64,000 nt of DNA, taken from NCBI GenBank assembly GCA_037137455.1, contig JBAXKG010000001.1:64418-128417 (forward strand), in the 5' to 3' direction. Positions within the stretch are counted from its first letter, which is position 1. Each line of letters begins with the position of its first letter. The stretch is from Bacteroidota bacterium (GTDB lineage: Bacteria; Bacteroidota; Bacteroidia; Bacteroidales; FEN-979). Below, one piece after another: positions 1 to 64,000 of the stretch. Both the position numbers and the translations under genes were made by a program. A model generated the notes under the pieces. The model saw only the letters and a list, made by a program, of their open reading frames with translations, was not told the origin of the DNA and ran no database searches.

Positions 1-2
1 TT

Positions 3-365
3 GTTGCAGCTGCTATTTCATCAATTGATAATGGCAGAACCGGAGAAAAATATCTTTTGTCGGGACATTGGCACAGTTTGCAAGAGTTTTCAGGCCTGAT
101 TCAATTGCATACCGGGCGAAAAACTGTAAATTCTGTTTTACCAATGTTTATCGCAAAGTTTGGGTTGCCATTTATCACGTTATATAGTAAATTATCAGGA
201 ACAAAACCTCTATATACTAATGAATCGTTGAATATTATTGCAGAGGGCAATCGAATGATCAGCAATACAAAAGCCAGAAATGAATTAAATTTTAACCCAC
301 GTCCTCTGAGTGAAACGATCAAAGACTTATTGAATTGGCTTAAGGCAAATGCAACCATTCATTAA
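3..365 (+). CDS. NAD-dependent epimerase/dehydratase (extended SDR) family protein, C-terminal fragment; the 5' end lies outside the window
   Basis: Frame 3 is open from the window edge (VAAAISSIDNGRTGEKYLLSGHW...) to TAA at 363-365. The C-terminal region resembles dihydroflavonol-reductase/HpnA-like extended SDRs, by recall only. Confidence 0.5.
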   Translation, partial: VAAAISSIDNGRTGEKYLLSGHWHSLQEFSGLIQLHTGRKTVNSVLPMFIAKFGLPFITLYSKLSGTKPLYTNESLNIIAEGNRMISNTKARNELNFNPRPLSETIKDLLNWLKANATIH

Positions 366-376
366 TTGCCCACAAC

Positions 377-1141
377 ATGAGAGAATCTACTTTTTATCTG
401 ATCGTTTATGCTTGGATAGCCATTGCGATTTTTATTTTTCCTTTAGTAATAAGGATAGTAGCGCCATATGGCCGCCATACCACCAGAAAGTGGGGCGCCA
501 TGGTTGACAACAGGACAGGTTGGGTGCTTATGGAATTGCCGGCTTTGCTCGTTTTTGCTGGTTTCTACCTCTTTGGCTCGGGAAGTCATCCCACGGTAAC
601 ATGGATTTTCTTTGGAATGTGGGTATTTCATTATATCAACCGTACCCTGGTTTTTCCTTCCAGGCTTCGTACCAAAGGAAAAAAAATGCCACTTGCCATA
701 GTCTTCATGGCAATCGGATTCAATTTTGTAAATGGATTTTTAAATGGATACTTCCTGGGTTCAATTGCAACTGAGGAACAGTATCCAATTTCATATATGA
801 CTGATCCCCGTTTTATCGGTGGTATTGTTATTTTCTTTTTGGGAATGTTTATCAACTGGCAGTCAGATAATATTCTTATTCATCTGAGGAAGCCTGGAGA
901 AACTGGCTACGTAATTCCACAAAAAGGTTTTTTCCGTATTATTTCATGCCCGAACCATTTTGGTGAACTAGTTGAGTGGTCTGGTTTTGCTTTAATTACA
1001 TGGTGTTCACCTGCGCTTGCTTTTGCTGTTTGGACGTTAGTAAACCTGATGCCCCGTGCATTGCATCACCACAAATGGTATAAAGAAACTTTTCCTGAAT
1101 ATCCCCCCGAACGCAAAGCGCTCATTCCATTTATTCTGTAA
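377..1141 (+). CDS. Steroid 5-alpha-reductase / polyprenol reductase-like membrane protein (3-oxo-5-alpha-steroid 4-dehydrogenase C-terminal domain family)
   Basis: 254-aa polytopic membrane ORF starting 11 nt after the upstream gene. The C-terminal block CPNHFGELVEWSGFAL...HHHKWYKETFPEYP is typical of the SRD5A/DUF1295 superfamily. Confidence 0.7.
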   Translation: MRESTFYLIVYAWIAIAIFIFPLVIRIVAPYGRHTTRKWGAMVDNRTGWVLMELPALLVFAGFYLFGSGSHPTVTWIFFGMWVFHYINRTLVFPSRLRTKGKKMPLAIVFMAIGFNFVNGFLNGYFLGSIATEEQYPISYMTDPRFIGGIVIFFLGMFINWQSDNILIHLRKPGETGYVIPQKGFFRIISCPNHFGELVEWSGFALITWCSPALAFAVWTLVNLMPRALHHHKWYKETFPEYPPERKALIPFIL

Positions 1142-1144
1142 AAC

Positions 1145-1464
1145 ACCGATGGGAACCGCCTCTGGCCGAAGTGGTTCCCATCCCGTTGTCCTGTTGGCCG
1201 TAGCCGACCGGAGCGTTCAAGCTACTGTTATTGTGGTTGAATTACTTAGTTGGGGTGACCCCTTCCCTTTCTTCCTGGCTCTTTTCCTTTGCTGCCCTTG
1301 CGAACCGCTCTGGCGTTGAACCCTGCTTCAAAAACCTGCCTTTTATTAACACTACCCTTGCGGATTATGTCTATTCGTAGCTTGGTCGGGAGTGCTGGTA
1401 CCTTGCGGATCCTACTTTCGCCTTCCTGTTTTTGATGCGGACCTTTTATCGCTCGCTTGAACGC
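1145..1464 (-). ncRNA. Candidate structured non-coding RNA, family not recognised (about 0.3 kb)
   Basis: The gap has no credible ORF. On the minus sense it is purine-rich and carries three GCAA loops, one GAAA loop, C(UUCG)G and C(UACG)G tetraloop hairpins. There is a perfect 10-nt long-range complement (1213-1222 with 1455-1464) and a 7-nt complement (1219-1225 with 1377-1383). A TATATTTG -7 box sits at its 5' edge and a 10-bp hairpin plus U-run at its 3' edge. Confidence 0.45.
1148..1182 (-). terminator. Hairpin with U-run closing the candidate ncRNA; it lies just past the stop of the convergent 377..1141 gene
   Basis: Perfect 10-bp stem gatgggaacc (1148-1157) / ggttcccatc (1173-1182). 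On the minus strand it is followed by GGUGUUUUAC. The loop contains cUUCGg on the minus sense. Confidence 0.45.
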
Positions 1465-1472
1465 CAAATATA
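1465..1472 (-). promoter_or_regulatory. Bacteroidetes -7 promoter box (TATATTTG) for the candidate ncRNA
   Basis: Minus-strand sequence TATATTTG matches TAnnTTTG. TTTG motifs lie upstream at plausible -33 spacing. Confidence 0.4.
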
Positions 1473-1640
1473 CTTTAACTGATTAGCAAAAAGCAAATTT
1501 TTTTTGATACAGATATGAACAATTTTCACACAAAAGTTATTAACAATTTGTTAATAACTAAAGTTTTTTAACTATCTTAGAACTAGGCCTTGAGGATAGT
1601 TAAAATCACAGGGGTGAAAAAAAAGTTAAAAACCTGTTAA

Positions 1641-1913
1641 TTACTCAATAGAAACGGTCAAACCGCGTAAAACCATCTGATCACCAAGAGGCTTGATTTC
1701 GGTATAGTCCCCTGCTTTTACACTACATTTCCCTTTAAAATGAGCTATCATAGCGCATTGTTCTGCTTGTTCCGGTTCGTGATCACAAACCTCTATCAGA
1801 GATTGGATTACAAAATCGAAAGTATTTATTTCATCATTAAAGAGAATAAGGTTACGGAGAATAGCCGAGCTATCCTGTGATATTATGGATGGTTTGTATT
1901 TCGGTTTGACCAT
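1641..1913 (-). CDS. clpS: ATP-dependent Clp protease adaptor ClpS
   Basis: 90-aa ORF with the ClpS core LFNDEINTFDFVIQSLIEVCDHEPEQAEQCAMIAHFKGKCSVKAG. Confidence 0.9.
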   Translation of the reverse strand: MVKPKYKPSIISQDSSAILRNLILFNDEINTFDFVIQSLIEVCDHEPEQAEQCAMIAHFKGKCSVKAGDYTEIKPLGDQMVLRGLTVSIE

Positions 1914-1932
1914 AAAGGTGGGTTTTAATGAG

Positions 1933-1940
1933 CAAAATTA
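1933..1940 (-). promoter_or_regulatory. -7 promoter box (TAATTTTG) upstream of clpS
   Basis: Matches TAnnTTTG on the minus strand, 19 nt before the clpS ATG. Confidence 0.4.
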
Positions 1941-1963
1941 CAAATAATCTGGGTTCAAACGTT

Positions 1964-1971
1964 TACCTTTG
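1964..1971 (+). promoter_or_regulatory. -7 promoter box (TACCTTTG) upstream of the NUDIX gene
   Basis: Matches TAnnTTTG, 21 nt before the ATG at 1993. The motif overlaps the TTG at 1969, which argues for the 1993 start. Confidence 0.4.
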
Positions 1972-1992
1972 GTTAGATATTCCAATTGGTTT

Positions 1993-2634
1993 ATGGAGTT
2001 TACAGAATTTATCCTATTACTTGAAGATCGCCTGAAGAAGCCACTTCCGGGCAAATTTGCTCAATTGAAGATGTCTTCTTTAGCGAAAGTTCAAAAGTTG
2101 ATTAATTTTCAGCCACCTTCGGATGCAACACAGAGCAGTGTTTTAATTTTGTTCTACCCTATTGAAGATGGAATTGGTCTTGCATTGATTCAGCGTCCAG
2201 AATACCAGGGAATTCATGGAGGGCAGATCAGTTTGCCAGGTGGAAAGTACGAGGAGAGTGATGAAAGTTTAATTTTTACTGCATTACGCGAAGCGAAGGA
2301 AGAGATTGGAATTGATCCGACTCAAATTCAGATCATCGGGCAACTTACTGAGTTGTACATTCCTCCAAGCCATTTCCTTGTTACCCCAGTCGTTGGGTAT
2401 CAGGCCTCAAAGCCAACGTTTACGGCTGATCCTAAAGAAGTAGCACGGATTATAGAAATACGCCTGACCGATTTAATGGATGAAAAAAGATATCAGATGA
2501 AAAAAATGAAACTAAAACTCGGATTTTCCCTTAAAGTACCAACCTATAATATCGATGACAATACCATCTGGGGCGCTACAGCCATGATTTTAAGTGAGTT
2601 ATTAGAGGTAATCAGGGATATCAATGGAAAATAG
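1993..2634 (+). CDS. NUDIX hydrolase (CoA pyrophosphatase-like)
   Basis: Nudix box GGQISLPGGKYEESDESLIFTALREAKEEIGI. The start was moved to the ATG at 1993 (MEFTEF...) because of the promoter position. Confidence 0.8.
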   Translation: MEFTEFILLLEDRLKKPLPGKFAQLKMSSLAKVQKLINFQPPSDATQSSVLILFYPIEDGIGLALIQRPEYQGIHGGQISLPGGKYEESDESLIFTALREAKEEIGIDPTQIQIIGQLTELYIPPSHFLVTPVVGYQASKPTFTADPKEVARIIEIRLTDLMDEKRYQMKKMKLKLGFSLKVPTYNIDDNTIWGATAMILSELLEVIRDINGK

Positions 2635-2638
2635 AAAA

Positions 2639-3757
2639 CTACTTAATGCTGTTTTTTGTGAAGCAGAATGATCCGGGAATTCTTCCTGTGACAAATTGTC
2701 GGATAAGGGTGCCTTTTACACTATATTGAAATGCAGCGCCATTCTGCACATAATCTTTGGCATCGCTGACGTAGATATTCCCTGTATTCGGATGAACTGC
2801 CAGCCCATAAAAAAGTCGTCCGTCAGAAGGTATAAGGGGTTGATCGGGCAATGTATTTGATGTTATTGGCATTTGAAACACTCCGCCTTTGATATAATAT
2901 ATTGTATCCCCAGATGAATTAATACATAAGCGGCTGGGAACTTCTTTGGGATTAGGGAAGGTCAATACTTTTTCGACCTCGCGCGACTCGGGGTTGATCT
3001 GAATAAGCGAAGGCGCCTCATAATTATCATAACCACCTGAACACAATACCCAAACCTTTTTATTAATATCGATCACGATTCCAACGGGTTCTTTGCCTGT
3101 TTGTATGCTATCGACGATGGAATCAGTTTGAGTGTCAATAACAAAAACCTGTGCTTTTCGCCTGGAACTAGGTTCATTGAAATTACCAATTGAATTAACA
3201 AGCATATATTTATCGAACATCAGAAGATTTTCTGTCCAGGTTGATGTTTGAATAGCGCCGGTCACTGAATTATTCCTTAGATCAATAATTGAAATATTAT
3301 TCTGAAGATTCGTAGCGTAAGCTTTATCAGAATTTACAACCTCAATATAGCGGGGAGAAAAAAGACCGGTAATTGATTTAATTGATTTAAAATCTTTGAG
3401 TGAAACGACTTCAATGCGGTTGGAGTTGTTTATTACCAGATAACCGAGGTTCCGGATAATTTTCATTGATTCAGCTACATCCCCCAGGCTTCTGGCATTT
3501 GACTTCATGAAGATGTCGTGGATTAACGTATTATTTTTATTATCCAGGAAGTTCACAGAGGCATTGCCCCAGTTATAATTTCCCTCGTTGATTATAAAAA
3601 TTCCATTTTCATAAGTCAGAGGTGTAGGTGTAGATTCGGAGGGGTCAATAATTTTTAAACGAACCGGATTTTTAGAGCAGGATGAGTTGATCAGGGAGAG
3701 GATGAGAATTGAGCAAAAAAACTGTAAACAAAATAGGGTATTAATTAATCTATTCAC
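2639..3757 (-). CDS. YncE-like / DUF5074-like beta-propeller surface lipoprotein
   Basis: Signal peptide with lipobox (LINSSC). Repeated blade-like segments and the NEGNYNWGNASV motif. The gene lies immediately downstream of a TonB-dependent receptor. Confidence 0.6.
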   Translation of the reverse strand: MNRLINTLFCLQFFCSILILSLINSSCSKNPVRLKIIDPSESTPTPLTYENGIFIINEGNYNWGNASVNFLDNKNNTLIHDIFMKSNARSLGDVAESMKIIRNLGYLVINNSNRIEVVSLKDFKSIKSITGLFSPRYIEVVNSDKAYATNLQNNISIIDLRNNSVTGAIQTSTWTENLLMFDKYMLVNSIGNFNEPSSRRKAQVFVIDTQTDSIVDSIQTGKEPVGIVIDINKKVWVLCSGGYDNYEAPSLIQINPESREVEKVLTFPNPKEVPSRLCINSSGDTIYYIKGGVFQMPITSNTLPDQPLIPSDGRLFYGLAVHPNTGNIYVSDAKDYVQNGAAFQYSVKGTLIRQFVTGRIPGSFCFTKNSIK

Positions 3758-3780
3758 TTTCAGCTGATTTGATAAAAATA

Positions 3781-5778
3781 TTATTGTTTTCGGGGGTTAG
3801 TAAAAAAAAGTTTAAAAGTAAAAGCGTAATTTATTCCTGGCATTGGCCGACTTGCGATTGATTGATAATCCAAATTTAATAGATTATTAATTTCAAATTG
3901 TAAAGATAGCATAAAATTTTTCAAACTAATATTTTTACCCAGAATAATATTCGATATGTCGTAAGCGGGCATATAAGACAAGTTGTCTTTCCCTGTATAT
4001 CTGTTACTTATGAACGAAAAATTATAGATGGCATAAAATTTCCAGCGTTCCAGTGAAACAGTTGAATTGAAGGTATGGACCGGAACATAAATCAACTGTT
4101 TGCCAATTTTATTATCGTTTGACAGGTTGGTTTTTTCATAGGTAGAGCGGCAGAAGTTGTAATTATTTTTGAGGCCGATATTAAAATGCAGGATTTCCCA
4201 ACTTACATTCAATCCTGCTTCAATACCCCTGGCAAGAACTTCATCGATATTTTCGGGCTTCCACAGGTTACTTCCTGCAACGGGCAGCCAGGTAATCATG
4301 TCATAAATCCAGGAAAAGTAACCGGTGAGGCTAGCTTCAATGAAAAGTCTGCTTTTTTTTGTTTTAAAATTAAATGTTGATCCTAATTCTGTAGTATAGT
4401 TTGTTTCGGGTTTCAAATCGGGATTCCCTGAAAGTTCCCAAAACATATCATTCAGTGTAGGGTAGCGATAATTTCTTGCAAAGTTCGATGAAAAGGCAAG
4501 GTTAATTTTGTTGAATGGCCGGTACTCTGCTCCTATTGCCGGTACAATCGGAATGAATTTCCCATCGATGAGTTCCTGGCGTAGTATCAATGATGTATTG
4601 ATTTTTTTTCCGATATTATAGTTAATTTCGATAAAAAAACTTGCAGTACTGCGGGTTTTCAATCCATTGTAAGAGTCAGAATAAACCCAATCGTAGGTAT
4701 AATCCACCCCGGGTTTGAAAGTGAAGTTGTGTATTCTGTTATATGAAAACCTTATACGGTTTATAAAGGAATAGCATTGATATTTTGCATTAATTGAGGT
4801 TCCCTTAATATAGTTCATGTATTGAGATACCAAGGCAGACCTGACCAAAAGGTTATAGTTCTTCTCTACGTATTTATATTCCATAATAGCCCTAAGTGCA
4901 TTGTCTTTCTGCGATTCATCATTGTTGATATCAGCATTAGTTGCAGCGGATGGCAGGTTCCTAATGTTATTATTGTACCAGACTTTGGCGGAAAACAGAT
5001 GTTTATCATGAAGTTTGTAGAAAAACTCTTGTGAAATATCATAGTAAATATTTGATGCATTGTTTTGTTGCATGACCTCCCCTTTATCATTTTTATAATG
5101 GAAATCATTCAAGGCAGTGGAAAAATTAAATTTCGTGTGTGATTGAAATGCTTTATTACCAGCCGTTGCACTAACATTAGTTGTATAACTATCGAAACTT
5201 GCAATTGATTGTGCCAGGGTGGCGTTAAAGAGATTATTCCAATCGGGGCTGGTTACCAAATCAATAACTCCCCCAAAGGCACCACTTGTGCGGGAAATTC
5301 CAGCAGCGCCGTATAAGATTTCAAGTCCATCAAATTGAGAGACCTGGATTTGTGAAAAATCAATCTGGCCGAGCATTGGAGAATTTAGATTGATCCCATT
5401 CCATTCAACCTGAGTATGTTGTGCTGTAGTCCCTCTGAAAGATGAGGTAGACAGCGTGTTATTTCCATATGATTTAATGAAAATTGTGGAGTGTTGCGAA
5501 AGTATGGTTGATAAATTGGCATTCACTTGTGGTACTAAGATGGAAGAATCTATTTTTGTTCTTTTAAACCCTTGGTTATCAAGAATAAAATTCGATTTGA
5601 TCTCAAATTCCGGCAGGCTTAAAGTGTCTTTAAGGTTTTGGGCTATGACACCAACAGGCTGGGAAAGAAAACTAACAGAAACCAGAAAAAAAATGGCGTA
5701 TTTGCTAAATGTCGTCAAATTAACGCGGCTACTGAGAAGTTTGATATTTGATAATTTTTTTTGTAATGGAATTTCCAT
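3781..5778 (-). CDS. TonB-dependent outer-membrane receptor (small, about 665 aa; not SusC-type)
   Basis: Signal peptide, plug-domain motifs (FRGTTAQHTQVEWNGINLNSP) and a long beta-barrel region with alternating aromatic strands. Confidence 0.85.
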   Translation of the reverse strand: MEIPLQKKLSNIKLLSSRVNLTTFSKYAIFFLVSVSFLSQPVGVIAQNLKDTLSLPEFEIKSNFILDNQGFKRTKIDSSILVPQVNANLSTILSQHSTIFIKSYGNNTLSTSSFRGTTAQHTQVEWNGINLNSPMLGQIDFSQIQVSQFDGLEILYGAAGISRTSGAFGGVIDLVTSPDWNNLFNATLAQSIASFDSYTTNVSATAGNKAFQSHTKFNFSTALNDFHYKNDKGEVMQQNNASNIYYDISQEFFYKLHDKHLFSAKVWYNNNIRNLPSAATNADINNDESQKDNALRAIMEYKYVEKNYNLLVRSALVSQYMNYIKGTSINAKYQCYSFINRIRFSYNRIHNFTFKPGVDYTYDWVYSDSYNGLKTRSTASFFIEINYNIGKKINTSLILRQELIDGKFIPIVPAIGAEYRPFNKINLAFSSNFARNYRYPTLNDMFWELSGNPDLKPETNYTTELGSTFNFKTKKSRLFIEASLTGYFSWIYDMITWLPVAGSNLWKPENIDEVLARGIEAGLNVSWEILHFNIGLKNNYNFCRSTYEKTNLSNDNKIGKQLIYVPVHTFNSTVSLERWKFYAIYNFSFISNRYTGKDNLSYMPAYDISNIILGKNISLKNFMLSLQFEINNLLNLDYQSIASRPMPGINYAFTFKLFFTNPRKQ

Positions 5779-6754
5779 CTTTCAATGAAAAGCTGGCAAG
5801 GTAAATACCTGCAGGGAACGATGACATGTCGAGAGTAGCTAACCTGGAAATTTCAGATTCAATAAGTACATTGCCTTCGATATCAGTGATTTTAAAATTA
5901 ACACAATTGAACAAATGTGAATCAAAAGTGACTTTATTTATAACCGGATTCGGGTAAATACAAACAGATGACATATCAGATAAATTATTTGTGCCCTGTG
6001 TTTTGTTATGTATCACACCGATTGCATCGAGATCAAAACCTCCGGTATCAAATGGTGTTGGCCAGGGATCATTTACAATATTGCCTTGTGAATCGAAAGT
6101 TGAATATGGGGTTTGTATGCATCCACCAACATCAACGATCCTTATCTGTGAGATATGGTTTAAATCGATTCCTGAACTATCTTTGATATCTGTAAGATCA
6201 AAAGGGGTTCCAAATCCTTGCCTGTATTTTCCAGCAAGGTTATTGATTTTAGTAGCATCAACCAACCCAAAAGTGCCTACTTGTTCATTTTCAGAAGTAA
6301 GAGAAACCGCTGGAAACCTCACAAAGCGAATTCCGTCAGAGCTCACCTCAACAAAGGCAAGTTCAAGAAAAGAATCACTAAATGAATTTTCGAATACAGC
6401 AAAATCAGGACCGGGGCGATCAACGATTGGTATATCGAATGTAAGCAAGGCTGTTCCGTTGTCGCCAAGGCTAACCACCAGTCCATCGGCCGGGCCGCTG
6501 CCCAACAGGTAGCTTCCATAGGTGGCTTTATTGTTCCCATTATATAAAAAATTGGTATCGGCCATGTTGATAAATCCTCTTTCGATTTTGCAGGTAGAAG
6601 CCCAACTTACAAAGGCTAAACTATCCATATACATAGCAGTGGTACCTGGTTGACCGGCAGGTGGAGGGTATTGTGCTTTAATGCTGGTTGAAAATAACAA
6701 TCCGATGAAAAACAAAAAGAAGCTTAGCTCAAATATTTTCATTCTTTCACTCAT
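5729..6754 (-). CDS. Secreted cell-surface protein with a T9SS C-terminal sorting domain
   Basis: N-terminal signal peptide. The C-terminal roughly 80 aa (VCIYPNPVINKVTF...AGIYLASFSL...) has a type-A Por/T9SS sorting-domain pattern. The 3' end overlaps the TBDT start by 50 nt. Confidence 0.6.
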   Translation of the reverse strand: MSERMKIFELSFFLFFIGLLFSTSIKAQYPPPAGQPGTTAMYMDSLAFVSWASTCKIERGFINMADTNFLYNGNNKATYGSYLLGSGPADGLVVSLGDNGTALLTFDIPIVDRPGPDFAVFENSFSDSFLELAFVEVSSDGIRFVRFPAVSLTSENEQVGTFGLVDATKINNLAGKYRQGFGTPFDLTDIKDSSGIDLNHISQIRIVDVGGCIQTPYSTFDSQGNIVNDPWPTPFDTGGFDLDAIGVIHNKTQGTNNLSDMSSVCIYPNPVINKVTFDSHLFNCVNFKITDIEGNVLIESEISRLATLDMSSFPAGIYLASFSLKDGNSITKKIIKYQTSQ

Positions 6755-6770
6755 TTCATACTTAGCTTCG

Positions 6771-6778
6771 CAAATGTA
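6771..6778 (-). promoter_or_regulatory. -7 promoter box (TACATTTG) upstream of the T9SS-protein/TBDT/propeller operon
   Basis: Matches TAnnTTTG on the minus strand, 16 nt before the ATG at 6754. Confidence 0.35.
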
Positions 6779-6835
6779 ATTTGTTTTTGGATAATATATG
6801 ACCGGATCTAAATCGAGCCGGATTTCATAAACTGA

Positions 6836-7318
6836 TTAATCGGGCGTTTCATAAAATTCTTTATGGTCAGGATAGTACATCGATTGCTTCGATTTGTCCG
6901 GAGGAAATGTGAAAAATGTAATTAAGCCACTGGCACACAATATTTCATTCTTATCATATAAACAAACCTCTATGTCGGCAAGGTTCCTTCTCATCTGTTT
7001 GACTTTTGCACGCAAAGTAATTGGTCCCTGGTCCATCCCGACAGGTTTTAAGTAACGAAATTCGGCTTTTGAGGTAAATCCTGAGGTTTTAACCTTGACA
7101 TAAACAGTCCAGCTTGCTATTTCATCCATTAAAGTTGCCTGGATACCACCGTGCAGGATATTAAAATAACCCTGGAAATTTTTATCAGGATTCCAGTGAC
7201 TTACAATTTCATCGTTTTCTTCAATGAATGTCAGATGCAATCCAAGCGGGTTATGAGGCGAACAACCGAAGCAATTGTAACCTTCAAGTCGTGAAAATGG
7301 ATTCCTGAGGTTTTTCAT
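6836..7318 (-). CDS. PaaI-family (hotdog fold) thioesterase
   Basis: 160 aa with an N-terminal CFGC zinc-ribbon-like motif and the FNILHGGIQATLMDE hotdog motif. Its start overlaps the rimO stop by 4 nt. Confidence 0.7.
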   Translation of the reverse strand: MKNLRNPFSRLEGYNCFGCSPHNPLGLHLTFIEENDEIVSHWNPDKNFQGYFNILHGGIQATLMDEIASWTVYVKVKTSGFTSKAEFRYLKPVGMDQGPITLRAKVKQMRRNLADIEVCLYDKNEILCASGLITFFTFPPDKSKQSMYYPDHKEFYETPD

Positions 7319-8637
7319 AATGCAAAGTTATTGCAAATAGCAAATAAATCAAAGCTTTCGGCTCTTGTAATTTTAACATCGCAGAATGATCCAGGAATAA
7401 GGATTTTATCTTTTTTAGATATTAATACTTCGTTATCTACTTCAGGAGAATCGTACTCTGAGCGGGCAACATAGAAGTCCCCTTCCAGTCGTTCCACCAG
7501 AACTTTTATTGTTTGCCCTACCTTTTCCTGGTTTAGTGACAAAGATATTCCCTCTTGAACTGACATCAGTTCTTCAGCACGTTCCATTTTACGCTTTGCA
7601 GGAACGGAATCTTTAAGTTTATAGGCGCCGGTATCCTCCTCATGGGAGTATGAAAACACGCCAAGTCTGTCGAAACGGTACTCTTCAATAAAAGTCTTTA
7701 GTTCCCTGAATTCCTTATCGGTTTCACCCGGATATCCGGCAATAAGAGTGGTTCTGATGGCCACTTCAGGTATTGACTTACGGATTTTATCGATGAGTTT
7801 ACGGGTTGATAGGCCATCCATACCACGGTGCATCGATTTCAGGATACGATTGTTGATATGTTGCAATGGGATATCGATATAATTGCAAATGTTTGGATGT
7901 GAACTCACAATGTTGAGCAATTCAAGAGGAAATCCATCCGGGTAGGTATAATGCAGGCGGATCCATTCCAGTCCTTTCAAATTGGCCAGGGTATCGAGTA
8001 ATTCAGGAAGCAGGCGTTTCTTGTACAGGTCAATTCCGTAATAGGTTGTGTCCTGCGATATTATGTTAATCTCTTTAATGCCCGATGCTACCAAATGTGA
8101 TGCTTCGCTAACTATATCCTCAATTGGCCTGCTGACATGCTTCCCTCTTATCATTGGTATTGCGCAAAATGAGCACTTTCGGTCGCATCCTTCTGCAATT
8201 TTAAGATAAGCATAATTTGAAGGAGTGGAAATTTTTCGCTCACCTACAAGTTGTTTTTTATAGGTACCTCCGATATGGCTGATTATTTGTTTGAGGTTAT
8301 TTACACCGAAGAAGGCATCCACTTCAGGAATATCGAACTGTAATTCAGACTTATAGCGTTCGGAAAGACACCCCATCACATATACATGATCAATAAGGCC
8401 ATGCTGTTTTGCATGAACATATTGCAAAATAGTATCAATAGATTCCTGTTTGGCATCGTTAATAAACCCACATGTATTGATAATTGCGGTATCAATTTGT
8501 TTATAATCGACCGGATCGACTACAAGTTCGAATCTGTTCTCTTCCAATTGTCTCATAAGAAGTTCGGAATCAACCAGATTTTTGGCACACCCCAGTGATA
8601 CCAACCCGATTCTGTGAGGCCCTGATTTTGTTTTCAA
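7315..8637 (-). CDS. rimO: Ribosomal protein S12 methylthiotransferase RimO (radical SAM, MiaB family, TRAM domain)
   Basis: Contains GLVSLGCAKNLVDSE, a radical-SAM CSFCAIP cluster motif and a C-terminal TRAM-like domain. The tracked ORF runs to 8874 but overlaps ftsY. An in-frame TTG at 8635-8637 gives MKTKSGPHRIGLVSLGC..., a typical RimO N-terminus. Confidence 0.85.
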   Translation of the reverse strand: MKTKSGPHRIGLVSLGCAKNLVDSELLMRQLEENRFELVVDPVDYKQIDTAIINTCGFINDAKQESIDTILQYVHAKQHGLIDHVYVMGCLSERYKSELQFDIPEVDAFFGVNNLKQIISHIGGTYKKQLVGERKISTPSNYAYLKIAEGCDRKCSFCAIPMIRGKHVSRPIEDIVSEASHLVASGIKEINIISQDTTYYGIDLYKKRLLPELLDTLANLKGLEWIRLHYTYPDGFPLELLNIVSSHPNICNYIDIPLQHINNRILKSMHRGMDGLSTRKLIDKIRKSIPEVAIRTTLIAGYPGETDKEFRELKTFIEEYRFDRLGVFSYSHEEDTGAYKLKDSVPAKRKMERAEELMSVQEGISLSLNQEKVGQTIKVLVERLEGDFYVARSEYDSPEVDNEVLISKKDKILIPGSFCDVKITRAESFDLFAICNNFAL

Positions 8638-8647
8638 AAGGTCGTGA

Positions 8648-9598
8648 TTAGTTAAACAGGCTATCAACAAATTCAACGCGGTTGAACACCTGGAGGTCTT
8701 CGATGCCTTCGCCAACGCCAATATATTTAACGGGGATTTTGAATTGGTCGGATATACCGATAACAACGCCTCCTTTTGCCGTACCATCAAGTTTAGTAAG
8801 TGCAAGGGCATTGACTTCGGTAGCGGCAGTAAACTGTTTGGCCTGTTCAAATGCATTTTGACCGGTGGATGCATCGAGTATCAGCAGCACCTCTTGTGGA
8901 GCATCGGGAATCAGTTTCTGAATGACTTTACGGATTTTTGAAAGTTCATTCATAAGGTTAATTTTGTTGTGAAGGCGTCCGGCCGTGTCGATGATCACAA
9001 CATCCATATCCCGGGCAATGGCTGATTTTACTGCATCATAAGCCACAGAGGCAGGATCGGCTCCCATGCCCTGGTTCACGATAGGAACCCCTACCCTTTC
9101 AGCCCAGATGGTTATTTGTTCAACAGCAGCTGCTCTAAAGGTATCGGCAGCGCCTATCAGGACTGATTTTCCCGATTTTTTGAACTGGTACGCTAATTTT
9201 CCTATCGTAGTTGTTTTTCCTACGCCATTGACACCAACTACCATTATGACGTAAGGTTTCTTATCATCAGGAATAGAAAATTCGGTAGAATCCTGGATAT
9301 TACTTTCTTGTAACAATGAAACAATTTCCTCTTTAAGCAGATTATTAAGTTCGCTTGTTCCAATGTATTTCTCATTTGATGCACGCTTTTGAATGCGTTC
9401 AATAATCCGAAGGGTGGTTTCGACACCCACATCTGAAGTAACAAGGATCTCTTCAAGGTTATCGAGTACTTCATCGTCAACTGTAGATTTGCCAACTATG
9501 GCTTTTGAAATCCGGGTAAAGATGCTCGATTTAGTTTTTTGAAGTCCATGGTCGAGACGTTCTTTTTTCTCCCGGGAAAAGATGTTGAAAAAACCCAT
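8648..9598 (-). CDS. ftsY: Signal recognition particle receptor FtsY
   Basis: SRP GTPase motifs GVNGVGKTTTIGKLA, DTAGR and TKLDG. Confidence 0.95.
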   Translation of the reverse strand: MGFFNIFSREKKERLDHGLQKTKSSIFTRISKAIVGKSTVDDEVLDNLEEILVTSDVGVETTLRIIERIQKRASNEKYIGTSELNNLLKEEIVSLLQESNIQDSTEFSIPDDKKPYVIMVVGVNGVGKTTTIGKLAYQFKKSGKSVLIGAADTFRAAAVEQITIWAERVGVPIVNQGMGADPASVAYDAVKSAIARDMDVVIIDTAGRLHNKINLMNELSKIRKVIQKLIPDAPQEVLLILDASTGQNAFEQAKQFTAATEVNALALTKLDGTAKGGVVIGISDQFKIPVKYIGVGEGIEDLQVFNRVEFVDSLFN

Positions 9599-9617
9599 AA
9601 AACGATTTTTTATATAT

Positions 9618-9650
9618 AAAAAAAGCTTTTTCCCGGAGAAAAAAGCTTTT
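9618..9650 (-). terminator. AT-rich hairpin (possible terminator or attenuator) between the DUF4295 gene and ftsY
   Basis: Inverted repeat aaaaaaagctttttc / gagaaaaaagctttt with one bulge. It is followed by a U-run on the minus strand. Confidence 0.35.
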
Positions 9651-9670
9651 CAGTTGGAATAAAAGTTGAT

Positions 9671-9832
9671 TTAGTTTTCTTTGTTTGCCAAAAAATCTTT
9701 AAGCATTTCGTTAGCAACAATTGTTTCTTTAAATACAAAAGCTCCTGATTTTGGAGATTTAACCATGCGGATTACTTTAGTAAAATCTTTTCCTGATGTA
9801 GCTTTAAACGAAGCAACTACTTTCTTTGCCAT
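9671..9832 (-). CDS. DUF4295-family small protein (53 aa), below the ORF-track size cut-off
   Basis: Hand-translated as MAKKVVASFKATSGKDFTKVIRMVKSPKSGAFVFKETIVANEMLKDFLANKEN. It sits 8 nt downstream of rpmG, the usual Bacteroidetes position for this family. Confidence 0.7.
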   Translation of the reverse strand: MAKKVVASFKATSGKDFTKVIRMVKSPKSGAFVFKETIVANEMLKDFLANKEN

Positions 9833-9840
9833 ATCCTAAG

Positions 9841-10029
9841 TTATTTAATTTCTTTATGAACAGTAATTTTCTTTAAATATGAATTGTACTTTTTCAGTTC
9901 AATTCGTTCAGGAGTATTTTTTTTGTTTTTAGTTGTAATGTATCTTGAGATGCCGGGAATACCGCTTGTCTTTTGTTCAGTACATTCTAAAATAACCTGA
10001 ATCCGTTGGTCTTTGCTCTTTTTTGCCAT
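9841..10029 (-). CDS. rpmG: 50S ribosomal protein L33
   Basis: 62 aa. The motif [22 protein letters not shown]...VHKEIK is canonical L33. Confidence 0.95.
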
Positions 10030-10057
10030 CTTCTGACTTCTTTATTTTTCGGGACTG

Positions 10058-10065
10058 CAAAAGTA
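10058..10065 (-). promoter_or_regulatory. -7 promoter box (TACTTTTG) upstream of rpmG
   Basis: Matches TAnnTTTG on the minus strand, 28 nt before the rpmG ATG. Confidence 0.4.
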
Positions 10066-10157
10066 AATCATTTCACTGAAAAAACAAAAATTATTTATGA
10101 ATATTTCATACTTTTATTTCATAATTAAATAAACTCTATATCATTAAAGATCAGGCC

Positions 10158-11069
10158 TTGGGTATTTGGAATTCATACATGCATGGTTTTAAGGCACATC
10201 TTCAGCTTGAGAAATCGTTATCAAGGAACTCCGTGGAGGCTTACCTTCATGATGTGGCAAAGATAACCCAATTTCTTGAGATTCAGGGTTTATTGCTAGG
10301 CCCGGAAAAATTGGAATTTCATCATTTTCAGGCATTTTTAAAATGGATCACCGGATTAGGCATGACTGCGCGGACGCAGGCGCGTGTGATTTCGGGAATA
10401 CGAGCATTTTACCGCTACCTTTTAATGGAAAATGTGATCAGCAAAGATCCCACTGAAATGCTTGAGTCGCCGAAAATTGGAATGAAACTACCAGTTACGC
10501 TTAATGTGGATGAGATCGACCAGCTGATCGGCAAAATCGATTTGAGTAAACCAGAGGGCAAGCGAAACAAGGCTATGATAGAAACTCTTTATGGTTGCGG
10601 ACTTCGTGTATCAGAGCTGGTTAACTTAAAAATATCCAATCTCTTCATTGATGAAGGTTTTATCAAAGTGACAGGAAAAGGCAATAAGGAGCGCCTTGTT
10701 CCACTTGGAAGCATAGCGCAGGCTGAAATTTTATTTTATCTATCAGACGTCAGGCCCCATATTCCGGTTAAAGGAGGACACGAGGACATTTTATTTCTGA
10801 ACCGGCGTGGTACAGGGCTTACACGCGTGATGATTTTCACAATCATTAAGAGAATTGTAATCCTGGCTGGTATAAAAAAAAGGATTAGTCCGCACACTTT
10901 TCGGCACTCCTTTGCCACTCACCTGGTAGAAGGAGGAGCTGATCTTCGCGCGGTGCAGGAGATGCTGGGACATGAATCGATCACCACAACGGAAATATAT
11001 ACTCATCTCGATCGGGATTATTTAAGAAGTACGATAATTCAGTTTCATCCGAGAAATATAAATGAGTGA
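10158..11069 (+). CDS. xerD: Site-specific tyrosine recombinase XerD
   Basis: N-terminal SAM-like domain (LQLEKSLSRNSVEAYLHDV). Catalytic residues lie in GLRVSEL, HTFRHSFATHL, LGHESITTTEIYTH. Confidence 0.85.
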   Translation: MGIWNSYMHGFKAHLQLEKSLSRNSVEAYLHDVAKITQFLEIQGLLLGPEKLEFHHFQAFLKWITGLGMTARTQARVISGIRAFYRYLLMENVISKDPTEMLESPKIGMKLPVTLNVDEIDQLIGKIDLSKPEGKRNKAMIETLYGCGLRVSELVNLKISNLFIDEGFIKVTGKGNKERLVPLGSIAQAEILFYLSDVRPHIPVKGGHEDILFLNRRGTGLTRVMIFTIIKRIVILAGIKKRISPHTFRHSFATHLVEGGADLRAVQEMLGHESITTTEIYTHLDRDYLRSTIIQFHPRNINE

Positions 11070-11078
11070 ATGAGTGAG
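11061..11078. repeat. Tandem octamer micro-repeat (aatgagtg x2) overlapping the xerD stop
   Basis: Direct reading: aatgagtg aatgagtg ag. Confidence 0.7.
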
Positions 11079-11101
11079 TCGGGTTTGAAAACGTGCTTCC
11101 T

Positions 11102-11133
11102 GTTTACCCGCATGCCTACTTACCCGTTTACTT
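11102..11133. repeat. Degenerate 8-nt periodic micro-repeat overlapping the SDR gene stop
   Basis: Direct reading: gtttaccc gcatgcct acttaccc gtttactt. Confidence 0.55.
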
Positions 11134-11922
11134 AAAGGGCGAATTTGGTTCCCTGGCCATGTGGTTATAAACCATTTTATCCATGAATTTCGGGAAGAAT
11201 TTGTTCAGAAAAACAGTCATTTTTCCCTGAGTTGTCAGGATCAGGCGTTCCTTTTTTGTTTCAATTGCATGGATAATATGGACGGCCACCTGTTGAGCGG
11301 TCATAAGTCTGCCTTCATCGAGAGGGGTTTCACCCTGGGCAGTACCATCCTTTGATAACGCTGTTTTCCGGATATTCGAGGCAGTAAACCCGGGACATGC
11401 AATAAGTACATGCAATCCTTTTTTCATATTCTCAATGCGGATCACTTCCAGTAATCCCTGCATGGCAAATTTTGAGGCAGAATAACCTGTTCTTCCGGGA
11501 AGTCCTTTATAACCCGCGATTGATGACACTCCCACAAGCGATCCTTTTGATTCAAGCAGATAAGGCAGGGCAAATTTTGTACAATAAACTGTTCCCCAGA
11601 AGTTAGTATCCATAAGCTGACGGATAACATCAAGGTTTACTTCGGTAAAGAGCGCCCGCATTGAAATACCGGCATTGTTGATCAGCACATCGATGTGACC
11701 GAATTTTTCAATTGCTTTCTGAATCAGGGATTCGCAGTCTGATTCTTTAGTGACATCGGTATGGACATTGATTATGGTTGATGATATTTCAAAGATTTCA
11801 GGATCACAAACACCTGAACGCGATGCAAGTATAAGTTTTGCTCCCTTGCGGGCGCATTCGAAGGCAAGGGCTTTGCCAATTCCTGATGAGGCGCCGGTGA
11901 TGATGATTACTTTATCTTTCAT
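11128..11922 (-). CDS. SDR-family oxidoreductase
   Basis: TGASSGIGKA cofactor motif, NNAG, and the YSASK catalytic motif. Confidence 0.85.
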   Translation of the reverse strand: MKDKVIIITGASSGIGKALAFECARKGAKLILASRSGVCDPEIFEISSTIINVHTDVTKESDCESLIQKAIEKFGHIDVLINNAGISMRALFTEVNLDVIRQLMDTNFWGTVYCTKFALPYLLESKGSLVGVSSIAGYKGLPGRTGYSASKFAMQGLLEVIRIENMKKGLHVLIACPGFTASNIRKTALSKDGTAQGETPLDEGRLMTAQQVAVHIIHAIETKKERLILTTQGKMTVFLNKFFPKFMDKMVYNHMAREPNSPFK

Positions 11923-11931
11923 AGGACTTAT

Positions 11932-11955
11932 GATTGAGTAAGTGAATGAGTGAGC
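11932..11955. repeat. Degenerate octamer micro-repeat within the predicted 5' leader of the SDR gene
   Basis: Direct reading: gattgagt aagtgaat gagtgagc. It lies between the -7 box (11955-11962) and the ATG (11922). Confidence 0.65.
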
Positions 11956-11962
11956 AAATTTA
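11955..11962 (-). promoter_or_regulatory. -7 promoter box (TAAATTTG) for the SDR gene
   Basis: Matches TAnnTTTG on the minus strand, 32 nt before the ATG. Confidence 0.4.
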
Positions 11963-11982
11963 GTTATTCTGTGCTGATTTTA

Positions 11983-11990
11983 TATCTTTG
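11983..11990 (+). promoter_or_regulatory. -7 promoter box (TATCTTTG) for the aminotransferase gene
   Basis: Matches TAnnTTTG, 25 nt before the ATG at 12016. Confidence 0.4.
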
Positions 11991-12015
11991 GTGGGTATAA
12001 ACAAAAGGTTGATTG

Positions 12016-13209
12016 ATGACAGAGCGCGAACTGTTTTACCGGCACCTTGGATTGCCTTCATTTTACCCAATTGGGCTGGAGATTGTTAAGGCAGAGGGGA
12101 TTTATCTTTATTCAAGTTCGGGTGAGAAATACATTGATCTGGTGTCGGGAATCGCGGTAAGCAATACCGGTCATCGCCATCCAAAAGTGCTGGAAGCGAT
12201 ACGGGGTCAGCTTGAAAAGTACCTCCATTTGAATGTATATGGAGAGTTTATACAATCGCCTCAAGTTCGCCTTGCTGAGCGACTTACAAGTCTTTTGCCC
12301 GACAAGCTCGACTCTGTTTATTTTGTAAATTCTGGCAGTGAAGCGATTGAGGGGGCCTTAAAACTGGCCAAACGGTTCACGGGTCGTACTGAAATAATCT
12401 CTTTTATTGACTCCTATCATGGAAGTACGCAGGGGAGCTTAAGTATCATGGGAAATGAGACGCTGAAAAATGGATTCCGGCCTTTACTTCCTGATGTCAG
12501 ATCAATAGAGCTCAACAATTACTGTCATCTTGAAAAAATTACCACACAGACTGCCTGTGTAGTCATCGAATTGGTTCAGGCTGAAGCCGGGATCATAGCG
12601 GTGGAGGAATATTTCCTGCAGCAATTGAAAAAGCGATGCGCAAATAAGGGAGTTCTGATTGTTGTAGATGATGTACAAATGGGAATGGGCCGCACCGGCA
12701 AGCTTTTCAGTTTTGAACATTGGGATTTCTCTCCCGATATCCTTGTGCTTGCGAAGGCCTTGGGCGCCGGTATGCCGTTGGGCGCTTTTATTGCACCAAA
12801 GGAAATGATGGATACGCTTGCCTGCAACCCCGAATTGGGGCATATCACCACTTTTGGAGGCCACCCTGTAAGTTGTGCTGCAGCGCTTGCAGGGCTTGAT
12901 GTGCTGATATCGGAAGATCTCATTTCGAAGGTTGAGGAAAAGGGAAAAAAAATCGCTGACCGTGTGTCGGGCCATCCATCCATCGGAGGGTTACGCAGAG
13001 CAGGTCTTGCGTTCGGGGTTGACCTGGCAAATTTTGAAAAACGAGACTCATTTATGAAGGCAGCTTTAAAACATGGCCTGATTGTAGATTGGTATCTGTT
13101 TAAACCTGCAACATTTCGAATCGCTCCTCCACTGACAATAACTTCAGAAGAGATTGACCTTGCATGCGATAAGCTTTTACGTGCATTAGATGCAATAGAC
13201 AATTGTTGA
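12016..13209 (+). CDS. Class-III PLP-dependent aminotransferase (acetylornithine/ornithine aminotransferase-like)
   Basis: Motifs VNSGSEAIEGALKLA, DDVQMGMGRTGKLF and LAKALGAGMPLGA. Confidence 0.85.
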   Translation: MTERELFYRHLGLPSFYPIGLEIVKAEGIYLYSSSGEKYIDLVSGIAVSNTGHRHPKVLEAIRGQLEKYLHLNVYGEFIQSPQVRLAERLTSLLPDKLDSVYFVNSGSEAIEGALKLAKRFTGRTEIISFIDSYHGSTQGSLSIMGNETLKNGFRPLLPDVRSIELNNYCHLEKITTQTACVVIELVQAEAGIIAVEEYFLQQLKKRCANKGVLIVVDDVQMGMGRTGKLFSFEHWDFSPDILVLAKALGAGMPLGAFIAPKEMMDTLACNPELGHITTFGGHPVSCAAALAGLDVLISEDLISKVEEKGKKIADRVSGHPSIGGLRRAGLAFGVDLANFEKRDSFMKAALKHGLIVDWYLFKPATFRIAPPLTITSEEIDLACDKLLRALDAIDNC

Positions 13210-13282
13210 TTCTGGAAGTGGACATAACAAAACCAAATTGAAAAATAGGATATGACCAGTGACAATAATAGAATTGGCTCAA

Positions 13283-14305
13283 TTATTCGAATGGGTTTTT
13301 GTTGTTGAAGTCGGGGAGGTAGAACTCACTACTTTCGTTTTCCTGGATCCAGCCGTTGGACATTCCAAGTTTTTCCATTTCGTAAACCACTTGCGAGTAT
13401 TCATATTCTGAGAGTTTACGTCCAAGTTGGGGATGATTATGAACCTTTTTTGTCGGGTAATACTGCGCCATCAAAGAAACATGGATATTGGGTGAAATTT
13501 CTTCAGCAAGAAACCTTAGAACAGCAAGAGAATTTTGAACGTGGCCAGGTAGAACCAGGTGACGAACGATGATGCCTGAAGTGGCAGTTTGATCGATATC
13601 TGTTATCAGTGAGGCTCCTTTCTGACGAAACATCTCTTTTATTGCTTTCACGGCAAATTCAGGATAATCCTTCGCTCCGGAATATAGTCCGGCCAGATCA
13701 GTATCCATGTACTTGAAATCGGGAAGGTAAATATCAATTATCCCCTCAAGTTTTCTTAAGGTTTCAGCTTTATCATAACCGTTTGTATTGTAAACCCACA
13801 CCGGTTTGTAGCCAAGCGAATGAATGATATTGATAATTACACGCATCTGCGGAATGAAATGTGACGGAGAGACAAAACCTACCCTTTTAATTCCCTGATC
13901 GAGGATGGTTGTGATCTGAGAGATTACCTCAGGGAGGCCGATACTGAATGATGTACGGCTGATGCGGTTATCGCTGATCTGGTGATTCTGGCAATAAATG
14001 CATTGCAGGTTGCAGTTTGTAAAAAATATGTTGCAGATTCCATCCGTACCACTGATGGCTGGTTCTTCTCCCCTGTGGATACAGATTGAGGCGATGCTGA
14101 ACGAGTTATCGCTGTTGCAATAGCCTCCCCTTCTGATGTGCCGGTGTGCATGGCAATTTCGCGGGCACAACACACAATCTTCGAGTTCTTTCAGGGGGTC
14201 TTTAAAGGCATCGAAATTCAAGGCAGAGGATGGTTTTTTCGTTATTTTTGGCAGATCAACTGCAAAACTACGGATAAATGATGATTGAACTGAAGAACTA
14301 CTCAT
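13283..14305 (-). CDS. Radical SAM protein, PflX-like (pyruvate formate-lyase activase homologue family)
   Basis: N-terminal CVLCPRNCHAHR...GYCN cluster motif and a CNLQCIYCQN radical-SAM motif. Confidence 0.7.
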   Translation of the reverse strand: MSSSSVQSSFIRSFAVDLPKITKKPSSALNFDAFKDPLKELEDCVLCPRNCHAHRHIRRGGYCNSDNSFSIASICIHRGEEPAISGTDGICNIFFTNCNLQCIYCQNHQISDNRISRTSFSIGLPEVISQITTILDQGIKRVGFVSPSHFIPQMRVIINIIHSLGYKPVWVYNTNGYDKAETLRKLEGIIDIYLPDFKYMDTDLAGLYSGAKDYPEFAVKAIKEMFRQKGASLITDIDQTATSGIIVRHLVLPGHVQNSLAVLRFLAEEISPNIHVSLMAQYYPTKKVHNHPQLGRKLSEYEYSQVVYEMEKLGMSNGWIQENESSEFYLPDFNNKNPFE

Positions 14306-14928
14306 ACATCATCTGGGATTGGAACGGAACATTGCTCGATGATGCCTGGCTGTGTGTGGATGTGATGAATGGCATGCTGAAAGAGAGAGACCTGCCCTTA
14401 AGAACGGTTGAAGAGTACAGGGAATTATTCGATTTCCCGGTAAAGGATTATTATTTAAAGCTGGGTTATGACTTTGATAAAGAGCCATTTGACGTTGTGG
14501 GCATGGAGTTTATCAGACGTTATAACAAAAGACAGGTTGAAACAAAGCTGCATCCGGAGGTTCATGAGGCGCTTGCCCTATTTAAGAAGCATGGCTTTTC
14601 ACAGAATATCCTATCTGCCCGAGAACAAAATGAATTGATTTCCGAAACAAAGTCGTTGGGTGTTTTTGGTTACTTTGACCGGATCCGCGGCCTCGACGAC
14701 CATTATGCACACGGGAAAAACGATATTGGATTGCAACTTATTCAGGAGATAGGAGATAAAAAAGAAAAGATGTTGTTCATAGGTGATACACGGCACGATG
14801 CAGAAGTCGCCGCCGAAATCGGTATTGATTGTATCCTGGTTCCAAATGGACATCACAGTAATGAGCGTTTGCAGAAAATAAATGCACCATTAATCTCATC
14901 TCTGAAACACTTAATCGAAATGTTATGA
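14278..14928 (+). CDS. HAD-superfamily hydrolase (phosphoglycolate phosphatase-like)
   Basis: Motif I is IIWDWNGTLLDD (DxN rather than DxD), motif III is K in HGKND, and motif IV is GDTRHD. Confidence 0.75.
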   Translation: MMIELKNYSYIIWDWNGTLLDDAWLCVDVMNGMLKERDLPLRTVEEYRELFDFPVKDYYLKLGYDFDKEPFDVVGMEFIRRYNKRQVETKLHPEVHEALALFKKHGFSQNILSAREQNELISETKSLGVFGYFDRIRGLDDHYAHGKNDIGLQLIQEIGDKKEKMLFIGDTRHDAEVAAEIGIDCILVPNGHHSNERLQKINAPLISSLKHLIEML

Positions 14929-17900
14929 TAATATCGCATAAAGTATTTATTTGCTGTGTTTTATTGATATTTATTTCGCCTTTAAATGAAATGTTTTCGC
15001 AATCCAGCAAAGGTCAAAGTATACGCTTACACACGATTCCACTGACCAAGAAAAAAGAGGCATTTGCAGAAACGATCAACAAGCCATTAATTGGATTTGT
15101 CAGTTTAGAATCTTATGAAAATGCTGATGCAGAGATTAAAAATGCATATGATCAGTTAAAGGCATTCAGTGAATATTCTGCAGAATTTCTTACTTTGAAG
15201 GAATTAGAAAAACAGTTAAAGAAAAATGGAAAATTTTCAGTACTATGGATACACCGGCCCAATATTAGCGCTTTATCAGCTGCCGAAACCGATGAAAAAT
15301 TGATAAAATCGTTAAAATCATATGTTGAAAGTGGCGGTAAATTACTGTTAACCCAACAAGCAGCTCATTATATTAATGTTCTCGGGCTGGAACCTATGGA
15401 ACTGCAAGACAGCACCAAACAATGTGCAGATAATGGTAATGGGCGCCGGCTGGGGTTTCATGCATTCAGGGAACATCCTTTGTTCACAGGGCTGAATGGT
15501 GGTTCATATATCTGCAGGCCTTCGATGGATATTGGGACCAGAATCACTGGTTTTTTTGGTGATCATGTTCCTCAGAATGGCAAGGTGGTTGCGGTTGACT
15601 GGGATTACATATTTTTGCGCGAAGATTCTAAATTGGTGTTGGAATATACATTAGGCAAAGGCAAAGTATTAGCTGTGGGTGGTTATATGAATTTCACCAT
15701 CCCGAATACAAACCGAACACATCTCACTTTATTTACAAAAAATTGTTTTAATTACCTGTCGGATAAATATAAGGGCCAACCTGAATATTATTGGAATTAT
15801 ACTTTAAATTCCGTAACTGCCTGCCCTCCCCGACCAATAACTGATCAACTTCTTATTGCTGTTCCACCTTCTGCAGGATGGGCAGTAAATTCAACTGATA
15901 TTGATTTGAAACGACCTTTTGCTTCTGAAAATTTCTGGGATGTTGCCGGAGAGCGTTTGTTAACGATGGGTATTGAAAAGGGCGGCATTGAAGAGGTATG
16001 GGCTCATCCATTCATGGCCTTTCGGGATTGGGAGGCAGGTATCAGGTTTGACTATAAGGACACAATTTTTTGGCTCAGTGATGAACGACCTGAAATTATT
16101 GTTAACCCTGCCTATTTCTCAAGGCAATATAAATTTCCAAGGGCATATCTGAAAGAAGTGATAGTCAATGACCCGACTGAACCAAATGGTGTGATTCATT
16201 ACGAGTACCGTGGTGTCTATTCTGCCGAATTGATCATACGGTTTAAATCGAACCTGCGGTGGATGTGGCCATACACAGATCGGGTAACCGGTTCGATATG
16301 CTATTCGTATGATAATGACCTCGATGCCATTACAATCCAGGATCAGTCGGGGGATCTTAACGTTATTATTGGAGGAACGAAGAAACCGGTTAAGCATATT
16401 ATCGGACAATTTGATGGATTCAATTATATTAAAAAGGACAGCTTATTTCAAGGTATCCCAACAGTGAAGATGCAGGTGGCTGGTTTAATGTGTTATAAAC
16501 TTGAAATGAATGATAATCTCGATGTAGTTTACAGCGCTTCCAGTGAAGGATACAGCATCACCCATGCTCAATTCAACAAGACGGTTCATGATCCGGGACA
16601 GGTTTATCTCAGCGCCATAAAACATTCCAAATATATTCTCTCAAACAGCCTGATGATAACAACTCCCGATAAGGATTTCAATACCGGATACCGTTGGGCT
16701 TTACTGGCAACCGACCGCTTTTTCATCAACACCCCGGGAATGGGAAAAGCGCTTGTAGCGGGTTATTCAACCACCCAAAATGGCTGGGATGGTGGCCACA
16801 AGGTAAATGGCCGGCCAGGTTATGGCTGGTACTTTGGACGCGATGCCGAATGGAGCAGCTTTGCTTTGCTCGATTATGGCGATTTCGGAAAGGTGAAGTC
16901 CCAACTCGAATTTTTCAACAAATACCAGGACCTGAACGGTAAAATCTTCCATGAAGCCAGCACTTCAGGGCTGATCCATTACGATGCTGCTGATGCCACA
17001 CCGTTGTATATTGTTCTTGCCGGAAAATATTTTCGTCACACCAATGATACTGCATTTCTCCGGGAAACATGGCCCAATGTTAAGCGTGCAATCGATTTTT
17101 GCTTTACTACCGACACTGATCGGGATCATTTGATCGAAAATACCAATGTGGGGCACGGATGGGTTGAGGGTGGCGAATTGTTTGGCTCCCATTCAACAAT
17201 TTATATGGCTGGTTCATGGGGGGCAGCATTGACTGAAGCTGTAAACATGGCCCGATTCATGAACGACAATGAATCAGAAAGTTATCAGAGTGAGGCGGAG
17301 GAGCAACGAAAAATCATCGACCGGGAATTCTGGAGTGATTCAGAAAACTTTTACGCATATGGTAAAAACAAGGATGGTTCATTTCGCCGTGAGCAAACCA
17401 TTCTTCCGGCGGTACCAATCTATTTCAGGATGGCCGACCGTGAAAAAGCTTCTTTTGCCATGAAAAAAATCGCAGGGAATGTATTTACCACAAATTGGGG
17501 GGTGCGCATACTTCGGGAAGATAGTCCATTGTTTAAACCTTCCGGTTATCATTATGGTAGTGTTTGGCCATTGTTTACAGGATGGGCCTCCCTCGCGGAA
17601 TATGCCACCGGCAATTCCATCCAGGGATATTCGCATATCATGAATAACCTGAATGTATACAAGAACTGGGGACTTGGTTTCGTTGAAGAGGTGCTGAACG
17701 GCGCTGAATATAAGCCTTCAGGGGTATGTGCTCATCAATGCTGGTCAGAAACAATGGTATTGCAGCCTTCAATTGAAGGCATGCTCGGACTGGATATCAA
17801 GGCGCAGGAACAGAAGATATTTTTTTCACCACAACTTCCTGCAATGTGGGATTCTCTAAAAGTTCAAAATATCAGGATTGCGGGTCAAAAAGTTGATTTT

Positions 17901-18413
17901 CATTTTTCACGAACCAATAAAGTATATGAATATCAATTTTCTCTGGACCAGGGAAGTCCGGTTCGCATTGAATTTATGCCCTTTTTCCCTGCCGGAACCC
18001 GATTAATTGGGGTTACACTCGATGGGAAAGCCGTTCCTTTTACATCATTTAAATCCCTCCAATCGATGACCCTGATGGTTTCATTTGAACTTGGATCTGT
18101 TTCGAAACTCGTGGTGGAAACTGAGGGAGGAATGTCAGTATTGCCTGTGGTGGCTGATCCAAAACCCGGTGATGCTGCAGAAGGAATAAGGATCCTTTCC
18201 ACTCGTCTGGCTGGAAATCGATACCAGGTAGAGGTGGAGGGCAAAGCAAGGAGTTCGGGAATCCTTGAATTTTGGTCGAACGGGCAGGATTTAAAGGATG
18301 TTGACAATGCCCGGTTCCTGAATAAGACCGGAATGATTTACAAATTTGCAGTAGATTTTGAGCCTTCAGAATCGAAATATCTGACTAAGACAATCACTAT
18401 TAATATTCCATAG
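14925..18413 (+). CDS. Secreted multidomain (alpha/alpha)6-barrel glycosidase, glycogen-debranching-enzyme C-terminal (GDE_C)-like
   Basis: Signal peptide. The central and C-terminal region carries GYSTTQNGWDGGHKVNGRPGYGWYFGRD and GYHYGSVWPLFTGW motifs typical of amylo-alpha-1,6-glucosidase-type six-hairpin enzymes. Confidence 0.55.
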   Translation: MIISHKVFICCVLLIFISPLNEMFSQSSKGQSIRLHTIPLTKKKEAFAETINKPLIGFVSLESYENADAEIKNAYDQLKAFSEYSAEFLTLKELEKQLKKNGKFSVLWIHRPNISALSAAETDEKLIKSLKSYVESGGKLLLTQQAAHYINVLGLEPMELQDSTKQCADNGNGRRLGFHAFREHPLFTGLNGGSYICRPSMDIGTRITGFFGDHVPQNGKVVAVDWDYIFLREDSKLVLEYTLGKGKVLAVGGYMNFTIPNTNRTHLTLFTKNCFNYLSDKYKGQPEYYWNYTLNSVTACPPRPITDQLLIAVPPSAGWAVNSTDIDLKRPFASENFWDVAGERLLTMGIEKGGIEEVWAHPFMAFRDWEAGIRFDYKDTIFWLSDERPEIIVNPAYFSRQYKFPRAYLKEVIVNDPTEPNGVIHYEYRGVYSAELIIRFKSNLRWMWPYTDRVTGSICYSYDNDLDAITIQDQSGDLNVIIGGTKKPVKHIIGQFDGFNYIKKDSLFQGIPTVKMQVAGLMCYKLEMNDNLDVVYSASSEGYSITHAQFNKTVHDPGQVYLSAIKHSKYILSNSLMITTPDKDFNTGYRWALLATDRFFINTPGMGKALVAGYSTTQNGWDGGHKVNGRPGYGWYFGRDAEWSSFALLDYGDFGKVKSQLEFFNKYQDLNGKIFHEASTSGLIHYDAADATPLYIVLAGKYFRHTNDTAFLRETWPNVKRAIDFCFTTDTDRDHLIENTNVGHGWVEGGELFGSHSTIYMAGSWGAALTEAVNMARFMNDNESESYQSEAEEQRKIIDREFWSDSENFYAYGKNKDGSFRREQTILPAVPIYFRMADREKASFAMKKIAGNVFTTNWGVRILREDSPLFKPSGYHYGSVWPLFTGWASLAEYATGNSIQGYSHIMNNLNVYKNWGLGFVEEVLNGAEYKPSGVCAHQCWSETMVLQPSIEGMLGLDIKAQEQKIFFSPQLPAMWDSLKVQNIRIAGQKVDFHFSRTNKVYEYQFSLDQGSPVRIEFMPFFPAGTRLIGVTLDGKAVPFTSFKSLQSMTLMVSFELGSVSKLVVETEGGMSVLPVVADPKPGDAAEGIRILSTRLAGNRYQVEVEGKARSSGILEFWSNGQDLKDVDNARFLNKTGMIYKFAVDFEPSESKYLTKTITINIP

Positions 18414-18417
18414 CCGG

Positions 18418-20532
18418 GTGGTAAAAAGATATATTTTACTTTTTCTTCTGACACAGGTTTCAGCAAGCGGTGCTGCGCAATTTCTTTCCAACCTGAAGGC
18501 CGTGAAAACGGATGCTATCTATACCACCTATGCAGCTCCACCTGCACGTTCGCATTATAAAACCGACCAGGGGTACCAGTTTCAGTGGTTTGATGACGGT
18601 TCGGGAGTAGAATTTATTTCCAAAGACGGTCCGAATTTTGGAATCGCTTTTCAAAATGAAAATCGTCTGATATTCAGGCTTCAGGAACTTTTCAGAGAAC
18701 CAGTTGTTACAACTTCCTATAGTGATCTGGTGAAATATTTTTATTATCCGGTGAAGGATTTACGTGTTGAAGTATTCTTTGCTGCATATAGTTCTGAATT
18801 GGCAATAATACAATTTCGAATAATCAATGAAGGCCAATTCCCTGTCGCATTTACGGCAATACCATATCTTTACTATCCATCTTCCGATAGTACGCTTGAA
18901 ATTGAGCATCAGTCAAATCCGGACGGCTATACATTTCCACTTCAGAAGAAACGCGATGGCTGGATGGTTGAGCACAACATTCCGTTGATCGAACATTTGT
19001 CAGGAAATCTGAAGTCCAGTCTGAAATATGATAGTGTTTTCACATTTTTATTAAAAAATGGTCAAAGCCAGGTTCACAAGAGATCAGAACCATTAGCAAG
19101 TCTTAAGGAATCACTAAAGATGCAAAAAAGAGGCGCCTCTTTTATCAATGGGATAGCATGTTTTAGTTCCTTTCGGATTCAGCCAAGAGAATCGACCTCA
19201 TTCAAAGTTTTTATTGAGCTGAACGAAGCACGGAAAACAATGTCGGAAGCGAGTCGTGAAGTATGCGAGACTATACAAAAAAGTGAGGAAGTGATTTTGA
19301 AAAATTTATCACTTGATCGATTAGTTGAAGAGGATGAGAATGCTTACGCGAATATCCCAAAGTTGACTTTCACTGACAAGGATAGGGAGATGCTTTACTG
19401 GAGCTCCTTTTCGCTAATGCGACAATGCATGATGCCACCTGAAGGAGAATGCCGGCACAATTACTACGTTTTTTCACGTGAACCACGATGGGGTTGGGGA
19501 TATGGCGGGCAGGTGTTTCACGAAAGTCTGGCAATGTTGGCTTGGGTATATATGGATCCAAAAGGTGCGATGAATTCTCAGCGGGTTTTTATGGATCGTC
19601 AGAGACCAGATGGTTACATAAATTATCGCACCGGGCCATATTTGAATGAAACCATCGAAACGAATGGTAAACCGACCAGTTCGGCGCCTTGGTTCAACTA
19701 TGAAAACTTCGAAATTTATAAAATCACCCGTGACAAGCAATTTTTAAAAGAGGCTTATGAATCTGGTAAAAAATTTTACCAATATTATTTAGCCAGCCGC
19801 GATTCAAACAGCAATGGTTTATGCGAATGGGGCGCTCATGCTGAATTGGAATCTGTACGCGATGCACGGGTAGCTGTTTGGGATAAGGTTGGCTGGGCAG
19901 CTAATTTCGAAGGAGTTGATGTGAATTCTATGCTGGTTATGGAGGCAAAGTCGCTGGCAGAAATGGCGAAGTTATTGGGTCTGGCTGATGAATCTAAAAA
20001 ATGGCAGGAAGACACAAGGCAGCGGAGTTCATTAATCAACAGCGCCATGTGGGATTCTGAAACCAGGTTTTATTACAATGTGAACAAAAAAGATCAGTCT
20101 TTCAGTTTTCATTCACCAAATGATTTGAAGATAAAGGAGATCATTGGTTTTCTGCCACTTTGGGCCGGTGTGGCAGATAAGGAGAAAGCCGGATATCTGG
20201 TTGATAAAATGACTGACACTACTGAATTCTGGCGCCCTTTCGGTGTACCATCTCTCTCGGCTAAAAGTGATTATTATTGTCCGATCGGTTATTGGAACGG
20301 TCCGGTATGGGTGCAGTGGGAATATCTGTTATTCCGGGGCCTTCGGGACAACGGCTATGAAAAAGTGGCGGATCAGCTTGCCGGTCGTGTTCTTGAAAAT
20401 ATGATTTACCATCTTAAAAAAGATCACGTTTTCTGGGAATTCTACAGCGCTGACGATTACCATGCCGGCTGGAACAAAACCTACATCTGGGCGGGAATTG
20501 CAGCACTATTCCTTATAGAGAAGATTCAATAA
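18418..20532 (+). CDS. Secreted GH63/MGH1-like (trehalase-clan) glycoside hydrolase, paralog 1
   Basis: GTG start and signal peptide. Contains the FYVFSREPRWGWGYGGQVFHES and YWNGPVWVQWEYLLFRGL motifs. Confidence 0.6.
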   Translation: MVKRYILLFLLTQVSASGAAQFLSNLKAVKTDAIYTTYAAPPARSHYKTDQGYQFQWFDDGSGVEFISKDGPNFGIAFQNENRLIFRLQELFREPVVTTSYSDLVKYFYYPVKDLRVEVFFAAYSSELAIIQFRIINEGQFPVAFTAIPYLYYPSSDSTLEIEHQSNPDGYTFPLQKKRDGWMVEHNIPLIEHLSGNLKSSLKYDSVFTFLLKNGQSQVHKRSEPLASLKESLKMQKRGASFINGIACFSSFRIQPRESTSFKVFIELNEARKTMSEASREVCETIQKSEEVILKNLSLDRLVEEDENAYANIPKLTFTDKDREMLYWSSFSLMRQCMMPPEGECRHNYYVFSREPRWGWGYGGQVFHESLAMLAWVYMDPKGAMNSQRVFMDRQRPDGYINYRTGPYLNETIETNGKPTSSAPWFNYENFEIYKITRDKQFLKEAYESGKKFYQYYLASRDSNSNGLCEWGAHAELESVRDARVAVWDKVGWAANFEGVDVNSMLVMEAKSLAEMAKLLGLADESKKWQEDTRQRSSLINSAMWDSETRFYYNVNKKDQSFSFHSPNDLKIKEIIGFLPLWAGVADKEKAGYLVDKMTDTTEFWRPFGVPSLSAKSDYYCPIGYWNGPVWVQWEYLLFRGLRDNGYEKVADQLAGRVLENMIYHLKKDHVFWEFYSADDYHAGWNKTYIWAGIAALFLIEKIQ

Positions 20533-20556
20533 GATTGTAGTAATATCACAAATTGT

Positions 20557-22701
20557 ATGAAAAAATCAATACTCCTTGCTTTTTACACTCTTTATGGATT
20601 GTTACTGGTCGCCCAGCAATTCAAGACCATCGAGGATTATGTGCGCATCAGCGCCAGGGCAGATGACCCGCTTTACACGACCTATGCCGCTGCTATGTCG
20701 CGCTCACAACTATATGGAGACAAGGCTTACAAGATGGATTATTATTCCGATTGTCGTCCGGTCAGTTATTCGTCAGATAATGCCGGGATGATGTTTTGCA
20801 TATGGAAGGTTGACGATGTCGTTATTCCCCGGATCGGAGAATTTCTTGTGAAACCGGTAGTTAAATTTTCTTTCCCTGATATGGCCATTATGGAGTATGA
20901 GCCAATTCGCGGGATCCTGGTAAAAGAGACATTCTTTGTCTACAGTTCGTCGATTGCGATAGTAGATATGGAGATTAAAAACACAGATAAGATTCCGCAT
21001 GAAGTTGCCGTTTATCCAATATTGGAAACATTTAATGATTCGCTTGGTATCGTAAGATATGATGGGACATCAGATGGGTATTTGACGCAGCGGTATGAAA
21101 GCCCCTATCGACTTATAAGCAGTCTGAAGATGGAATACGGATATCCCACGAGAGTCAGGGATTTTTTTACCAGCAACCGTGAAACTGCATCGCATGGAGG
21201 ATATTCAGGCGATATGAACAATTTTTACAATATAATAAAAACTGATTTTTATTCAGATAAACGAATCGATTCCCTGAACATGAAGCCGGATGGCTTTGTC
21301 GATTTTATCGCGTTGCACCTGAAGAAGCGATTGAAACCGGGTGAATCTGTCAATTTCAGGTATCTCCGTGGATCTCAGGATCAAAATGAAGAGCCTGCAA
21401 AACTTATCAGGATAGTCGATTCTATTAAGAATTTCATGCTCAAAACCTACTACGAAGACAATCTGATTCTGTATTCGAAGGTTCCCCGAATCGCTTTCAA
21501 AAGCCAATCAGAAAAGCTTGCTTACCTGAGCGCTTTTAACCTTGCCCGCGGATGCATGTACCCGCCATCAGGAAAAACGAAGTACAACTTCTATGTGTTT
21601 TCGCGAAACCCTCTTTGGGGATGGGGCCATGGGCACCAGGTATTGCATGAGTCGCTCAGTATGATAGCCTATGCTTACATGGATCCAAAATCGGCAGAAG
21701 GTTCACAACGGGTGTATATTGAACAGCAACGTGAAGACGGGTTGATTGCTTACCGGCATGGACCGCGCGGGTTGCAGGATTATCCGCATAAAAATATGTC
21801 GACCACTTCGGCGCCGTTTTTCAATTGGATCAACCTTGAGATATATAAAGCTGGTAAAGACAAACAATTCCTGGCCGAAGCCTATGCTTCAGGGAGCAGA
21901 TATGTTGAATGGCTGATTAAAAACCGTGACACCGATCAGGATGGTACTTTTGAATGGGGACCGTATGGCATTATTGAAAATGTACGTGACTGGTACAATG
22001 CAGTCTTCCAGGTTTCGGCCGAGCGCTATTTAGATGTCGACAAAGAGGATATTTCAGATGAATTGGAATGCCTTGACCTGACGTTGATGGTGATTAAGGA
22101 GGAACGGAGCCTGGCGAAGATGGCCAGCATTCTTGGAAAAACCTCAGAAGCAAAAAAATGGATGAACCTGGCCGACACAACTTCAAAGTTAGTGAATGAA
22201 CGGATGTGGGATGAAACCTCGGGGTTTTATTACTCAGTCAACAAAAAGGATCACACCTTCCAGTTTATGACCCGTGACCTGAAACGGCTGGAAATCATTG
22301 GGTTTCTGTCGCTTTGGGCAGAGGCAGTTCCAAAGGAGCGGGCAGCAAGATTGATTCAGACACTTACCGACACCACGAAATTCTGGCGGAAATACGGTGT
22401 TCCAACCCTCTCGGCACAGGATCCATGGTATAATTCTAATGTTGACTACTGCTGCAAATGGAATGGCCCGGTTTGGATGCTTTGGGATTACATGGTGTAC
22501 GATGGCCTGCGGAGTTATGGATACAACGAAATCGCACATCAGCTTGCCGGAAAAATGGTCAGTGCAGTTACTGTTCAGCTTTCGAAGAACCATAACTATT
22601 GGGAGTCATACAGTCCCGACAACGAGGTGCTGAATTGCCCGACAAACTATATCTGGGACGCCATTATTGCGAAATTGCTGATTGATGAAAGTCAGAAATA
22701 G
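20557..22701 (+). CDS. Secreted GH63/MGH1-like glycoside hydrolase, paralog 2
   Basis: Collinear with the previous gene (FYVFSRNPLWGWGHGHQVLHES; KWNGPVWMLWDYMVYDGL). This is a tandem duplication. Confidence 0.6.
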   Translation: MKKSILLAFYTLYGLLLVAQQFKTIEDYVRISARADDPLYTTYAAAMSRSQLYGDKAYKMDYYSDCRPVSYSSDNAGMMFCIWKVDDVVIPRIGEFLVKPVVKFSFPDMAIMEYEPIRGILVKETFFVYSSSIAIVDMEIKNTDKIPHEVAVYPILETFNDSLGIVRYDGTSDGYLTQRYESPYRLISSLKMEYGYPTRVRDFFTSNRETASHGGYSGDMNNFYNIIKTDFYSDKRIDSLNMKPDGFVDFIALHLKKRLKPGESVNFRYLRGSQDQNEEPAKLIRIVDSIKNFMLKTYYEDNLILYSKVPRIAFKSQSEKLAYLSAFNLARGCMYPPSGKTKYNFYVFSRNPLWGWGHGHQVLHESLSMIAYAYMDPKSAEGSQRVYIEQQREDGLIAYRHGPRGLQDYPHKNMSTTSAPFFNWINLEIYKAGKDKQFLAEAYASGSRYVEWLIKNRDTDQDGTFEWGPYGIIENVRDWYNAVFQVSAERYLDVDKEDISDELECLDLTLMVIKEERSLAKMASILGKTSEAKKWMNLADTTSKLVNERMWDETSGFYYSVNKKDHTFQFMTRDLKRLEIIGFLSLWAEAVPKERAARLIQTLTDTTKFWRKYGVPTLSAQDPWYNSNVDYCCKWNGPVWMLWDYMVYDGLRSYGYNEIAHQLAGKMVSAVTVQLSKNHNYWESYSPDNEVLNCPTNYIWDAIIAKLLIDESQK

Positions 22702-22730
22702 TATACCTTTGCAGGTTGAAAGTGGGTTTT

Positions 22731-24230
22731 ATGAAAAAGTTTTTTTTCTTCGCCGGGATTACAGGTTTGATCTTTTTGTTAAGTTTGACATCATGCAATA
22801 CAGGCTACCGCACCGATATTCAGCATTTGTTATCACCAGCTGCCCTGCCCTACCTGAAAAACAGCAAATTGATACAGGTTTCAAGTTATGATACTTCGGG
22901 AGGTAACGAAGATCATATAACAATTGCGCCTGGTAAAAAAGCAACCGTTTTTGATGCTGAAGGCCCCGGAATGATTGTAAGGATGTGGTTTGCAATTGAT
23001 TCCTGGGACCCATATTTTCTTCGTAGAATTGTAATCCGAATTTACTGGGATGATGAACCAAAACCATCTGTTGAGGTTCCTATCGGTGATTTTTTCGGAT
23101 GCGGATTTAAATACAAGCAGTATATTTCACAATTCATGGGCATGACGAGTGGCGGTTATTTCTGTTATTTCCCTATGCCTTTTGAACGTAAAGCCAGGAT
23201 TGAGATTGCCAATGAAACAAGGCAGGAGGTCTTTGGTTTTTTTTACCAGGTTGACTATCAGAAATTTGAAGGTGCACTCGAGTCGGATGTAGCCTATTTT
23301 CATGCACAATGGAACAGGAGCATCAGAACCAATTACGACTCAAATTTTGTAATTCTTAATGCCGAGGGCAAGGGTCACCTTGTAGGCGTAAACCTCAACT
23401 TACAATCTTATGATGGCGGGCTTAGGTTTCTTGAAGGGGATGAGATGATTTATGTTGATGGAGAGAAGAGGCCCTCGATTCACGGTACAGGAACAGGAGA
23501 TTATTTTTCTGCCGGATGGTATTTCAACAAAGGAGAATTTAATGGTCAATATAACGGTTTAATTTACAAGAACGATACGTTGGGACAAATTGCCGCTTAC
23601 CGCTTTTATATTATGGATCCCATACCGTTTAAGAAAAATATTAAGGTCACTATCGAACATGGCCATGGTAACCAGGATATTGCCGACTATAGTTCCACGG
23701 CATATTGGTACCAAATGGAATCCCATAAAACATTCCCTCATTTTCCCGTAGCTGGCCAGAGGATTCCCTTGCGAATTGTTAAACCAGTACGTATGTACGA
23801 AGCGGAGAAGTTGAAATTCAAGCTGGAGGGGTTAAAGTCGAAGGTTATTGATATGTCTGACTATGGGCCTGAATGGGGTGATAACAAACAGATAGTAATT
23901 GAAGCCCGGGATAAATCATCATTTGGTCTTGAAATTAATGGACTCAAGGAGTCTGTTTATGATATGAAACTTTACTATTCAACAGGTCCGGGTTACGGCA
24001 ACGCAGATATTTATGTTAACAATATAAAGGCCGGAACAATCAACGGATATTCACCCCACATTTTACCAAATGGCAAGGTAACCCTTACAGGGTTGAAAAC
24101 ACAGACAGGATCTGTGGAGATCCGTTTTGTGGTTACCGGGAAAGATAATCTGTCAAAGGGATATTTCATCGGCCTCGATGGGGTTAGCATGGAACCAAAG
24201 CGCGTTTACATTCCTGAAAAATCCATCTGA
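22731..24230 (+). CDS. DUF2961 / GH172-family glycosidase lipoprotein
   Basis: Lipobox LSLTSC. Contains the DUF2961-type motifs GDFFGCGF, FLEGDEMIYVDGE and HGTGTGDYFSAGWYF. The start was set to MKKFFFF. Confidence 0.7.
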   Translation: MKKFFFFAGITGLIFLLSLTSCNTGYRTDIQHLLSPAALPYLKNSKLIQVSSYDTSGGNEDHITIAPGKKATVFDAEGPGMIVRMWFAIDSWDPYFLRRIVIRIYWDDEPKPSVEVPIGDFFGCGFKYKQYISQFMGMTSGGYFCYFPMPFERKARIEIANETRQEVFGFFYQVDYQKFEGALESDVAYFHAQWNRSIRTNYDSNFVILNAEGKGHLVGVNLNLQSYDGGLRFLEGDEMIYVDGEKRPSIHGTGTGDYFSAGWYFNKGEFNGQYNGLIYKNDTLGQIAAYRFYIMDPIPFKKNIKVTIEHGHGNQDIADYSSTAYWYQMESHKTFPHFPVAGQRIPLRIVKPVRMYEAEKLKFKLEGLKSKVIDMSDYGPEWGDNKQIVIEARDKSSFGLEINGLKESVYDMKLYYSTGPGYGNADIYVNNIKAGTINGYSPHILPNGKVTLTGLKTQTGSVEIRFVVTGKDNLSKGYFIGLDGVSMEPKRVYIPEKSI

Positions 24231-24239
24231 TAACAAAAA

Positions 24240-25268
24240 ATGATTAAGAAAATTTTCGTAAAGATGCGGGCATTGGTTGGGCTGATAATGCTTTTATCCG
24301 GTTCTATCCCCGGAGCCATTTGCCAGACAATTGTAAAGCAAGGGAATCATGTGCCTATAAATTTTTGCATTGGTGACCGTGAGATGAACTTGTACAAGAT
24401 GATCGATGATTATCGCAAGCAACACAACCTCCCTCCTATTCCACTGTCAAAATCGTTATCATATGTTGCTGCTTTGCATGCCAGGGATCTGTTTCTGCAC
24501 CCGCCTAATCAAGGATCATGCAATTTTCATTCATGGTCAGACAAGGGTTTCTGGACTCCTTTTTGTTATCCGAAAGATGAAAATAAGAAAAATTCAGTTT
24601 GGGATAAACCACGTGAATTAACGAAATATCCATCCCGGGCTTATGAAATCGTTTATTGGGAAAATAACCCTTTGGTTACCGACACGATAATTATGGTTTG
24701 GAAAATGGAAGAGTATTTCAACAATTTTTTATTGAATACAGGAAAATATCAGGGAAAGCCATGGAATGCAATTGGGATATCGGTTTATGAAAACTATGCA
24801 TGTGCTTGGTTTGGAGAGGCGACCGATCCTGAAGGGGCAGCTTTTGTTTGTGGCTCTGCTCCTGAACCACTGAAGAAATACTCTGTAAAACAATCAGTTA
24901 AACCAGTGGTTAAACCATCTCCTAAGCCTCCGTTAAAGTCCAAAAAAGCGAAAACGGTCACGGCCAGTCCTGATACGGCTATTATGATGATCAAGGATTC
25001 AGTTGCAAGTAATACCAAAACAATTTCTCAACAACGGGATTCGACATCTGCAACCTATTATATCATTGTAAATTCCGTACTTCCTAAAGAAACTGCCAAT
25101 CAGCTGGTCAACACACTGAAGACCAAAGGATACCCCGATTCGAAGCTGATTGAGAAAAATGGAAAAAACAATGTTTCAGTTCTTGAATCGCATGATATTG
25201 ACGCGTTAAGATTGAAATTGAAAGAGATAAGAAAGATTTTCAAAGATGCCTGGCTGCTGAAAAACTAA
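24240..25268 (+). CDS. Secreted CAP (SCP/PR-1-like) domain protein with a C-terminal SPOR domain
   Basis: CAP-type segment DDYRKQHNLPPIPLSKSLSYVAALHARD, a Pro/Lys-rich linker, and a SPOR-like segment YYIIVNSVLPKETANQLVNTLKTKGYPDSKLIE. Confidence 0.55.
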   Translation: MIKKIFVKMRALVGLIMLLSGSIPGAICQTIVKQGNHVPINFCIGDREMNLYKMIDDYRKQHNLPPIPLSKSLSYVAALHARDLFLHPPNQGSCNFHSWSDKGFWTPFCYPKDENKKNSVWDKPRELTKYPSRAYEIVYWENNPLVTDTIIMVWKMEEYFNNFLLNTGKYQGKPWNAIGISVYENYACAWFGEATDPEGAAFVCGSAPEPLKKYSVKQSVKPVVKPSPKPPLKSKKAKTVTASPDTAIMMIKDSVASNTKTISQQRDSTSATYYIIVNSVLPKETANQLVNTLKTKGYPDSKLIEKNGKNNVSVLESHDIDALRLKLKEIRKIFKDAWLLKN

Positions 25269-28120
25269 TCTCCATCCTTTGCACATCTGAATCCCACGGT
25301 TGCATTGCGGTCGAGACCCGGCGCTATCAGCAACAACATTTCAGGATGATCAACTGGTAACGGACCTCCGGTAACATACCATATACTTTGTGTTGGATGA
25401 TAAAAGCTTCCTCCTCGGATAATGTTATAATAATAGCTTCCATTGTCATAAATATCAGCGGTCATCTGCCACACGTTTCCAACCAAATCCATCACACCGA
25501 ACGGGCTGCCTCCTTTGGGGAATTTATTTACAGGAGTGAGAAAATTAAGGTTGTAATTGCACCTGGTTGAATCCATTTTATTACCCCAGGGATATTTACG
25601 CATATCACTTCCCTGGGCTGCATACTGCCATTCCTTTTCAGTGGGCAGTCTCTTCTCCGCCCATTTTGCATACGCTTTTGCATCATCCAGATTAATGTAG
25701 ACGACTGGAAGAAAATCGGTCCCTACTGCGGGAATGCCATTCGACCAATGCTTAAGGTAATTTATTGTATCCTCAGGATTATAAGATGTTTGTAAAATAA
25801 AATTCAAATATTGCCGATTGGTCACCGGGTATTTGTCTATGAAAAAACGTTGCATCGAAATGGTTACGGTATCGCTAAAATGGGGCAAAGCAATAAACGG
25901 TTCGAGTGTATTCGCATCGCGTTTAGTATAGAAACGGAAATTTCCTGCAGGGATCTCAACCATGTCATTGGGAGCTTTTTTGACTTGTGGAGATTTTTCA
26001 TTTTGACTGATCAGCGCAGGGTAACCCAGGCCAGGACTTATCACCACCTCATCCATTAATTCTGTCCCCGCAAAGAGCTGAAGAACGATTTTTTGAACAG
26101 GTTTTGGGAACAAACTCCTGTGATCCACTGATGTGCATGTTACCGGATATATGTATTGCTTTGATCTGTAGTCAGGGTTTTCAGCGGTTATTATGATCCT
26201 GTCTCCACCTGAACCTTTAAAATTCAAGATACTGCCGTTCGTTTGAACATCCAATAACCTTGAAAACACGGCAATACAGCCAACATTCCCTTCCCGGCGC
26301 GTATTCAGCCAGGAGGGATCAAATGCATCGATTTTAACAGGAACGAAGGCTTTACCCTGATTTATTACCGGATTTATCTCTTCGTGATTCCACAGATCAA
26401 CGAAATGGTACTGCCTCATTATATCGGCAGCCGGATGTGAATCTGAAGCGCCGCCAAATTCGAAAAGTTTGCCGTTGCATCCTTTTGGATTAACACTATA
26501 AATTGTATATATCATTTTTCCAGCGGCTTCCCACCGGTTTACATATATTGAATCGACAATCGTTGAAATCAGCGGATAAAAATCTCTATTGCAGAAAACG
26601 GATCTATTTTCACGAAGGATTCGCGTTGTACGGCCCATGTATGAAAATTCATCTTCAATCCAATCAGGGCGGCCCGGGCGCATGGTATTGATTTCCACGC
26701 CATAACCATTGAAAAATGATATGGCCAATTCACGATGCAGGCGATCATCGGCAAGTTGCAGCACCCTGAAAATGGCAAAATCGGGTTTAATCAGCTTATT
26801 CAGGTTCAGCGGAGGCGGAAGCACCAAAGCATCATGAACTCTGCCACTTACGATACCCGGCATGTCCTTCGGAACTGCCATTCCCTCGCTGTACATAATG
26901 ATCCCGGGTTTTACATTATCGGCTGCAGCCTGTAGTTCCCGGCTGGACGAACCTTTGGTGTCAAGAACAACCCCATCGGCATTGGTTGCCTGCAGAAGAT
27001 CCTCCATTCCTTTTAACTGATCTTCCTTTCGGGTTCCTTCATCCCATGGATTGAACGAGATAAAATATTTTTTTCCTGCCTGATGGGTAAATGAGACCTG
27101 TTTCCTGAGTTCGTTCAATCCACCGGGTAAATCACGGTACATATCCCATTGGTTACGCTGGTCAAGACCCAGCCTGGGCCATGTGGGCCATAGGGTATAA
27201 ATATCATAACCGCCTGTAAGCGAATCATATTCAAAAAGATTCTGATAAAAGGTGTATTCCTGCTTTTCATAATCGTAGTATTTTTTATCCCAGGCAAACT
27301 GCAGCAACATGATATAGCTGTTTTTCATCCAGGCAAGGTCACCGCGCCTGAACATGGCATTGTCAAATTCTGGCAGGTCGTACAACCACCGGTCCTGAAA
27401 CATCAAGCGAAGCCCTGATTGCCAGTCTCCTTGATGGCAATCGGCATAGATGTAATATTCTGTCCATCCGCCGGGTTTCAAAGTCACCATCCAACGGTCG
27501 ATTTCGGTTTTATCCTTATCACGCGTTCCCCTGCGCGCCAGGGCAGTCAATGATAAGCTGTCATTTACCCTGACATCAGTAAATCCGAGGTGCCAGGCAT
27601 TGTCGGGCAGTACAACCCCGACAGGTCCAAATCCCGGACGATAAAGGCGGGATCTGCATAGATATTGGGGCCATTCTTTTGGGCCGGCTGCGGTGATATA
27701 TACCTTTTCTTTACTTTCGCCAAGGGGCACAAGGTTTTCGATACTATGGTTGCCCATACCTGAGTTCGTGAAACGTATTGTGAATTTCGCTCCGGGCCGG
27801 AAATTTTTCTCCAAAAATGCCCAGCCACGGATGCTGTCGGCCAAGGTAAAAAAAATGGTATCGTTGATGAGCCTGGCATTATTGCAGGCGTTATAACTGA
27901 TGTTATCGACAACAACAGAAAAAAGTGGTTGTGCCTTTGGAAGTACAGATTTTTTCTTATCTACGGAAATAAACCCTTTTACAGAGAAGGGATTAGACAA
28001 ATCAAATAGAAGATCCTGAATATTTGCCTGGGAAAATCCATTTACTCCAAAATGGATCAGCAACCCGAAAAAGAGGGATATTTTATGCATGATTATAAAT
28101 TTGAAGTGTTTGTTGGTCAA
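25265..28120 (-). CDS. Large secreted protein: unknown N-terminal region of about 650 aa fused to a C-terminal FGE/SUMF1 domain
   Basis: Signal peptide. The C-terminal region carries FFIDKYPVTNRQY, RLPTEKEWQYAAQG, GNVWQM, RGGSFY and GFRCAKD. Confidence 0.7.
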   Translation of the reverse strand: MTNKHFKFIIMHKISLFFGLLIHFGVNGFSQANIQDLLFDLSNPFSVKGFISVDKKKSVLPKAQPLFSVVVDNISYNACNNARLINDTIFFTLADSIRGWAFLEKNFRPGAKFTIRFTNSGMGNHSIENLVPLGESKEKVYITAAGPKEWPQYLCRSRLYRPGFGPVGVVLPDNAWHLGFTDVRVNDSLSLTALARRGTRDKDKTEIDRWMVTLKPGGWTEYYIYADCHQGDWQSGLRLMFQDRWLYDLPEFDNAMFRRGDLAWMKNSYIMLLQFAWDKKYYDYEKQEYTFYQNLFEYDSLTGGYDIYTLWPTWPRLGLDQRNQWDMYRDLPGGLNELRKQVSFTHQAGKKYFISFNPWDEGTRKEDQLKGMEDLLQATNADGVVLDTKGSSSRELQAAADNVKPGIIMYSEGMAVPKDMPGIVSGRVHDALVLPPPLNLNKLIKPDFAIFRVLQLADDRLHRELAISFFNGYGVEINTMRPGRPDWIEDEFSYMGRTTRILRENRSVFCNRDFYPLISTIVDSIYVNRWEAAGKMIYTIYSVNPKGCNGKLFEFGGASDSHPAADIMRQYHFVDLWNHEEINPVINQGKAFVPVKIDAFDPSWLNTRREGNVGCIAVFSRLLDVQTNGSILNFKGSGGDRIIITAENPDYRSKQYIYPVTCTSVDHRSLFPKPVQKIVLQLFAGTELMDEVVISPGLGYPALISQNEKSPQVKKAPNDMVEIPAGNFRFYTKRDANTLEPFIALPHFSDTVTISMQRFFIDKYPVTNRQYLNFILQTSYNPEDTINYLKHWSNGIPAVGTDFLPVVYINLDDAKAYAKWAEKRLPTEKEWQYAAQGSDMRKYPWGNKMDSTRCNYNLNFLTPVNKFPKGGSPFGVMDLVGNVWQMTADIYDNGSYYYNIIRGGSFYHPTQSIWYVTGGPLPVDHPEMLLLIAPGLDRNATVGFRCAKDGD

Positions 28121-28608
28121 ACTTTCAAATAGAAGAGGTCGCGCTGGGCAAAAGCGTGTTCATGTTCCAACAGCCATTTTTTGCGCTTAAGTCCTCCCCG
28201 ATAACCAACAAGTTTCCCGTTTGCACTGATAACCCGGTGGCAAGGCACGATTATAGAAACAGGGTTATGGCTATTGGCTCCTCCCACCGCACGCAAGGCT
28301 TTTATATCACCAGTTTTACGGGCAAGTTCAAGGTAAGAAATAGTTGATCCGTATGGAATATTGAGAAGCTCCTTCCATACTTTAAGTTGAAAAGGAGAGC
28401 CGACAAGATCGAGTTTAATTTCAAAGCTTTGCCTTGAGCCATGGAAATACTCATAGAGTTGAACAATGCAAGGTTTCAAGCATGAGGGGATATGCTGGGG
28501 CTTTACCTTAAAATTAAGGAAGTACAATGACCTGATCCCATTTTCTGAACCTGTAACCTCAAGATAACCAATGGGAGTCTTAAGAAAGGCTCGATGCATC
28601 GGGTTCAT
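28117..28608 (-). CDS. ogt: Methylated-DNA--protein-cysteine methyltransferase
   Basis: Active site IIVPCHRVISANGKLVGY. The start was set to MNPMHRAF (28608) so that it does not overlap the upstream small ORF. Its stop overlaps the start of the 951-aa gene. Confidence 0.85.
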   Translation of the reverse strand: MNPMHRAFLKTPIGYLEVTGSENGIRSLYFLNFKVKPQHIPSCLKPCIVQLYEYFHGSRQSFEIKLDLVGSPFQLKVWKELLNIPYGSTISYLELARKTGDIKALRAVGGANSHNPVSIIVPCHRVISANGKLVGYRGGLKRKKWLLEHEHAFAQRDLFYLKV

Positions 28609-28609
28609 A

Positions 28610-28822
28610 TCAAGGGGTTTTGGCATTCCTGCTTCTCCATGCAAAAAGGAGCATGATTAACCCGAATATCAGCATGCCACATCCCGACCAAAGGTTGATG
28701 TTAATACCCAGGGAGCGGCTGTAAAGAGCGCTGTCACCACTTGTTATTAATCCAAAAATAGTTAGTAATAACCCGAGAATAAAAAACATCAGGCCAATCG
28801 GAAATTTTATATCTATGCCCAT
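28610..28822 (-). CDS. Small two-TM membrane protein of unknown function
   Basis: 70 aa with two hydrophobic helices, positioned directly after the SSS symporter gene. Confidence 0.45.
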   Translation of the reverse strand: MGIDIKFPIGLMFFILGLLLTIFGLITSGDSALYSRSLGININLWSGCGMLIFGLIMLLFAWRSRNAKTP

Positions 28823-28839
28823 AATGGTTTGTAATTAAT

Positions 28840-28859
28840 GATTGAGTGATTGAGTGAAT
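28840..28859. repeat. Tandem octamer micro-repeat (gattgagt x2 plus gaat)
   Basis: Direct reading. It lies 18-37 nt upstream of the minus-strand start at 28822. Confidence 0.7.
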
Positions 28860-28865
28860 AATTTT

Positions 28866-30599
28866 TTACCAGAACATTATTGTCAGGATTGTTCCGATTG
28901 CGAGCACAAGTATTGCCAGTGTTGTTGAACGCTGGTACCAGGGCACGTTGGTTTCAACATGTTTTGGAGTCAGTGAGTATACAAGTCCTTTCAGATCTTC
29001 GTCTGATTTCTTTTGTTTTGTGGCCAGTGATAATACAATGGTGACAACAGCGCTTGTAGTGAAGGCAAAGATGGCTGTCCAGAAATTCTGTGCCATTTCC
29101 ACCGGATAGGTATGGAGGTTGCAAATCCATCCTCCTTTAACAAGGGTTGCAGCGCCCTCAGGCACAGTTAGTCCGTGGTGTAGCAGAGCGATAAAGAATC
29201 CTGCTAACAAGCCAGTAAAAGCTGCGTGTCCGGTAGTTCGTTTCCAAAACATACCAAGGAAGATTACGGCGAATAACGGGGCATTGATCATGGAAAAGAT
29301 GGTTTGCAGGAAGTCCATAATATTCCCGAAAAGACTTGCCAGGTATGCTGCAGCAATACTAACGATGACTCCGAATATGGTAGCCATTCGCCCAACAAAC
29401 AAGTAATGCTGATCATCGGCGGCTTTATCGCTGGTAACAGGGCGAATATAACTCTGATAAATGTCGTAGGTCCAAACAGTATTGAATGCCGAAACATTTC
29501 CAGCCATTCCCGACATAAATGAAGCAAGCAGAGCGGTAATTCCTAATCCCAGTACACCAGCCGGCAAGTATTGTTTCAACAGGGCGATGATAGTGTAATC
29601 ATAGTTGTAATGGCCCGGTGAAATTTCAGGTAACGTAAAACCAGATCCTTGTTTATTAAGCAGAACCAGAGCAGCAATTCCCGGAACGATAATCAGAAAT
29701 GGGATGAACATCTTCGGGAGGGCACCGATTAACGGCGTATTCCGGGCAGCTGTTGAAGATTTGGCCGACATGGCACGTTGTACGATGAGAAAATTGGTAC
29801 ACCAGTATCCGAATGAAAGAACAAATCCGAGACCAGCTGCGATACCATACCATTCAACTCCCAATGGATTGGCTTTGGCCGATCCTGTATATTTCCAGGT
29901 CGTGGTCCAGGTATCTGCAGCAAATCCTTTGGCAGTTACGATCGGCGCCAGTTGCTCTTTCATACCTGACCATCCTCCCAAATCCTGCATACTTAAAACA
30001 ACAATTGGCAATAAACCGATTACGATTATAAAGAACTGTAAAACTTCGTTATAAATCGCAGAGGAAAGACCGCCCAGGTAGGTATATCCAAGAACTATAG
30101 CCGCCGATAAAACCAGGCTGAGGTGAAAATTCCAACCTAATACTTTTTCCATAAGGATAGCTAAGGCGTACATCGAGATTCCCGAAGCAAGAATTGTCAT
30201 CACTGCAAAAAGGATCGCATTCAACCCACGGGTCTTCTCATCAAATCTCAACTTCAGGTACTCCGGAACCGACCGGGCTTTAGATCCATAATAAAACGGC
30301 ATCATGAACAAAGCCAGAAATACCATTGCAGGGATGGCCCCTACCCAATAAAAGTGCGTGGTGAGCATTCCATATTTAGCTCCGGATCCGGTCATACCCA
30401 TTACCTCAAGGGCTCCAAGGTTTGTGGAAATAAAAGCCAAACCGGCAACCCATGCAGGCATTGAGCGTCCGGCTTCGAGAAAGGCATTGGCATCTTTCAT
30501 ATATCGTTTCAAAGCCCATCCGATACCAAGTACAAATACAAAGTAAACGATCATGATGGTGTAATCAATCCAGCTAAGAGTAAAACCTGTGTCAATCAT
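28866..30599 (-). CDS. Sodium:solute symporter (SSS/SGLT family)
   Basis: 577 aa with about 14 TM segments and an SSS-type organisation. It lies in the neighbourhood of galM and galK. Confidence 0.85.
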   Translation of the reverse strand: MIDTGFTLSWIDYTIMIVYFVFVLGIGWALKRYMKDANAFLEAGRSMPAWVAGLAFISTNLGALEVMGMTGSGAKYGMLTTHFYWVGAIPAMVFLALFMMPFYYGSKARSVPEYLKLRFDEKTRGLNAILFAVMTILASGISMYALAILMEKVLGWNFHLSLVLSAAIVLGYTYLGGLSSAIYNEVLQFFIIVIGLLPIVVLSMQDLGGWSGMKEQLAPIVTAKGFAADTWTTTWKYTGSAKANPLGVEWYGIAAGLGFVLSFGYWCTNFLIVQRAMSAKSSTAARNTPLIGALPKMFIPFLIIVPGIAALVLLNKQGSGFTLPEISPGHYNYDYTIIALLKQYLPAGVLGLGITALLASFMSGMAGNVSAFNTVWTYDIYQSYIRPVTSDKAADDQHYLFVGRMATIFGVIVSIAAAYLASLFGNIMDFLQTIFSMINAPLFAVIFLGMFWKRTTGHAAFTGLLAGFFIALLHHGLTVPEGAATLVKGGWICNLHTYPVEMAQNFWTAIFAFTTSAVVTIVLSLATKQKKSDEDLKGLVYSLTPKHVETNVPWYQRSTTLAILVLAIGTILTIMFW

Positions 30600-30675
30600 T
30601 TTTTAAGAATTATAAAGTAAATATTGCGTTTAAAATTAACAATTTATTAACAGCAGCTATCATTTTTTGACCTAA

Positions 30676-30683
30676 CAAATTTA
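30676..30683 (-). promoter_or_regulatory. -7 promoter box (TAAATTTG) for the symporter operon
   Basis: Matches TAnnTTTG on the minus strand, 76 nt before the ATG at 30599. Confidence 0.35.
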
Positions 30684-30705
30684 ATGGTATATTTTTACGA
30701 AAAGG

Positions 30706-30713
30706 TATCTTTG
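30706..30713 (+). promoter_or_regulatory. -7 promoter box (TATCTTTG) for the metallophosphoesterase/M23 operon
   Basis: Matches TAnnTTTG, 30 nt before the TTG start at 30744. Confidence 0.35.
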
Positions 30714-30743
30714 CAAAAAAAATCAAAGAAAGGATAAAAATTA

Positions 30744-31901
30744 TTGAAAACAGGTGCATTTATTATCTTTTTGACAATTGTACTGGTCATATACGGACTG
30801 GTTAACTCATATATTTTTATCAGAGGATTGCAGGCCATTCCGGTGGGTTCATCATGGAGACCATGGTATATTGCATGCTTTTGGTTACTGTCGTCAACAT
30901 TTGTTCTGGCAAGAATTTTGGAGCGGGCTTTTCCATGTGATTTCACAGAAATCATAACCTGGATCGGTTCATTCTGGCTGGCTTTTATGATGTATTTAAT
31001 CCTGATCGCGCTCTTCATTGATTTCGCAAGGGTTGTCAACCATTTTTTTAACATTTTTCCACGATCATTCTATGTCGATTACCAACAGACCAAACTAATC
31101 TTATTATTTACCGCCATAACGGTGGTTGCCATTGTTGTAGCAGGTGGATTCATTAATGCCCGTACCCCAAGGATCAGGAATTTGGAATTGCATGTAAGGA
31201 AGGTGGTTGCCGGTGAGAAATCATTGAACATTGTGATGGCTTCTGATATTCACATGGGAACTATTATTGCTAAGAGAAAGGCCAACAGACTTGTGGCCAC
31301 AATCAACTCGCTGAAGCCAGATATTGTGCTTTTTGCGGGTGATATGGTTGATGAAAACCTTGCGCCGGTGATAAAGAACAATCTTGGAGCCAACCTTAAC
31401 CAAATAGGTGCGAAGCTGGGTGTTTATGCAATCACAGGAAATCATGAATTCATTGGTGGAGCTGAACCAGCAGTGAAATACCTCAGAGAACATGGCGTTG
31501 AGGTGTTACGCGATTCGGCTATGCTTATTGATAAACGCTTTTATCTTGTCGGACGAGAGGATCGCGACAAAGCACGGTTTACGGGGAAAAAACGCAAGGA
31601 ATTGTCTGAACTTATGCAGAATGTTGATCTTTCCTACCCGGTTATCCTGTTGGACCATCAACCCTTCGATCTGAAAAAAGCGAATTTGCAAGGAGTCGAT
31701 TTACAACTTTCGGGACACACACATTACGGACAGCTATGGCCGTTCAATTATATTACCAATGTCGTTTATGAATTAAGTTACGGTTATATGCAGATCGGGC
31801 AAACTCATTTTTATGTGTCTTCAGGTTTTGGAACCTGGGGGCCGCCGGTAAGACTCGGTAACAGGCCTGAAATTGTTCAGATAAAACTTATTTTTGATTA
31901 G
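30744..31901 (+). CDS. Membrane-anchored metallophosphoesterase (YkuE-like)
   Basis: N-terminal TM helices followed by the calcineurin-like motifs SDIHMG, GDMVDE, GNHEF and GHTH. Confidence 0.8.
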   Translation: MKTGAFIIFLTIVLVIYGLVNSYIFIRGLQAIPVGSSWRPWYIACFWLLSSTFVLARILERAFPCDFTEIITWIGSFWLAFMMYLILIALFIDFARVVNHFFNIFPRSFYVDYQQTKLILLFTAITVVAIVVAGGFINARTPRIRNLELHVRKVVAGEKSLNIVMASDIHMGTIIAKRKANRLVATINSLKPDIVLFAGDMVDENLAPVIKNNLGANLNQIGAKLGVYAITGNHEFIGGAEPAVKYLREHGVEVLRDSAMLIDKRFYLVGREDRDKARFTGKKRKELSELMQNVDLSYPVILLDHQPFDLKKANLQGVDLQLSGHTHYGQLWPFNYITNVVYELSYGYMQIGQTHFYVSSGFGTWGPPVRLGNRPEIVQIKLIFD

Positions 31902-33135
31902 AGAAACCATGCTGAAACCATCACTGAGAATATATTCCATTGCTGCAATCTTTGTCATTCTATCCATCGTGATATTTATTGGTTTGTTTATCACATTTTC
32001 GGTAAAAATGAATAAGACTGTCACACCTTCACCCCAGCCAAAAATTGCATATAAAATCAAGCTTTACAAAATGGACATCGTACATGGTAAAGTCAATGAT
32101 AATCAGAGTCTTTCTACTTTGTTGTCGCCATATATTTCCAATGCGATTATTGATAAGATTGCCAGGGAGACCCGTAATATTTTTGATGTTAGGAAAATCC
32201 GCACCGGTAATTCATATGCAAGAATTTTTACCAATGATTCAATCCGAAAAACGCTATATTTCATTTACGAGCTCAATCCGATTGATTTTGTTGTTTACGA
32301 TTTCAGGGATACATTGAGAGTGTACCTTGATAAAAAAAAGGTAAGCAGGTTTGTCAGAACTGCAAGGGGAACGATCAAAAGTTCACTCTGGAACTGCTTT
32401 GTCGAGAACAATCTTGATGTCGGTCTTGGAATTGCGCTTTCGGATGTTTATGCTTGGACGGTTGATTTTTATGGATTGCAATCAGGGGATAATTTCAAAG
32501 TAATTTACGAGGAGGTATTTGTAGATGAAAAGATGATTGGAATTGACCGTATCCTGGCTTCAAAATTCCAGAGTAATGGCAAAGATTTTTATGCTTACCA
32601 ATTTTCTCAGGGCGGGAAGGGCGCATATTTCGATGAGAACGGGCAAAGCCTGCAACGTTCATTTTTAAAAGCTCCGTTGAAATTTTCACGAATCAGCTCA
32701 CGCTTTTCGCGTTCAAGAATGCACCCGATCCTTCGAATTAAACGTCCTCATTTCGGGATCGATTATTCAGCTCCGCGTGGCACGCCTGTGGTATCGCTGG
32801 GCAATGGCCGTGTAAATAAGGTCGGGTTTCACGGAGGATATGGCCGCTTCATCAGCATTCATCATAATTCTGTTTATACCACAACTTACGCACATCTGTC
32901 GGGTTATGCAAAAGGATTAAAATCAGGTAAAAATGTTCAGCAGGGAGAGGTGATTGGGTTTGTTGGCAGTAGCGGACTTTCCACCGGCCCTCATCTCGAT
33001 TTTCGTATTTACCGAAATGGGAGTCCGACGGATCCTTTAAAACTGGAATCACCGCCGTCAAATCCTGTTGATTCGAAAGATCTGGAAAGCTTCAAACAGT
33101 TAGTAACGAAGATGAACCTGGAATTGAGTAAGTAG
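31894..33135 (+). CDS. M23-family peptidoglycan endopeptidase
   Basis: Motifs HFGIDYSAPRGTPV and GSSGLSTGPHLDFRIY. Overlaps the upstream gene by 8 nt. Confidence 0.85.
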   Translation: MIRETMLKPSLRIYSIAAIFVILSIVIFIGLFITFSVKMNKTVTPSPQPKIAYKIKLYKMDIVHGKVNDNQSLSTLLSPYISNAIIDKIARETRNIFDVRKIRTGNSYARIFTNDSIRKTLYFIYELNPIDFVVYDFRDTLRVYLDKKKVSRFVRTARGTIKSSLWNCFVENNLDVGLGIALSDVYAWTVDFYGLQSGDNFKVIYEEVFVDEKMIGIDRILASKFQSNGKDFYAYQFSQGGKGAYFDENGQSLQRSFLKAPLKFSRISSRFSRSRMHPILRIKRPHFGIDYSAPRGTPVVSLGNGRVNKVGFHGGYGRFISIHHNSVYTTTYAHLSGYAKGLKSGKNVQQGEVIGFVGSSGLSTGPHLDFRIYRNGSPTDPLKLESPPSNPVDSKDLESFKQLVTKMNLELSK

Positions 33136-33141
33136 GTTATT

Positions 33142-33651
33142 TCAATTTTCGCGGGTAAAAGGGTGTTCTTGTTTCCACATTTTCCATATCAGGAATATCG
33201 GGAAGAGAAACCAGGGGGCATTGGCAATAGTGACGATTATGATTGCATTGGAGGCATGAGGCCCCCAGAACTCCTCACTCATAATGATAAAGACATTAGT
33301 AAAGAGTATTGATGAGTAAATGAATGTCGGAATACGGATCCAATCCTTGCCTTTGATAAATGCATAGATGGCAAAAGCATAATAAGGACCGAAAAAAACC
33401 ACATCAAGCCAGATAGTTGCCTTCCACCAAGTAGGGCGGGCCCATTGCAATGGGTCAAAGTTGCTGCCCCACCAATGCACCATATCTACAAGAAAAGGCA
33501 GCGGCCATAACGGATATTGAAAATCATCAGGATTTTTAATCACTAATTGCTCTAAATCAACAATATATGTTATATAAAATAAATTCAAAAAAAAGAACGC
33601 AAGATAGATGTAATCGGTTTTTCGTTCTCTTAAAGGGATGGGTTGTCTCAT
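33142..33651 (-). CDS. EXPERA-domain membrane protein (TMEM97/sigma-2 receptor, EBP-like)
   Basis: 169 aa with 4 TM segments. The segment DPLQWARPTWWKATIWLDVVFFGPYYAFAIYAFIKGKDWIRIPTFIYSS aligns by eye with human TMEM97 as I recall it ([50 protein letters not shown]). Confidence 0.6.
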   Translation of the reverse strand: MRQPIPLRERKTDYIYLAFFFLNLFYITYIVDLEQLVIKNPDDFQYPLWPLPFLVDMVHWWGSNFDPLQWARPTWWKATIWLDVVFFGPYYAFAIYAFIKGKDWIRIPTFIYSSILFTNVFIIMSEEFWGPHASNAIIIVTIANAPWFLFPIFLIWKMWKQEHPFTREN

Positions 33652-33652
33652 A

Positions 33653-33687
33653 ATTTGAAGATTTAGGGATTTGAAAATTTTAAAATT
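33653..33687. repeat. Degenerate octamer micro-repeat (atttgaag atttaggg atttgaaa attttaaa)
   Basis: Direct reading. It fills the 39-nt gap between the SDR stop and the EXPERA gene start. Confidence 0.65.
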
Positions 33688-33690
33688 GGT

Positions 33691-34527
33691 TTATTCGTCA
33701 AAAATAGAAAGATTCTTTTTTTCCCGTGCGTTTTTGGCCAGTTGACGGGCGATGTTGAGGCGAAATCCAGGAAAGTTGGAGATAAAAGCGCCGATTTTCA
33801 CACTGATATCTGAATACATAAGGGTTTTCGGCTTCAGGATCAATTGTATCAGTTGACGGGCAACATCCTCTGGTGTCTTTGGTTTTGTGAATAGCTTTGT
33901 CAGGAAATTTTGTCGCTCTGCCATCAGAAAATCCTGATCAACTTCACCCAGGCGTGAATCGGGGCGCGAATCGGTTCTGATATATCCCGGGAAATACTCA
34001 CTGACGATGATCTCTGTCCCGGCCCATTCAGCCTGGATTGTGCGTGTCCATGCCGAGAATGCTGCTTTGGAACAAACGTATGGTGCATAAAACGGAATTC
34101 CCATCATAAAACCCGGAGATCCGATGTTGATGATATGCCCGCCACCCTGCTTGCGCATAAATTTGATAGCCTCTTGTGTTGCGGCAACAGGAGCGACAAG
34201 GTTTACCGAGAACGCCTGCAGCAAATCAGCCGGTTTCACGACAGCTGACTTTGCCACGATAATGCTGGCCGCGTTGTTTATAAGTACATCGATCCGGCCA
34301 AAATGGGAAATGACGTTACGAATCATCTCCCTGGCTGATGTTTCATCGACCAGGTCGACTGAAATGACCATTGGCTTGTGCATCATCGCAGCCAGAGCGT
34401 CCAATTTCTCTATCCTTCGGGCGGCAATAACGACATTTGCCCCGGCAGCATCAAGAGCCAGCGCTGTTGCAGCGCCAAGACCGGAAGAGGCTCCGGTGAT
34501 CAGAATAACTTTTTGATTAATTGACAA
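33691..34527 (-). CDS. SDR-family oxidoreductase
   Basis: Motifs TGASSGLGAA, NNAA and YVCSKAA. TTG start. Confidence 0.85.
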   Translation of the reverse strand: MSINQKVILITGASSGLGAATALALDAAGANVVIAARRIEKLDALAAMMHKPMVISVDLVDETSAREMIRNVISHFGRIDVLINNAASIIVAKSAVVKPADLLQAFSVNLVAPVAATQEAIKFMRKQGGGHIINIGSPGFMMGIPFYAPYVCSKAAFSAWTRTIQAEWAGTEIIVSEYFPGYIRTDSRPDSRLGEVDQDFLMAERQNFLTKLFTKPKTPEDVARQLIQLILKPKTLMYSDISVKIGAFISNFPGFRLNIARQLAKNAREKKNLSIFDE

Positions 34528-34529
34528 TG

Positions 34530-34562
34530 GACTGACGAATTACGAATGACTTGTGACGAAAT
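34530..34562. repeat. Degenerate octamer micro-repeat (gactgacg aattacga atgacttg tgacgaaa)
   Basis: Direct reading. It lies in the predicted 5' leader of the SDR/EXPERA operon. Confidence 0.6.
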
Positions 34563-34589
34563 AAAAATCGGCAATTTCAGAAAAAAAAT

Positions 34590-34597
34590 CAAAAGTA
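34590..34597 (-). promoter_or_regulatory. -7 promoter box (TACTTTTG) for the SDR/EXPERA operon
   Basis: Matches TAnnTTTG on the minus strand, 62 nt before the start at 34527. Confidence 0.35.
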
Positions 34598-34629
34598 AAA
34601 AGATTGTTGGATACATGGCATTGATTTGA

Positions 34630-34637
34630 TAAGTTTG
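34630..34637 (+). promoter_or_regulatory. -7 promoter box (TAAGTTTG) for galM
   Basis: Matches TAnnTTTG, 23 nt before the ATG at 34661. Confidence 0.4.
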
Positions 34638-34660
34638 TAGTAAAATCAAATATTGATGAT

Positions 34661-35845
34661 ATGAGAAAGAACAAGTTTTTTTTTCTTGTGATAATCTGGT
34701 TGTTCATAAGCGCTTCATGCAATATTCAGGTTAATGACAGGGATACCGGTTATAATGATTCCATTACCATTAATAAAATAACAAATATTTTACCGTCGGA
34801 AAAAAATCCTGAAATCATGAAAGAATCCTTTGGGAAAGCAGATCAGAAGGAGGTTTTCCTATATTCCCTTTCCAACAGCAACGGCATAATTGTGAAGATC
34901 ACAAATTACGGCGGCATTATCACATCCATACTCGTTCCTGATAAAACCGGCCGTTTGGGCGATATTGTTTTGGGTTATGATAGCCTGAGTCAATACATTG
35001 CCAACAGTCCATACTTTGGCGCTATTATTGGCCGGTACGCAAACCGTATCGCAAAAGGGTCGTTTGCTCTTAACGGGAAAAGTTACAAACTCGCCATTAA
35101 CAATGGGAATAACAGTCTGCACGGCGGATTGAAAGGATTTGACAAGGTCGTGTGGGATGCAAAGGAGATAGCAGATTCAACAAAGACTCAGCTGGAACTG
35201 ACTTACCTGAGCAAAGATGGCGAGGAGGGGTACCCGGGAAACCTGAAGATAAAGGTGACTTACTCCCTTGATGACTACAATATTCTAACAATGCTGATTG
35301 AAGCGGAAACCGATAAACCGACTCCTGTAAATTTATGCAATCACACCTATTTCAACCTGAGTGAAGCCGACACCAGCATTCTCGGACATATTCTTACACT
35401 TTACGCAGATCAGTTCACACAGGTCGATAGTGAACTGATTCCAACCGGGGCAATGCCTTTCGTCAGAGGAACTGCCATGGATTTCAACAACTCAGTCGCG
35501 GTTGGTGAGCGAATCGGCAAAGTGAAAGGCGGGTATGATCACAACTATATTTTAAAGAAAAAAGAAGGAGTTCTTTCAATGGCTGCACAAATATATGATC
35601 CGCGCACGGGGCGCCAGGTCGAAATATCAACCACTCAACCCGGCCTACAGTTTTATTCCGGTAATTTTCTTGATGGTACCATCAAAGGGAAAAGCGGGAA
35701 ACAGTATAATAAATACTGGGGATTATGTCTTGAGGCCCAGCATTTTCCAGATTCGCCAAATCATTCTGACTTTCCAAATACTATTTTAAAACCAGGTGAA
35801 AAATTTTCTGAAACCACTGTTTATAGGTTCAGTGTCCTCAAGTAG
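34661..35845 (+). CDS. galM: Aldose 1-epimerase (galactose mutarotase), secreted or lipoprotein form
   Basis: Motifs GRYANRIAKGSF, NSLHGG, NHTYFNL and the EAQHFPDSPNH mutarotase motif. Confidence 0.9.
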   Translation: MRKNKFFFLVIIWLFISASCNIQVNDRDTGYNDSITINKITNILPSEKNPEIMKESFGKADQKEVFLYSLSNSNGIIVKITNYGGIITSILVPDKTGRLGDIVLGYDSLSQYIANSPYFGAIIGRYANRIAKGSFALNGKSYKLAINNGNNSLHGGLKGFDKVVWDAKEIADSTKTQLELTYLSKDGEEGYPGNLKIKVTYSLDDYNILTMLIEAETDKPTPVNLCNHTYFNLSEADTSILGHILTLYADQFTQVDSELIPTGAMPFVRGTAMDFNNSVAVGERIGKVKGGYDHNYILKKKEGVLSMAAQIYDPRTGRQVEISTTQPGLQFYSGNFLDGTIKGKSGKQYNKYWGLCLEAQHFPDSPNHSDFPNTILKPGEKFSETTVYRFSVLK

Positions 35846-35878
35846 GAGATAAAACTATTTACAGTTTTCGAATTTGGT

Positions 35879-36778
35879 TCAGTATTTATTAGGTACAAAT
35901 GTTTGCTCCGACATGGGTGGACGCACATAGGCTTTATCCTTTTCGAGCGGTGGCAAAATAATCGTTTCCCGGGGAACGTCTTCATATGGTATAAGGCTCA
36001 GCAAATGGCTGATGCAGTTAAGGCGGGCACGGCGCTTATCATCAGCTTCAACAACGTACCATGGTGATTGTTTGGTATCAGTATAAGCGAACATCTCATC
36101 CTTTGCTTTTGAGTAGTCAATCCATTTTGTCCGCGATTCCACATCCATGGGGCTTATTTTCCAGCGACGGGTAGGGTCGTTGATCCGTTGAATAAACCTC
36201 TTTTCCTGTTCTTTATCACTTACCGAAAACCAGTACTTTAACAAGATGATCCCTGAGCGGGTCAGCATATTTTCAAAATTCGGACAGGAGCGCAGAAAGT
36301 CCCAGTATTCTTCATCGGTGCAAAAACCCATTACCCGTTCAACTCCTGCCCTGTTATACCAGCTACGGTCGAAAAGGACCATTTCGCCGGCTGCTGGCAG
36401 ATGTGGAACATAGCGTTGAAAATACCACTGCGTTTTCTCCTTTTCGGTTGGGACACCCAGCGCTACAACCCGGCAAACGCGGGGGTTGAGACTTTCGGTG
36501 ATCCGTTTGATTGAGCCCCCTTTCCCTGCAGCATCCCTCCCTTCGAAAAGAACCACCACCCTGAGCCCTTTATATTTGATCCATTCCTGGAGCCTGACCA
36601 GTTCGACCTGAAGCTTGGCTAACTCCTCTTCATAAATGTTGCCGGGTAGTTTTTCATGACCCTCATCTTCAGAATTGAAATGACTCGAAGCATCAGAAAT
36701 ACCAACAACCTCATCTGGCTTGGATTTCTTATCTTTTACTTTGTCGCCATCTTTTAGTTTATCCTTTTTATGTCCCAT
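35879..36778 (-). CDS. ppk2: Polyphosphate kinase 2
   Basis: Motifs VVLFEGRDAAGKGGSIKRI, FDRSWYNRAGVERVMGF and a PPK2 lid region. It has a Lys/Asp-rich N-terminal tail. Confidence 0.9.
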   Translation of the reverse strand: MGHKKDKLKDGDKVKDKKSKPDEVVGISDASSHFNSEDEGHEKLPGNIYEEELAKLQVELVRLQEWIKYKGLRVVVLFEGRDAAGKGGSIKRITESLNPRVCRVVALGVPTEKEKTQWYFQRYVPHLPAAGEMVLFDRSWYNRAGVERVMGFCTDEEYWDFLRSCPNFENMLTRSGIILLKYWFSVSDKEQEKRFIQRINDPTRRWKISPMDVESRTKWIDYSKAKDEMFAYTDTKQSPWYVVEADDKRRARLNCISHLLSLIPYEDVPRETIILPPLEKDKAYVRPPMSEQTFVPNKY

Positions 36779-36786
36779 AACTGTAT

Positions 36787-36803
36787 GATTACGAATTACG
36801 ATT
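36787..36803. repeat. Tandem octamer micro-repeat (gattacga attacgat)
   Basis: Direct reading. It lies 9-25 nt upstream of the ppk2 ATG. Confidence 0.6.
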
Positions 36804-36893
36804 TTAAATTTACTATTCCTTATGCCTAAATTTCTACTTCTATTTTACTAAATTATGAAAAATATCACACAAACAAATTATTCCATCAAATGA

Positions 36894-38060
36894 CTATATT
36901 ATCTCCCTGACACCATCTGAAACTTCTGCCAGATAAAAATTTGCTTTGATGCCAGTTTTTGTATAATATTCCTTGCCAACCTGATCAATAAAAGTCTCAA
37001 CGGCATTTTCACGCACGAGGCTTACCGTACATCCTCCGAAACCAGCGCCGGTCATCCGGGAGCCAACAACACCATTGATTTTCTGTGCTGCATCAACCAT
37101 GGTATCCAATTCAAATCCGGTCACCTCATAGTTTTCACGCAACGACTCATGAGAAGCATTCATCAGGGCCCCAAACAGCATTATATCGCCTTTGATCAGG
37201 CTGGAAACGGCATTCAAAACACGTTGATTCTCGGAAATAACGTGACGTGCCCTTTTGCGGATCAGTTCATCCGGAATATCATCCTGCATTTTATAAAACT
37301 GCATGAAACTGATCTCCCCCAGTTTAGAAATATTCATTTTACGACTCATGTAAGTTACTGCAAGCTGACATTCGGTAACCCTTTCATTGTACTTCGAATC
37401 GGCCAGCCCACGTTGTTTGTTAGTATTCCCGATGATAAGTTTGAACCCATTCAGGATAAATGAAACCAACTTGTATTCCAGCGTCAGGCAGTTCAGAAAA
37501 ATAGCATTATCCTTTTTACCCATCCCGACTGCAAACATATCCATAATCCCGCAATTAAGGCCAACAAATTCATTCTCGGCACGTTGCGACATTTTCACCA
37601 GGTTGATCATTTCCAGTTGTCGAGCATTCAACATCACAGCCAATGCATAGGCGGTGACCATTTCGATGGAGGCGGATGAAGATAAACCAGCGCTATTAGG
37701 AATATCACCCGAGTATAGCATGTCAAATCCGGCAACAGGAATATTCAATTGCCTGAACTGATCGAAAATCCCTAAGGGGTAATTCACCCATTGTCCGCTA
37801 ATTTTTTTAGATAATTCTCCAATTGGAACTTCTGCTCTGAATTCCATATTTGTCGAAGCAAGCCTGACAATTGCATCGGCTGTATTGCGTATTAAAAGGT
37901 AGGTGCCATATTGTAAGGCGCATGGCAGAACAAAACCGCCATTATAATCTGTATGCTCCCCAATCAGGTTGACACGGCCAGGCGCAAAAAAACACCTCGG
38001 CATATTTTCGGGATTTCCGTAAAATCGAAAAAAATGGTCGTACAAGTTATTAAGGTCCAT
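36894..38060 (-). CDS. galK: Galactokinase
   Basis: GRVNLIGEHTDYNGG signature and the GHMP kinase motif PNSAGLSSSAS. Confidence 0.95.
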   Translation of the reverse strand: MDLNNLYDHFFRFYGNPENMPRCFFAPGRVNLIGEHTDYNGGFVLPCALQYGTYLLIRNTADAIVRLASTNMEFRAEVPIGELSKKISGQWVNYPLGIFDQFRQLNIPVAGFDMLYSGDIPNSAGLSSSASIEMVTAYALAVMLNARQLEMINLVKMSQRAENEFVGLNCGIMDMFAVGMGKKDNAIFLNCLTLEYKLVSFILNGFKLIIGNTNKQRGLADSKYNERVTECQLAVTYMSRKMNISKLGEISFMQFYKMQDDIPDELIRKRARHVISENQRVLNAVSSLIKGDIMLFGALMNASHESLRENYEVTGFELDTMVDAAQKINGVVGSRMTGAGFGGCTVSLVRENAVETFIDQVGKEYYTKTGIKANFYLAEVSDGVREII

Positions 38061-38164
38061 TACGGGAACGTTAGATTTGGTGACTAAATTAAAAATAAAA
38101 TGGATGTAAAAATAAATTTATATGATGAAAACAAAGGAGAACAGAAGGGTATGCCGGAAAATGA

Positions 38165-38172
38165 TAATTTTG
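38165..38172 (+). promoter_or_regulatory. -7 promoter box (TAATTTTG) for the GH2/GH92 genes
   Basis: Matches TAnnTTTG, 20 nt before the GTG start at 38193. Confidence 0.4.
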
Positions 38173-38192
38173 TCAAATTATAAAATGATGCT

Positions 38193-40715
38193 GTGGTCCG
38201 CTATTTATCTGCATTACTCCTTAATTGTATTCTCCTGACTTTTGATTCCGTTTGTGCCCAGGATTTTAATAATGTTGAGCTTAAAGGTAACTGGAAATTC
38301 CGTATGATCGGAACCGACGACTGGATGCCTGCAAAGGTGCCAGGCGTGGTTCATCTTGATCTGATGAACAACAAAGTTATTTCTGATCCATTTTTGCGCG
38401 ACAATGAATCGAAAGTGCAATGGATCGGAGATACCGGGTGGGAATACGTTAACGCGTTTGATAATTCAGAGAAAAATATGTCGTGGAGGCATATCGAGAT
38501 GATTTTCATGGGCCTTGACACATATGCTAACGTATATCTCAATGATTCTCTGATACTTGTTGCCGATAACATGTTCCGCGAATGGGTTGTCGATATAAAG
38601 TCACTATTGCATGTTGGCACAAACACATTGCGGGTACAGTTTCCCGCTGTGAATCAGAAAATTAAATCAATATACGATCGGTTGCCGAATAAACTACCTG
38701 GAGATGAAAAGGTTGTATGCCGGAAAGCAGCCTATCATTTTGGATGGGATTGGGGGCCAAAGTTCGTTACCAGTGGAATCTGGAGGCCCGTTTATCTTCG
38801 TTACCGGAACGCTGTAAATGTTGCCGGAGTTCAGTTTATACAGAAAAATCTGACCGATTCCATTGCAGATTTATCGGCACAGTTTACAATAGATGCCGAA
38901 CTGGACGATTCGGTCTCCATCAGGCTTTTTGATGATACTACTGAAATTGTCCGGCAAACCAGGCTGTTGAACCGGGGCACAAATGTGATCAGGAGCGATT
39001 TTTCTATCCTGAATCCTGCACGCTGGTGGCCAAACGGCATGGGCGATCCGACACTGTACAATTTTGGTTATGAAATATATGTGGGCAAACGACTTGTTGA
39101 CAAAGGGCTTCAAAGGATCGGATTGCGAACCATTGAACTGGTTCAGGATATAGATCCAATCGGAAAATCCTTCTTTTTCAAGGTCAATAGTATTCCGGTA
39201 TTCATAAGGGGCGCCAATTATATACCGCAGGATAACTTTTTGCCCCGTGTAAAAGATTCATCATACATAGCGCTGATCAGGGATGTGAAAGAGGCCAATA
39301 TGAACATGCTTCGTGTGTGGGGCGGCGGTATTTACGAAAATGATATTTTCTATGATCTGTGTGATGAAAATGGCATAATGGTATGGCAGGATTTTATGTT
39401 CGCATGTGCCATGTATCCGGGAAATAAAGAATTTTTGGATAATGTAAGGGAGGAGGCAATTCAGAACATCGTCAGGCTGAGGCGCCATCCTTGTATAGCT
39501 TTATGGTGTGGCAATAACGAAATTGATGAAGGCTGGAAAAACTGGGGATGGCAGAAGTTGTATAATTACTCTTCGGAGGATTCTGCTTCGATATATAATA
39601 ATTACCGGTTGATTTTCAGCACGATTCTTCCGAGCAACGTGAAAAGATTTGACACTTTGCGTTCATACATTCCAACATCGCCACTTCATGGATGGGGACG
39701 CCCTGAAAGTATGACCGAGGGCGATTCGCACTATTGGGGGATTTGGTGGGGCAAAGAGCCATTTACGGTTTATGAGAACAAAGTAGGCCGGTTCATGTCA
39801 GAATACGGATTTCAGGGCTTTCCTGACTTTGGGACAATTCAAAAATTCACTTCACCTAAAGACCGGTTCATCGGATCCAAAGTGATGAAGGCGCATCAGA
39901 AACATCCTGCAGGATATGAAACAATTGACGAATACCTGTTGCGCGATTATAAAAAACCGAAAGATTTTGAATCCTATTTATATGTATCCCGGCTTTTACA
40001 GGCCAAAGGGATAAAATTGGCGATTGAGGCTCACCGCCGGGCAAAACCATGGTGCATGGGTACATTATTCTGGCAATTGAACGATTGCTGGCCGGCAGTA
40101 TCCTGGTCATCGCGCGATTATTATGGAAAGAAAAAAGCGCTTCACTTTGCCATCCCTGCATCTTTTAACAACCTGCTTGTTTCACCTGTTGTGGAAGATG
40201 GCCGCGTCAGGGTATATATTTCATCTGAAAAAAATGAACTGATAAAAGGGATCTTGTTTGTTAAACTAATTGATTTTAAAGGCAATATTTATGCAAACGA
40301 GGAATTTCCCATTGAAATTTCCGGAAACGTATCGCTGATTTATTTTGATACATTAAAAACAGCCTATTTAGGGAAATTGAATCCTGCAGAAGCTTTGTGC
40401 CTCGTGAACTTTAAAGATTCCAATGATAAGAATTACAAGAATTTACTTTATTTTGTTTCTCCCAAAGACCTGTCCCTGCCTGTGCCGATGATAAATAAAC
40501 AGGTAATTGAAACACCAACCGGTTACAGAATAGAACTTTCTTGTGACAAACTTGCAAAGAACGTAATCATATCCTCAATTGTAAATGGTGAATTTTCGGA
40601 TAATTATTTTGATCTGTTACCCGGTGAATCGGTGGATGTGAAGTTCACAACTTCAAAAAGATTTTCTAAGATGGCTGATATGATCGTTGTTAAAAGTCTC
40701 ACGGATAGCTATTGA
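38193..40715 (+). CDS. GH2 beta-mannosidase
   Basis: Signal peptide and GH2 sugar-binding, Ig and TIM domains. Contains the WQDFMFACAMYP and WCGNNEI motifs typical of beta-mannosidases. Confidence 0.8.
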   Translation: MVRYLSALLLNCILLTFDSVCAQDFNNVELKGNWKFRMIGTDDWMPAKVPGVVHLDLMNNKVISDPFLRDNESKVQWIGDTGWEYVNAFDNSEKNMSWRHIEMIFMGLDTYANVYLNDSLILVADNMFREWVVDIKSLLHVGTNTLRVQFPAVNQKIKSIYDRLPNKLPGDEKVVCRKAAYHFGWDWGPKFVTSGIWRPVYLRYRNAVNVAGVQFIQKNLTDSIADLSAQFTIDAELDDSVSIRLFDDTTEIVRQTRLLNRGTNVIRSDFSILNPARWWPNGMGDPTLYNFGYEIYVGKRLVDKGLQRIGLRTIELVQDIDPIGKSFFFKVNSIPVFIRGANYIPQDNFLPRVKDSSYIALIRDVKEANMNMLRVWGGGIYENDIFYDLCDENGIMVWQDFMFACAMYPGNKEFLDNVREEAIQNIVRLRRHPCIALWCGNNEIDEGWKNWGWQKLYNYSSEDSASIYNNYRLIFSTILPSNVKRFDTLRSYIPTSPLHGWGRPESMTEGDSHYWGIWWGKEPFTVYENKVGRFMSEYGFQGFPDFGTIQKFTSPKDRFIGSKVMKAHQKHPAGYETIDEYLLRDYKKPKDFESYLYVSRLLQAKGIKLAIEAHRRAKPWCMGTLFWQLNDCWPAVSWSSRDYYGKKKALHFAIPASFNNLLVSPVVEDGRVRVYISSEKNELIKGILFVKLIDFKGNIYANEEFPIEISGNVSLIYFDTLKTAYLGKLNPAEALCLVNFKDSNDKNYKNLLYFVSPKDLSLPVPMINKQVIETPTGYRIELSCDKLAKNVIISSIVNGEFSDNYFDLLPGESVDVKFTTSKRFSKMADMIVVKSLTDSY

Positions 40716-40716
40716 T

Positions 40717-40751
40717 AATGACGAATGACCAATGACGAGTGACGAGTAAAA
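40717..40751. repeat. Tandem heptamer micro-repeat (aatgacg aatgacc aatgacg agtgacg agtaaaa)
   Basis: Direct reading. It starts 2 nt after the GH2 stop. Confidence 0.7.
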
Positions 40752-40811
40752 GGCGATCTGTTCCAGGATGTGGTATTCAATTTTAGGCATGATTACAAAA
40801 TCAAAAACGAG

Positions 40812-43751
40812 ATGAAACGGAAATGGATGTGTATTATGTTTTGCCTGGCCGCTACTGCAATAATTCAGGCCCAATCGCCAAAAACCATTTTTCTGACTGA
40901 TTATGTCAACCCGTTCATTGGCACCGGTGGTCATGGGCACACATATCCCGGGGCGACCGTTCCATTCGGGATGGTGCAACTGAGCCCCGATACACGCCTC
41001 GAAGGCTGGGATGGTTGCTCTGCCTATCATGCAAGCGATTCGGTCATCTACGGATTCAGCCATACCCACCTCAGCGGAACAGGTTGCTCCGATTATGGCG
41101 ACATTCTGGTTATGCCAGTTACCGGGACAGTTAACCTTGAAAATTATGGATATGCTTCGCCTTTCAATAAAACTGAAGAATTTGCCTCACCGGGATACTA
41201 CCGTGTCCGGCTTTTAAAAGGCCAAATCGATGCTGAGCTCACTTCGACTGCGCGCGTAGGCATGCACCGCTATAATTTCACGGAAGCCGGACTTTCAAAT
41301 ATTGTGATTGACCTGAAACACCGCGACAAGGTTCTCGAATCGGGTTTGAAGGTCAGCGGCAATGACGAAGTGGAGGGATTTCGTATTTCACAGGCCTGGG
41401 CAGCACGGCAGATGGTCTATTTCGTTGCAAAGTTCTCCAAACCATTCGAATCGTATACTCTTTCAAATGGCGGGCAATTATCGAAAGAGCTGAATGAAGT
41501 GAATGGCGATAACATCAAAGCTTTTTTTACCTTCCCGACCAATGCTGGTGAACCGATCATAGTGAAGGTGGGCATATCAGGCGTCAGTATCGAAGGCGCC
41601 CGTAAAAACCTTGAAGCAGAGGTTCCCGGATGGGATTTTGACACAATCGTCAACAAGGCATCACTTGAATGGAATAGTGCGTTGGGGAAAATTAAAGCCG
41701 AAGAAGGTACTCACGAACAACAGGTAATATTTTACACGGCGCTTTATCATACCATGCTGCAACCAAATATTTACAACGATGTGGATGGCCAGTATCGTGG
41801 CCGCGATCTGAAGGTTCACAAGGCCGAAGGATTTGATTATTATACCGTTTTTTCATTATGGGATACCTACAGGGCCGCCAATCCACTCTACACAATCATC
41901 GAGCCTGAACGTGTCAACGATTTTATAAATACATTTCTTCGTCAATATGATGACGGAGGGATGCTGCCGGTGTGGGAGCTTTCGGGCAATGAAACGGGCT
42001 GCATGGTAGGCTACCACGCGGTTCCGGTCATCGCCGATGCCTGGCAGAAGGGAATCAGAGGATTTGACGGGAACAAGGCGCTCGAAGCGATGAAGCACAG
42101 CGCCGAACAGGACCATCTCGGGTTAAAATATTACAAAGCCAAAGGGTACATTCCTGCCGACCGGGAAGGAGAATCGGTGTCGAAAACTCTTGAATATGCC
42201 TATGATGATTGGTGCATTGCCACGATGGCCAAATCTCTTGACAAGCAAAATGATTATAAAACCTACCTCATACGCGCTCAGAATTACAAGAATTTATTCG
42301 ACCGGGTTTCGGGTTTCATGCGTGCCAAATCGAATGAAACATGGTTCACACCTTTTGATCCTGCCGAAGTGAATTTCAATTATACTGAAGCCAACGCCTG
42401 GCAATATAGTTTCTATGTACCTCATGACATTGGAGGATTAATGATGCTCCTCGGCGGACGCGATAAATTTGCCATAAAACTGGATGAACTGTTTTCGGCC
42501 GATTCAAAGACCACCGGACGTGACCAACCGGACATCACCGGGCTCATCGGGCAATATGCACATGGTAACGAACCCAGCCATCACATGGCCTATCTTTATG
42601 ATTATGCTGGAACCCCATGGAAAACGCAGGAACTGGTACACCGGATCTGCACCGATTTTTATAAAAACTCCCGGGACGGACTGATTGGCAATGAAGATTG
42701 CGGACAAATGTCGGCATGGTACGTGTTCAGCGCGATGGGTTTCTATCCTGTTACGCCGGGTTCTGATATCTATGCTTTTGGTTCGCCGATTTTTCCCAAA
42801 GTAACTATCAGCCTCGGGAATGGAAAAAACTTCACAATAAGGGCGATCAATGTAAACGAGCGTAATTTCTATATTCAATCGGCCAGTCTTAATGGAAAAC
42901 CTCACACAAAATGTTATATCAGCCATGCCGATATTATTAAAGGAGGCGAACTCAGATTCAACATGGGACCACAACCTAACAAAGCCTGGGGGGTGGGTTA
43001 CGGCGCCTTTCCTGATTCATATATTGCCGAATTTGCCATAACACCGGTTCCATCGGTTTTCAAGGGAAATCAAACTTTTATGGATTCCACAGTGGTTACC
43101 CTTACCTGTGCCCTGCCCGGAGTAAATATCCATTTCACCTTAGATGGTTCAGAACCCGACCTGAAATCAATGGTTTACCAGCGTCCGTTTATCCTGAGAA
43201 AATCAACGACACTAAAAGCATTTGCAATTGGGAAAGAGTCGCCGAAAAGCCTTACGATTGAAGCGCGGTTTAATAAAATCCAGATAAACCGGAAGATCAC
43301 GCTGAATACCAAATATTCAGGTCAATATTCAGCCGGTGGAGACCACGCGCTGATCGATTTTCTCAATGGCAGCGACAACTTCAAAACGGGCTCATGGCAG
43401 GGATATGAAGGCGTAGACATTGATGCTGTGGTCGATCTTGGATCGGTTCAGCCTGTACGCAAACTCTCGCTCAGATGCTTGCAGGACCAGGGCGCCTGGA
43501 TTTTTATGCCGACCGGGGTTTCATGGTGGATATCGGACGATGGCGCGAATTACACGAAATTATCAACTATTGCAAATGATGCCGATGAACATCAGGATGG
43601 AGTAATAACCAAAGAATTCTCGGTGAACCTTAAAAACCAGAAAGTCCGTTTTGTGAAAGTCGTTGCCAAAAACCGCGGAGTTTGTCCGGCATGGCATCCG
43701 GGCGCCGGCGGGAAGGCATGGGTGTTTGCAGATGAAATCACGGTAGAATAA
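40812..43751 (+). CDS. GH92 alpha-mannosidase with C-terminal CHB_HEX_C-like and F5/8 type C (discoidin) domains
   Basis: VNPFIGTGGHGHTYPGATVPFGMVQLSPDT is the GH92 hallmark. The C-terminal part has a discoidin-like module. The start was set to MKRKWMCIMF (signal peptide). Confidence 0.85.
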   Translation: MKRKWMCIMFCLAATAIIQAQSPKTIFLTDYVNPFIGTGGHGHTYPGATVPFGMVQLSPDTRLEGWDGCSAYHASDSVIYGFSHTHLSGTGCSDYGDILVMPVTGTVNLENYGYASPFNKTEEFASPGYYRVRLLKGQIDAELTSTARVGMHRYNFTEAGLSNIVIDLKHRDKVLESGLKVSGNDEVEGFRISQAWAARQMVYFVAKFSKPFESYTLSNGGQLSKELNEVNGDNIKAFFTFPTNAGEPIIVKVGISGVSIEGARKNLEAEVPGWDFDTIVNKASLEWNSALGKIKAEEGTHEQQVIFYTALYHTMLQPNIYNDVDGQYRGRDLKVHKAEGFDYYTVFSLWDTYRAANPLYTIIEPERVNDFINTFLRQYDDGGMLPVWELSGNETGCMVGYHAVPVIADAWQKGIRGFDGNKALEAMKHSAEQDHLGLKYYKAKGYIPADREGESVSKTLEYAYDDWCIATMAKSLDKQNDYKTYLIRAQNYKNLFDRVSGFMRAKSNETWFTPFDPAEVNFNYTEANAWQYSFYVPHDIGGLMMLLGGRDKFAIKLDELFSADSKTTGRDQPDITGLIGQYAHGNEPSHHMAYLYDYAGTPWKTQELVHRICTDFYKNSRDGLIGNEDCGQMSAWYVFSAMGFYPVTPGSDIYAFGSPIFPKVTISLGNGKNFTIRAINVNERNFYIQSASLNGKPHTKCYISHADIIKGGELRFNMGPQPNKAWGVGYGAFPDSYIAEFAITPVPSVFKGNQTFMDSTVVTLTCALPGVNIHFTLDGSEPDLKSMVYQRPFILRKSTTLKAFAIGKESPKSLTIEARFNKIQINRKITLNTKYSGQYSAGGDHALIDFLNGSDNFKTGSWQGYEGVDIDAVVDLGSVQPVRKLSLRCLQDQGAWIFMPTGVSWWISDDGANYTKLSTIANDADEHQDGVITKEFSVNLKNQKVRFVKVVAKNRGVCPAWHPGAGGKAWVFADEITVE

Positions 43752-44632
43752 TGAAAACCTCCCTCCGCTCCGACCTGATCCTTCTCCTTGCTGCCATCAT
43801 CTGGGGTTTTGCCTTTGTTGCCCAGCGGATCGGAATGGATTATGTAGGCCCGTTTACCTACAATGGCGTGCGGTTTGCCTTAGGTACGATTATCCTTCTC
43901 CCCTTCCTGTATATCCATGCAAATAAAACTGAACCGCTGATCAAGGTTTCTCATCCATCCGACCGCCGTAAAATCATTATCGGCAGTCTGATGACCGGGC
44001 TGTTTTTGTTTGGCGGCGTTGCCCTGCAACAATTGGGTTTACAGCAGACTACGGCCGGAAAAGCAGGTTTTATAACCGGTTTATATGTGGTATTCGTTCC
44101 CATTGTGGGATTGTTATTTGGCCAGCGGTCGCATCTCACGATGTGGATAGGAGCTGCCCTCTCGGTAGGTGGACTCTACCTGCTAAGCATGACAAGCTCT
44201 TTCAACATTGCCCCCGGCGATAAACTGGTGCTATATTGTGCTGTCATCTTCACATTTCATGTACTCTTCATTGCCTGGCTTTCTCCGCTTATGAACAGTT
44301 TCCTGCTGGCTGTGATCCAATTTACGATCTGCACGCTGCTTAATCTGATTATTGCTTTTGCAATTGAACCAGTGAACATCACCTCCATCATGCAAGCATG
44401 GCTTCCCATTGCTTATGGAGGTATTCTATCGGTTGGCGTGGCCTACACTCTCCAGGTCATTGCCCAGAAGACTGCCCATCCTGCCTATGCCTCGATCATT
44501 CTTAGTCTCGAAGCAGTCTTTGCTGTGCTGGGCGGCTGGATGATCCTGCATGAGCAATTGAACCAGCGGATGATTATGGGTTGCCTATTGATGTTAGCCG
44601 GGATGGTGGTGGTGCAGGTGAAGTGGAAATAA
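43751..44632 (+). CDS. DMT-superfamily (EamA) transporter
   Basis: 293 aa with 10 TM segments in two EamA-like halves. The start overlaps the GH92 stop. Confidence 0.8.
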   Translation: MKTSLRSDLILLLAAIIWGFAFVAQRIGMDYVGPFTYNGVRFALGTIILLPFLYIHANKTEPLIKVSHPSDRRKIIIGSLMTGLFLFGGVALQQLGLQQTTAGKAGFITGLYVVFVPIVGLLFGQRSHLTMWIGAALSVGGLYLLSMTSSFNIAPGDKLVLYCAVIFTFHVLFIAWLSPLMNSFLLAVIQFTICTLLNLIIAFAIEPVNITSIMQAWLPIAYGGILSVGVAYTLQVIAQKTAHPAYASIILSLEAVFAVLGGWMILHEQLNQRMIMGCLLMLAGMVVVQVKWK

Positions 44633-44645
44633 TGCCGGAATTGTC

Positions 44646-44653
44646 TATTTTTG
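44646..44653 (+). promoter_or_regulatory. -7 promoter box (TATTTTTG) for the M64 peptidase/activase pair
   Basis: Matches TAnnTTTG, 39 nt before the ATG at 44693. Confidence 0.35.
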
Positions 44654-44692
44654 CCTGATATTGAAGAATACAGCCATTAAATCCAGTTTTGA

Positions 44693-46036
44693 ATGATGCA
44701 AATTAAACCATTTTTTCTTACAATCCTGACAACTGTAGCCCTGAATGCCGGATTCCGGGCTATCGCGCAGGTTGAAATGACAGTCCCTGCTGTGCCAACT
44801 GCAGCAGGTGAAACCGGTGATTTCAACTCCTGGTTCATCCCGAAAACGCTCCGGATCGATTATCTCCTGACCGGAGATGCCAAATCTGAAACGGCATGTT
44901 TTGTTCAGATGAAGGAGGAACCTTTCTGGGGCGGGCCGCATAAAAATCTTACCGATCCCTTCGGATATGGCACCTACCGGTATTCTGCCTACGATTCTGC
45001 CACCAAAAAACTGATCTTTTCACGCGGTTTCAGTTCGCTTTTCCAGGAATGGAAAGGTACGGATGAGGCGAAAAAGATGAAGCGTGCCTACCCAATGACT
45101 GCAGTGATGCCTTTTCCGAAAGCAACCATTTTCTTTATCATTGAAAAAAGATCTTACGAAACCAACCAGTTTGAACTGCTCTTTGACCGGTTTATCAACC
45201 CAACCGATTATTTCATCAGCCGCGAAAGCATTCATACCTGTAAGTTTTTGAAAATCAAAGATTCGGGAGATCCCAAGGATCATGTTGATGTAGCATTTTT
45301 AGCCGAAGGGTACACCACCCTGGAGATGGATAAATTCATTGAAGATGCAAAACGGATCAGCAATTATTTTTTATCGGTTGAGCCTTATGCAAGCAATGCC
45401 GTCCGGTTTAATTTCTATGCAATCGAATCGCCTTCCGATGAATCGGGCGTGACCATCCCCGGAAAGGATATTTATGTGAATACCAACATCCACAGCAGTT
45501 TTTACACCTTCGACATGGATCGTTATCTTACCACTTCTGATACCAAATCGATGTACGACATTGCGGCCAACGTACCATATGATCTTATTTTCGTGTTGGT
45601 CAACAGCAAACGCTACGGCGGCGGCGGATTTTACAATCATTACGGGGAAAGTACGGTCGATCACCAGAATTCGAATATTGTGGCGATCCATGAATTTGGG
45701 CACGAGTTCGCCGGACTTGCCGATGAATACTATGCTTCGGAAATCACTTACTCCGATTATTACAATCTGAAATTCGAACCCTGGGAGCCCAATATCACAA
45801 CGAACATCAATTTTTCATCCAAGTGGAAAGGGATGATTAAATCCGGAACCCCTGTTCCAACTCCGCGTGAGGAAAAATATAAAGGTGTGACCGGGATGTT
45901 TGAAGGAGGAGGATATCTTTCAAAGGGGATTTTCAGTCCGGTGATGGATTGCAGGATGAAGAGCAACGAAGCCCCAAGGTTCTGTGCGGCCTGTCAGGAC
46001 GCCATCCGTAAAATGATTATGTTCTATTGTGAATAA
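44693..46036 (+). CDS. Secreted M64-family (IgA peptidase-like) zinc metallopeptidase
   Basis: Signal peptide and the HEFGHEFAGLADEY zinc motif. Confidence 0.8.
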   Translation: MMQIKPFFLTILTTVALNAGFRAIAQVEMTVPAVPTAAGETGDFNSWFIPKTLRIDYLLTGDAKSETACFVQMKEEPFWGGPHKNLTDPFGYGTYRYSAYDSATKKLIFSRGFSSLFQEWKGTDEAKKMKRAYPMTAVMPFPKATIFFIIEKRSYETNQFELLFDRFINPTDYFISRESIHTCKFLKIKDSGDPKDHVDVAFLAEGYTTLEMDKFIEDAKRISNYFLSVEPYASNAVRFNFYAIESPSDESGVTIPGKDIYVNTNIHSSFYTFDMDRYLTTSDTKSMYDIAANVPYDLIFVLVNSKRYGGGGFYNHYGESTVDHQNSNIVAIHEFGHEFAGLADEYYASEITYSDYYNLKFEPWEPNITTNINFSSKWKGMIKSGTPVPTPREEKYKGVTGMFEGGGYLSKGIFSPVMDCRMKSNEAPRFCAACQDAIRKMIMFYCE

Positions 46037-46838
46037 AGGTCTCATTTTTGATATCCGCCGCTTCTCGGTACATGATGGTCCGGGAATCAGGACGACTGTT
46101 TTTTTCAAGGGTTGTCCGCTGAGTTGCTGGTGGTGCCACAACCCGGAAAGCCGCGACATCAGGCCTGAACAATCAACTAAACATCTCGCCCTTGACGGCC
46201 GGACTTTCGAACGCGAAGAGACCACAGGGAGGTGGATGTCTGTTGCGGAGGTAATGCAGGAGATATTACAGGACCGGATTTTTTACGACGAATCGGGTGG
46301 GGGGGTAACCTTTTCGGGTGGTGAGCCCATGCTGCAGGTAGATTTTCTTTTCAAATTGCTAAAAGCCTGCAGGAATGAGGGCATACACACAACGCTTGAC
46401 ACATCCGGATTTTCATCGATTGCTTCGATTGAAAAAATATCAGATTGGGTCGATCTGTTTCTTTATGACCTGAAGATCATCAATGAGGAAAAACATCAAA
46501 AATACACCGGTGTTTCAAACAAAATGATAATTGAAAATCTTAGATTTCTTTACATCTCAGGAAAAAATGTAATTCTCAGATTTCCGGTTGTGCCCGGAAT
46601 AACCGACACGGCGGAAAATATCAACGACATGAAAGAAGTCACAACACATCTTCAAATTTTCAAATCTTCAAATCTTCAAATCAGCCTTCTCCCCTATCAT
46701 TCCATGGCCCGTGAAAAATATCACCGTTTTTGTAAGTCAAATCTTCTGGAAGGCATTCCCGAACTTAAATCAGCGGATCTTTTACCGTTGAAAGCCGAGT
46801 TTGAATCGATCGGGCTTTTGGTGACGATCGGAGGCTGA
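46029..46838 (+). CDS. Glycyl-radical enzyme activating protein (radical SAM), short PflA-like form
   Basis: FSVHDGPGIRTTVFFKGCPLSCWWCHNPES and GGEPMLQ motifs. I found no Cys-rich ferredoxin-like insert after the CxxxCxxC motif. GTG start overlaps the M64 gene by 8 nt. Confidence 0.85.
   Translation: MNKGLIFDIRRFSVHDGPGIRTTVFFKGCPLSCWWCHNPESRDIRPEQSTKHLALDGRTFEREETTGRWMSVAEVMQEILQDRIFYDESGGGVTFSGGEPMLQVDFLFKLLKACRNEGIHTTLDTSGFSSIASIEKISDWVDLFLYDLKIINEEKHQKYTGVSNKMIIENLRFLYISGKNVILRFPVVPGITDTAENINDMKEVTTHLQIFKSSNLQISLLPYHSMAREKYHRFCKSNLLEGIPELKSADLLPLKAEFESIGLLVTIGG
46650..46682. repeat. Four tandem octamers (cttcaaat tttcaaat cttcaaat cttcaaat) inside the activase ORF
   Basis: Direct reading. 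The segment encodes HLQIFKSSNLQI. Confidence 0.75.
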
Positions 46839-46846
46839 AATCAATT

Positions 46847-46871
46847 TTCCGCACCTACGGAGCGGAATTTT
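46847..46871 (+). terminator. Intrinsic terminator candidate after the activase gene
   Basis: Stem ttccgcacc / ggagcggaa (one A-A mismatch, 3-nt loop) followed by tttt. It lies 9 nt after the stop codon. Confidence 0.45.
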
Positions 46872-46901
46872 CTGGCTGCAATTTATTTGGCTACCAAAAT
46901 T

Positions 46902-46918
46902 GAGCTCCGATGGAGCTC
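46902..46918 (-). terminator. Hairpin (possible terminator for the convergent OMP gene)
   Basis: 7-bp stem gagctcc / ggagctc with a 3-nt loop, followed by AAUUUUG on the minus strand. Confidence 0.3.
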
Positions 46919-46955
46919 CAATAATTAACCAACTTGTCCCCTCGCTGATAATATG

Positions 46956-46978
46956 TTTTACCTTTTACCTTTTACCTT
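46956..46978. repeat. Tandem heptamer micro-repeat (ttttacc x3)
   Basis: Direct reading. It lies just downstream of the OMP gene stop on the minus strand. Confidence 0.75.
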
Positions 46979-46988
46979 GCAATATTCT

Positions 46989-47669
46989 TCATTTAACCGA
47001 TGACAGCCTGATTGCATAACCCACCGAAATACCATAAGACATGCTTCTTCCAACAATAAAGGCATCTTCGAGCACATCACTCAATCCGAAAAGGTAGGAT
47101 AATTTTAGAATTATATCGCCAGGGCCCATATTATAACTCAGACCGGCCTCAGTTGCCCAGGACAGATCCACCTCATTGAAGCGTGAAAATGGCATGAAAA
47201 ACCTGTAGTACGGACCTGAGAAAAGTGCGCCCCCATTAGGTGTGCCAACGGCAAAATCGGCCTGTGGCCCGGTGGCAATCAGCAACCCGAACTTACTCTG
47301 TTTGAAATGGAAGTGGTATCCTAACAATAATGATAATCCGACATAATGCTGCCTGGCAGGAGTTGTCCAAATCCAACCGGCTGAATCAATGAATGTTACC
47401 TTTGCCAATCCTTTGTTGGAGTAATGAAAACCTGTTGAAAGGAAAAAATTCATTCCCAAACCAATATCAGTAGTGACAGCAGCCTGGAATGATCCTACGT
47501 TGGGGTTTAAGGTAACGGAATCGAGAAGGTAATCATTTCGCTGAATACGTGCATATTCTGCAACAGCGGTATGGGTACCAAGAAATCCCACCTGGATACC
47601 GATTGAATTCTGTGCCTGCAGAATAGAAAAAAAGAAGCTTATAAACAGGAGTAAAATCGTTCTCTTCAT
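46989..47669 (-). CDS. Outer-membrane beta-barrel protein (porin/OmpA-like barrel family)
   Basis: Signal peptide, alternating hydrophobic strands, a terminal aromatic-rich strand, and Gly/Tyr/Phe-rich composition. Confidence 0.55.
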   Translation of the reverse strand: MKRTILLLFISFFFSILQAQNSIGIQVGFLGTHTAVAEYARIQRNDYLLDSVTLNPNVGSFQAAVTTDIGLGMNFFLSTGFHYSNKGLAKVTFIDSAGWIWTTPARQHYVGLSLLLGYHFHFKQSKFGLLIATGPQADFAVGTPNGGALFSGPYYRFFMPFSRFNEVDLSWATEAGLSYNMGPGDIILKLSYLFGLSDVLEDAFIVGRSMSYGISVGYAIRLSSVK

Positions 47670-47722
47670 GATAAATTTGTATAGAAATTATTAAAAAACA
47701 TTCAGGATTTGTATACAGGATG

Positions 47723-47730
47723 CAAAAATA
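47723..47730 (-). promoter_or_regulatory. -7 promoter box (TATTTTTG) for the OMP gene
   Basis: Matches TAnnTTTG on the minus strand, 53 nt before the ATG at 47669. Confidence 0.35.
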
Positions 47731-47815
47731 GCTAAGTTTCTGAAATCATGAGGTCAATAATCGCTTTCTGAGATTAAAAAATCTATTACTGGCTTCAGCT
47801 ATTTAATGTTTTCGA

Positions 47816-47823
47816 TATATTTG
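47816..47823 (+). promoter_or_regulatory. -7 promoter box (TATATTTG) only 4 nt upstream of the glycyl-radical enzyme ATG
   Basis: Matches TAnnTTTG. The ATG is at 47828. Confidence 0.35.
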
Positions 47824-47827
47824 CCGG

Positions 47828-50209
47828 ATGACAACAGACAGGATAAAATTTTTACGTGAAAAGAGCCTTAATGCCCTGAACTGCATCTCGGCAGAACGTG
47901 CTTTGCTCGTAACTGAATTTTACGCATCCGGGATTGAGAGGGAGGTTTCAGTTCCGGTGATGCGTGCCATGACTTTAGACCACATTCTTTCTCATAAAAA
48001 ACTTTGCTATAACGAGGGAGAACTTATCGTTGGGGAGCGAGGACCAGCGCCCAAATCCTGCCCTACTTTTCCTGAAATTTGTGTTCACTCATTGGAAGAT
48101 CTCGATATTCTTAATAAAAGGAAGAAGGTCTCCTTTAAGGTTGATGCTGCCACCCGTAAGATATACAAAGAAAAAATCATTCCATTCTGGAGCGGTAAAA
48201 GCAACCGCGACAGGGTGATGCGTTCGGTAAAGCCGGAATGGTTGGATGCATACAGAGCAGGTGTTTTTACTGAATTCCAGGAACAACGCGGCCCGGGGCA
48301 TACCGTGGCTGGTGATAAGATCTATCGAATAGGAATGATCGACCTAATTGATGAAATCAGGGAAACAAGATCAAGGATCGATTGGTTGAATGATCCGGGC
48401 AGCCTGGCGAAGGACGAGGAACTGAAAGCCATGGAAATTGCTGCAAACTCAGTGATTCGCTTTTCAAATCGATATTCCGGTTATCTGGAAGAATTGGCTG
48501 GTCAGATTTCAGAAACAAGTCACGCGTCACGCGCCGCGCGCCGCGAACTGGAAGAGTTAGCCCGCATTTGCCACCGGGTTCCTGCACATGCCCCTGAAAC
48601 CTTCCATGAGGCTCTTCAATACTACTGGTTCGTGCATCTTTGTGTGATTACCGAGCTCAATCCCTGGGATTCGTTCAATCCGGGACGACTCGACCAGCAC
48701 CTTTTCCCATTCTACCAGCGTGAGATCGAAGCAGGTACATTAACCAGGGAAAAAGCAGTTGAAATCCTTCAAAGCTTCTGGATAAAGTTCAACAACCATC
48801 CGGCGCCTCCGAAAGTTGGTGTCACAGCTCAGGAAAGTAATACCTACACCGATTTTTCGCTGATCAACCTTGGTGGCGTGAAGGCCGATGGTTCCAATGC
48901 CGTTAATGAAATGACCTTCATCCTTCTCGATGTGATCGAAGAGATGCGGCTGCTACAGCCCAGTTCGATGGTTCAGGTGAGTAAAAAAAATCCGGACAGA
49001 CTAATACAGCGCACATTGCAGATCACAAAAACCGGTTTCGGACAGCCTTCCTATTTTAATACCGATGCGATCGTGCAGGAACTGGTAAGGCAGGGAAAAG
49101 ATATCGTTGATGCTCGTAATGGAGGCGCCAGCGGCTGTGTAGAGTCTGGCGCATTCGGCACCGAGGCTTATATACTCAGCGGCTATTTCAATATTCCGAA
49201 AGTGCTTGAAATTACCCTTCACAACGGCTTTGATCCAGGAACCGGGAAGCAGATCGGACCAAAGACCGGAAAGGCTGAAAAATTCAAATCGTATGAAGAG
49301 GTGATGATAGCCTTTAACAGGCAACTTCGTCACTTCATCGATATCAAGATCAAGGGAAACAATATCATCGCGCAAATTTTTGCACAGTATCTTCCTGTTC
49401 CATTTCTTTCGCTGATTATCGATGATTGCATTGCCAACGGGCTTGACTACAACGCCGGTGGGGCAAGATACAACACCACCTACATCCAGGGTGTGGGGCT
49501 TGGAACCATCACCGATGCACTGACTTCAATCAAATATCACGTTTTTGAAAAGAAAACCATTTCCATGAAGGGGATGCTGAAGGCATTATCAGAAGATTTT
49601 AAGGATTTTGAAGAATTTCACGTTGACCTGGTCTATTCTACACCGAAATACGGCAACGATGAGGATTATGCCGATGATCGGGCCCGTGAAGTATTTGAAT
49701 CATTTTACAATTGTGTTAATGGCCGTCCGAATGCAACCAGGGGCACTCACCGTATTAACATGCTGCCAACGACCTGCCATATTTATTTTGGCAGTGTTAT
49801 CGGGGCGCTTCCCGATGGCAGGAAGGCAAAAAAACCACTTTCGGAAGGTATCTCCCCTGTGCAGGGCGCCGATCGCAAAGGACCTACCGCCGTATTGAAA
49901 TCGGCTGCAAAGATTGATCATATCCGCACTGGTGGCACTCTTCTCAACCAGAAATTTTCTCCTGATTTTTTTACAGGTGATGAAAGCATCCTCAAGCTCA
50001 CTGCACTTATCCGTTCTTACTTCAGGATGGATGGGCACCACATACAATTTAACGTTGTTTCGGCCAGTACCCTGCGCGATGCCCAGAAACATCCGGAAAG
50101 ATACCGCGACCTTATAGTTCGTGTGGCAGGTTACAGCGATTATTTCAATGATTTGGGTGAAGAGCTGCAGAATGAGATCATTTTTCGTACTGAACAGGGA
50201 TCATTTTAA
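47828..50209 (+). CDS. Glycyl radical enzyme, PFL2/glycerol-dehydratase family (hydroxyproline-dehydratase-sized; substrate not assignable)
   Basis: 793 aa. Contains the thiyl loop GGASGCVESGAFG (GCVE) and the C-terminal glycyl radical motif RVAGYSDYF. Confidence 0.85.
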   Translation: MTTDRIKFLREKSLNALNCISAERALLVTEFYASGIEREVSVPVMRAMTLDHILSHKKLCYNEGELIVGERGPAPKSCPTFPEICVHSLEDLDILNKRKKVSFKVDAATRKIYKEKIIPFWSGKSNRDRVMRSVKPEWLDAYRAGVFTEFQEQRGPGHTVAGDKIYRIGMIDLIDEIRETRSRIDWLNDPGSLAKDEELKAMEIAANSVIRFSNRYSGYLEELAGQISETSHASRAARRELEELARICHRVPAHAPETFHEALQYYWFVHLCVITELNPWDSFNPGRLDQHLFPFYQREIEAGTLTREKAVEILQSFWIKFNNHPAPPKVGVTAQESNTYTDFSLINLGGVKADGSNAVNEMTFILLDVIEEMRLLQPSSMVQVSKKNPDRLIQRTLQITKTGFGQPSYFNTDAIVQELVRQGKDIVDARNGGASGCVESGAFGTEAYILSGYFNIPKVLEITLHNGFDPGTGKQIGPKTGKAEKFKSYEEVMIAFNRQLRHFIDIKIKGNNIIAQIFAQYLPVPFLSLIIDDCIANGLDYNAGGARYNTTYIQGVGLGTITDALTSIKYHVFEKKTISMKGMLKALSEDFKDFEEFHVDLVYSTPKYGNDEDYADDRAREVFESFYNCVNGRPNATRGTHRINMLPTTCHIYFGSVIGALPDGRKAKKPLSEGISPVQGADRKGPTAVLKSAAKIDHIRTGGTLLNQKFSPDFFTGDESILKLTALIRSYFRMDGHHIQFNVVSASTLRDAQKHPERYRDLIVRVAGYSDYFNDLGEELQNEIIFRTEQGSF

Positions 50210-50221
50210 ACAAATTTCCAT

Positions 50222-52624
50222 ATGAAAAAAGCGCACCATTTATTTCTTTCCGGGTTGTTTTTCGTACCCATTTGTCTTTATGCACAATCTGAACTACCTG
50301 TTTTTGCCGGCAAGGTCAAATCCATAAACCTGTCAGAACATTCGCTGATTGTAAAAACAGATAATGCATTCGCTGAAATTTATACCTATTCCCCTACAGT
50401 GATTCGTGTTCGGATCAATCGTAAAGAGCCAAAGTATGATTTCTCCTATGCAGTTATTCAAAAACCATCATCTTATTTTCGCGGTATGCAGGAAAAAGGG
50501 GATTCGGTGCAACTTTTTACCGATTCATTACAATTGGTATTATACAAGAATCCTATGCGCATTGTGGTAAAATCGATCAGCGGCGAGATGATCTCAGAAG
50601 ATTATGCCAGCCTGCCTGTATCATGGCTTGGAACTGAGGTGACCTGTTATAAAAAACTTTTTCCCGATGAAAAATTTCTCGGATTAGGAGAAAAGACCGG
50701 TAACCTAGACAAACGGGGAAACTCATTCGAAAACTGGAATTCAGATGTTCCGGCTTATGCCACCAACCACGATCCGCTGTACCAGAGTATTCCGTTCTTT
50801 ATCGGCATTCATGGAAAGGTCGCTTATGGCATTTTCCTGGATAATTCTTATCGCACAAAATTCAACTTCGGCGCATCCACCGATGAACAGTTCAGCAGCT
50901 TTTCGGCCGCAGATGGTGAAATGGACTATTATATTTTCGGTGCATCTGATGTTGCGGGAATCATCAGCGATTACACATGGCTCACCGGCAGAATGCCTAT
51001 GCCACCCTACTGGAGCCTCGGATACCACCAATGCCGGTGGAGTTATTTTCCTGAATCTCAGGTGATGAGCATCGCACAGCAATTCCGCGACAAACAAATT
51101 CCCTGCGATGCGATTTATCTCGACATCGATTACATGGATGCCTACAAGATCTTCACCTGGCACAAAGAACGGTTCCCGCAACCTAAAGCCATGATCGATA
51201 AACTGAACGGAATGGGTTTCCATGTTGTGACCATAATCGACCCCGGGATAAAGGTGGAAAAGGGATATTTCGCATATGAGGAGGGTGTTGCGAATAATTA
51301 TTTCGCAAAATATCCCGACGGAAGCAATTATATCGGAAGCGTTTGGCCAGGGAGATGTCACTTTCCCGATTTCACGAAGGAATCGACAAGAAAATGGTGG
51401 GGAGCCTCATTCAGCAGTCTCGTAGATCCAGGGGTAGAAGGCTTCTGGAACGACATGAACGAACCCTCCGCGTGGGGACAAAGTATTCCGAACATCGTAC
51501 AATTTGATTTCGAAGGACGGAAAGGTTCAATAACCCAGGCCCACAACATTTACGGTCTCGAGATGTCGCGTGCCACTTTTGAAGGAACCAGGGCGCTTCT
51601 GAAAGGTAAACGCCCTTTCGTGATTACACGTGCCGGTTTTGCCGGAATACAGCGCTACTCAATGGTTTGGACAGGCGATAATGAAGCCACCGACGACCAC
51701 ATGCTGCTATCTGCCCGCATGGTAACGGGATTGGGTTTGTCAGGGGTTTCATTTACCGGTCCGGATGTTGGGGGATTTATGGGGAATCCGTCCGAACAGC
51801 TCATAACACGTTGGATGTCACTCGGTGTTTACACTCCCTTTTTCCGGAACCATTCGGCCTGGGATACAAAAAGCAAGGAGCCATGGTCATTCGGACTCAA
51901 TGTGGAATACATGCTGAAAGATATGATCAAACAGCGTTATCGCCTGCTGCCATACATCTACTCCGCAATGTACGAATCAACCCGGAGCGGAATGCCAGTG
52001 GCGCGCAGTCTGGCAATCAACTATACCTTCGATGAGAAGGTTTACTGGTGGAAATACCAAAATGAATATCTTTTCGGCGATAACCTGCTTATAGCTCCAG
52101 TATCGTGTAACCAGCAGGCAGCTAAGGTTTACCTGCCCGAAGGCGGCTGGTATCGCCTCAGCAGTGGCGAATTTTATAAAGGCAATGCGGAAGTCACGGT
52201 TGATGCACCATTGAATGATCTGCCTGTTTTTGTAAAAGCATCGGGAATTATTCCAATGCAGTCGGATATTCAATTCACCGCACAGAAACCATCACCGGTG
52301 TTGGATTTGCATATCTACAACGGGAATAAACCAAACAGTTTTACCTATTATGAAGATGACGGGTCGACATACCAGTTTGAGAATGGTCAATTCTACCGTA
52401 GAAAGATCACCTTTGATCCTGGAAAGAAAACAATTGACATTTCAAAAGCGGAAGGGAGTTTTGCCAGTAAATATACAAGTTTCAGACTGATTTTTCATTC
52501 GTTTGATAATCTAATGACCATCAAATCAAATGGAAATGATTATTCCCTTAAACTTAAATCCACCACTGAGCGCTTCGTGGAAATTCCGGTCAGCAGTGAA
52601 AATATGAATATCAGCTATCAGTAA
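50222..52624 (+). CDS. GH31 alpha-glucosidase
   Basis: Signal peptide. Contains GFWNDMNEPS (nucleophile region) and VWTGDNEAT motifs. Confidence 0.9.
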   Translation: MKKAHHLFLSGLFFVPICLYAQSELPVFAGKVKSINLSEHSLIVKTDNAFAEIYTYSPTVIRVRINRKEPKYDFSYAVIQKPSSYFRGMQEKGDSVQLFTDSLQLVLYKNPMRIVVKSISGEMISEDYASLPVSWLGTEVTCYKKLFPDEKFLGLGEKTGNLDKRGNSFENWNSDVPAYATNHDPLYQSIPFFIGIHGKVAYGIFLDNSYRTKFNFGASTDEQFSSFSAADGEMDYYIFGASDVAGIISDYTWLTGRMPMPPYWSLGYHQCRWSYFPESQVMSIAQQFRDKQIPCDAIYLDIDYMDAYKIFTWHKERFPQPKAMIDKLNGMGFHVVTIIDPGIKVEKGYFAYEEGVANNYFAKYPDGSNYIGSVWPGRCHFPDFTKESTRKWWGASFSSLVDPGVEGFWNDMNEPSAWGQSIPNIVQFDFEGRKGSITQAHNIYGLEMSRATFEGTRALLKGKRPFVITRAGFAGIQRYSMVWTGDNEATDDHMLLSARMVTGLGLSGVSFTGPDVGGFMGNPSEQLITRWMSLGVYTPFFRNHSAWDTKSKEPWSFGLNVEYMLKDMIKQRYRLLPYIYSAMYESTRSGMPVARSLAINYTFDEKVYWWKYQNEYLFGDNLLIAPVSCNQQAAKVYLPEGGWYRLSSGEFYKGNAEVTVDAPLNDLPVFVKASGIIPMQSDIQFTAQKPSPVLDLHIYNGNKPNSFTYYEDDGSTYQFENGQFYRRKITFDPGKKTIDISKAEGSFASKYTSFRLIFHSFDNLMTIKSNGNDYSLKLKSTTERFVEIPVSSENMNISYQ

Positions 52625-52642
52625 GAGAAGCAATCGTTTTCT

Positions 52643-52650
52643 TATTTTTG
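52643..52650 (+). promoter_or_regulatory. -7 promoter box (TATTTTTG) for the transglutaminase-like gene
   Basis: Matches TAnnTTTG, 26 nt before the ATG at 52677. Confidence 0.4.
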
Positions 52651-52676
52651 TTGCAGGCCAATTTTGATATTTTCCC

Positions 52677-55271
52677 ATGATAAAAAACATCCTCAAGGCG
52701 ATAATGATTATTTTGATCGCCACCTCATGCAACGACAACCATTTTATTACCGACAAAGCCTACCGGAAAAAAGTAGAGGCACAGTTTGAATCACAAAAAG
52801 AGTTGGCCAAAAACCGGTCGGAGCAACTATTTGGGGTTTTTGAAAAAGACTTATCGACCCGTGAGAAGGAGGCGCTGAAATTTCTTTATGCTTACAGTTC
52901 ATTGAGCGATCTGGCCGATTATAACGGAGATTTCTTTCTGCAGAATGTCCGTTCTTCATTTGCAGCCAGAGATACTTTCAGCTGGGGAAAAACTGTGCCC
53001 GAGAACCTTTTCCGTCATTTCGTGCTTCCCGTGAGGGTGAATAATGAAAACCTTGACTCATCAAGATGGGTTTTCTTTCTTGAACTGAAGGAGAGGATAA
53101 AGAAACTTCCGATGAAAGAGGCTGTACTTGAAGTCAACCACTGGTGCCACGAAAAGGTGACTTACCGCGCCTCGGATGGGCGTACCTCTTCGCCACTGGC
53201 ATCGGTCAAAACCGCTTATGGCCGCTGTGGTGAAGAATCTACTTTTACGGTGGCCGCTTTACGGGCAGTGGGTATTCCGGCCCGGCAATGTTACACGCCG
53301 CGCTGGGCCCACAGCGATGATAACCATGCCTGGGTTGAAGTTTGGGTTGATGGCAAATGGCATTTCATTGGCGCCTGCGAACCCGATGCCGACCTCGACC
53401 TTGCCTGGTTCACCGCTCCGGCCAAACGGGCCATGTTGGTAAATACCACGGTTTTCGGCGATTATGAAGGGCCTGAAGAGGTATTGCAAAAAGATCGGCT
53501 CTTCACCAGGATCAATGTGCTTGGAAACTATGCCCCGGTGAAAACTGTTTTTGCGCGGATCGTTAATACCAACAATCAAAACCTGGAAAACGCCTCAGTC
53601 GAATTTCAGTTATACAATTATGCCGAATTCTACCCGCTCTATAAAACTGTAACAAGCCGTGATGGCCTCTGTTCATTTACCACCGGGCTTGGCGATCTTT
53701 TAGTGTGGGCTTCCAAAGATGGGAAATATGGTTTTCAAAAACTGGATGTCAGGAAAACCGATACCATCACCATTAAGCTTGACCGTGAACCCGGACAATT
53801 CTTCGAGCTCGAAATCGACCTGGTTCCACCCGCCGTTAATGCAATCAGCAGTTCAGTGAGTGATTCGGCCAAAAAGCGGAATAGCGACCGTTTGGCTTTC
53901 GAAGATAAACTCAGGAGCAGTTATGAGTCCACCTTTATCGACTCTTCAAAATCGACCAGGTTTGCCAAACTGGTAAAAATGGATCCGGATACACTTTGGG
54001 GATTTCTTCAGAAAAGTCGTGGAAACTGGCGTGATCTCACATCTTTCTTTACAGAATGTACACCTGCCGGAAGATCAATGGTTTTCAGGATTTTGGAAAA
54101 TATTTCTGAAAAGGACCTTCGGGATATCGATACCGCAGTGCTCAGCGATCTTGTTATAAATGCCTTGAAATATCCCGCTCTTTCAATAACAAAAGATGAA
54201 TTCGGGAAATATGTTCTTTCGCCACGAGTTGATAATGAATGGCTGCGACCTTACAGGGGCTTTTTTCAGTTGGCATTCGATACGGGACTTATATGCGCAT
54301 CCAGGAAAGATCCGATGAAAGTTGCAGACTGGCTACGTAAAAATTTGATTATCAATAAAATGGCGAACTACAGCCGGGCGCCACTTACTCCGATAGGTGT
54401 TTACGAACTCAAAGTTGCTGATTTACATTCGGCCGATATCTGTTTTGTGTCTGTTTGCCGTAGTTTCGGAATCCCTGCCAGGTTGGATCCATCCACCAAA
54501 GTGCCGCAGTTTTTGAACTTCGGCAAATGGAATGATGTGTATCTCTTCGATAAAAAGGAGAATGCCGGCGCAAAAGGAATCCTGACTCTGACCAATTCGC
54601 CTGCAAACGGCAAGAAACCAGAATACACTACTCACTTTACCGTTGAGGAGTATAAAGATGGCTTTTTCCGTACACTCGATTATGAAGGCAGCCCTTTGGT
54701 TCAGGACTACCCCTGCACGATTGATGTTCCGGCCGGTCCCTGCATGATGGTGACCGGAAACCGCCTCACCGATGGAACTGTGTTATCGAAACTAAAGGTA
54801 TTTGAAGTAAAAGCAGCTGCAAAAAGCAACCAATCTATCGACTTACGCCAAAACAAATTGCCTTTGCCGGAATATGGCAAGATCAACCTGGCGCTTTTCA
54901 GTTTTAAGATCACCAATGGCATTATCATCGCCTGGATCGATCCGGACAAAGAACCCACAAAGCATCTGCTGGCCGACCTCAGGCAAAAAAAGAGTGAATT
55001 CGGACAATGGAAGGGTAAGTTCATCATGGTCTTTTCATCGGAAGAACAAATGAATTCTTTTATTAAAACCGAGGCAGCCTTGCTTCCAAAAAACGTTAGC
55101 TATTTTGTTCAATCCACCTTTCCGGTCAGGCCGGCAGAAATCAATGCCGGTAAAGGAGGAACGAAAAACCTGCCGGTAGTGATCTTTATCAATAATAGAG
55201 GAATGATCAATTATCTGTCGGAAGGATACAAGATCGGAATCTGCGAAGAATTGGTCACTTTGTTTAAATAA
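52677..55271 (+). CDS. Transglutaminase-core (PNGase-like) lipoprotein
   Basis: Lipobox IATSC. The core is YGRCGEESTFTVAALRAVGIPARQCY...DDNHAWVEVWVDGKWHFIGACE. Confidence 0.65.
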   Translation: MIKNILKAIMIILIATSCNDNHFITDKAYRKKVEAQFESQKELAKNRSEQLFGVFEKDLSTREKEALKFLYAYSSLSDLADYNGDFFLQNVRSSFAARDTFSWGKTVPENLFRHFVLPVRVNNENLDSSRWVFFLELKERIKKLPMKEAVLEVNHWCHEKVTYRASDGRTSSPLASVKTAYGRCGEESTFTVAALRAVGIPARQCYTPRWAHSDDNHAWVEVWVDGKWHFIGACEPDADLDLAWFTAPAKRAMLVNTTVFGDYEGPEEVLQKDRLFTRINVLGNYAPVKTVFARIVNTNNQNLENASVEFQLYNYAEFYPLYKTVTSRDGLCSFTTGLGDLLVWASKDGKYGFQKLDVRKTDTITIKLDREPGQFFELEIDLVPPAVNAISSSVSDSAKKRNSDRLAFEDKLRSSYESTFIDSSKSTRFAKLVKMDPDTLWGFLQKSRGNWRDLTSFFTECTPAGRSMVFRILENISEKDLRDIDTAVLSDLVINALKYPALSITKDEFGKYVLSPRVDNEWLRPYRGFFQLAFDTGLICASRKDPMKVADWLRKNLIINKMANYSRAPLTPIGVYELKVADLHSADICFVSVCRSFGIPARLDPSTKVPQFLNFGKWNDVYLFDKKENAGAKGILTLTNSPANGKKPEYTTHFTVEEYKDGFFRTLDYEGSPLVQDYPCTIDVPAGPCMMVTGNRLTDGTVLSKLKVFEVKAAAKSNQSIDLRQNKLPLPEYGKINLALFSFKITNGIIIAWIDPDKEPTKHLLADLRQKKSEFGQWKGKFIMVFSSEEQMNSFIKTEAALLPKNVSYFVQSTFPVRPAEINAGKGGTKNLPVVIFINNRGMINYLSEGYKIGICEELVTLFK

Positions 55272-55424
55272 TCAAATTCACTGATAACTTTTCATCACAT
55301 ATGGTCAAAACTTGATTATTTTCGTAAATTGCAGATGAAAAACGCAACATTCCTTAAAGAAAAATAATAGGGAAGATCGAAAATCCAGCATCAAAAGAGT
55401 AGATAATATGTTAATATCCTTATC

Positions 55425-56240
55425 ATGAAAAGCAGCTTTAAAAAACTAAAAAAACTGTTTGGTGTTTCTGTTTCGGAACCGTTGACTTCAACCGAAACTT
55501 CTCCAAATCCAATTCTTGACTCAAATTCAGAAACCATCAAATCTTCAGTTCTGAAACCCACCATCGAATGGGTAGAAATTCCGGCAGGCACTTTTATGAT
55601 GGGAAGCTCCACTGGTGAAGCAGAGAGGAAAGCCAATGAAGTTCAACACGAGGTAACGTTGAGTTCATTTAAAATGAGCAAATACGAAATTACTTTTGAG
55701 CAGTACGATATTTTTTGCGAAGCCACCGGAAAAGAAAAACCGTTTGATGCAGGCTGGGGACGAAAAAATCGTCCGGTAATAAATGTCAGCTGGCATGATG
55801 CCAAAGCCTTTGCCGATTGGATGGGTTGCCGGTTACCCACAGAGGCAGAGTGGGAATATGCCTGCCGTGCCGGAACAACAACTCCATTCAATACAGGCGA
55901 AAACCTCACTACTTCGCAAGCTAATTATAATGGAAACTTCCCATACAACAATAATCCAAAAGGAGAATACAGGGAAAAAACAATTCAGGTGGGCAGCTTT
56001 GCTCCCAATGCCTGGAATTTATTCGATATGCATGGCAACATTTGGGAATGGTGCAACGACTGGTATGGCGATTATCCCACAACGGAGCAAACAAATCCAA
56101 AAGGCCCTGAATCAGGGTCGTTCCGGGTTTTTCGTGGTGGCGGCTGGCGCAACTACGCGCAGCTTTGCAGATCGGCCTTCCGTTTCAACTACTTTCCCGA
56201 CTACCGCCACTTCAACATAGGCTTGCGATTGGTTTCTTAG
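55425..56240 (+). CDS. Formylglycine-generating enzyme (SUMF1/FGE) family protein
   Basis: Motifs VNVSWHDAKAFADWMGCRLPTEAEWEYACRAG, GNIWEWCNDWY, RGGGW and GLRLV. Confidence 0.85.
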   Translation: MKSSFKKLKKLFGVSVSEPLTSTETSPNPILDSNSETIKSSVLKPTIEWVEIPAGTFMMGSSTGEAERKANEVQHEVTLSSFKMSKYEITFEQYDIFCEATGKEKPFDAGWGRKNRPVINVSWHDAKAFADWMGCRLPTEAEWEYACRAGTTTPFNTGENLTTSQANYNGNFPYNNNPKGEYREKTIQVGSFAPNAWNLFDMHGNIWEWCNDWYGDYPTTEQTNPKGPESGSFRVFRGGGWRNYAQLCRSAFRFNYFPDYRHFNIGLRLVS

Positions 56241-56502
56241 TTCGAAAGAGATGCGGATTTTTTCAGTTGATTTTGCTGAAATATGATAAAAATATGGGAT
56301 ATTTAAGAACTATGAAAAACATTAAAAAATGAAATCTACCGGCAAACCGAAACTATTTACAACCACCCGCTTAAGGTACGATGTGAATCGCACGGAACTA
56401 TTGATCGCCGTGTCAGCTATGGTATTTCCCGAACCAGTACAAGTGCTGAAATCACGACAGGAATTGCAATGAATCGAAGGCAAACTTTTACTGTTGGCTG
56501 CT

Positions 56503-56510
56503 TAGGTTTG
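56503..56510 (+). promoter_or_regulatory. -7 promoter box (TAGGTTTG) for the MFS/B12-sensor/kinase operon
   Basis: Matches TAnnTTTG, 15 nt before the ATG at 56526. Confidence 0.35.
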
Positions 56511-56525
56511 TAATCTTAAACCACC

Positions 56526-57896
56526 ATGGACCATCATAAAAAAAATATAAGGATCCTGTTGTTGCTGTTTGTAGGTGTACTCATGAGCGCACTCGACATT
56601 TCCATCGTCGGGCCTGCTATTCCTGCTATTGAAAAATCGATGCAGATCCACGGAGGCGACCTCAGCTGGATCTTTTCTATCTATGTGCTGTTTTACCTGT
56701 TCGGGATTCCCGTGATGACAAAATTGTCTGATATCCATGGCCGCCGGTTAATATACATTGCATCGGTTTCCATTTTTGGAATAGGATCAGGATTGGTTTC
56801 AATATCGCATGATATAACGCTTCTCCTTATCGGACGAGCTATCCAGGGATTCGGAGCAAGCGGTATTTTCCCCATCGCTACTGCTACCATCGGGGATGTG
56901 TTCCCTATTGAAAAGCGCGGAAGGGCCTTAGGAATCCTCGGTGCAGTATTCGGTATCTCATTTATTTTAGGGCCATTAATTGCAGGATCACTGCTGCTGT
57001 ACTTTAATTGGAGTGCTCTCTTCCTTATCAACCTGCCAGTTGCCGCTATTCTGATCATTTTTGCATTCAGGCTGCTGCCCGGAAAGACCCCAGGGGAAAA
57101 ACCGTTGATCGATTGGGCAGGAATCATAATGCTGGTAATTGTACTGTCATGTTTTACCCTGGGGTTGAACAATATTGATGTAGGGAATGTCGCGGCAAGC
57201 CTTGGATCATGGTCAGTGCTGCCTTTCCTTTTGACAGTGATGCTATTGACGCCGTTGCTGATAATTTATGAACGGACGCAAGAAAATTCCATTCTCAACA
57301 TTAAACTATTTAAGTCCCCCCAGATCCGTTTGGTCGGGGTTATCTCCTTTGGACTTGGATTGTTCCAGTCAAGCGTTGTTTTCCTTCCGAAATTGGCCGT
57401 AGAACTCTTCAATGTTGAACCTTCAAAGGCCAGCTTTATGTTACTTCCTCTGGTGATATCAACAGCCATCATTCCTCCGGTAAGTGGCCGGCTTCTCGAC
57501 AAGGTCGGTTCACGGGTAATCGTTTTCTCCGGACTTATCATCGCAGTTGTGGCTCTAATTCTTTTCAGCATGTTGTCGAAAGATATCACCCTCTTTTATA
57601 TCGCTGAGGTTGGTCTCGGTTTCGGGCTGGCAATACGCGCATCTCTCAAATACATAGTGCTCAACGAAAGTGAAGTCAAAGACCGTGCGGCTACCCTGGG
57701 GATGCTGATTATTTTTATATCGGTGGGGCAACTTACCGGAGCCGCGCTGATAGGAGTAATTGCAGCCGGCTCGCCGAATGGACCATCCGGTTTCGGATAC
57801 GCTTTTCTCGTCTTGACAGCTCTCACATCATTTCTGGTGTTGCTATCAATATTCTTAAAGAGAAGAAAGGATGAAATACCGGAAGTTAATGGTTGA
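56526..57896 (+). CDS. MFS transporter (about 14 TM segments, drug:H+ antiporter-like)
   Basis: 456 aa. Contains the MFS motif GRRLIYIASVSIFGIGS and multiple TM helices. Confidence 0.8.
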   Translation: MDHHKKNIRILLLLFVGVLMSALDISIVGPAIPAIEKSMQIHGGDLSWIFSIYVLFYLFGIPVMTKLSDIHGRRLIYIASVSIFGIGSGLVSISHDITLLLIGRAIQGFGASGIFPIATATIGDVFPIEKRGRALGILGAVFGISFILGPLIAGSLLLYFNWSALFLINLPVAAILIIFAFRLLPGKTPGEKPLIDWAGIIMLVIVLSCFTLGLNNIDVGNVAASLGSWSVLPFLLTVMLLTPLLIIYERTQENSILNIKLFKSPQIRLVGVISFGLGLFQSSVVFLPKLAVELFNVEPSKASFMLLPLVISTAIIPPVSGRLLDKVGSRVIVFSGLIIAVVALILFSMLSKDITLFYIAEVGLGFGLAIRASLKYIVLNESEVKDRAATLGMLIIFISVGQLTGAALIGVIAAGSPNGPSGFGYAFLVLTALTSFLVLLSIFLKRRKDEIPEVNG

Positions 57897-57940
57897 ATAA
57901 ACTGTATATTTGTTTGAAAATCAAACATAATTTCGCATCC

Positions 57941-58414
57941 ATGAATTTGAAAGTTTTAATCCTGATCTGTTTTCTTATTGCCAGCTGGTCAGGGTTGGCA
58001 CAAACAACGCGGATTACAAATTTTGATGATCTGATGGCAAATCTCAATGCCGGGGAACAAATACGGGTGGTTATTCATTATGCCCTTTGTAAATGGTCTC
58101 CTGAGCAGGCAGAGCAATCTCCTGTTCCGGATGCAATAACAGGGATGGATATCGACACTTATGAATATTTTGCTCCGGGTGCAGTGCATAACAAATTTGC
58201 TTTTGTTGTATTTGCAAATTCGAAACTTATTATGAACCCTGTCGGAAAAGGGTTCGTTTACAATTACGGAAAAGTCAGAATTAATGCCGACAATACCGTG
58301 CAGGTTACGGCTAAATATATTCATCCAAAGAATTTCAATGTGAAAATGAATGAATCTTTCAGCTGTAAATTGAATGATGGAACAAATAATGAAGGAATTA
58401 ACCTGTTTAAATAA
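57941..58414 (+). CDS. Small secreted protein of unknown function
   Basis: The start was set to MNLKVLILICFLIASWSGLAQ (signal peptide). I recognise no motif. Confidence 0.45.
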   Translation: MNLKVLILICFLIASWSGLAQTTRITNFDDLMANLNAGEQIRVVIHYALCKWSPEQAEQSPVPDAITGMDIDTYEYFAPGAVHNKFAFVVFANSKLIMNPVGKGFVYNYGKVRINADNTVQVTAKYIHPKNFNVKMNESFSCKLNDGTNNEGINLFK

Positions 58415-58422
58415 TCTGAATA

Positions 58423-59481
58423 ATGGAAATAAATGATTTTTTAAGTAAGAAAATATTGGGGTTTAAATCTACTCTTCCGGCAATGATCCTTGCTGACCAT
58501 TTTAGCATGCGACCAGATATGGCAAGGAATTATAGTGAACACCAGAAAGAAAAATTCCAGAAAGACGTTGCCTGGATCCTTTCATTCCTTGCCCAGTCGG
58601 TATGGGCAGGACAACCTGTTCTTTTTGAAGAGTTTGCATCGTGGCTTAAAACTTTCCTCACCTCTGTAAAGGTTCCAATGAAGGATGTTGCTGAAAGTCT
58701 TGAATTGATAAAAAAAAGGATTAACCAAGAATGTACTGCAGAGGAGAACGAACTAATTAACCCACTCCTTGACAAGGCAATCAGACTGATTTTGACTGAA
58801 GGTCAAAAATTATCTCTTCCGGCCTTGGATAACCATCTCACCACACTGGCACAGAATTACCTTGAAAGCCTGCTCACAGGAAACCGGAGTAATGCTTTAT
58901 CAATAATTATGAACGAGGTAGCTGCCGGCATTCCCGTGAGGGATATGTACCTTCAGGTATTTCAACCGGTTCAATATGAAATTGGTCGTTTGTGGCAAAC
59001 CAACCGGATAAGTGTGGCACAGGAGCATTACTGCACCGGAGCCACTCAATTGGTTATGTCGCAGCTTTACCCCTATTTGTTTACAGGCGAAAAGAAAGAC
59101 CGTAAAATGGTAACCACATGCGTACCAGGTGAATTGCATGAAATGGGGGCTCGCATGGTAACCGATTTTTTTGAGATGCATGGATGGGACACATATTATC
59201 TTGGTGCAAATATGCCTATTGAAGGAGTAATAAACTTTCTTATTGATATAAAACCCCGGTTCCTGGCAATCTCGGCAACTATGACTTTTCATGTCAGCGC
59301 CGTTGAAGAGATGATTTCCCGAATCAGGTCTGCCACCGGCATCCCATCAGATTTAAAGATCATGGTAGGAGGTTATCCATTCAAAGTAGCCGAAGGGCTG
59401 TGGAAACGTGTTGGAGCAGATGGATATGCCCTTGACGCTTTGGAGGCAGTCGATTTGGCAGATAAATTATTAGCAGCCTGA
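58423..59481 (+). CDS. Cobalamin-binding protein with a CarH-type photoreceptor module (four-helix bundle plus Rossmann B12-binding domain) and an unknown helical N-terminal domain
   Basis: Wx9EH motif in GRLWQTNRISVAQEHYCT. Lower-ligand motif ExHxxG in VPGELHEMGARMV. B12-binding fold LAISATMTFHV...IMVGGYPF. I see no MerR-type HTH. Confidence 0.7.
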   Translation: MEINDFLSKKILGFKSTLPAMILADHFSMRPDMARNYSEHQKEKFQKDVAWILSFLAQSVWAGQPVLFEEFASWLKTFLTSVKVPMKDVAESLELIKKRINQECTAEENELINPLLDKAIRLILTEGQKLSLPALDNHLTTLAQNYLESLLTGNRSNALSIIMNEVAAGIPVRDMYLQVFQPVQYEIGRLWQTNRISVAQEHYCTGATQLVMSQLYPYLFTGEKKDRKMVTTCVPGELHEMGARMVTDFFEMHGWDTYYLGANMPIEGVINFLIDIKPRFLAISATMTFHVSAVEEMISRIRSATGIPSDLKIMVGGYPFKVAEGLWKRVGADGYALDALEAVDLADKLLAA

Positions 59482-59486
59482 TCGTT

Positions 59487-60680
59487 ATGGAAATATTAGA
59501 AAAGCGATTCTCCGTTTTGTGTGACCTGGAAGGCCGCGTTGTTCAGGTACTTGATGATGAGTACCAGGTGCTCTCCTCTTCGATATTAGGGAATATGATC
59601 TTTTCGAGCGTGGTTCCAAGTGATCTGGATAAAATCATCAATTTTTATCTCGAACTAAAGGAAAAAGGAACGGCAATTGGCTGGCAGATAAATGTTTCCA
59701 CACCGAAAGGGGCGGAAACATTCTCTTTTTTTGGAGGAATCTTTGATAACCGTATTGGTATCGCAGCTGCCACCACAAAAAACGGAGCCCAGTTATTGTT
59801 TGCCGAACTTACAAGAATCAACAATGAACAAACCAATATTATCAGGGCTGCAGCAAAAGTGAACGCGAAACTCCAATACGATCACTTGGAGCCTGGTGTA
59901 TCATATTACGAAGAGCTGAGTCGTTTGAACAACGAACTGGTTAACATTCAGCGCGAACTGTCAAAAAAGAACCGGGAACTTGATGAATTAAATAAACTTA
60001 AAAATCAGTTTCTTGGGATAGCCGCGCATGATCTTCGCAATCCGATTGGAGTTATACTTGGCTATTCGGAACTCATGCTCGATAAACATGGCCCTCCCAA
60101 TCCTGAAGAGCAAACCGAACTGATTCAGCGAATTTACAAAACCGGTACATTTATGCTTGGCTTGGTAAATGACCTTTTGGACATTGCCAACATTGAATCG
60201 GGGCAGCTGGAGCTTAACTTATCCGAACAGGATATTGGTCAGGTTATCAGCGAAGTTATTCAGATGAATGAAATCTTTGCCCGGGCCAAGTCGATGGAAA
60301 TTGTATTCGACAGACCATCGATACCGGTCATGGCCTTGATAGACCGTCCAAAAATCGAACAGGTAATTACAAATTTGTTGTCAAATGCTATTAAATACTC
60401 ATTCCCCCAAACAAGGATTATCATCCGTTTGGAGATTGAAGGCCTATCAGCCAGAATATCGGTTCAGGATCAGGGCCAGGGAATCAGGGAAGAGGAGTTG
60501 AATAAGCTATTCAAGCAATTTCAAAAAACTTCCACACGGTCCACCGGCGGTGAGAAGAGTACCGGGTTGGGACTGTTAATTGTGAAAAAAATTGTGGAGG
60601 CGCACCAGGGTAATTTCGGTGTAAAAAGCAAATTTGGAGAAGGGTCTCTATTTTTCTTCACTATACCGGTTATATCCTGA
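59487..60680 (+). CDS. Soluble sensor histidine kinase (PAS-like N-terminus, coiled coil, HisKA, HATPase_c)
   Basis: H-box FLGIAAHDLRNPI, N-box LLSNAIKYS, G1 DQGQGI, G2 GLGLLIVKK. No TM segment. It starts 5 nt after the B12-protein stop. Confidence 0.9.
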   Translation: MEILEKRFSVLCDLEGRVVQVLDDEYQVLSSSILGNMIFSSVVPSDLDKIINFYLELKEKGTAIGWQINVSTPKGAETFSFFGGIFDNRIGIAAATTKNGAQLLFAELTRINNEQTNIIRAAAKVNAKLQYDHLEPGVSYYEELSRLNNELVNIQRELSKKNRELDELNKLKNQFLGIAAHDLRNPIGVILGYSELMLDKHGPPNPEEQTELIQRIYKTGTFMLGLVNDLLDIANIESGQLELNLSEQDIGQVISEVIQMNEIFARAKSMEIVFDRPSIPVMALIDRPKIEQVITNLLSNAIKYSFPQTRIIIRLEIEGLSARISVQDQGQGIREEELNKLFKQFQKTSTRSTGGEKSTGLGLLIVKKIVEAHQGNFGVKSKFGEGSLFFFTIPVIS

Positions 60681-60712
60681 TATGCTGAAGTTGACCGGGA
60701 AATTTGCAACGC

Positions 60713-63496
60713 TTACTTCAGCCTTATAATCTTTGCAGTTTCAACACGGTCGCCTATCATCAAACGGATGATGTATATTCCGGCTTGTTGGTTTTCGATT
60801 GAAAAATCCATTGTCCGGGTGGCCTTTACCTCCTTATTAATTACGATTTCTCCCCGAAGCCCGGTGATGAAAATAGTCATTGGCTCCTGATCGACCTCAG
60901 GGTTCAATTCCAGGGTAAACCTGCCATTTGTGGGATTGGGATAGACTTTGAACAACCCTGCCTGCGACTGCACGTTTGGAATTTCTTCATTGTTGATATT
61001 TTCCGCCTTTATACCCGGGGCGGGAGCCCCGGTGCAAAAGCTGCCAAATGGCGTAATATAAGCCCAAAGCCATCCGTCCGAATCAACCCTGGTACCCGGG
61101 AGCAGCAAAATCTTCTGTCCGGCAATGAAGGTGGCGCCCCCGCCTGGTTGTATAAGAAACGTGGTACCGTTTCCGGCCACGCTGACTACCTGAACGGCAT
61201 CATAGCATTTTATTTCGCCATCACCCAGAATTATATTGTTCACGTTGTTTCGTACCGGTATTACGTGAATTTCAAGGATGGGTGAAGCCTGACCTGTTCC
61301 GCAAAGATTGGAGCCTGAAACGCTTAAGTTTCCTGATAAGGCGGTTTCGGAAAATGTAACGGTAATACTGTTGCTATTTCCGCCTGCTGTGAGGGTTACC
61401 CCGGGAGGCAGGATCCAGTTATAAATAGAGGCATTAGAAATGGGATTCACCCAATAGGTAACACCTGCCTGGCCCTGAAACACGGCTTCGGGGCCGTTCA
61501 CGTCACCAGCCGGGGCAGGCATCGGACTGGGGTTCAATGTTGTACTTATAAACACAGGCCGTTCGGTAACTCTGAAAGTAACTTTATTATTTTGAATTTC
61601 GAGGATCGACTGACATCCTTCAGTGATGCCCGATTGAGGGCGAATCAACCGCGCCGCCGAGGAGGTTCCTATATCAAGGGTGAAATTTTCGATGATTTTA
61701 TTTGATGAACTGGTACACCAAACGGCGTAAACCGCTTTTTCAGCACATTTTGAAAAAAATTTGTAAACATTTACTGAATTATTCCCTGAAGCGATTTCGT
61801 TTTCAAAACAGAGTCCTTTCAGCTGATTTTTCATGGTAGAAACGTAAAACCATGATTTTTTGGGTTGATGACCGTTCCATATTTCATTTGTCAAGCCCGA
61901 ACTGTTGTATTTGTTAGGATTGGCGGCATTCGCATCGCGGAGCATGAATACAAAAGCCTTATCTATTCCTGCTGCAATTGCCTCCAGATACGATCGCATT
62001 ATCCACTGTCCCTGCACCTCGTAAATGTCATTAGTATCAATTTTAACCGCTGCCTGTTCGCTTTCAGGATTCGTATCATATCCAAATTCAGAGAGCCAGA
62101 TTTCTTTGCCGGGTAAAAAGGCATCGCGGTAGTCCACTATCACTTTCAACTTTTGTTTAAGGTTGTTGTCCTCAGGACTAATTCCATGGCTACCATTCCC
62201 TGAATAGTGATGAAAATTCAGAACATCGGCAGGGAAACCTGTTGACCGGTTAAAGTCACACCATAATTTCATGCATCTCAGGTACTCCAGATTTAAGCTT
62301 GCAAGTCCACCCATCACCATTTTTATTGATGAATCAGCAGCTTTCATTCCCTTTCCGGTTCCCAATGAATTTTCATGGCCATCATAATCAGCGCTGCACA
62401 TCGTTGAAAATTCATCGGGTGTAAAGTATCCCTTACGTGTGCACCACCATTTGTCAGGTTCATTCCAGTTTTCAAGATACCCGGCAAACCCGCTTCCGCT
62501 GATATTTGGCTGGTCGGGCCTGAGTTTCAATAAAGAGTGAGCTACCCCGGTCGAACCATACCTGGCTGCAAACTGAAACAAATAATCTGAATGCTCAATA
62601 AAGGATACAGGATCGAGGGGGTTTTCATTCTGACTAATCGGTTTATATTGCGTTTGAGAATCATCAAATCCATGGATGTAAGGAGCACATCCCTGAAGAT
62701 CAGGACTAACAATCAAACTGTCATTTTTTAGATGCCGATAAAAATCATCAAAATTGAAACTCCAGCCAGGTCCGCTTGCCCAGCTTGGATTCCATGCATA
62801 TTGATTGTGAGGAAAACCATGATAGGTCGTATCAAGATTTCCTTCATCCCAACCCCAGTCGTGATATTCGCGCACATTTCCGGCACAATTTAGTTTGTCA
62901 ACCGGATCATCAATGAAACCATTTACACCCATGAAATGATCAAAAAAAGGTTTAGGATGCTGAACAGGCAAGGGAGGTGGATTAGCTGTTCCAATTGGCC
63001 AACCGTAGACAACAATCTCGGCTACCCTGGTGGAGGGGCTGGCATATGAAAACATCAGGAATCTTGTTGTGTCCTGCAATGGGACTTCACGCCATGTATT
63101 GTAAGTATTTAAAAGCAAACCGGCTTTTTTTTCCCATAATGAAGGGTCGCCTGTATAAATAAAAATACTGTCAATGTCAGAGGCATCAAACAACCACAAT
63201 GACAATAGATTGTATGACTTTCCGAGGTCAACGACTATCATTGCAGGATAATATATATCAGCATTTATCCATCCGGGTGAAAATACGGTTAATGGTGTGC
63301 CTCCCTGGCCGGTTGAGGGATCATTAGCTAAATCCTGCTCATCCACGAGCAACCCTGGTTCACCTTTTGTTGAAAAGTTGTAGAGCATGCTGCTGGTCAG
63401 GTTTAATTTGGTTTGCCCGAAAATGTCAGCGGGGAAATAAATCAAAATGGCCAATAGTGAAATGATACAGAGGGTGGTGATTATTCTCTTAGACAT
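60713..63496 (-). CDS. Secreted clan GH-A glycosidase with an N-terminal discoidin-like CBM, Ig/PKD-like modules and a T9SS C-terminal sorting domain
   Basis: Signal peptide. Contains LENWNEPDKWW (NEP acid/base-type motif), IWLSEFGYD (nucleophile-type motif) and a C-terminal FKVYPNPTNGRFTLEL...AGIYIIRL sorting domain. Confidence 0.6.
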   Translation of the reverse strand: MSKRIITTLCIISLLAILIYFPADIFGQTKLNLTSSMLYNFSTKGEPGLLVDEQDLANDPSTGQGGTPLTVFSPGWINADIYYPAMIVVDLGKSYNLLSLWLFDASDIDSIFIYTGDPSLWEKKAGLLLNTYNTWREVPLQDTTRFLMFSYASPSTRVAEIVVYGWPIGTANPPPLPVQHPKPFFDHFMGVNGFIDDPVDKLNCAGNVREYHDWGWDEGNLDTTYHGFPHNQYAWNPSWASGPGWSFNFDDFYRHLKNDSLIVSPDLQGCAPYIHGFDDSQTQYKPISQNENPLDPVSFIEHSDYLFQFAARYGSTGVAHSLLKLRPDQPNISGSGFAGYLENWNEPDKWWCTRKGYFTPDEFSTMCSADYDGHENSLGTGKGMKAADSSIKMVMGGLASLNLEYLRCMKLWCDFNRSTGFPADVLNFHHYSGNGSHGISPEDNNLKQKLKVIVDYRDAFLPGKEIWLSEFGYDTNPESEQAAVKIDTNDIYEVQGQWIMRSYLEAIAAGIDKAFVFMLRDANAANPNKYNSSGLTNEIWNGHQPKKSWFYVSTMKNQLKGLCFENEIASGNNSVNVYKFFSKCAEKAVYAVWCTSSSNKIIENFTLDIGTSSAARLIRPQSGITEGCQSILEIQNNKVTFRVTERPVFISTTLNPSPMPAPAGDVNGPEAVFQGQAGVTYWVNPISNASIYNWILPPGVTLTAGGNSNSITVTFSETALSGNLSVSGSNLCGTGQASPILEIHVIPVRNNVNNIILGDGEIKCYDAVQVVSVAGNGTTFLIQPGGGATFIAGQKILLLPGTRVDSDGWLWAYITPFGSFCTGAPAPGIKAENINNEEIPNVQSQAGLFKVYPNPTNGRFTLELNPEVDQEPMTIFITGLRGEIVINKEVKATRTMDFSIENQQAGIYIIRLMIGDRVETAKIIRLK

Positions 63497-63528
63497 TAAT
63501 TTTTCATTGATGAATTATCTCCAACCAC

Positions 63529-63536
63529 AAATTTAA
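63529..63536 (-). promoter_or_regulatory. -7 promoter box (TAAATTTG) for the T9SS glycosidase gene
   Basis: Matches TAnnTTTG on the minus strand, 32 nt before the ATG at 63496. Confidence 0.4.
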
Positions 63537-63700
63537 GTATAAAATAGTAAATCAATCAACCCTTGGCAGGACCACGAAAATCAAGGATATTTATGTTCGA
63601 TATTACACATCAGAATCTTTCTCCTAGTGAGTCGCATCAACATGTCTGGAGTTAAATATTATTGATATACAAATAATTCTATTTTTTGAAATTTTTTATC

Positions 63701-64000
63701 ATGGAAAACAAGTATTCAAAGACCAAATTAGCATTTTTGGCATTGACACGGTTTATACCGGGTATATTACTTCTTTCATTTGTTCTTTTTATCTCAGCAG
63801 GATCCTTTGGATACTGGAATGCATGGTTTTTTATGGGAATACTTTCAATTCCATTGTTGATTATATTGATTTACTTAGTTACCTGTGATCCTGAGTTACT
63901 GGAAAAAAGACTCAACACCAGAGAAACAGAACAAACCCAAAAAAAGATGATCATCAAGACTTCCATAACTTTTTTATCTGTGTTAATTGTATCAGGCCTT
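63701..64000 (+). CDS. Membrane protein, N-terminal fragment; isoprenylcysteine carboxyl methyltransferase/PEMT-like family (3' end outside the window)
   Basis: The frame is open from the ATG at 63701 to the window edge (MENKYSKTKLAFLALTRFIPGILLL...GYWNAWFFMGIL...DPELLEKRL). The pattern resembles bacterial ICMT-family N-termini, by recall only. Confidence 0.4.
   Translation, partial: MENKYSKTKLAFLALTRFIPGILLLSFVLFISAGSFGYWNAWFFMGILSIPLLIILIYLVTCDPELLEKRLNTRETEQTQKKMIIKTSITFLSVLIVSGL

Follow-up and report, generated by a model that had tools for sequence, protein, structure and literature searches.

We report here that positions 1140-1460 on the minus strand of a 64-kb stretch of Bacteroidota DNA (hereafter the window, meaning the whole stretch analysed) form a stand-alone gene for a structured non-coding RNA of ~321 nt, as confirmed by sequence comparison. 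The comparative data are decisive in this respect, since ~60 homologues share the core and the promoter box and preserve the helices through compensatory changes. The gene appears to be transcribed separately, from a promoter of its own, and its product is a candidate for a new class of functional RNA outside all catalogued families. Taken as a whole, the evidence is best explained by an RNA that acts in trans, binds protein and is transcribed from a regulated promoter, an interpretation that we hold with middling confidence.

Identification of the RNA gene

The intergenic gap between an SRD5A-like gene and clpS spans positions 1142-1640 of the window (499 nt), and GC content is 49-56% over 1101-1450 compared to 25-44% in the flanking DNA. 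A sequence-only reading of this gap had proposed an orphan structured RNA on the minus strand, equipped with a Bacteroidetes-type promoter and a terminator. Each applicable test agreed with this proposal, and every sequence feature it had listed was located where it had been placed, although not all of them proved to be conserved. Folding of the minus strand gave a minimum free energy (MFE) of -107 kcal/mol (z = -3.5), but the plus strand also reached z = -3.0, so single-sequence folding cannot settle the strand. The minus-strand reading comes from the alignments, with 377 G.U cells against 135 A.C cells, and is also backed by the orientation of the promoter and the U-tract. A covariance model of the full-length RNA (R3) scored 412 bits on 1140-1460 of the minus strand, the only copy in the window, and matched every family locus but none of five control loci. 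The features of the locus, from upstream to downstream of the RNA, are as follows.

1536-1558, upstream palindrome GTTATTAACAAATTGTTAATAAC, 23 bp; putative operator or activator site
1512-1522, minus strand, TTGTTCATATC, a third half-site resembling TTGTTnATAnC, located between palindrome and -33 element
1494-1497, minus strand, -33 element TTTG of a Bacteroidetes sigma-A-type promoter
1465-1472, minus strand, -7 box TATATTTG (consensus TAnnTTTG)
1140-1460, minus strand, RNA gene, ~321 nt, running from the 5' end of P1 through the U-tract
1455-1460, minus strand, P1 5' strand UCAAGC, pairing with 1217-1222
1444-1454, minus strand, J1/2 GAGCGAUAAAA, invariant 5' strand of the core internal loop
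1441-1443, minus strand, P2 5' strand GGU, pairing with 1235-1237 and closing the central domain
1322-1440, minus strand, Domain 1, three-way junction of P3, P4 and P5
1425-1438 with 1325-1335, minus strand, P3, pairs switching between AU, GC and UA (for example 13, 13 and 11)
1384-1426, minus strand, P4, long irregular hairpin capped by GCAA
1338-1381, minus strand, P5, hairpin capped by GCAA
1238-1324, minus strand, Domain 2, comprising P6, a purine-rich linker and P7
1277-1322, minus strand, P6, hairpin capped by GCAA
1273-1275 with 1239-1241, minus strand, short outer helix of Domain 2
1252-1262, minus strand, P7, GGG(G)-GNRA-like-CCC, following the purine-rich linker
1223-1234, minus strand, J2/1 ACAAUAACAGUA, 3' strand of the core internal loop
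1217-1222, minus strand, P1 3' strand GCUUGA, pairing with 1455-1460
1190-1211, minus strand, P8, 9-bp hairpin with a C(UACG)G cap
1148-1182, minus strand, P9, 15-bp terminator hairpin; core GGGAA/UUCCC (invariant), loop GNNNA or GNRA
1140-1147, minus strand, U-rich tail GGUGUUUU, directly after P9

Promoter elements, a palindrome and a predicted terminator accompany the RNA

The consensus for sigma-A (sigma-ABfr) comprises TAnnTTTG at around -7 and TTTG at around -33 (PMC7366714), and the sequence upstream of the RNA conforms to Bacteroidetes promoters of this type. The -7 box, already recognised in the sequence-only reading, occurs as TAnnTTTG in 63/63 distinct upstream regions and ends 5-7 nt before the CAAG of P1, while a (T/C/A)TTG is found at a fixed distance across the family (in the window, 21 nt upstream of the -7 box). 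Given the positions of these two elements, transcription probably starts just before CAAG, at the first nucleotide of P1, so that only the 6-bp closing helix is real. The earlier caveat that part of the 5' pairing strand could be lost was therefore right. In the window the 5' GCGUUCAAGC can indeed pair with the 3' GCUUGAACGC, as had been noted, but closure beyond 6 bp is not conserved, and positions -2 to -4 of the supposed 10-11-bp helix pair at chance level. A simple sigma-70 scan is irrelevant to promoters of the Bacteroidetes type.

The perfect, AT-rich palindrome lies 94-96 nt upstream of CAAG in 89/90 family instances, whatever the neighbouring genes, and is unique in the 64-kb window (chance expectation 0). 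Searches for further copies, which might have pointed to a regulon, returned none elsewhere in the window and essentially none in 777 kb of loci. The centre of the palindrome varies by 1 nt (14- and 15-nt versions), which is unusual for the site of a dimeric factor. As judged by eye rather than by statistics, a TGT(T/G)nA(T/A)A-like motif occupies the position of the third half-site in upstream regions of all size classes.

At the other end, P9 and the U-tract have the form of an intrinsic terminator, and the hairpin with its GGUGUUUU tail in the sequence-only reading is upheld by the family: 95.6% of P9 cells are paired, double-sided changes occur in 9/15 pairs, and a U-tract ((G)GUGUUUU or UUUGUUUU) follows in all members. 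In the window this tail shares positions with the stop codon that closes the convergent SRD5A-like gene at 1141. A simple terminator scan did not list the 1148-1182 hairpin, presumably because the A.C mismatch that splits its stem takes it outside the stem and loop criteria of the scan.

Covariation supports a multi-helix fold around an invariant core

The full-length alignment (A10) contains 87 base pairs, with 86.9% of 4413 cells paired and double-sided changes in 60/87 pairs; as the pair-count alignments were fitted to a model derived from the MFE fold of the window itself, these counts are biased upward, whereas a MAFFT-only alignment of the core is free of that bias. The covariation score of A10 was 0.305 compared to 0.139 after shuffling (reached in 0/500), slid controls gave 0.03-0.07, and independent sub-alignments agreed with the fold. 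RNAalifold on plain MAFFT alignments recovered the conserved helices only, because the variable ones were misaligned, and covariance-model alignments were used in their place for the variable helices. The resulting order of elements is P1-loop-P2-[P3/P4/P5]-[P6/P7]-P2'-loop-P1'-P8-P9, with five branch points in model R3.

The core consists of an invariant, asymmetric internal loop, with strands GAGNGAUAAAA and ANAAUAACNGUA, flanked by P1 (6 bp) and P2 (3 bp); the consensus of this core, CAAGY-GAGNGAUAAAAGG / CCANAAUAACNGUAR-CUUG, closes the central domain. CAAG/CUUG is invariant in P1, and the pairs next to it vary, being CG (16), UG (15), UA (13) or other (11) at the fifth position and UA (27), UG (9), CG (6) or GU (2) at the sixth. 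The third pair of P2 covaries with all of its cells paired (UA 20, CG 19, UG 11, GC 3). J1/2 (GAG-N-GAUAAAA) is identical in 44/44 aligned core sequences, and J2/1 (A-N-AAUAAC-N-GUA) is nearly invariant in all size classes, GUA being replaced by AUA, UUA or GCA in loci L082, L107 and L037. The loop strands stay constant throughout while the central domain ranges from ~120 to 480 nt.

Within the central domain, most hairpins are GNRA-capped, and the three GCAA-capped hairpins reported earlier are present at ~1294-1305, 1354-1365 and 1401-1408. Domain 1 (model R1, alignment A6) is 82% paired with double-sided changes in 26/34 pairs and a score of 0.328 compared to 0.128, and Domain 2 (model R2, alignment A8) is 85.8% paired with double-sided changes in 14/20 pairs and a score of 0.413 compared to 0.195. 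L026 and L095 lack Domain 2, and L014 has a truncated version of it. The purine run that had been singled out is indeed present at 1259-1299. The purine-rich linker is conserved in composition and not in sequence. Outside the core, P8 shows double-sided changes in 8/9 pairs with a loop ACGG that is invariant or nearly so, and the GGC(UACG)GCC of the sequence-only reading is confirmed at 1196-1205.

Several other elements of that reading exist in the window without being conserved, and we regard them as not meaningful. A pseudoknot-like double pairing of GUAGCUU-GAACGC had been drawn with AAGCUAC (1377-1383), where close relatives have GGCUCC or CGCAAC. The supposed c(UUCG)g tetraloop is UGUCGG in other members, and the conserved reading is of U-A and C-G pairs closing the GNNNA loop of P9. 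Likewise, in the family model C(GAAA)G is not a tetraloop but lies on one side of an internal loop within a long hairpin, and its would-be closing pair is G.G in some members. An all-versus-all scan of 26 sequences for additional covarying pairs or pseudoknots gave no run of adjacent candidate pairs and was swamped by G/U-rich columns, so no tertiary pairing is claimed.

The RNA matches no catalogued family

As the earlier reading had anticipated from inspection by eye, no match to the 4227 models of Rfam 15 was obtained at gathering thresholds across the whole window. A permissive search of 1050-1700 (E ≤ 10) yielded three chance-level matches of 11-17 bits against thresholds of 50-100, nothing overlapped the RNA in eight divergent members at E ≤ 0.5, and ARAGORN found no tRNA or tmRNA gene in the window. 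RNase P RNA was rejected, with no covariance-model match even at E ≤ 10, a different helix order and no P4 pseudoknot. So was 6S RNA, since P1 has only 6 bp, the centre is branched and no 6S, 6S-Flavo or Bacteroidales-1 model matched. A riboswitch or cis-acting leader, including the cobalamin type, is contradicted by a downstream gene that is convergent in the main class and unrelated or absent elsewhere, again with no covariance-model match. An IscB/TnpB omega RNA or other mobile-element RNA disagrees with the single copy, the lack of such ORFs at the loci and the conservation of both ends, and homology to ROOL, GOLLD or OLE is absent, their Rfam models being silent. A small-protein gene was rejected as well, there being no ORF conserved in frame and length. 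The literature was also searched for a comparable RNA in Bacteroidota, for RNAs linked to clpS and for the motif of the palindrome, and no relevant description came up.

Distribution and genomic context

Pattern scans of genomes and metagenomes recovered ~60 distinct variants, nearly all in Bacteroidota MAGs at one copy per genome, and it is across these variants that the conservation and covariation described above are strong. All 30 matches in genome contigs were family members, one per genome, as were 51/54 matches in metagenomes; record titles assign 29 of the 30 genomes to Bacteroidota, its families or an unclassified bacterium, and one to Alphaproteobacteria. The carriers are, without exception, uncultured MAGs or metagenome contigs. 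Judged from record titles, they appear to originate from anoxic, stratified waters and sediments, and the function of the RNA may thus relate to life there.

In the main class the RNA shares its strand with clpS and lies 107-198 nt (usually 182-198) 3' of the clpS stop codon, with two outliers at 284 and 534 nt, and the next gene, on the SRD5A-like side, is convergent. This synteny is stable down to 52% ClpS identity, which argues for vertical descent. At least five further contexts that lack the clpS and SRD5A neighbours contain the same module of RNA and promoter, in keeping with the earlier observation that there is no downstream gene for it to regulate in cis. The other size classes adjoin unrelated genes (for example accC, an ORF that we take to be glycyl-tRNA synthetase-like, a methyltransferase, SRAP and Bcp), and two non-clpS-class neighbours have no Pfam match. 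A constant protein neighbour was sought across contexts and not found, the non-clpS neighbours being unrelated housekeeping genes. A NUDIX neighbour was considered as an NrtR-type regulator and dropped, as it is missing from other contexts and has a NUDIX domain only. In L009-L011 the RNA is cleanly deleted, indicating that it is dispensable in some lineages. Searches of phages, plasmids and viral contigs gave no match to the RNA.

Discussion

We propose that the RNA acts in trans and not on a neighbouring gene. Its functional site would be the invariant irregular helix P1-loop-P2, most likely a protein-recognition platform by analogy with ribonucleoproteins of the SRP, Y or 6S type; the GNRA-capped peripheral helices may pack so as to hold this platform in shape, and a transcription factor bound to the rigidly placed palindrome ~95 nt upstream would control synthesis. 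No protein gene is consistently adjacent, so the idea of a protein partner comes entirely from the analogy with RNAs that possess an invariant irregular helix. The core loop could equally be a catalytic or ligand-binding core. A bolder possibility, which we consider rather unlikely, is a new class of large, complex-folded bacterial RNA with an RNA-based activity (catalysis, ligand sensing in trans or self-assembly) centred on the GAGNGAUAAAA / ANAAUAACNGUA loop and switched on by a dedicated factor through the -95 palindrome in anaerobic Bacteroidota.

Among the alternatives, an RNA that works free of protein, either as a ribozyme with its active site in the internal loop or as a self-assembling particle like ROOL, GOLLD or OLE, survives best, tentative as it is. 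Invariant junction nucleotides flanked by covarying helices would fit such an activity, and five GNRA or GNRA-like loops (P4, P5, P6, P7 and P9) are available for tetraloop-receptor contacts within or between molecules. Large orphan bacterial RNAs have recently been reported to homo-oligomerise (PMC12286853). However, no cleavage-site signature was found, nor any pseudoknot or conserved palindromic kissing loop; the GGCC of the P9 loop varies among members, and Domain 2 can be lost. Moreover, at ~320 nt the RNA is much smaller than ROOL and GOLLD.

Less probable still is a base-pairing regulatory RNA or sponge that acts through GAUAAAA, AAUAAC and the purine-rich linker before P7. The predicted promoter with its regulatory site and the predicted terminator recall stress-induced sRNAs, conserved unpaired segments are present, and the linker in the window contains AGAAAGG, complementary to CCUUUCU, which we take to be the 3' end of Bacteroidetes 16S rRNA. 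Yet the RNA is much larger and more structured than typical seed-pairing sRNAs, the linker keeps its composition but not its sequence, and the invariant strands are opposed in one internal loop, where they are probably engaged in non-canonical pairs.

A cis-acting role, whether as the 3' UTR of clpS or a product of its processing, as a leader or riboswitch, or as an element antisense to, or terminating, the convergent SRD5A-like gene, is largely refuted by the context data, and we consider it very improbable. Main-class copies do always follow the clpS stop codon, in the same orientation as clpS, the terminator abuts the SRD5A stop codon, and a 257-aa ORF lies downstream on the same strand in 3/5 loci of the 306-nt class and in the 424-nt variant L079. 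Nevertheless, this ORF is not present in L101 (in L060 the downstream region is cut off), a strong predicted terminator ends the RNA, and every copy has its own -33/-7 promoter and upstream palindrome, including those in the five or more contexts away from clpS and SRD5A.

A degenerate or domesticated mobile-element RNA, such as an orphan IscB/TnpB guide or a palindrome-associated element with the palindrome as transposon-end hairpin, has only a slight chance of being right. It would account for the presence or absence of the RNA in related lineages, for the perfect palindrome, AT-rich and with a loop that differs by 1 nt in length between copies, and for a structured RNA in the size range of omega RNAs. 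Against this stand the single copy per genome and per window, the stable synteny at ClpS identities down to 52%, the absence of any nearby transposase, IscB or TnpB ORF, the silence of HEARO and all other Rfam models, the lack of matches in viral contigs, phages and plasmids, and a 5' end that is the invariant P1 and not a variable guide. Furthermore, AAAACACC, complementary to the U-tail, is still present at the empty site in L009, which points to a deletion in this RNA-less lineage and not to an unfilled target. Lastly, a small protein, for which a 73-aa ORF with a TTG start exists in the window (1246-1467, minus strand), is already refuted by ORF comparison and has next to no chance: the 60 variants have longest sense ORFs of anything between 21 and 100 aa, in differing frames and with differing starts, indels are not multiples of three, and helix substitutions are compensatory.

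Bacterial RNAs of more than 300 nt with an elaborate, covariation-supported fold are rare, with roughly a dozen classes beyond rRNA, and to our knowledge almost every large-RNA class that has been solved has proved to be a ribozyme, to form the core of a ribonucleoprotein or, in recent cases, to assemble from RNA alone. We know of no Hfq, ProQ or CsrA in Bacteroidota, and a candidate class is added here in a phylum whose RNA biology is poorly known. The invariant core combined with centres of ~120-480 nt offers natural minimal constructs, for example the ~250-nt Flammeovirgaceae version, and the rigidly positioned palindrome should lead to the regulator and then to the condition in which the RNA matters.

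Comparison with known RNAs

HEARO and the omega RNAs of IscB are also structured, have 200-350 nt and can occur without an adjacent ORF; the RNA described here, by contrast, is inherited vertically as a single copy, lacks a variable guide and is not accompanied by an IscB, IsrB or TnpB gene. Bacterial RNase P RNA of type A is of similar size, and its 5' end pairs with a distal segment. The P4 pseudoknot of RNase P has the conserved strands GAGGAAAGUCC and ACAGAA-N-GGCUUA, and we see a presumed resemblance in the A-rich strands (GAUAAAAGG to GAGGAAAGUCC, and ACAAUAAC..GCUUG to ACAGAA..GGCUUA). However, our RNA has another helix order, is without P4 and carries two hairpins 3' of its closing helix.

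Y and SRP RNAs share a conserved irregular helix that is built from distant parts of the chain and adjoins a variable body. The GUA/GA beside P1 is presumably akin to the bulged-G (loop E / S-turn) module to which proteins often bind, but the replacement of GUA in three members (by AUA, UUA or GCA) speaks against this likeness, no Ro, Rsr or Ffh-type gene lies nearby, and Rfam gives no match. 6S RNA, of which Bacteroides has a validated example (PMC7366714), is likewise a trans-acting RNA of housekeeping type, with a large internal loop enclosed by pairing between its 5' and 3' parts. It is, however, rod-shaped and ~180 nt long, its closing stem is long and the sequence of its bubble is poorly conserved, whereas our RNA combines a 6-bp closure and an invariant loop with a multi-branched variable centre and two hairpins after P1.

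OLE, ROOL and GOLLD resemble it as GC-rich islands in AT-rich genomes with many covarying helices and abundant GNRA loops, and a biochemical function is not established for any of them. They are longer (~580-800 nt compared to ~321 nt), ROOL and GOLLD are often prophage-borne, and OLE has the partner proteins OapA, OapB and OapC while our RNA is known from sequence alone. The raiA motif RNA of Bacillota and Actinomycetota differs in phylum and architecture, its Rfam model is silent on our RNA, and it occurs in thousands of species as opposed to ~30 species-level genomes. In other respects the raiA motif is reported to be alike (PMC12968392 and PMC11706538): it is a stand-alone RNA of a few hundred nucleotides with its own promoter and terminator, it sits beside a particular protein gene without regulating it, and it combines a multi-helix fold with invariant junction nucleotides and a function that is likewise not established.

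A structured RNA gene between clpS and an SRD5A-like gene

The RNA gene, about 321 nt on the minus strand (1140-1460), lies in the 499-nt spacer between an SRD5A-like gene and clpS, where GC content is 49-56% at about 1100-1450 vs 25-44% in both flanks. All motifs listed by the sequence-only reading were indeed present on the minus strand where it had placed them. The features are as follows.

377-1141, plus: SRD5A-like gene (Pfam Steroid_dh match)
1148-1182, minus: hairpin followed by GGUGUUUU
1259-1299, minus: purine run
Minus: three GCAA-capped hairpins
Minus: GGC(UACG)GCC
1465-1472, minus: -7 box, TATATTTG
1512-1522: third similar half-site, a TTGTTnATA-like repeat, after the palindrome
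1536-1558: perfect 23-bp AT-rich palindrome, GTTATTAACAAATTGTTAATAAC, its distance from P1 fixed at 94-96 nt
1641-1913, minus: clpS (Pfam ClpS match)

The helices run P1, core loop, P2, domain 1 (P3-P5), domain 2 (P6, P7), the closing strands of P2 and P1, P8 and P9, the terminator hairpin. Folding energy on the minus strand was -107 kcal/mol (z = -3.5), and the plus-strand z of -3.0 is so near that single-sequence folding shows structure, not strand. The U-tract (1140-1147) overlaps the stop codon (1139-1141) of the convergent SRD5A-like gene, so the 1148-1182 hairpin could, as its position suggests, terminate transcription from both directions.

Contigs with SRD5A homologues of 67-87% identity keep the window's gene order, most with a conserved SRD5A-clpS gap of 530-595 nt. 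A search pattern derived from a first alignment, CAAGNGAGNGATAAAAGG-N15-30-GNGAAAG, retrieved 30 stretches in 30 species-level genomes, titled mostly Bacteroidales, Prolixibacteraceae and Lentimicrobiaceae, with one Flammeovirgaceae and one Alphaproteobacteria, and 54 stretches in metagenomes, three of them chance matches; about 60 distinct variants resulted in total. The contig labelled 'Alphaproteobacteria bacterium' (L048, SACF01000013.1) has the RNA flanked by ClpS, SRD5A and NUDIX genes, all much like those in the Bacteroidales lineage of loci L012 and L049, and its label is probably a binning error. Record titles of carriers (Lac Pavin, Black Sea 750 m, Powell Lake, ELA lakes, sulfidic cave) suggest a habitat of anoxic, stratified waters and sediments.

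Conserved anatomy and promoter module

Two core elements are common to every member, (C)CAAG-Y-GAG-N-GAUAAAAGG on the 5' side and, 3' of it, CCA-N-AAUAAC-N-GUA-R-CUUG(G). After the second come a hairpin capped by C(UACG)G, another whose GGGAA/UUCCC core does not vary, and a U-tract. By the spacing of the two core strands, members fall into size classes of 156, 175, 207, 235-254 (243 in the window), 306-307, 402-424 and 518 nt; since the core is invariant across them, it is the fixed part and the centre an expandable domain. Natural deletions occur: L026 (2455-2686) and L095 (two records) are without the whole P6-P7 domain and keep the core, domain 1 and the 3' hairpins, and L014 (3351-3634) equals L012 except for about 31 nt missing inside P6. 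In L009-L011 the SRD5A-clpS spacer is only 23 nt (L009:3766-3788; SRD5A homologue P0017) and starts with AACACC, which is complementary to the U-tail region of the RNA. Retention of this remnant points to loss by deletion, apparently of the entire RNA gene together with its promoter.

TAnnTTTG ends 5-7 nt before CAAG in 63/63 distinct upstream regions, upholding the Bacteroidetes-type promoter first proposed by eye, and about 21 nt upstream of this -7 box is a -33 element containing TTG; both fit the consensus that PMC7366714 quotes for Bacteroidetes sigma-A. We had not expected the palindrome GTTATTAACAA(A)TTGTTAATAAC, which in 89 of 90 instances, and in all genomic contexts, precedes CAAG by 94-96 nt; its centre varies between versions of 14 and 15 nt. 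The 64-kb window has a single copy, and 777 kb of loci have essentially none away from this position. As the module is kept in every context, the transferable unit runs from palindrome through promoter and RNA to terminator, an arrangement that points to dedicated transcriptional control by a putative factor.

Covariation and fold

For 44 variants, the core was aligned together with the 3' part by MAFFT, without structural fitting and with an artificial T6 linker in place of the centre. In this alignment 91.7% of cells were paired and covariation was 0.377 vs 0.206 in shuffles (0/500) and 0.05-0.11 for slid partners; the third pair of P2 reads UA 18, CG 15, UG 9 and GC 1, and both-sided changes occur in 8/9 pairs of P8 and 8/15 of P9. 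The centre was aligned with covariance models seeded on the window's own fold. Domain 1, where P3 closes the three-way junction that it forms with P4 and P5, was 82% paired, with double changes in 26 of 34 pairs and covariation of 0.328 vs 0.128, and domain 2 was 85.8% paired (0.413 vs 0.195). The full-length model (321 positions, 87 pairs) detects every member and 0/5 control loci; its alignment was 86.9% paired, with double changes in 60/87 pairs and covariation of 0.305 vs 0.139 (0/500 shuffles; slid controls 0.03-0.07). Such model-fitted pair counts are biased towards the model, and the unfitted core alignment gives the same picture. G.U cells outnumber A.C cells (377 vs 135), an excess in favour of the window's minus strand as sense.

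Several finer points of the sequence-only reading fared less well. Its longer closing helix reduces to a P1 of 6 bp, outside which pairing is at chance level; the pair just outside CAAG/CUUG reads UA 29, UG 10, CG 9, GU 2, GA 9 and AA 1 in 60 distinct full-length variants. Given the -7 box spacing, the RNA probably starts at P1, and the window's GCGUU/AACGC extension falls upstream of this probable start, as its caveat about the 5' pairing strand had anticipated. The pseudoknot through an internal AAGCUAC is unsupported, that motif being found in the window alone. Where it saw a c(UUCG)g tetraloop other members have other sequences, the conserved feature being a GNNNA/GNRA loop closed by U-A and C-G, and its GAAA tetraloop, part of GGYGAAAG, is best read as one internal-loop strand in P4.

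Genomic context and possible roles

In the main class, sited as in the window, clpS and the RNA share a strand, and the RNA follows the clpS stop at a distance of 107-198 nt (usually 182-198; outliers 284 and 534). This spacing persists over ClpS identities of 52-80%, so the gene order is old and vertically inherited. The spacer upstream of the palindrome (window 1559-1640, main-class loci), with for example ACAGGTT just past the clpS stop, may hold further conserved signals given the near-constant distance. The recurrent neighbourhood (window 1-5800, syntenic L005-L023) comprises SRPBCC/GyrI-like, 3-beta-HSD/epimerase-like dehydrogenase, SRD5A-like reductase, (RNA), clpS, NUDIX hydrolase, DUF5074 and TonB-dependent receptor genes; the presence of both a reductase and a dehydrogenase of steroid type in anaerobic Bacteroidales may merit study of its own.

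Other classes have unrelated neighbours: accC and a 257-aa protein without Pfam match, a methyltransferase, SRAP peptidase, Bcp peroxiredoxin and what we take to be glycyl-tRNA synthetase. The 257-aa gene immediately follows the RNA, in the same orientation, in four of six loci examined, from the 306-nt class and its related 424-nt variant L079 (L045:3218-3991, minus; also L031, L072 and L079); L101 lacks it, and the L060 sequence ends before the downstream region. No protein neighbour is constant across the genomic contexts examined.

Taken together, comparison across loci has shown a conserved single-copy non-coding gene with its own promoter and terminator, a multi-domain fold backed by covariation and an internal loop that does not vary, and we are nearly certain that this structured RNA is real. 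A trans-acting, protein-binding role has, in our judgement, an even chance. The functional site would be the invariant irregular helix P1-loop-P2, most likely bound by protein, with GNRA-capped helices providing tertiary packing; the GUA/GA arrangement beside P1 may recall a bulged-G module. Activity of the RNA alone, as a ribozyme or by self-assembly, is unlikely, and a base-pairing regulator or sponge is more doubtful still. A cis element is highly improbable, since other size classes adjoin unrelated genes, and a mobile-element RNA even more so; nothing similar turned up in phage or plasmid collections or in viral contigs. A small protein is practically dismissed: no ORF is conserved across members, the longest differing in frame, start and length, in keeping with the earlier impression of no credible ORF.

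Rfam 15 gave no match at gathering thresholds in the entire 64 kb, three chance-level matches at E <= 10 in 1050-1700, and none at E <= 0.5 on eight divergent homologues, agreeing with the initial failure to match it by eye to RNase P, tmRNA, SRP, 6S or a cobalamin riboswitch; ARAGORN found no tRNA or tmRNA, and literature searches found no description of such an RNA. The family is new, matching no catalogued family in sequence and structure. Its architecture is unlike that of RNase P, 6S, SRP, tmRNA, raiA, OLE, ROOL, GOLLD or HEARO; in kind, it is like the orphan large non-coding RNAs.

What the first reader, a model, noticed from the sequence alone, without database searches (positions are those of the whole stretch)
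56503..60680. CarH-type AdoCbl photoreceptor module with no DNA-binding domain, coupled to a soluble histidine kinase in a four-gene operon
ORF 58423..59481 carries both signatures that define CarH/LitR-type light-sensing B12 modules. The first is the Wx9EH motif of the four-helix-bundle cap (LWQTNRISVAQEH: W, nine residues, then EH). The second is the ExHxxG lower-axial-His motif of the Rossmann B12 domain (GELHEMG). The usual MerR-type HTH is missing and is replaced by an all-helical domain of about 125-170 aa that I cannot place. Its stop is 5 nt from the start of a TM-less histidine kinase (59487..60680) that has a PAS-like N-terminus. Upstream on the same strand, with gaps of 44 and 8 nt, lie an MFS transporter and a small secreted protein. 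A single TAGGTTTG -7 box at 56503 precedes the whole set. No response regulator is encoded nearby. The arrangement suggests light or corrinoid state is relayed to phosphotransfer through protein-protein contact rather than DNA binding. As far as I know this coupling has not been characterised experimentally.
Basis: partly seen in the sequence, partly recalled or inferred. Interest (0 to 1): 0.7.

Follow-up and report, generated by a model that had tools for sequence, protein, structure and literature searches.

The report
Photocobilin light sensor with partner kinase
The B12 protein belongs to the recently described photocobilin family (a B12 light-sensing module fused to a bilin-binding globin), and here it sits next to a dedicated soluble histidine kinase, a pairing kept across many bacterial phyla but never tested experimentally.

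Summary
The sequence observation is correct.

It matches Pfam Phycobilisome (E 2e-10), and the best PDB matches are the photocobilins 8J2W/8J2X/8J2Y. The two biliverdin-contact residues of SasPcob are kept (D48, W74). The protein is therefore a photocobilin with the globin placed before the B12 module, an arrangement already recognised computationally in 2022 and 2024.

The kinase adjacency is real. 67 of 80 genome loci from more than ten phyla have a histidine kinase immediately downstream, and 55 of these carry the same unannotated PAS-like N-terminal domain. In 4 of 4 informative cases, distant carriers of that domain sit next to a B12 protein. One natural fusion also exists.

The conserved core is two genes, not four. 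The MFS gene accompanies it in 3 of 80 loci and the VirK-like gene in 13. A second -7-like box lies in the MFS/VirK gap.

No response regulator is encoded in the 64-kb window. In three close relatives the operon continues into REC-KaiA-like, KaiB and KaiC genes.

Verdict: a new member of a known kind. Its signalling to a kinase has not been characterised experimentally.

The parts
56503..56510 (+). TAGGTTTG, a candidate Bacteroidota -7 promoter element 16 nt upstream of the MFS ATG
   Evidence: Sequence. The pattern TAnnTTTG occurs at chance frequency in the window (58 vs 60 expected), so this is a weak positional lead only.
56526..57896 (+). MFS transporter, DHA2/EmrB-like efflux type. A lineage-specific neighbour, probably not part of the conserved module.
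   Evidence: Pfam MFS_1 E 9.5e-62. NCBIfam efflux_EmrB E 5e-49, below cutoff. Found upstream of the sensor in only 3 of 80 related loci (L003, L005, L013).
57905..57912 (+). TATATTTG, a second candidate -7 element inside the 44-nt MFS/VirK gap, 29 nt upstream of the ATG at 57941
   Evidence: Suggests the three downstream genes may have their own promoter. Not tested.
57941..58414 (+). VirK-like small secreted protein (157 aa) with an N-terminal signal peptide. A recurrent accessory gene of the module in Bacteroidota and Ignavibacteriota-type genomes.
   Evidence: Pfam VirK PF06903, 27.6 bits, cutoff 23.7. Hydrophobic N-terminus MNLKVLILICFLIASWSGLAQ. Homologue next to the sensor in 13 of 80 loci. 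No solved relative.
58423..59481 (+). Photocobilin-type photoreceptor candidate (352 aa): photoglobin, linker, four-helix cap, Rossmann B12 domain
   Evidence: Pfam Phycobilisome + B12-binding_2 + B12-binding. Best PDB matches are photocobilins 8J2X/8J2W (E 1.3e-27) and 8J2Y. AF2 model pLDDT 89.7, pTM 0.84. Foldseek matches to photocobilin and CarH-family B12 domains at 2.1-2.9 A.
58423..58797 (+). Photoglobin (phycobilisome-like globin) domain, aa 1-125. Carries D48 (58564-58566) and W74 (58642-58644), which align with the biliverdin-contact residues Asp270 and Trp296 of SasPcob. F45 occupies the phycocyanin Cys position.
   Evidence: Pfam PF00502 aa 36-121, E 2.2e-10. Alignment to the SasPcob globin domain. 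Residue roles from PMC10979010. Conservation: D48 72/75, W74 74/75; position 45 is C32/Y16/F14/S10. Helices 2-124 in the model.
58843..59067 (+). B12-binding_2 four-helix-bundle cap, aa 141-215, with the W-x9-EH motif (W191 at 58993-58995; E201-H202 at 59023-59028)
   Evidence: Pfam PF02607 E 1.4e-13. In-register alignment with SasPcob and 8JBS; the corrinoid protein 4JGI has F, L and I at these positions. 75/75 conserved.
59104..59475 (+). Rossmann B12-binding domain, aa 228-351, with G-E-L-H239-E-M-G (59128-59148), S284-A-T and G316-G317
   Evidence: Pfam PF02310 E 8.6e-21. H239 75/75 conserved. Aligns with the lower axial His108 of SasPcob.
59487..60680 (+). Soluble class I histidine kinase (397 aa): PAS-like domain, signalling helix, HisKA, HATPase_c
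   Evidence: Pfam HisKA E 5e-17 and HATPase_c E 3e-25. No TM segment. H181 (60027-60029) 50/50 conserved, with N, G1 and G2 boxes conserved. AF2 model. Foldseek full-length alignments to PAS/LOV kinases 4GCZ and 4I5S.
59487..59777 (+). Kinase N-terminal PAS-like domain (aa 1-97) with near-invariant Cys12 (59520-59522) and Gly16. Proposed docking or input domain for the photocobilin.
   Evidence: No Pfam model matches. Predicted beta-beta-alpha-alpha-beta-beta-beta topology, pLDDT about 85. 349 representative clusters, almost always N-terminal in proteins of about 400 aa. Recognisable in 55 of 80 downstream kinases. 4 of 4 distant carriers lie next to a B12 protein. C12 48/50.
59907..59981 (+). 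Conserved signalling-helix motif YEELSRLNNELVNIQRELSKKNREL, linking the input domain to the DHp domain
   Evidence: Invariant N148, N149, Q155, R156 and E157 in A3. In the natural fusion L079 the same motif directly follows the photocobilin part.

Best explanation
ORF 58423-59481 encodes a stand-alone photocobilin. Its B12 module would hold adenosylcobalamin under the W191/E201-H202 cap, with H239 as the lower axial ligand. Its N-terminal photoglobin would hold a linear tetrapyrrole, probably non-covalently because position 45 is Phe, through D48 and W74 against the edge of the corrin. By analogy with SasPcob, green light absorbed by AdoCbl, or red light relayed from the bilin, breaks the Co-C bond. 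The cap helix carrying E201-H202 then shifts and the dark-state head-to-tail dimer falls apart. The translationally coupled downstream gene encodes a soluble, catalytically competent histidine kinase. Its unannotated PAS-like N-terminal domain is the proposed receiver of this change. Binding or release of the photocobilin would be passed through the conserved signalling helix to the DHp/CA core and alter autophosphorylation at H181. The phosphoryl group would then go to a response regulator encoded outside this window. Shown here: domain identities, motif mapping and conservation, kinase competence, bidirectional conserved adjacency, and a natural fusion. Taken from the literature: the AdoCbl and biliverdin photochemistry, and trans-regulation of an enzyme through protein-protein contacts, in the other domain order. 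Inferred: cofactor binding by this protein, physical contact with the kinase's N-terminal domain, the direction of the light effect, and the output.
For: Three-domain architecture. Closest solved relatives are photocobilins (E 1e-27), with both the B12 module and the globin aligned. W191, E201, H202 and H239 are 75/75 conserved, D48 72/75 and W74 74/75. The model is confident, with pTM 0.84, implying a defined packing of globin against B12. Photochemistry, light-induced monomerisation and regulation of a diguanylate cyclase in trans by stand-alone photocobilins are shown in PMC10979010. A kinase lies immediately downstream in 67/80 loci across Bacteroidota, Chloroflexota, Acidobacteriota, Verrucomicrobiota, Ignavibacteriota, Planctomycetota, Desulfobacterota, Firmicutes and archaea, and 55 of these carry the same N-terminal domain. 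In the reverse test, 4 of 4 distant N-domain carriers follow a B12 protein. In the natural fusion L079, the photocobilin replaces the N-domain directly ahead of the shared signalling-helix motif. The 5-nt gap between the two genes fits co-translation. The kinase H-box and ATP-binding boxes are intact.
Against: No biochemical data exist for any photocobilin with the globin-first order, or for any photocobilin-kinase pair. Fold similarity cannot by itself separate light sensors from methyltransferase corrinoid proteins: MtmC 3EZX matches at 2.6 A. The window encodes a glycyl-radical enzyme and its activase, which hints at an anaerobic lifestyle. Canonical oxygen-dependent heme oxygenase may then be absent, and no bilin-synthesis gene recurs near the module. 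Some relatives come from MAGs whose isolate names (SulCav) suggest a sulfidic cave, presumably dark, though the sampling site was not checked. No complex prediction could be run. 13 of 80 loci lack a clear adjacent kinase. No response regulator is present in the window, so the output is unknown.
Confidence: 0.62

Rival explanations
1. The protein senses corrinoid availability or redox state rather than light. The form of cobalamin bound (AdoCbl, OH-Cbl or none), or its oxidation state, would set the kinase activity in the dark, and the photoglobin would serve a structural or other ligand-binding role.
For: The organism looks anaerobic (PFL-like glycyl radical enzyme plus activase). Relatives occur in sediment, soil and apparently cave MAGs. 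In AbDPcob, biliverdin occupancy is only about 20%, and binding of AdoCbl alone already changes enzyme activity (PMC10979010). AerR, a B12-domain regulator without a DNA-binding domain, is a detectable relative (7TE2, E 1e-4).
Against: The W-x9-EH adenosyl-pocket motif, which PMC10979010 describes as shared with light-dependent CarH-like photoreceptors, is 100% conserved. The bilin-contact residues D48 and W74 are more than 96% conserved, which is hard to explain for a purely structural globin. Any protein-bound AdoCbl is intrinsically photolabile, so the two roles are not mutually exclusive.
Confidence: 0.18
2. The sensor and the kinase are co-transcribed but act independently. The kinase's PAS-like domain would bind its own small ligand, and the photocobilin would regulate a different partner.
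For: The PAS-like domain has a near-invariant Cys12 and Trp66, which could line a ligand pocket. SasPcob is predicted to interact with STAS/SpoIIE partners rather than kinases (PMC10979010). 13 of 80 loci have no adjacent kinase.
Against: Co-occurrence is bidirectional and specific to this N-terminal domain family. A natural fusion puts the photocobilin in place of that domain. Gaps of 5 nt or overlaps are typical of protein pairs made in fixed stoichiometry.
Confidence: 0.12
3. The protein is a methyl-carrying corrinoid protein of a methyltransferase system (MtaC/MtbC/MtgC-like), as several automated source annotations say.
For: The highest NCBIfam partial hit is MtgC (E 3.6e-19). JGI names many homologues 'methanogenic corrinoid protein MtbC1'. 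The fold matches MtmC 3EZX.
Against: All corrinoid-protein models score far below their cutoffs (69 vs 370 bits, 58 vs 350). No methyltransferase gene lies in the window neighbourhood or recurs in 80 loci. The corrinoid protein 4JGI lacks W/E/H at the aligned cap positions. The protein carries a fused globin and is linked to a kinase.
Confidence: 0.02

Closest known systems
Photocobilins SasPcob and AbDPcob (PDB 8J2W/8J2X/8J2Y; Zhang et al. 2024, PMC10979010)
   Same: Same three building blocks: four-helix cap with W-x9-EH, Rossmann domain with E/DxH, and a phycobilisome-like globin. They are the best sequence matches in the PDB (E 1e-27). The biliverdin-contact Asp and Trp are conserved. No Cys is present for covalent bilin attachment. 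Like SasPcob, it is a stand-alone protein with no DNA-binding domain, and is expected to act through protein-protein contacts.
   Different: The domain order is permuted, with the globin first and B12 last. This group was noted only from predicted structures in that paper. Identity is about 30%. The native partner here is a histidine kinase, whereas the characterised cases are a fused diguanylate cyclase (AbDPcob) or predicted STAS/SpoIIE partners (SasPcob). Nothing about this protein has been measured.
Photoglobin family (Schneider et al. 2022, PMC8717448)
   Same: The N-terminal domain has the photoglobin hallmarks. These are a conserved Asp on helix 3 (D48), a hydrophobic residue 31 positions later (L79), fusion to B12-binding_2 and B12-binding in either order, and operon association with two-component systems.
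   Different: That paper reports the association with signalling genes in general terms, and says none of the loci has been studied experimentally. I did not find a description of the specific two-gene module with a dedicated PAS-like kinase N-domain, its breadth (67/80 loci), or the link to Kai genes in the sections I read.
CarH/LitR AdoCbl-dependent transcriptional repressors (PDB 5C8A-5C8F, 8JBS)
   Same: W-x9-EH cap and lower-axial His motifs in register. The B12 module superimposes at about 3 A.
   Different: There is no MerR-type HTH. The NCBIfam CarH score is 57 bits against a cutoff of 400. The residue after the cap Trp is Gln (74/75), not the His that, from my own knowledge of T. thermophilus CarH (His132), forms the bis-His light state. 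The output is a kinase, not DNA binding.
AerR/PpaA B12-binding antirepressors (PDB 7TE2)
   Same: A B12-binding module without a DNA-binding domain that signals through protein-protein contact with a partner regulator.
   Different: Only a distant match (E 1e-4). AerR has no globin, and its partner is the transcription factor CrtJ/PpsR rather than a kinase (my own knowledge).
Stand-alone sensor plus adjacent kinase pairs such as H-NOX with HnoK/HahK (my own knowledge; an analogy of logic only)
   Same: A small cofactor-binding sensor protein is encoded next to a soluble kinase and controls its autophosphorylation through direct contact.
   Different: Unrelated folds and cofactors. No homology is implied.

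Membership tests
Photocobilin (photoglobin + B12 photoreceptor) | B12-binding_2 four-helix cap followed by a Rossmann B12-binding domain | tested here: met
   Pfam PF02607 E 1.4e-13 and PF02310 E 8.6e-21. Model and Foldseek matches at 2.1-2.9 A.
Photocobilin (photoglobin + B12 photoreceptor) | W-x9-EH adenosyl-pocket motif and E/DxH lower-axial His | tested here: met
   W191, E201, H202 and H239 align in register with SasPcob and are 75/75 conserved.
Photocobilin (photoglobin + B12 photoreceptor) | Fused phycobilisome-like globin (photoglobin) domain | tested here: met
   Pfam PF00502 E 2.2e-10, 41 bits vs cutoff 22.2. Aligns to the SasPcob and AbPcob globin domains. All-helical residues 2-124 in the model.
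Photocobilin (photoglobin + B12 photoreceptor) | Bilin-contact residues (SasPcob Asp270 and Trp296) | tested here: met
   D48 and W74, from the alignment with a +6 offset between chain and paper numbering. 72/75 and 74/75 conserved.
Photocobilin (photoglobin + B12 photoreceptor) | Domain order of the characterised members (B12 N-terminal, globin C-terminal) | tested here: not met
   The globin is N-terminal here. PMC10979010 and PMC8717448 both include the reverse order in the family, on computational grounds.
Photocobilin (photoglobin + B12 photoreceptor) | Binds AdoCbl and biliverdin, with green and red light driving Co-C cleavage | not testable with these tools
   Needs purified protein and UV-vis spectroscopy.
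CarH/LitR light-dependent repressors | N-terminal MerR-type helix-turn-helix DNA-binding domain | tested here: not met
   No HTH family in the Pfam scan. The N-terminus is a globin.
CarH/LitR light-dependent repressors | NCBIfam CarH equivalog score | tested here: not met
   NF052513 scores 57.4 bits against a cutoff of 400.
Methyltransferase corrinoid proteins (MtaC/MtbC/MtgC) | Curated family score, and a partner methyltransferase gene nearby | tested here: not met
   Best score is 69 bits against a cutoff of 370. No methyltransferase in the window neighbourhood or recurring across 80 loci.
Class I (HisKA) sensor histidine kinase | H-box His, and N, G1 and G2 ATP-binding boxes | tested here: met
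   Pfam HisKA and HATPase_c. H181 50/50, N296/N300, D328/G330/G332 and G360/G362 conserved. Core superimposes on HK853 at 2.3-2.7 A.
Class I (HisKA) sensor histidine kinase | Cognate response regulator encoded alongside | tested here: not met
   No REC domain in the 64-kb window. 22 of 80 related loci do have a REC protein right after the kinase.
PAS domain (kinase residues 1-97) | Five-stranded antiparallel sheet with flanking helices, recognised by a PAS-clan profile | tested here: inconclusive
   No Pfam PAS model matches, even at E 1. The predicted topology is PAS-like at pLDDT about 85. Full-length Foldseek alignments to PAS/LOV kinases cover it, but with high overall rmsd.

The most novel reading that the evidence does not exclude
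The unannotated PAS-like N-terminal domain of the kinase, with its near-invariant Cys12, may be a dedicated photocobilin-docking domain. Sensor and kinase would then form a split, two-chromophore (B12 plus bilin) light-sensing kinase found in non-phototrophic bacteria and archaea of more than ten phyla. In some Bacteroidota and Verrucomicrobiota this pair may be the missing light-input kinase of a Kai timer. In L001, L004 and L017 the operon runs sensor, kinase, REC-KaiA-like protein, KaiB, KaiC. If so, the window's copy would be an orphaned version of a clock-input module.
Probability: 0.2. Interest if true: 0.8.

Novelty: new member of a known kind. Interest (0 to 1): 0.45.

Why it matters
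Photocobilins were characterised only in 2024. That paper states that the function of stand-alone photocobilins is unclear, and it tested them only against a non-native diguanylate cyclase. This locus and its relatives point to a native partner that is conserved across phyla. The partner is a small soluble kinase whose N-terminal domain occurs essentially only next to these sensors. That gives a simple two-protein system in which to test how B12/bilin photochemistry is converted into phosphotransfer. It could also serve as a candidate green/red-responsive two-component switch for optogenetics. The finding also corrects widespread mis-annotation of these proteins as 'MtbC1' or 'MerR light-induced regulator'. 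The Kai linkage in relatives, if real, would connect a defined photoreceptor to KaiC-based timing in non-photosynthetic bacteria.

Tried and rejected
1. Sigma-70 promoter and intrinsic-terminator scans over 56200-60900 gave counts equal to shuffled controls. They are uninformative, and this promoter type is not the one expected for Bacteroidota.

2. TAnnTTTG as a statistical signal was rejected: 58 matches against 60 expected.

3. The Foldseek search with the whole sensor model aligned only the B12 module, because the domain order is permuted. It could not separate photoreceptors from MtmC.

4. The Foldseek search with the whole kinase model was dominated by the catalytic core, so the PAS assignment stays inconclusive.

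5. A Pfam scan of kinase residues 1-158 found no family.

6. A PDB sequence search for the VirK-like protein found nothing meaningful.

7. The look-up of P0249 was uninformative, because the contig starts at the kinase gene.

8. A search for recurrent bilin-synthesis or B12-transport genes in the neighbourhood, by clustering 707 neighbour proteins, found only kinase/REC, VirK-like, KaiB, KaiC and MFS families, plus an antisense artefact.

9. I had recalled that KaiA3 was reported in Bacteroidota. This was wrong. [quoted passage not shown]

10. The methyltransferase corrinoid-protein reading was considered and rejected.

11. A complex prediction was not possible.

Full report
**1. Checking the observation**

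The four same-strand ORFs are present as described:
- an MFS transporter at 56526-57896;
- a small protein whose likely start is the ATG at 57941 (the mechanical ORF starts at a TTG at 57893);
- a 352-aa B12 protein at 58423-59481;
- a 397-aa histidine kinase at 59487-60680.

The junction sequences give gaps of 44, 8 and 5 nt. The motifs are exact. W191 is followed by nine residues and then E201-H202, and G236-E-L-H239-E-M-G242 is present. Pfam finds B12-binding_2 (aa 143-215) and B12-binding (aa 228-343), and no helix-turn-helix.

The kinase has HisKA and HATPase_c domains. It has no hydrophobic segment that could span a membrane.

TAGGTTTG is at 56503. The pattern TAnnTTTG occurs 58 times in the window against 60 expected by chance. 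A second copy, TATATTTG at 57905, lies inside the 44-nt gap, 29 nt before the ATG of the small protein. So the 'single promoter' statement does not hold as written.

**2. Identity of the B12 protein**

The best matches among solved structures are 8J2X/8J2W (E 1.3e-27) and 8J2Y (E 5.6e-22). Two separate stretches align. The B12 module of the query aligns to their N-terminal part. Query residues 24-100 align to their C-terminal part. These entries are the photocobilins SasPcob and AbPcob (PMC10979010).

In that work, AdoCbl sits under a Trp61/Glu71-His72 cap with His108 as the lower ligand. Biliverdin sits in a C-terminal globin, held mainly by Asp270 and Trp296 next to the corrin edge. From the alignment, allowing for a 6-residue offset between chain and paper numbering, these residues correspond to W191, E201-H202, H239, D48 and W74 here.

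Across 75 full-length homologues from 80 genome loci, W191, E201, H202 and H239 are invariant. D48 is present in 72 and W74 in 74. Position 45 is equivalent to the bilin-attaching Cys of phycocyanin discussed in PMC8717448. It is Cys in 32 homologues and Phe in this protein, so any bilin here would be bound non-covalently, as in SasPcob.

The AlphaFold2 model is confident, with pLDDT 89.7 and pTM 0.84. Its B12 module superimposes on photocobilins and CarH-family domains at 2.1-2.9 A. It superimposes equally well on the methylamine corrinoid protein 3EZX. The fold alone therefore does not discriminate between these families, and the motifs are what decide it. The CarH-family domain 8JBS has W-x9-EH in register with the query. 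The corrinoid protein 4JGI has Phe, Leu and Ile at those positions.

NCBIfam models for MtgC, MtbC and CarH all score far below their cutoffs. The protein is therefore a photocobilin with the globin placed first. Both Schneider et al. 2022 and Zhang et al. 2024 mention this order, on computational grounds only. Public sources label its homologues inconsistently, as 'cobalamin-dependent protein', 'MtbC1' or 'MerR light-induced regulator'.

**3. Coupling to the kinase**

A pattern scan of one genome per species found at least 553 genomes that encode a relative. The 80 best loci span Bacteroidota, Chloroflexota, Acidobacteriota, Verrucomicrobiota, Ignavibacteriota, Planctomycetota, Desulfobacterota, Paenibacillus, and Asgard and Thermoplasmatales archaea.

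- In 67 of the 80 loci, the gene immediately downstream on the same strand is a histidine kinase.
- In 55 of these, the first 150 residues of the window kinase are recognisably conserved.
- Four more loci have weaker matches in that position.

Searched on its own against 1.84 billion representative proteins, that N-terminal region finds only 349 clusters. Nearly all have the match at the N-terminus of proteins of about 400 aa.

I also ran the reverse test on distant carriers of this domain. They share 28-46% identity and are 535-849 aa long, some with extra PAS, REC or Hpt domains. All four with informative contigs lie directly downstream of a 313-361-aa B12-binding protein.

One locus, L079, encodes an apparent fusion. 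The photocobilin is followed by a linker and then by the same signalling-helix motif (LSRxNNELxNxQRE) that follows the N-terminal domain in the window kinase. A PAS domain and the catalytic core come after that.

No Pfam model matches the N-terminal domain. It is predicted with pLDDT of about 85 as beta-beta-alpha-alpha-beta-beta-beta, followed by a long helix into the DHp. The whole model aligns over its length with PAS/LOV kinases such as YF1. Cys12 is present in 48 of 50 orthologues and Gly16 in all 50. The phospho-acceptor His181 and the N, G1 and G2 boxes are conserved, so the kinase should be active.

**4. The other genes and the surroundings**

The small protein has a signal peptide and matches Pfam VirK just above its cutoff. 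A homologue lies next to the sensor in 13 of 80 loci, in Bacteroidota and in Ignavibacteriota-type genomes. Its function is unknown, and no solved relative exists.

The MFS transporter is of the DHA2 efflux type. It accompanies the module in only three close relatives (L003, L005, L013). The four-gene arrangement is therefore real synteny within a narrow clade. The conserved functional unit is the sensor plus the kinase.

Downstream of the kinase, 32 nt away, is a convergent gene for a PKD-domain protein with a type IX secretion tail. Upstream genes encode glycoside hydrolases, a peptidase, an FGE-sulfatase-like protein, and a PFL-like glycyl-radical enzyme with its activase. The last pair hints at an anaerobic lifestyle.

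No REC domain is detectable anywhere in the 64-kb window. By contrast, 22 of the 80 related loci have a REC protein right after the kinase.

**5. Most likely mechanism**

I combine the anatomy above with the published behaviour of photocobilins. That behaviour includes green-light and bilin-relayed red-light cleavage of the Co-C bond, a shift of the Glu-His helix, and dimer-to-monomer conversion. It also includes concentration-dependent regulation of an enzyme in trans.

The best-supported model is a split photoreceptor kinase. The holo-photocobilin would bind, or release, the PAS-like domain of the kinase depending on light. The signalling helix would transmit this to the catalytic core, and the phosphoryl group would pass to a regulator encoded elsewhere.

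Domain identity, motif conservation, kinase competence and the genomic linkage are shown here. Cofactor binding, physical contact, the sign of regulation and the output are inferred. I put this model at about 0.6.

The main rival is that the pair reports corrinoid or redox state rather than light. This is plausible for an anaerobe with uncertain access to biliverdin. It is hard to reconcile with the near-total conservation of both the adenosyl-pocket residues and the bilin-contact residues. Independent action of the two proteins, and a methyl-transfer role, are less likely. The reasons are set out under the rival explanations.

**6. Comparison with what is known, and novelty**

Schneider et al. 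2022 defined the photoglobin family. They reported its fusion to B12 domains in either order and its operon association with two-component systems, and stated that none of the loci had been studied experimentally.

Zhang et al. 2024 characterised two photocobilins of the other domain order. They showed trans-regulation through protein-protein contacts, while noting that the role of stand-alone photocobilins is unclear.

Full-text searches for photocobilin, photoglobin plus histidine kinase, and B12-binding domain plus histidine kinase plus CarH found no experimental study of a photocobilin-kinase pair. The library does not cover all journals.

The locus is therefore a new member of a known kind. 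This analysis adds four things:
- the specificity and breadth of the two-gene module;
- recognition of the kinase's N-terminal domain as its signature;
- the fusion evidence from L079;
- the Kai lead described next.

**7. Seen in passing**

In three close Bacteroidota relatives (L001, L004, L017), three further genes follow the kinase:
- A 265-aa REC protein. Its C-terminal half matches Pfam KaiA weakly (E 0.003, below the cutoff). It also matches four KaiA C-domain structures over nearly their full length (E 0.002-0.01).
- A clear KaiB (E 3e-25).
- A clear KaiC (E 1e-207).

Two Verrucomicrobiota loci also carry KaiC and KaiB downstream.

Köbler et al. 2024 describe such REC-KaiA chimeras (KaiA3) and state that their cognate kinase is unidentified. 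Their list of non-cyanobacterial carriers does not include Bacteroidota.

The window itself has no Kai genes.

Noticed in passing
L001:10270-12889, L004:2217-4836, L017:10254-12812 (also L002:4270-4551, L053:10383-12550, L076:4282-6380): In close Bacteroidota relatives the sensor-kinase pair is followed by a REC protein with a weak KaiA C-domain match, then clear KaiB and KaiC genes, then a hybrid kinase. Two Verrucomicrobiota loci have KaiC and KaiB downstream. The window has no Kai genes. This may be a light-input route to a Kai timer in non-phototrophs. The KaiA3 paper says the cognate kinase is unknown, and its list of non-cyanobacterial carriers does not include Bacteroidota.
   Followed up: partly
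L079:7995-10463: An 822-aa ORF fuses a photocobilin to the shared signalling-helix motif, a PAS domain and a kinase core (Verrucomicrobiota MAG). The locus contains no N bases. Whether this is a true fusion or an assembly or frameshift artefact was not checked further.
   Followed up: partly
window 59520-59522 (kinase Cys12): A Cys in the first beta-strand of the kinase's PAS-like domain is conserved in 48 of 50 orthologues across phyla. Its role is unknown (structural, redox, or ligand or bilin contact).
   Followed up: no
window 58555-58557 (sensor residue 45) and homologues in L001-L080: The position equivalent to the bilin-attaching Cys of phycocyanin is Cys in 32 of 75 homologues, and Tyr, Phe or Ser in the rest (Phe in the window). 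The family may therefore split into covalent and non-covalent bilin binders.
   Followed up: partly
window 46029-50209: A radical-SAM activase (46029-46838) and a PFL-like glycyl-radical enzyme (47828-50209) lie about 6 kb upstream. This suggests an anaerobic lifestyle and raises the question of how biliverdin would be made.
   Followed up: no
window 57941-58414 and 13 related loci: A signal-peptide-bearing VirK-family protein of unknown function recurs immediately upstream of the cytoplasmic sensor in Bacteroidota and Ignavibacteriota-type genomes, and once downstream of the kinase (L049). Why a secreted protein is linked to a cytoplasmic photoreceptor is unexplained.
   Followed up: partly
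L062:8891-9493, L067:9017-9511: In Rufibacter and Adhaeribacter (cultured Hymenobacteraceae), the gene after the sensor encodes only a 164-200-aa protein with a weak match to the window kinase. It may be a stand-alone copy of the N-terminal domain without a catalytic core.
   Followed up: no
window-wide (e.g. 1964, 11983, 14243, 30706, 34630, 38165, 47816, 52643, 56503, 63528): TAnnTTTG is not enriched overall, but many copies sit 5-35 nt upstream of the start codons of long ORFs. This fits the known Bacteroidota -7 promoter element and very short leaders.
   Followed up: no
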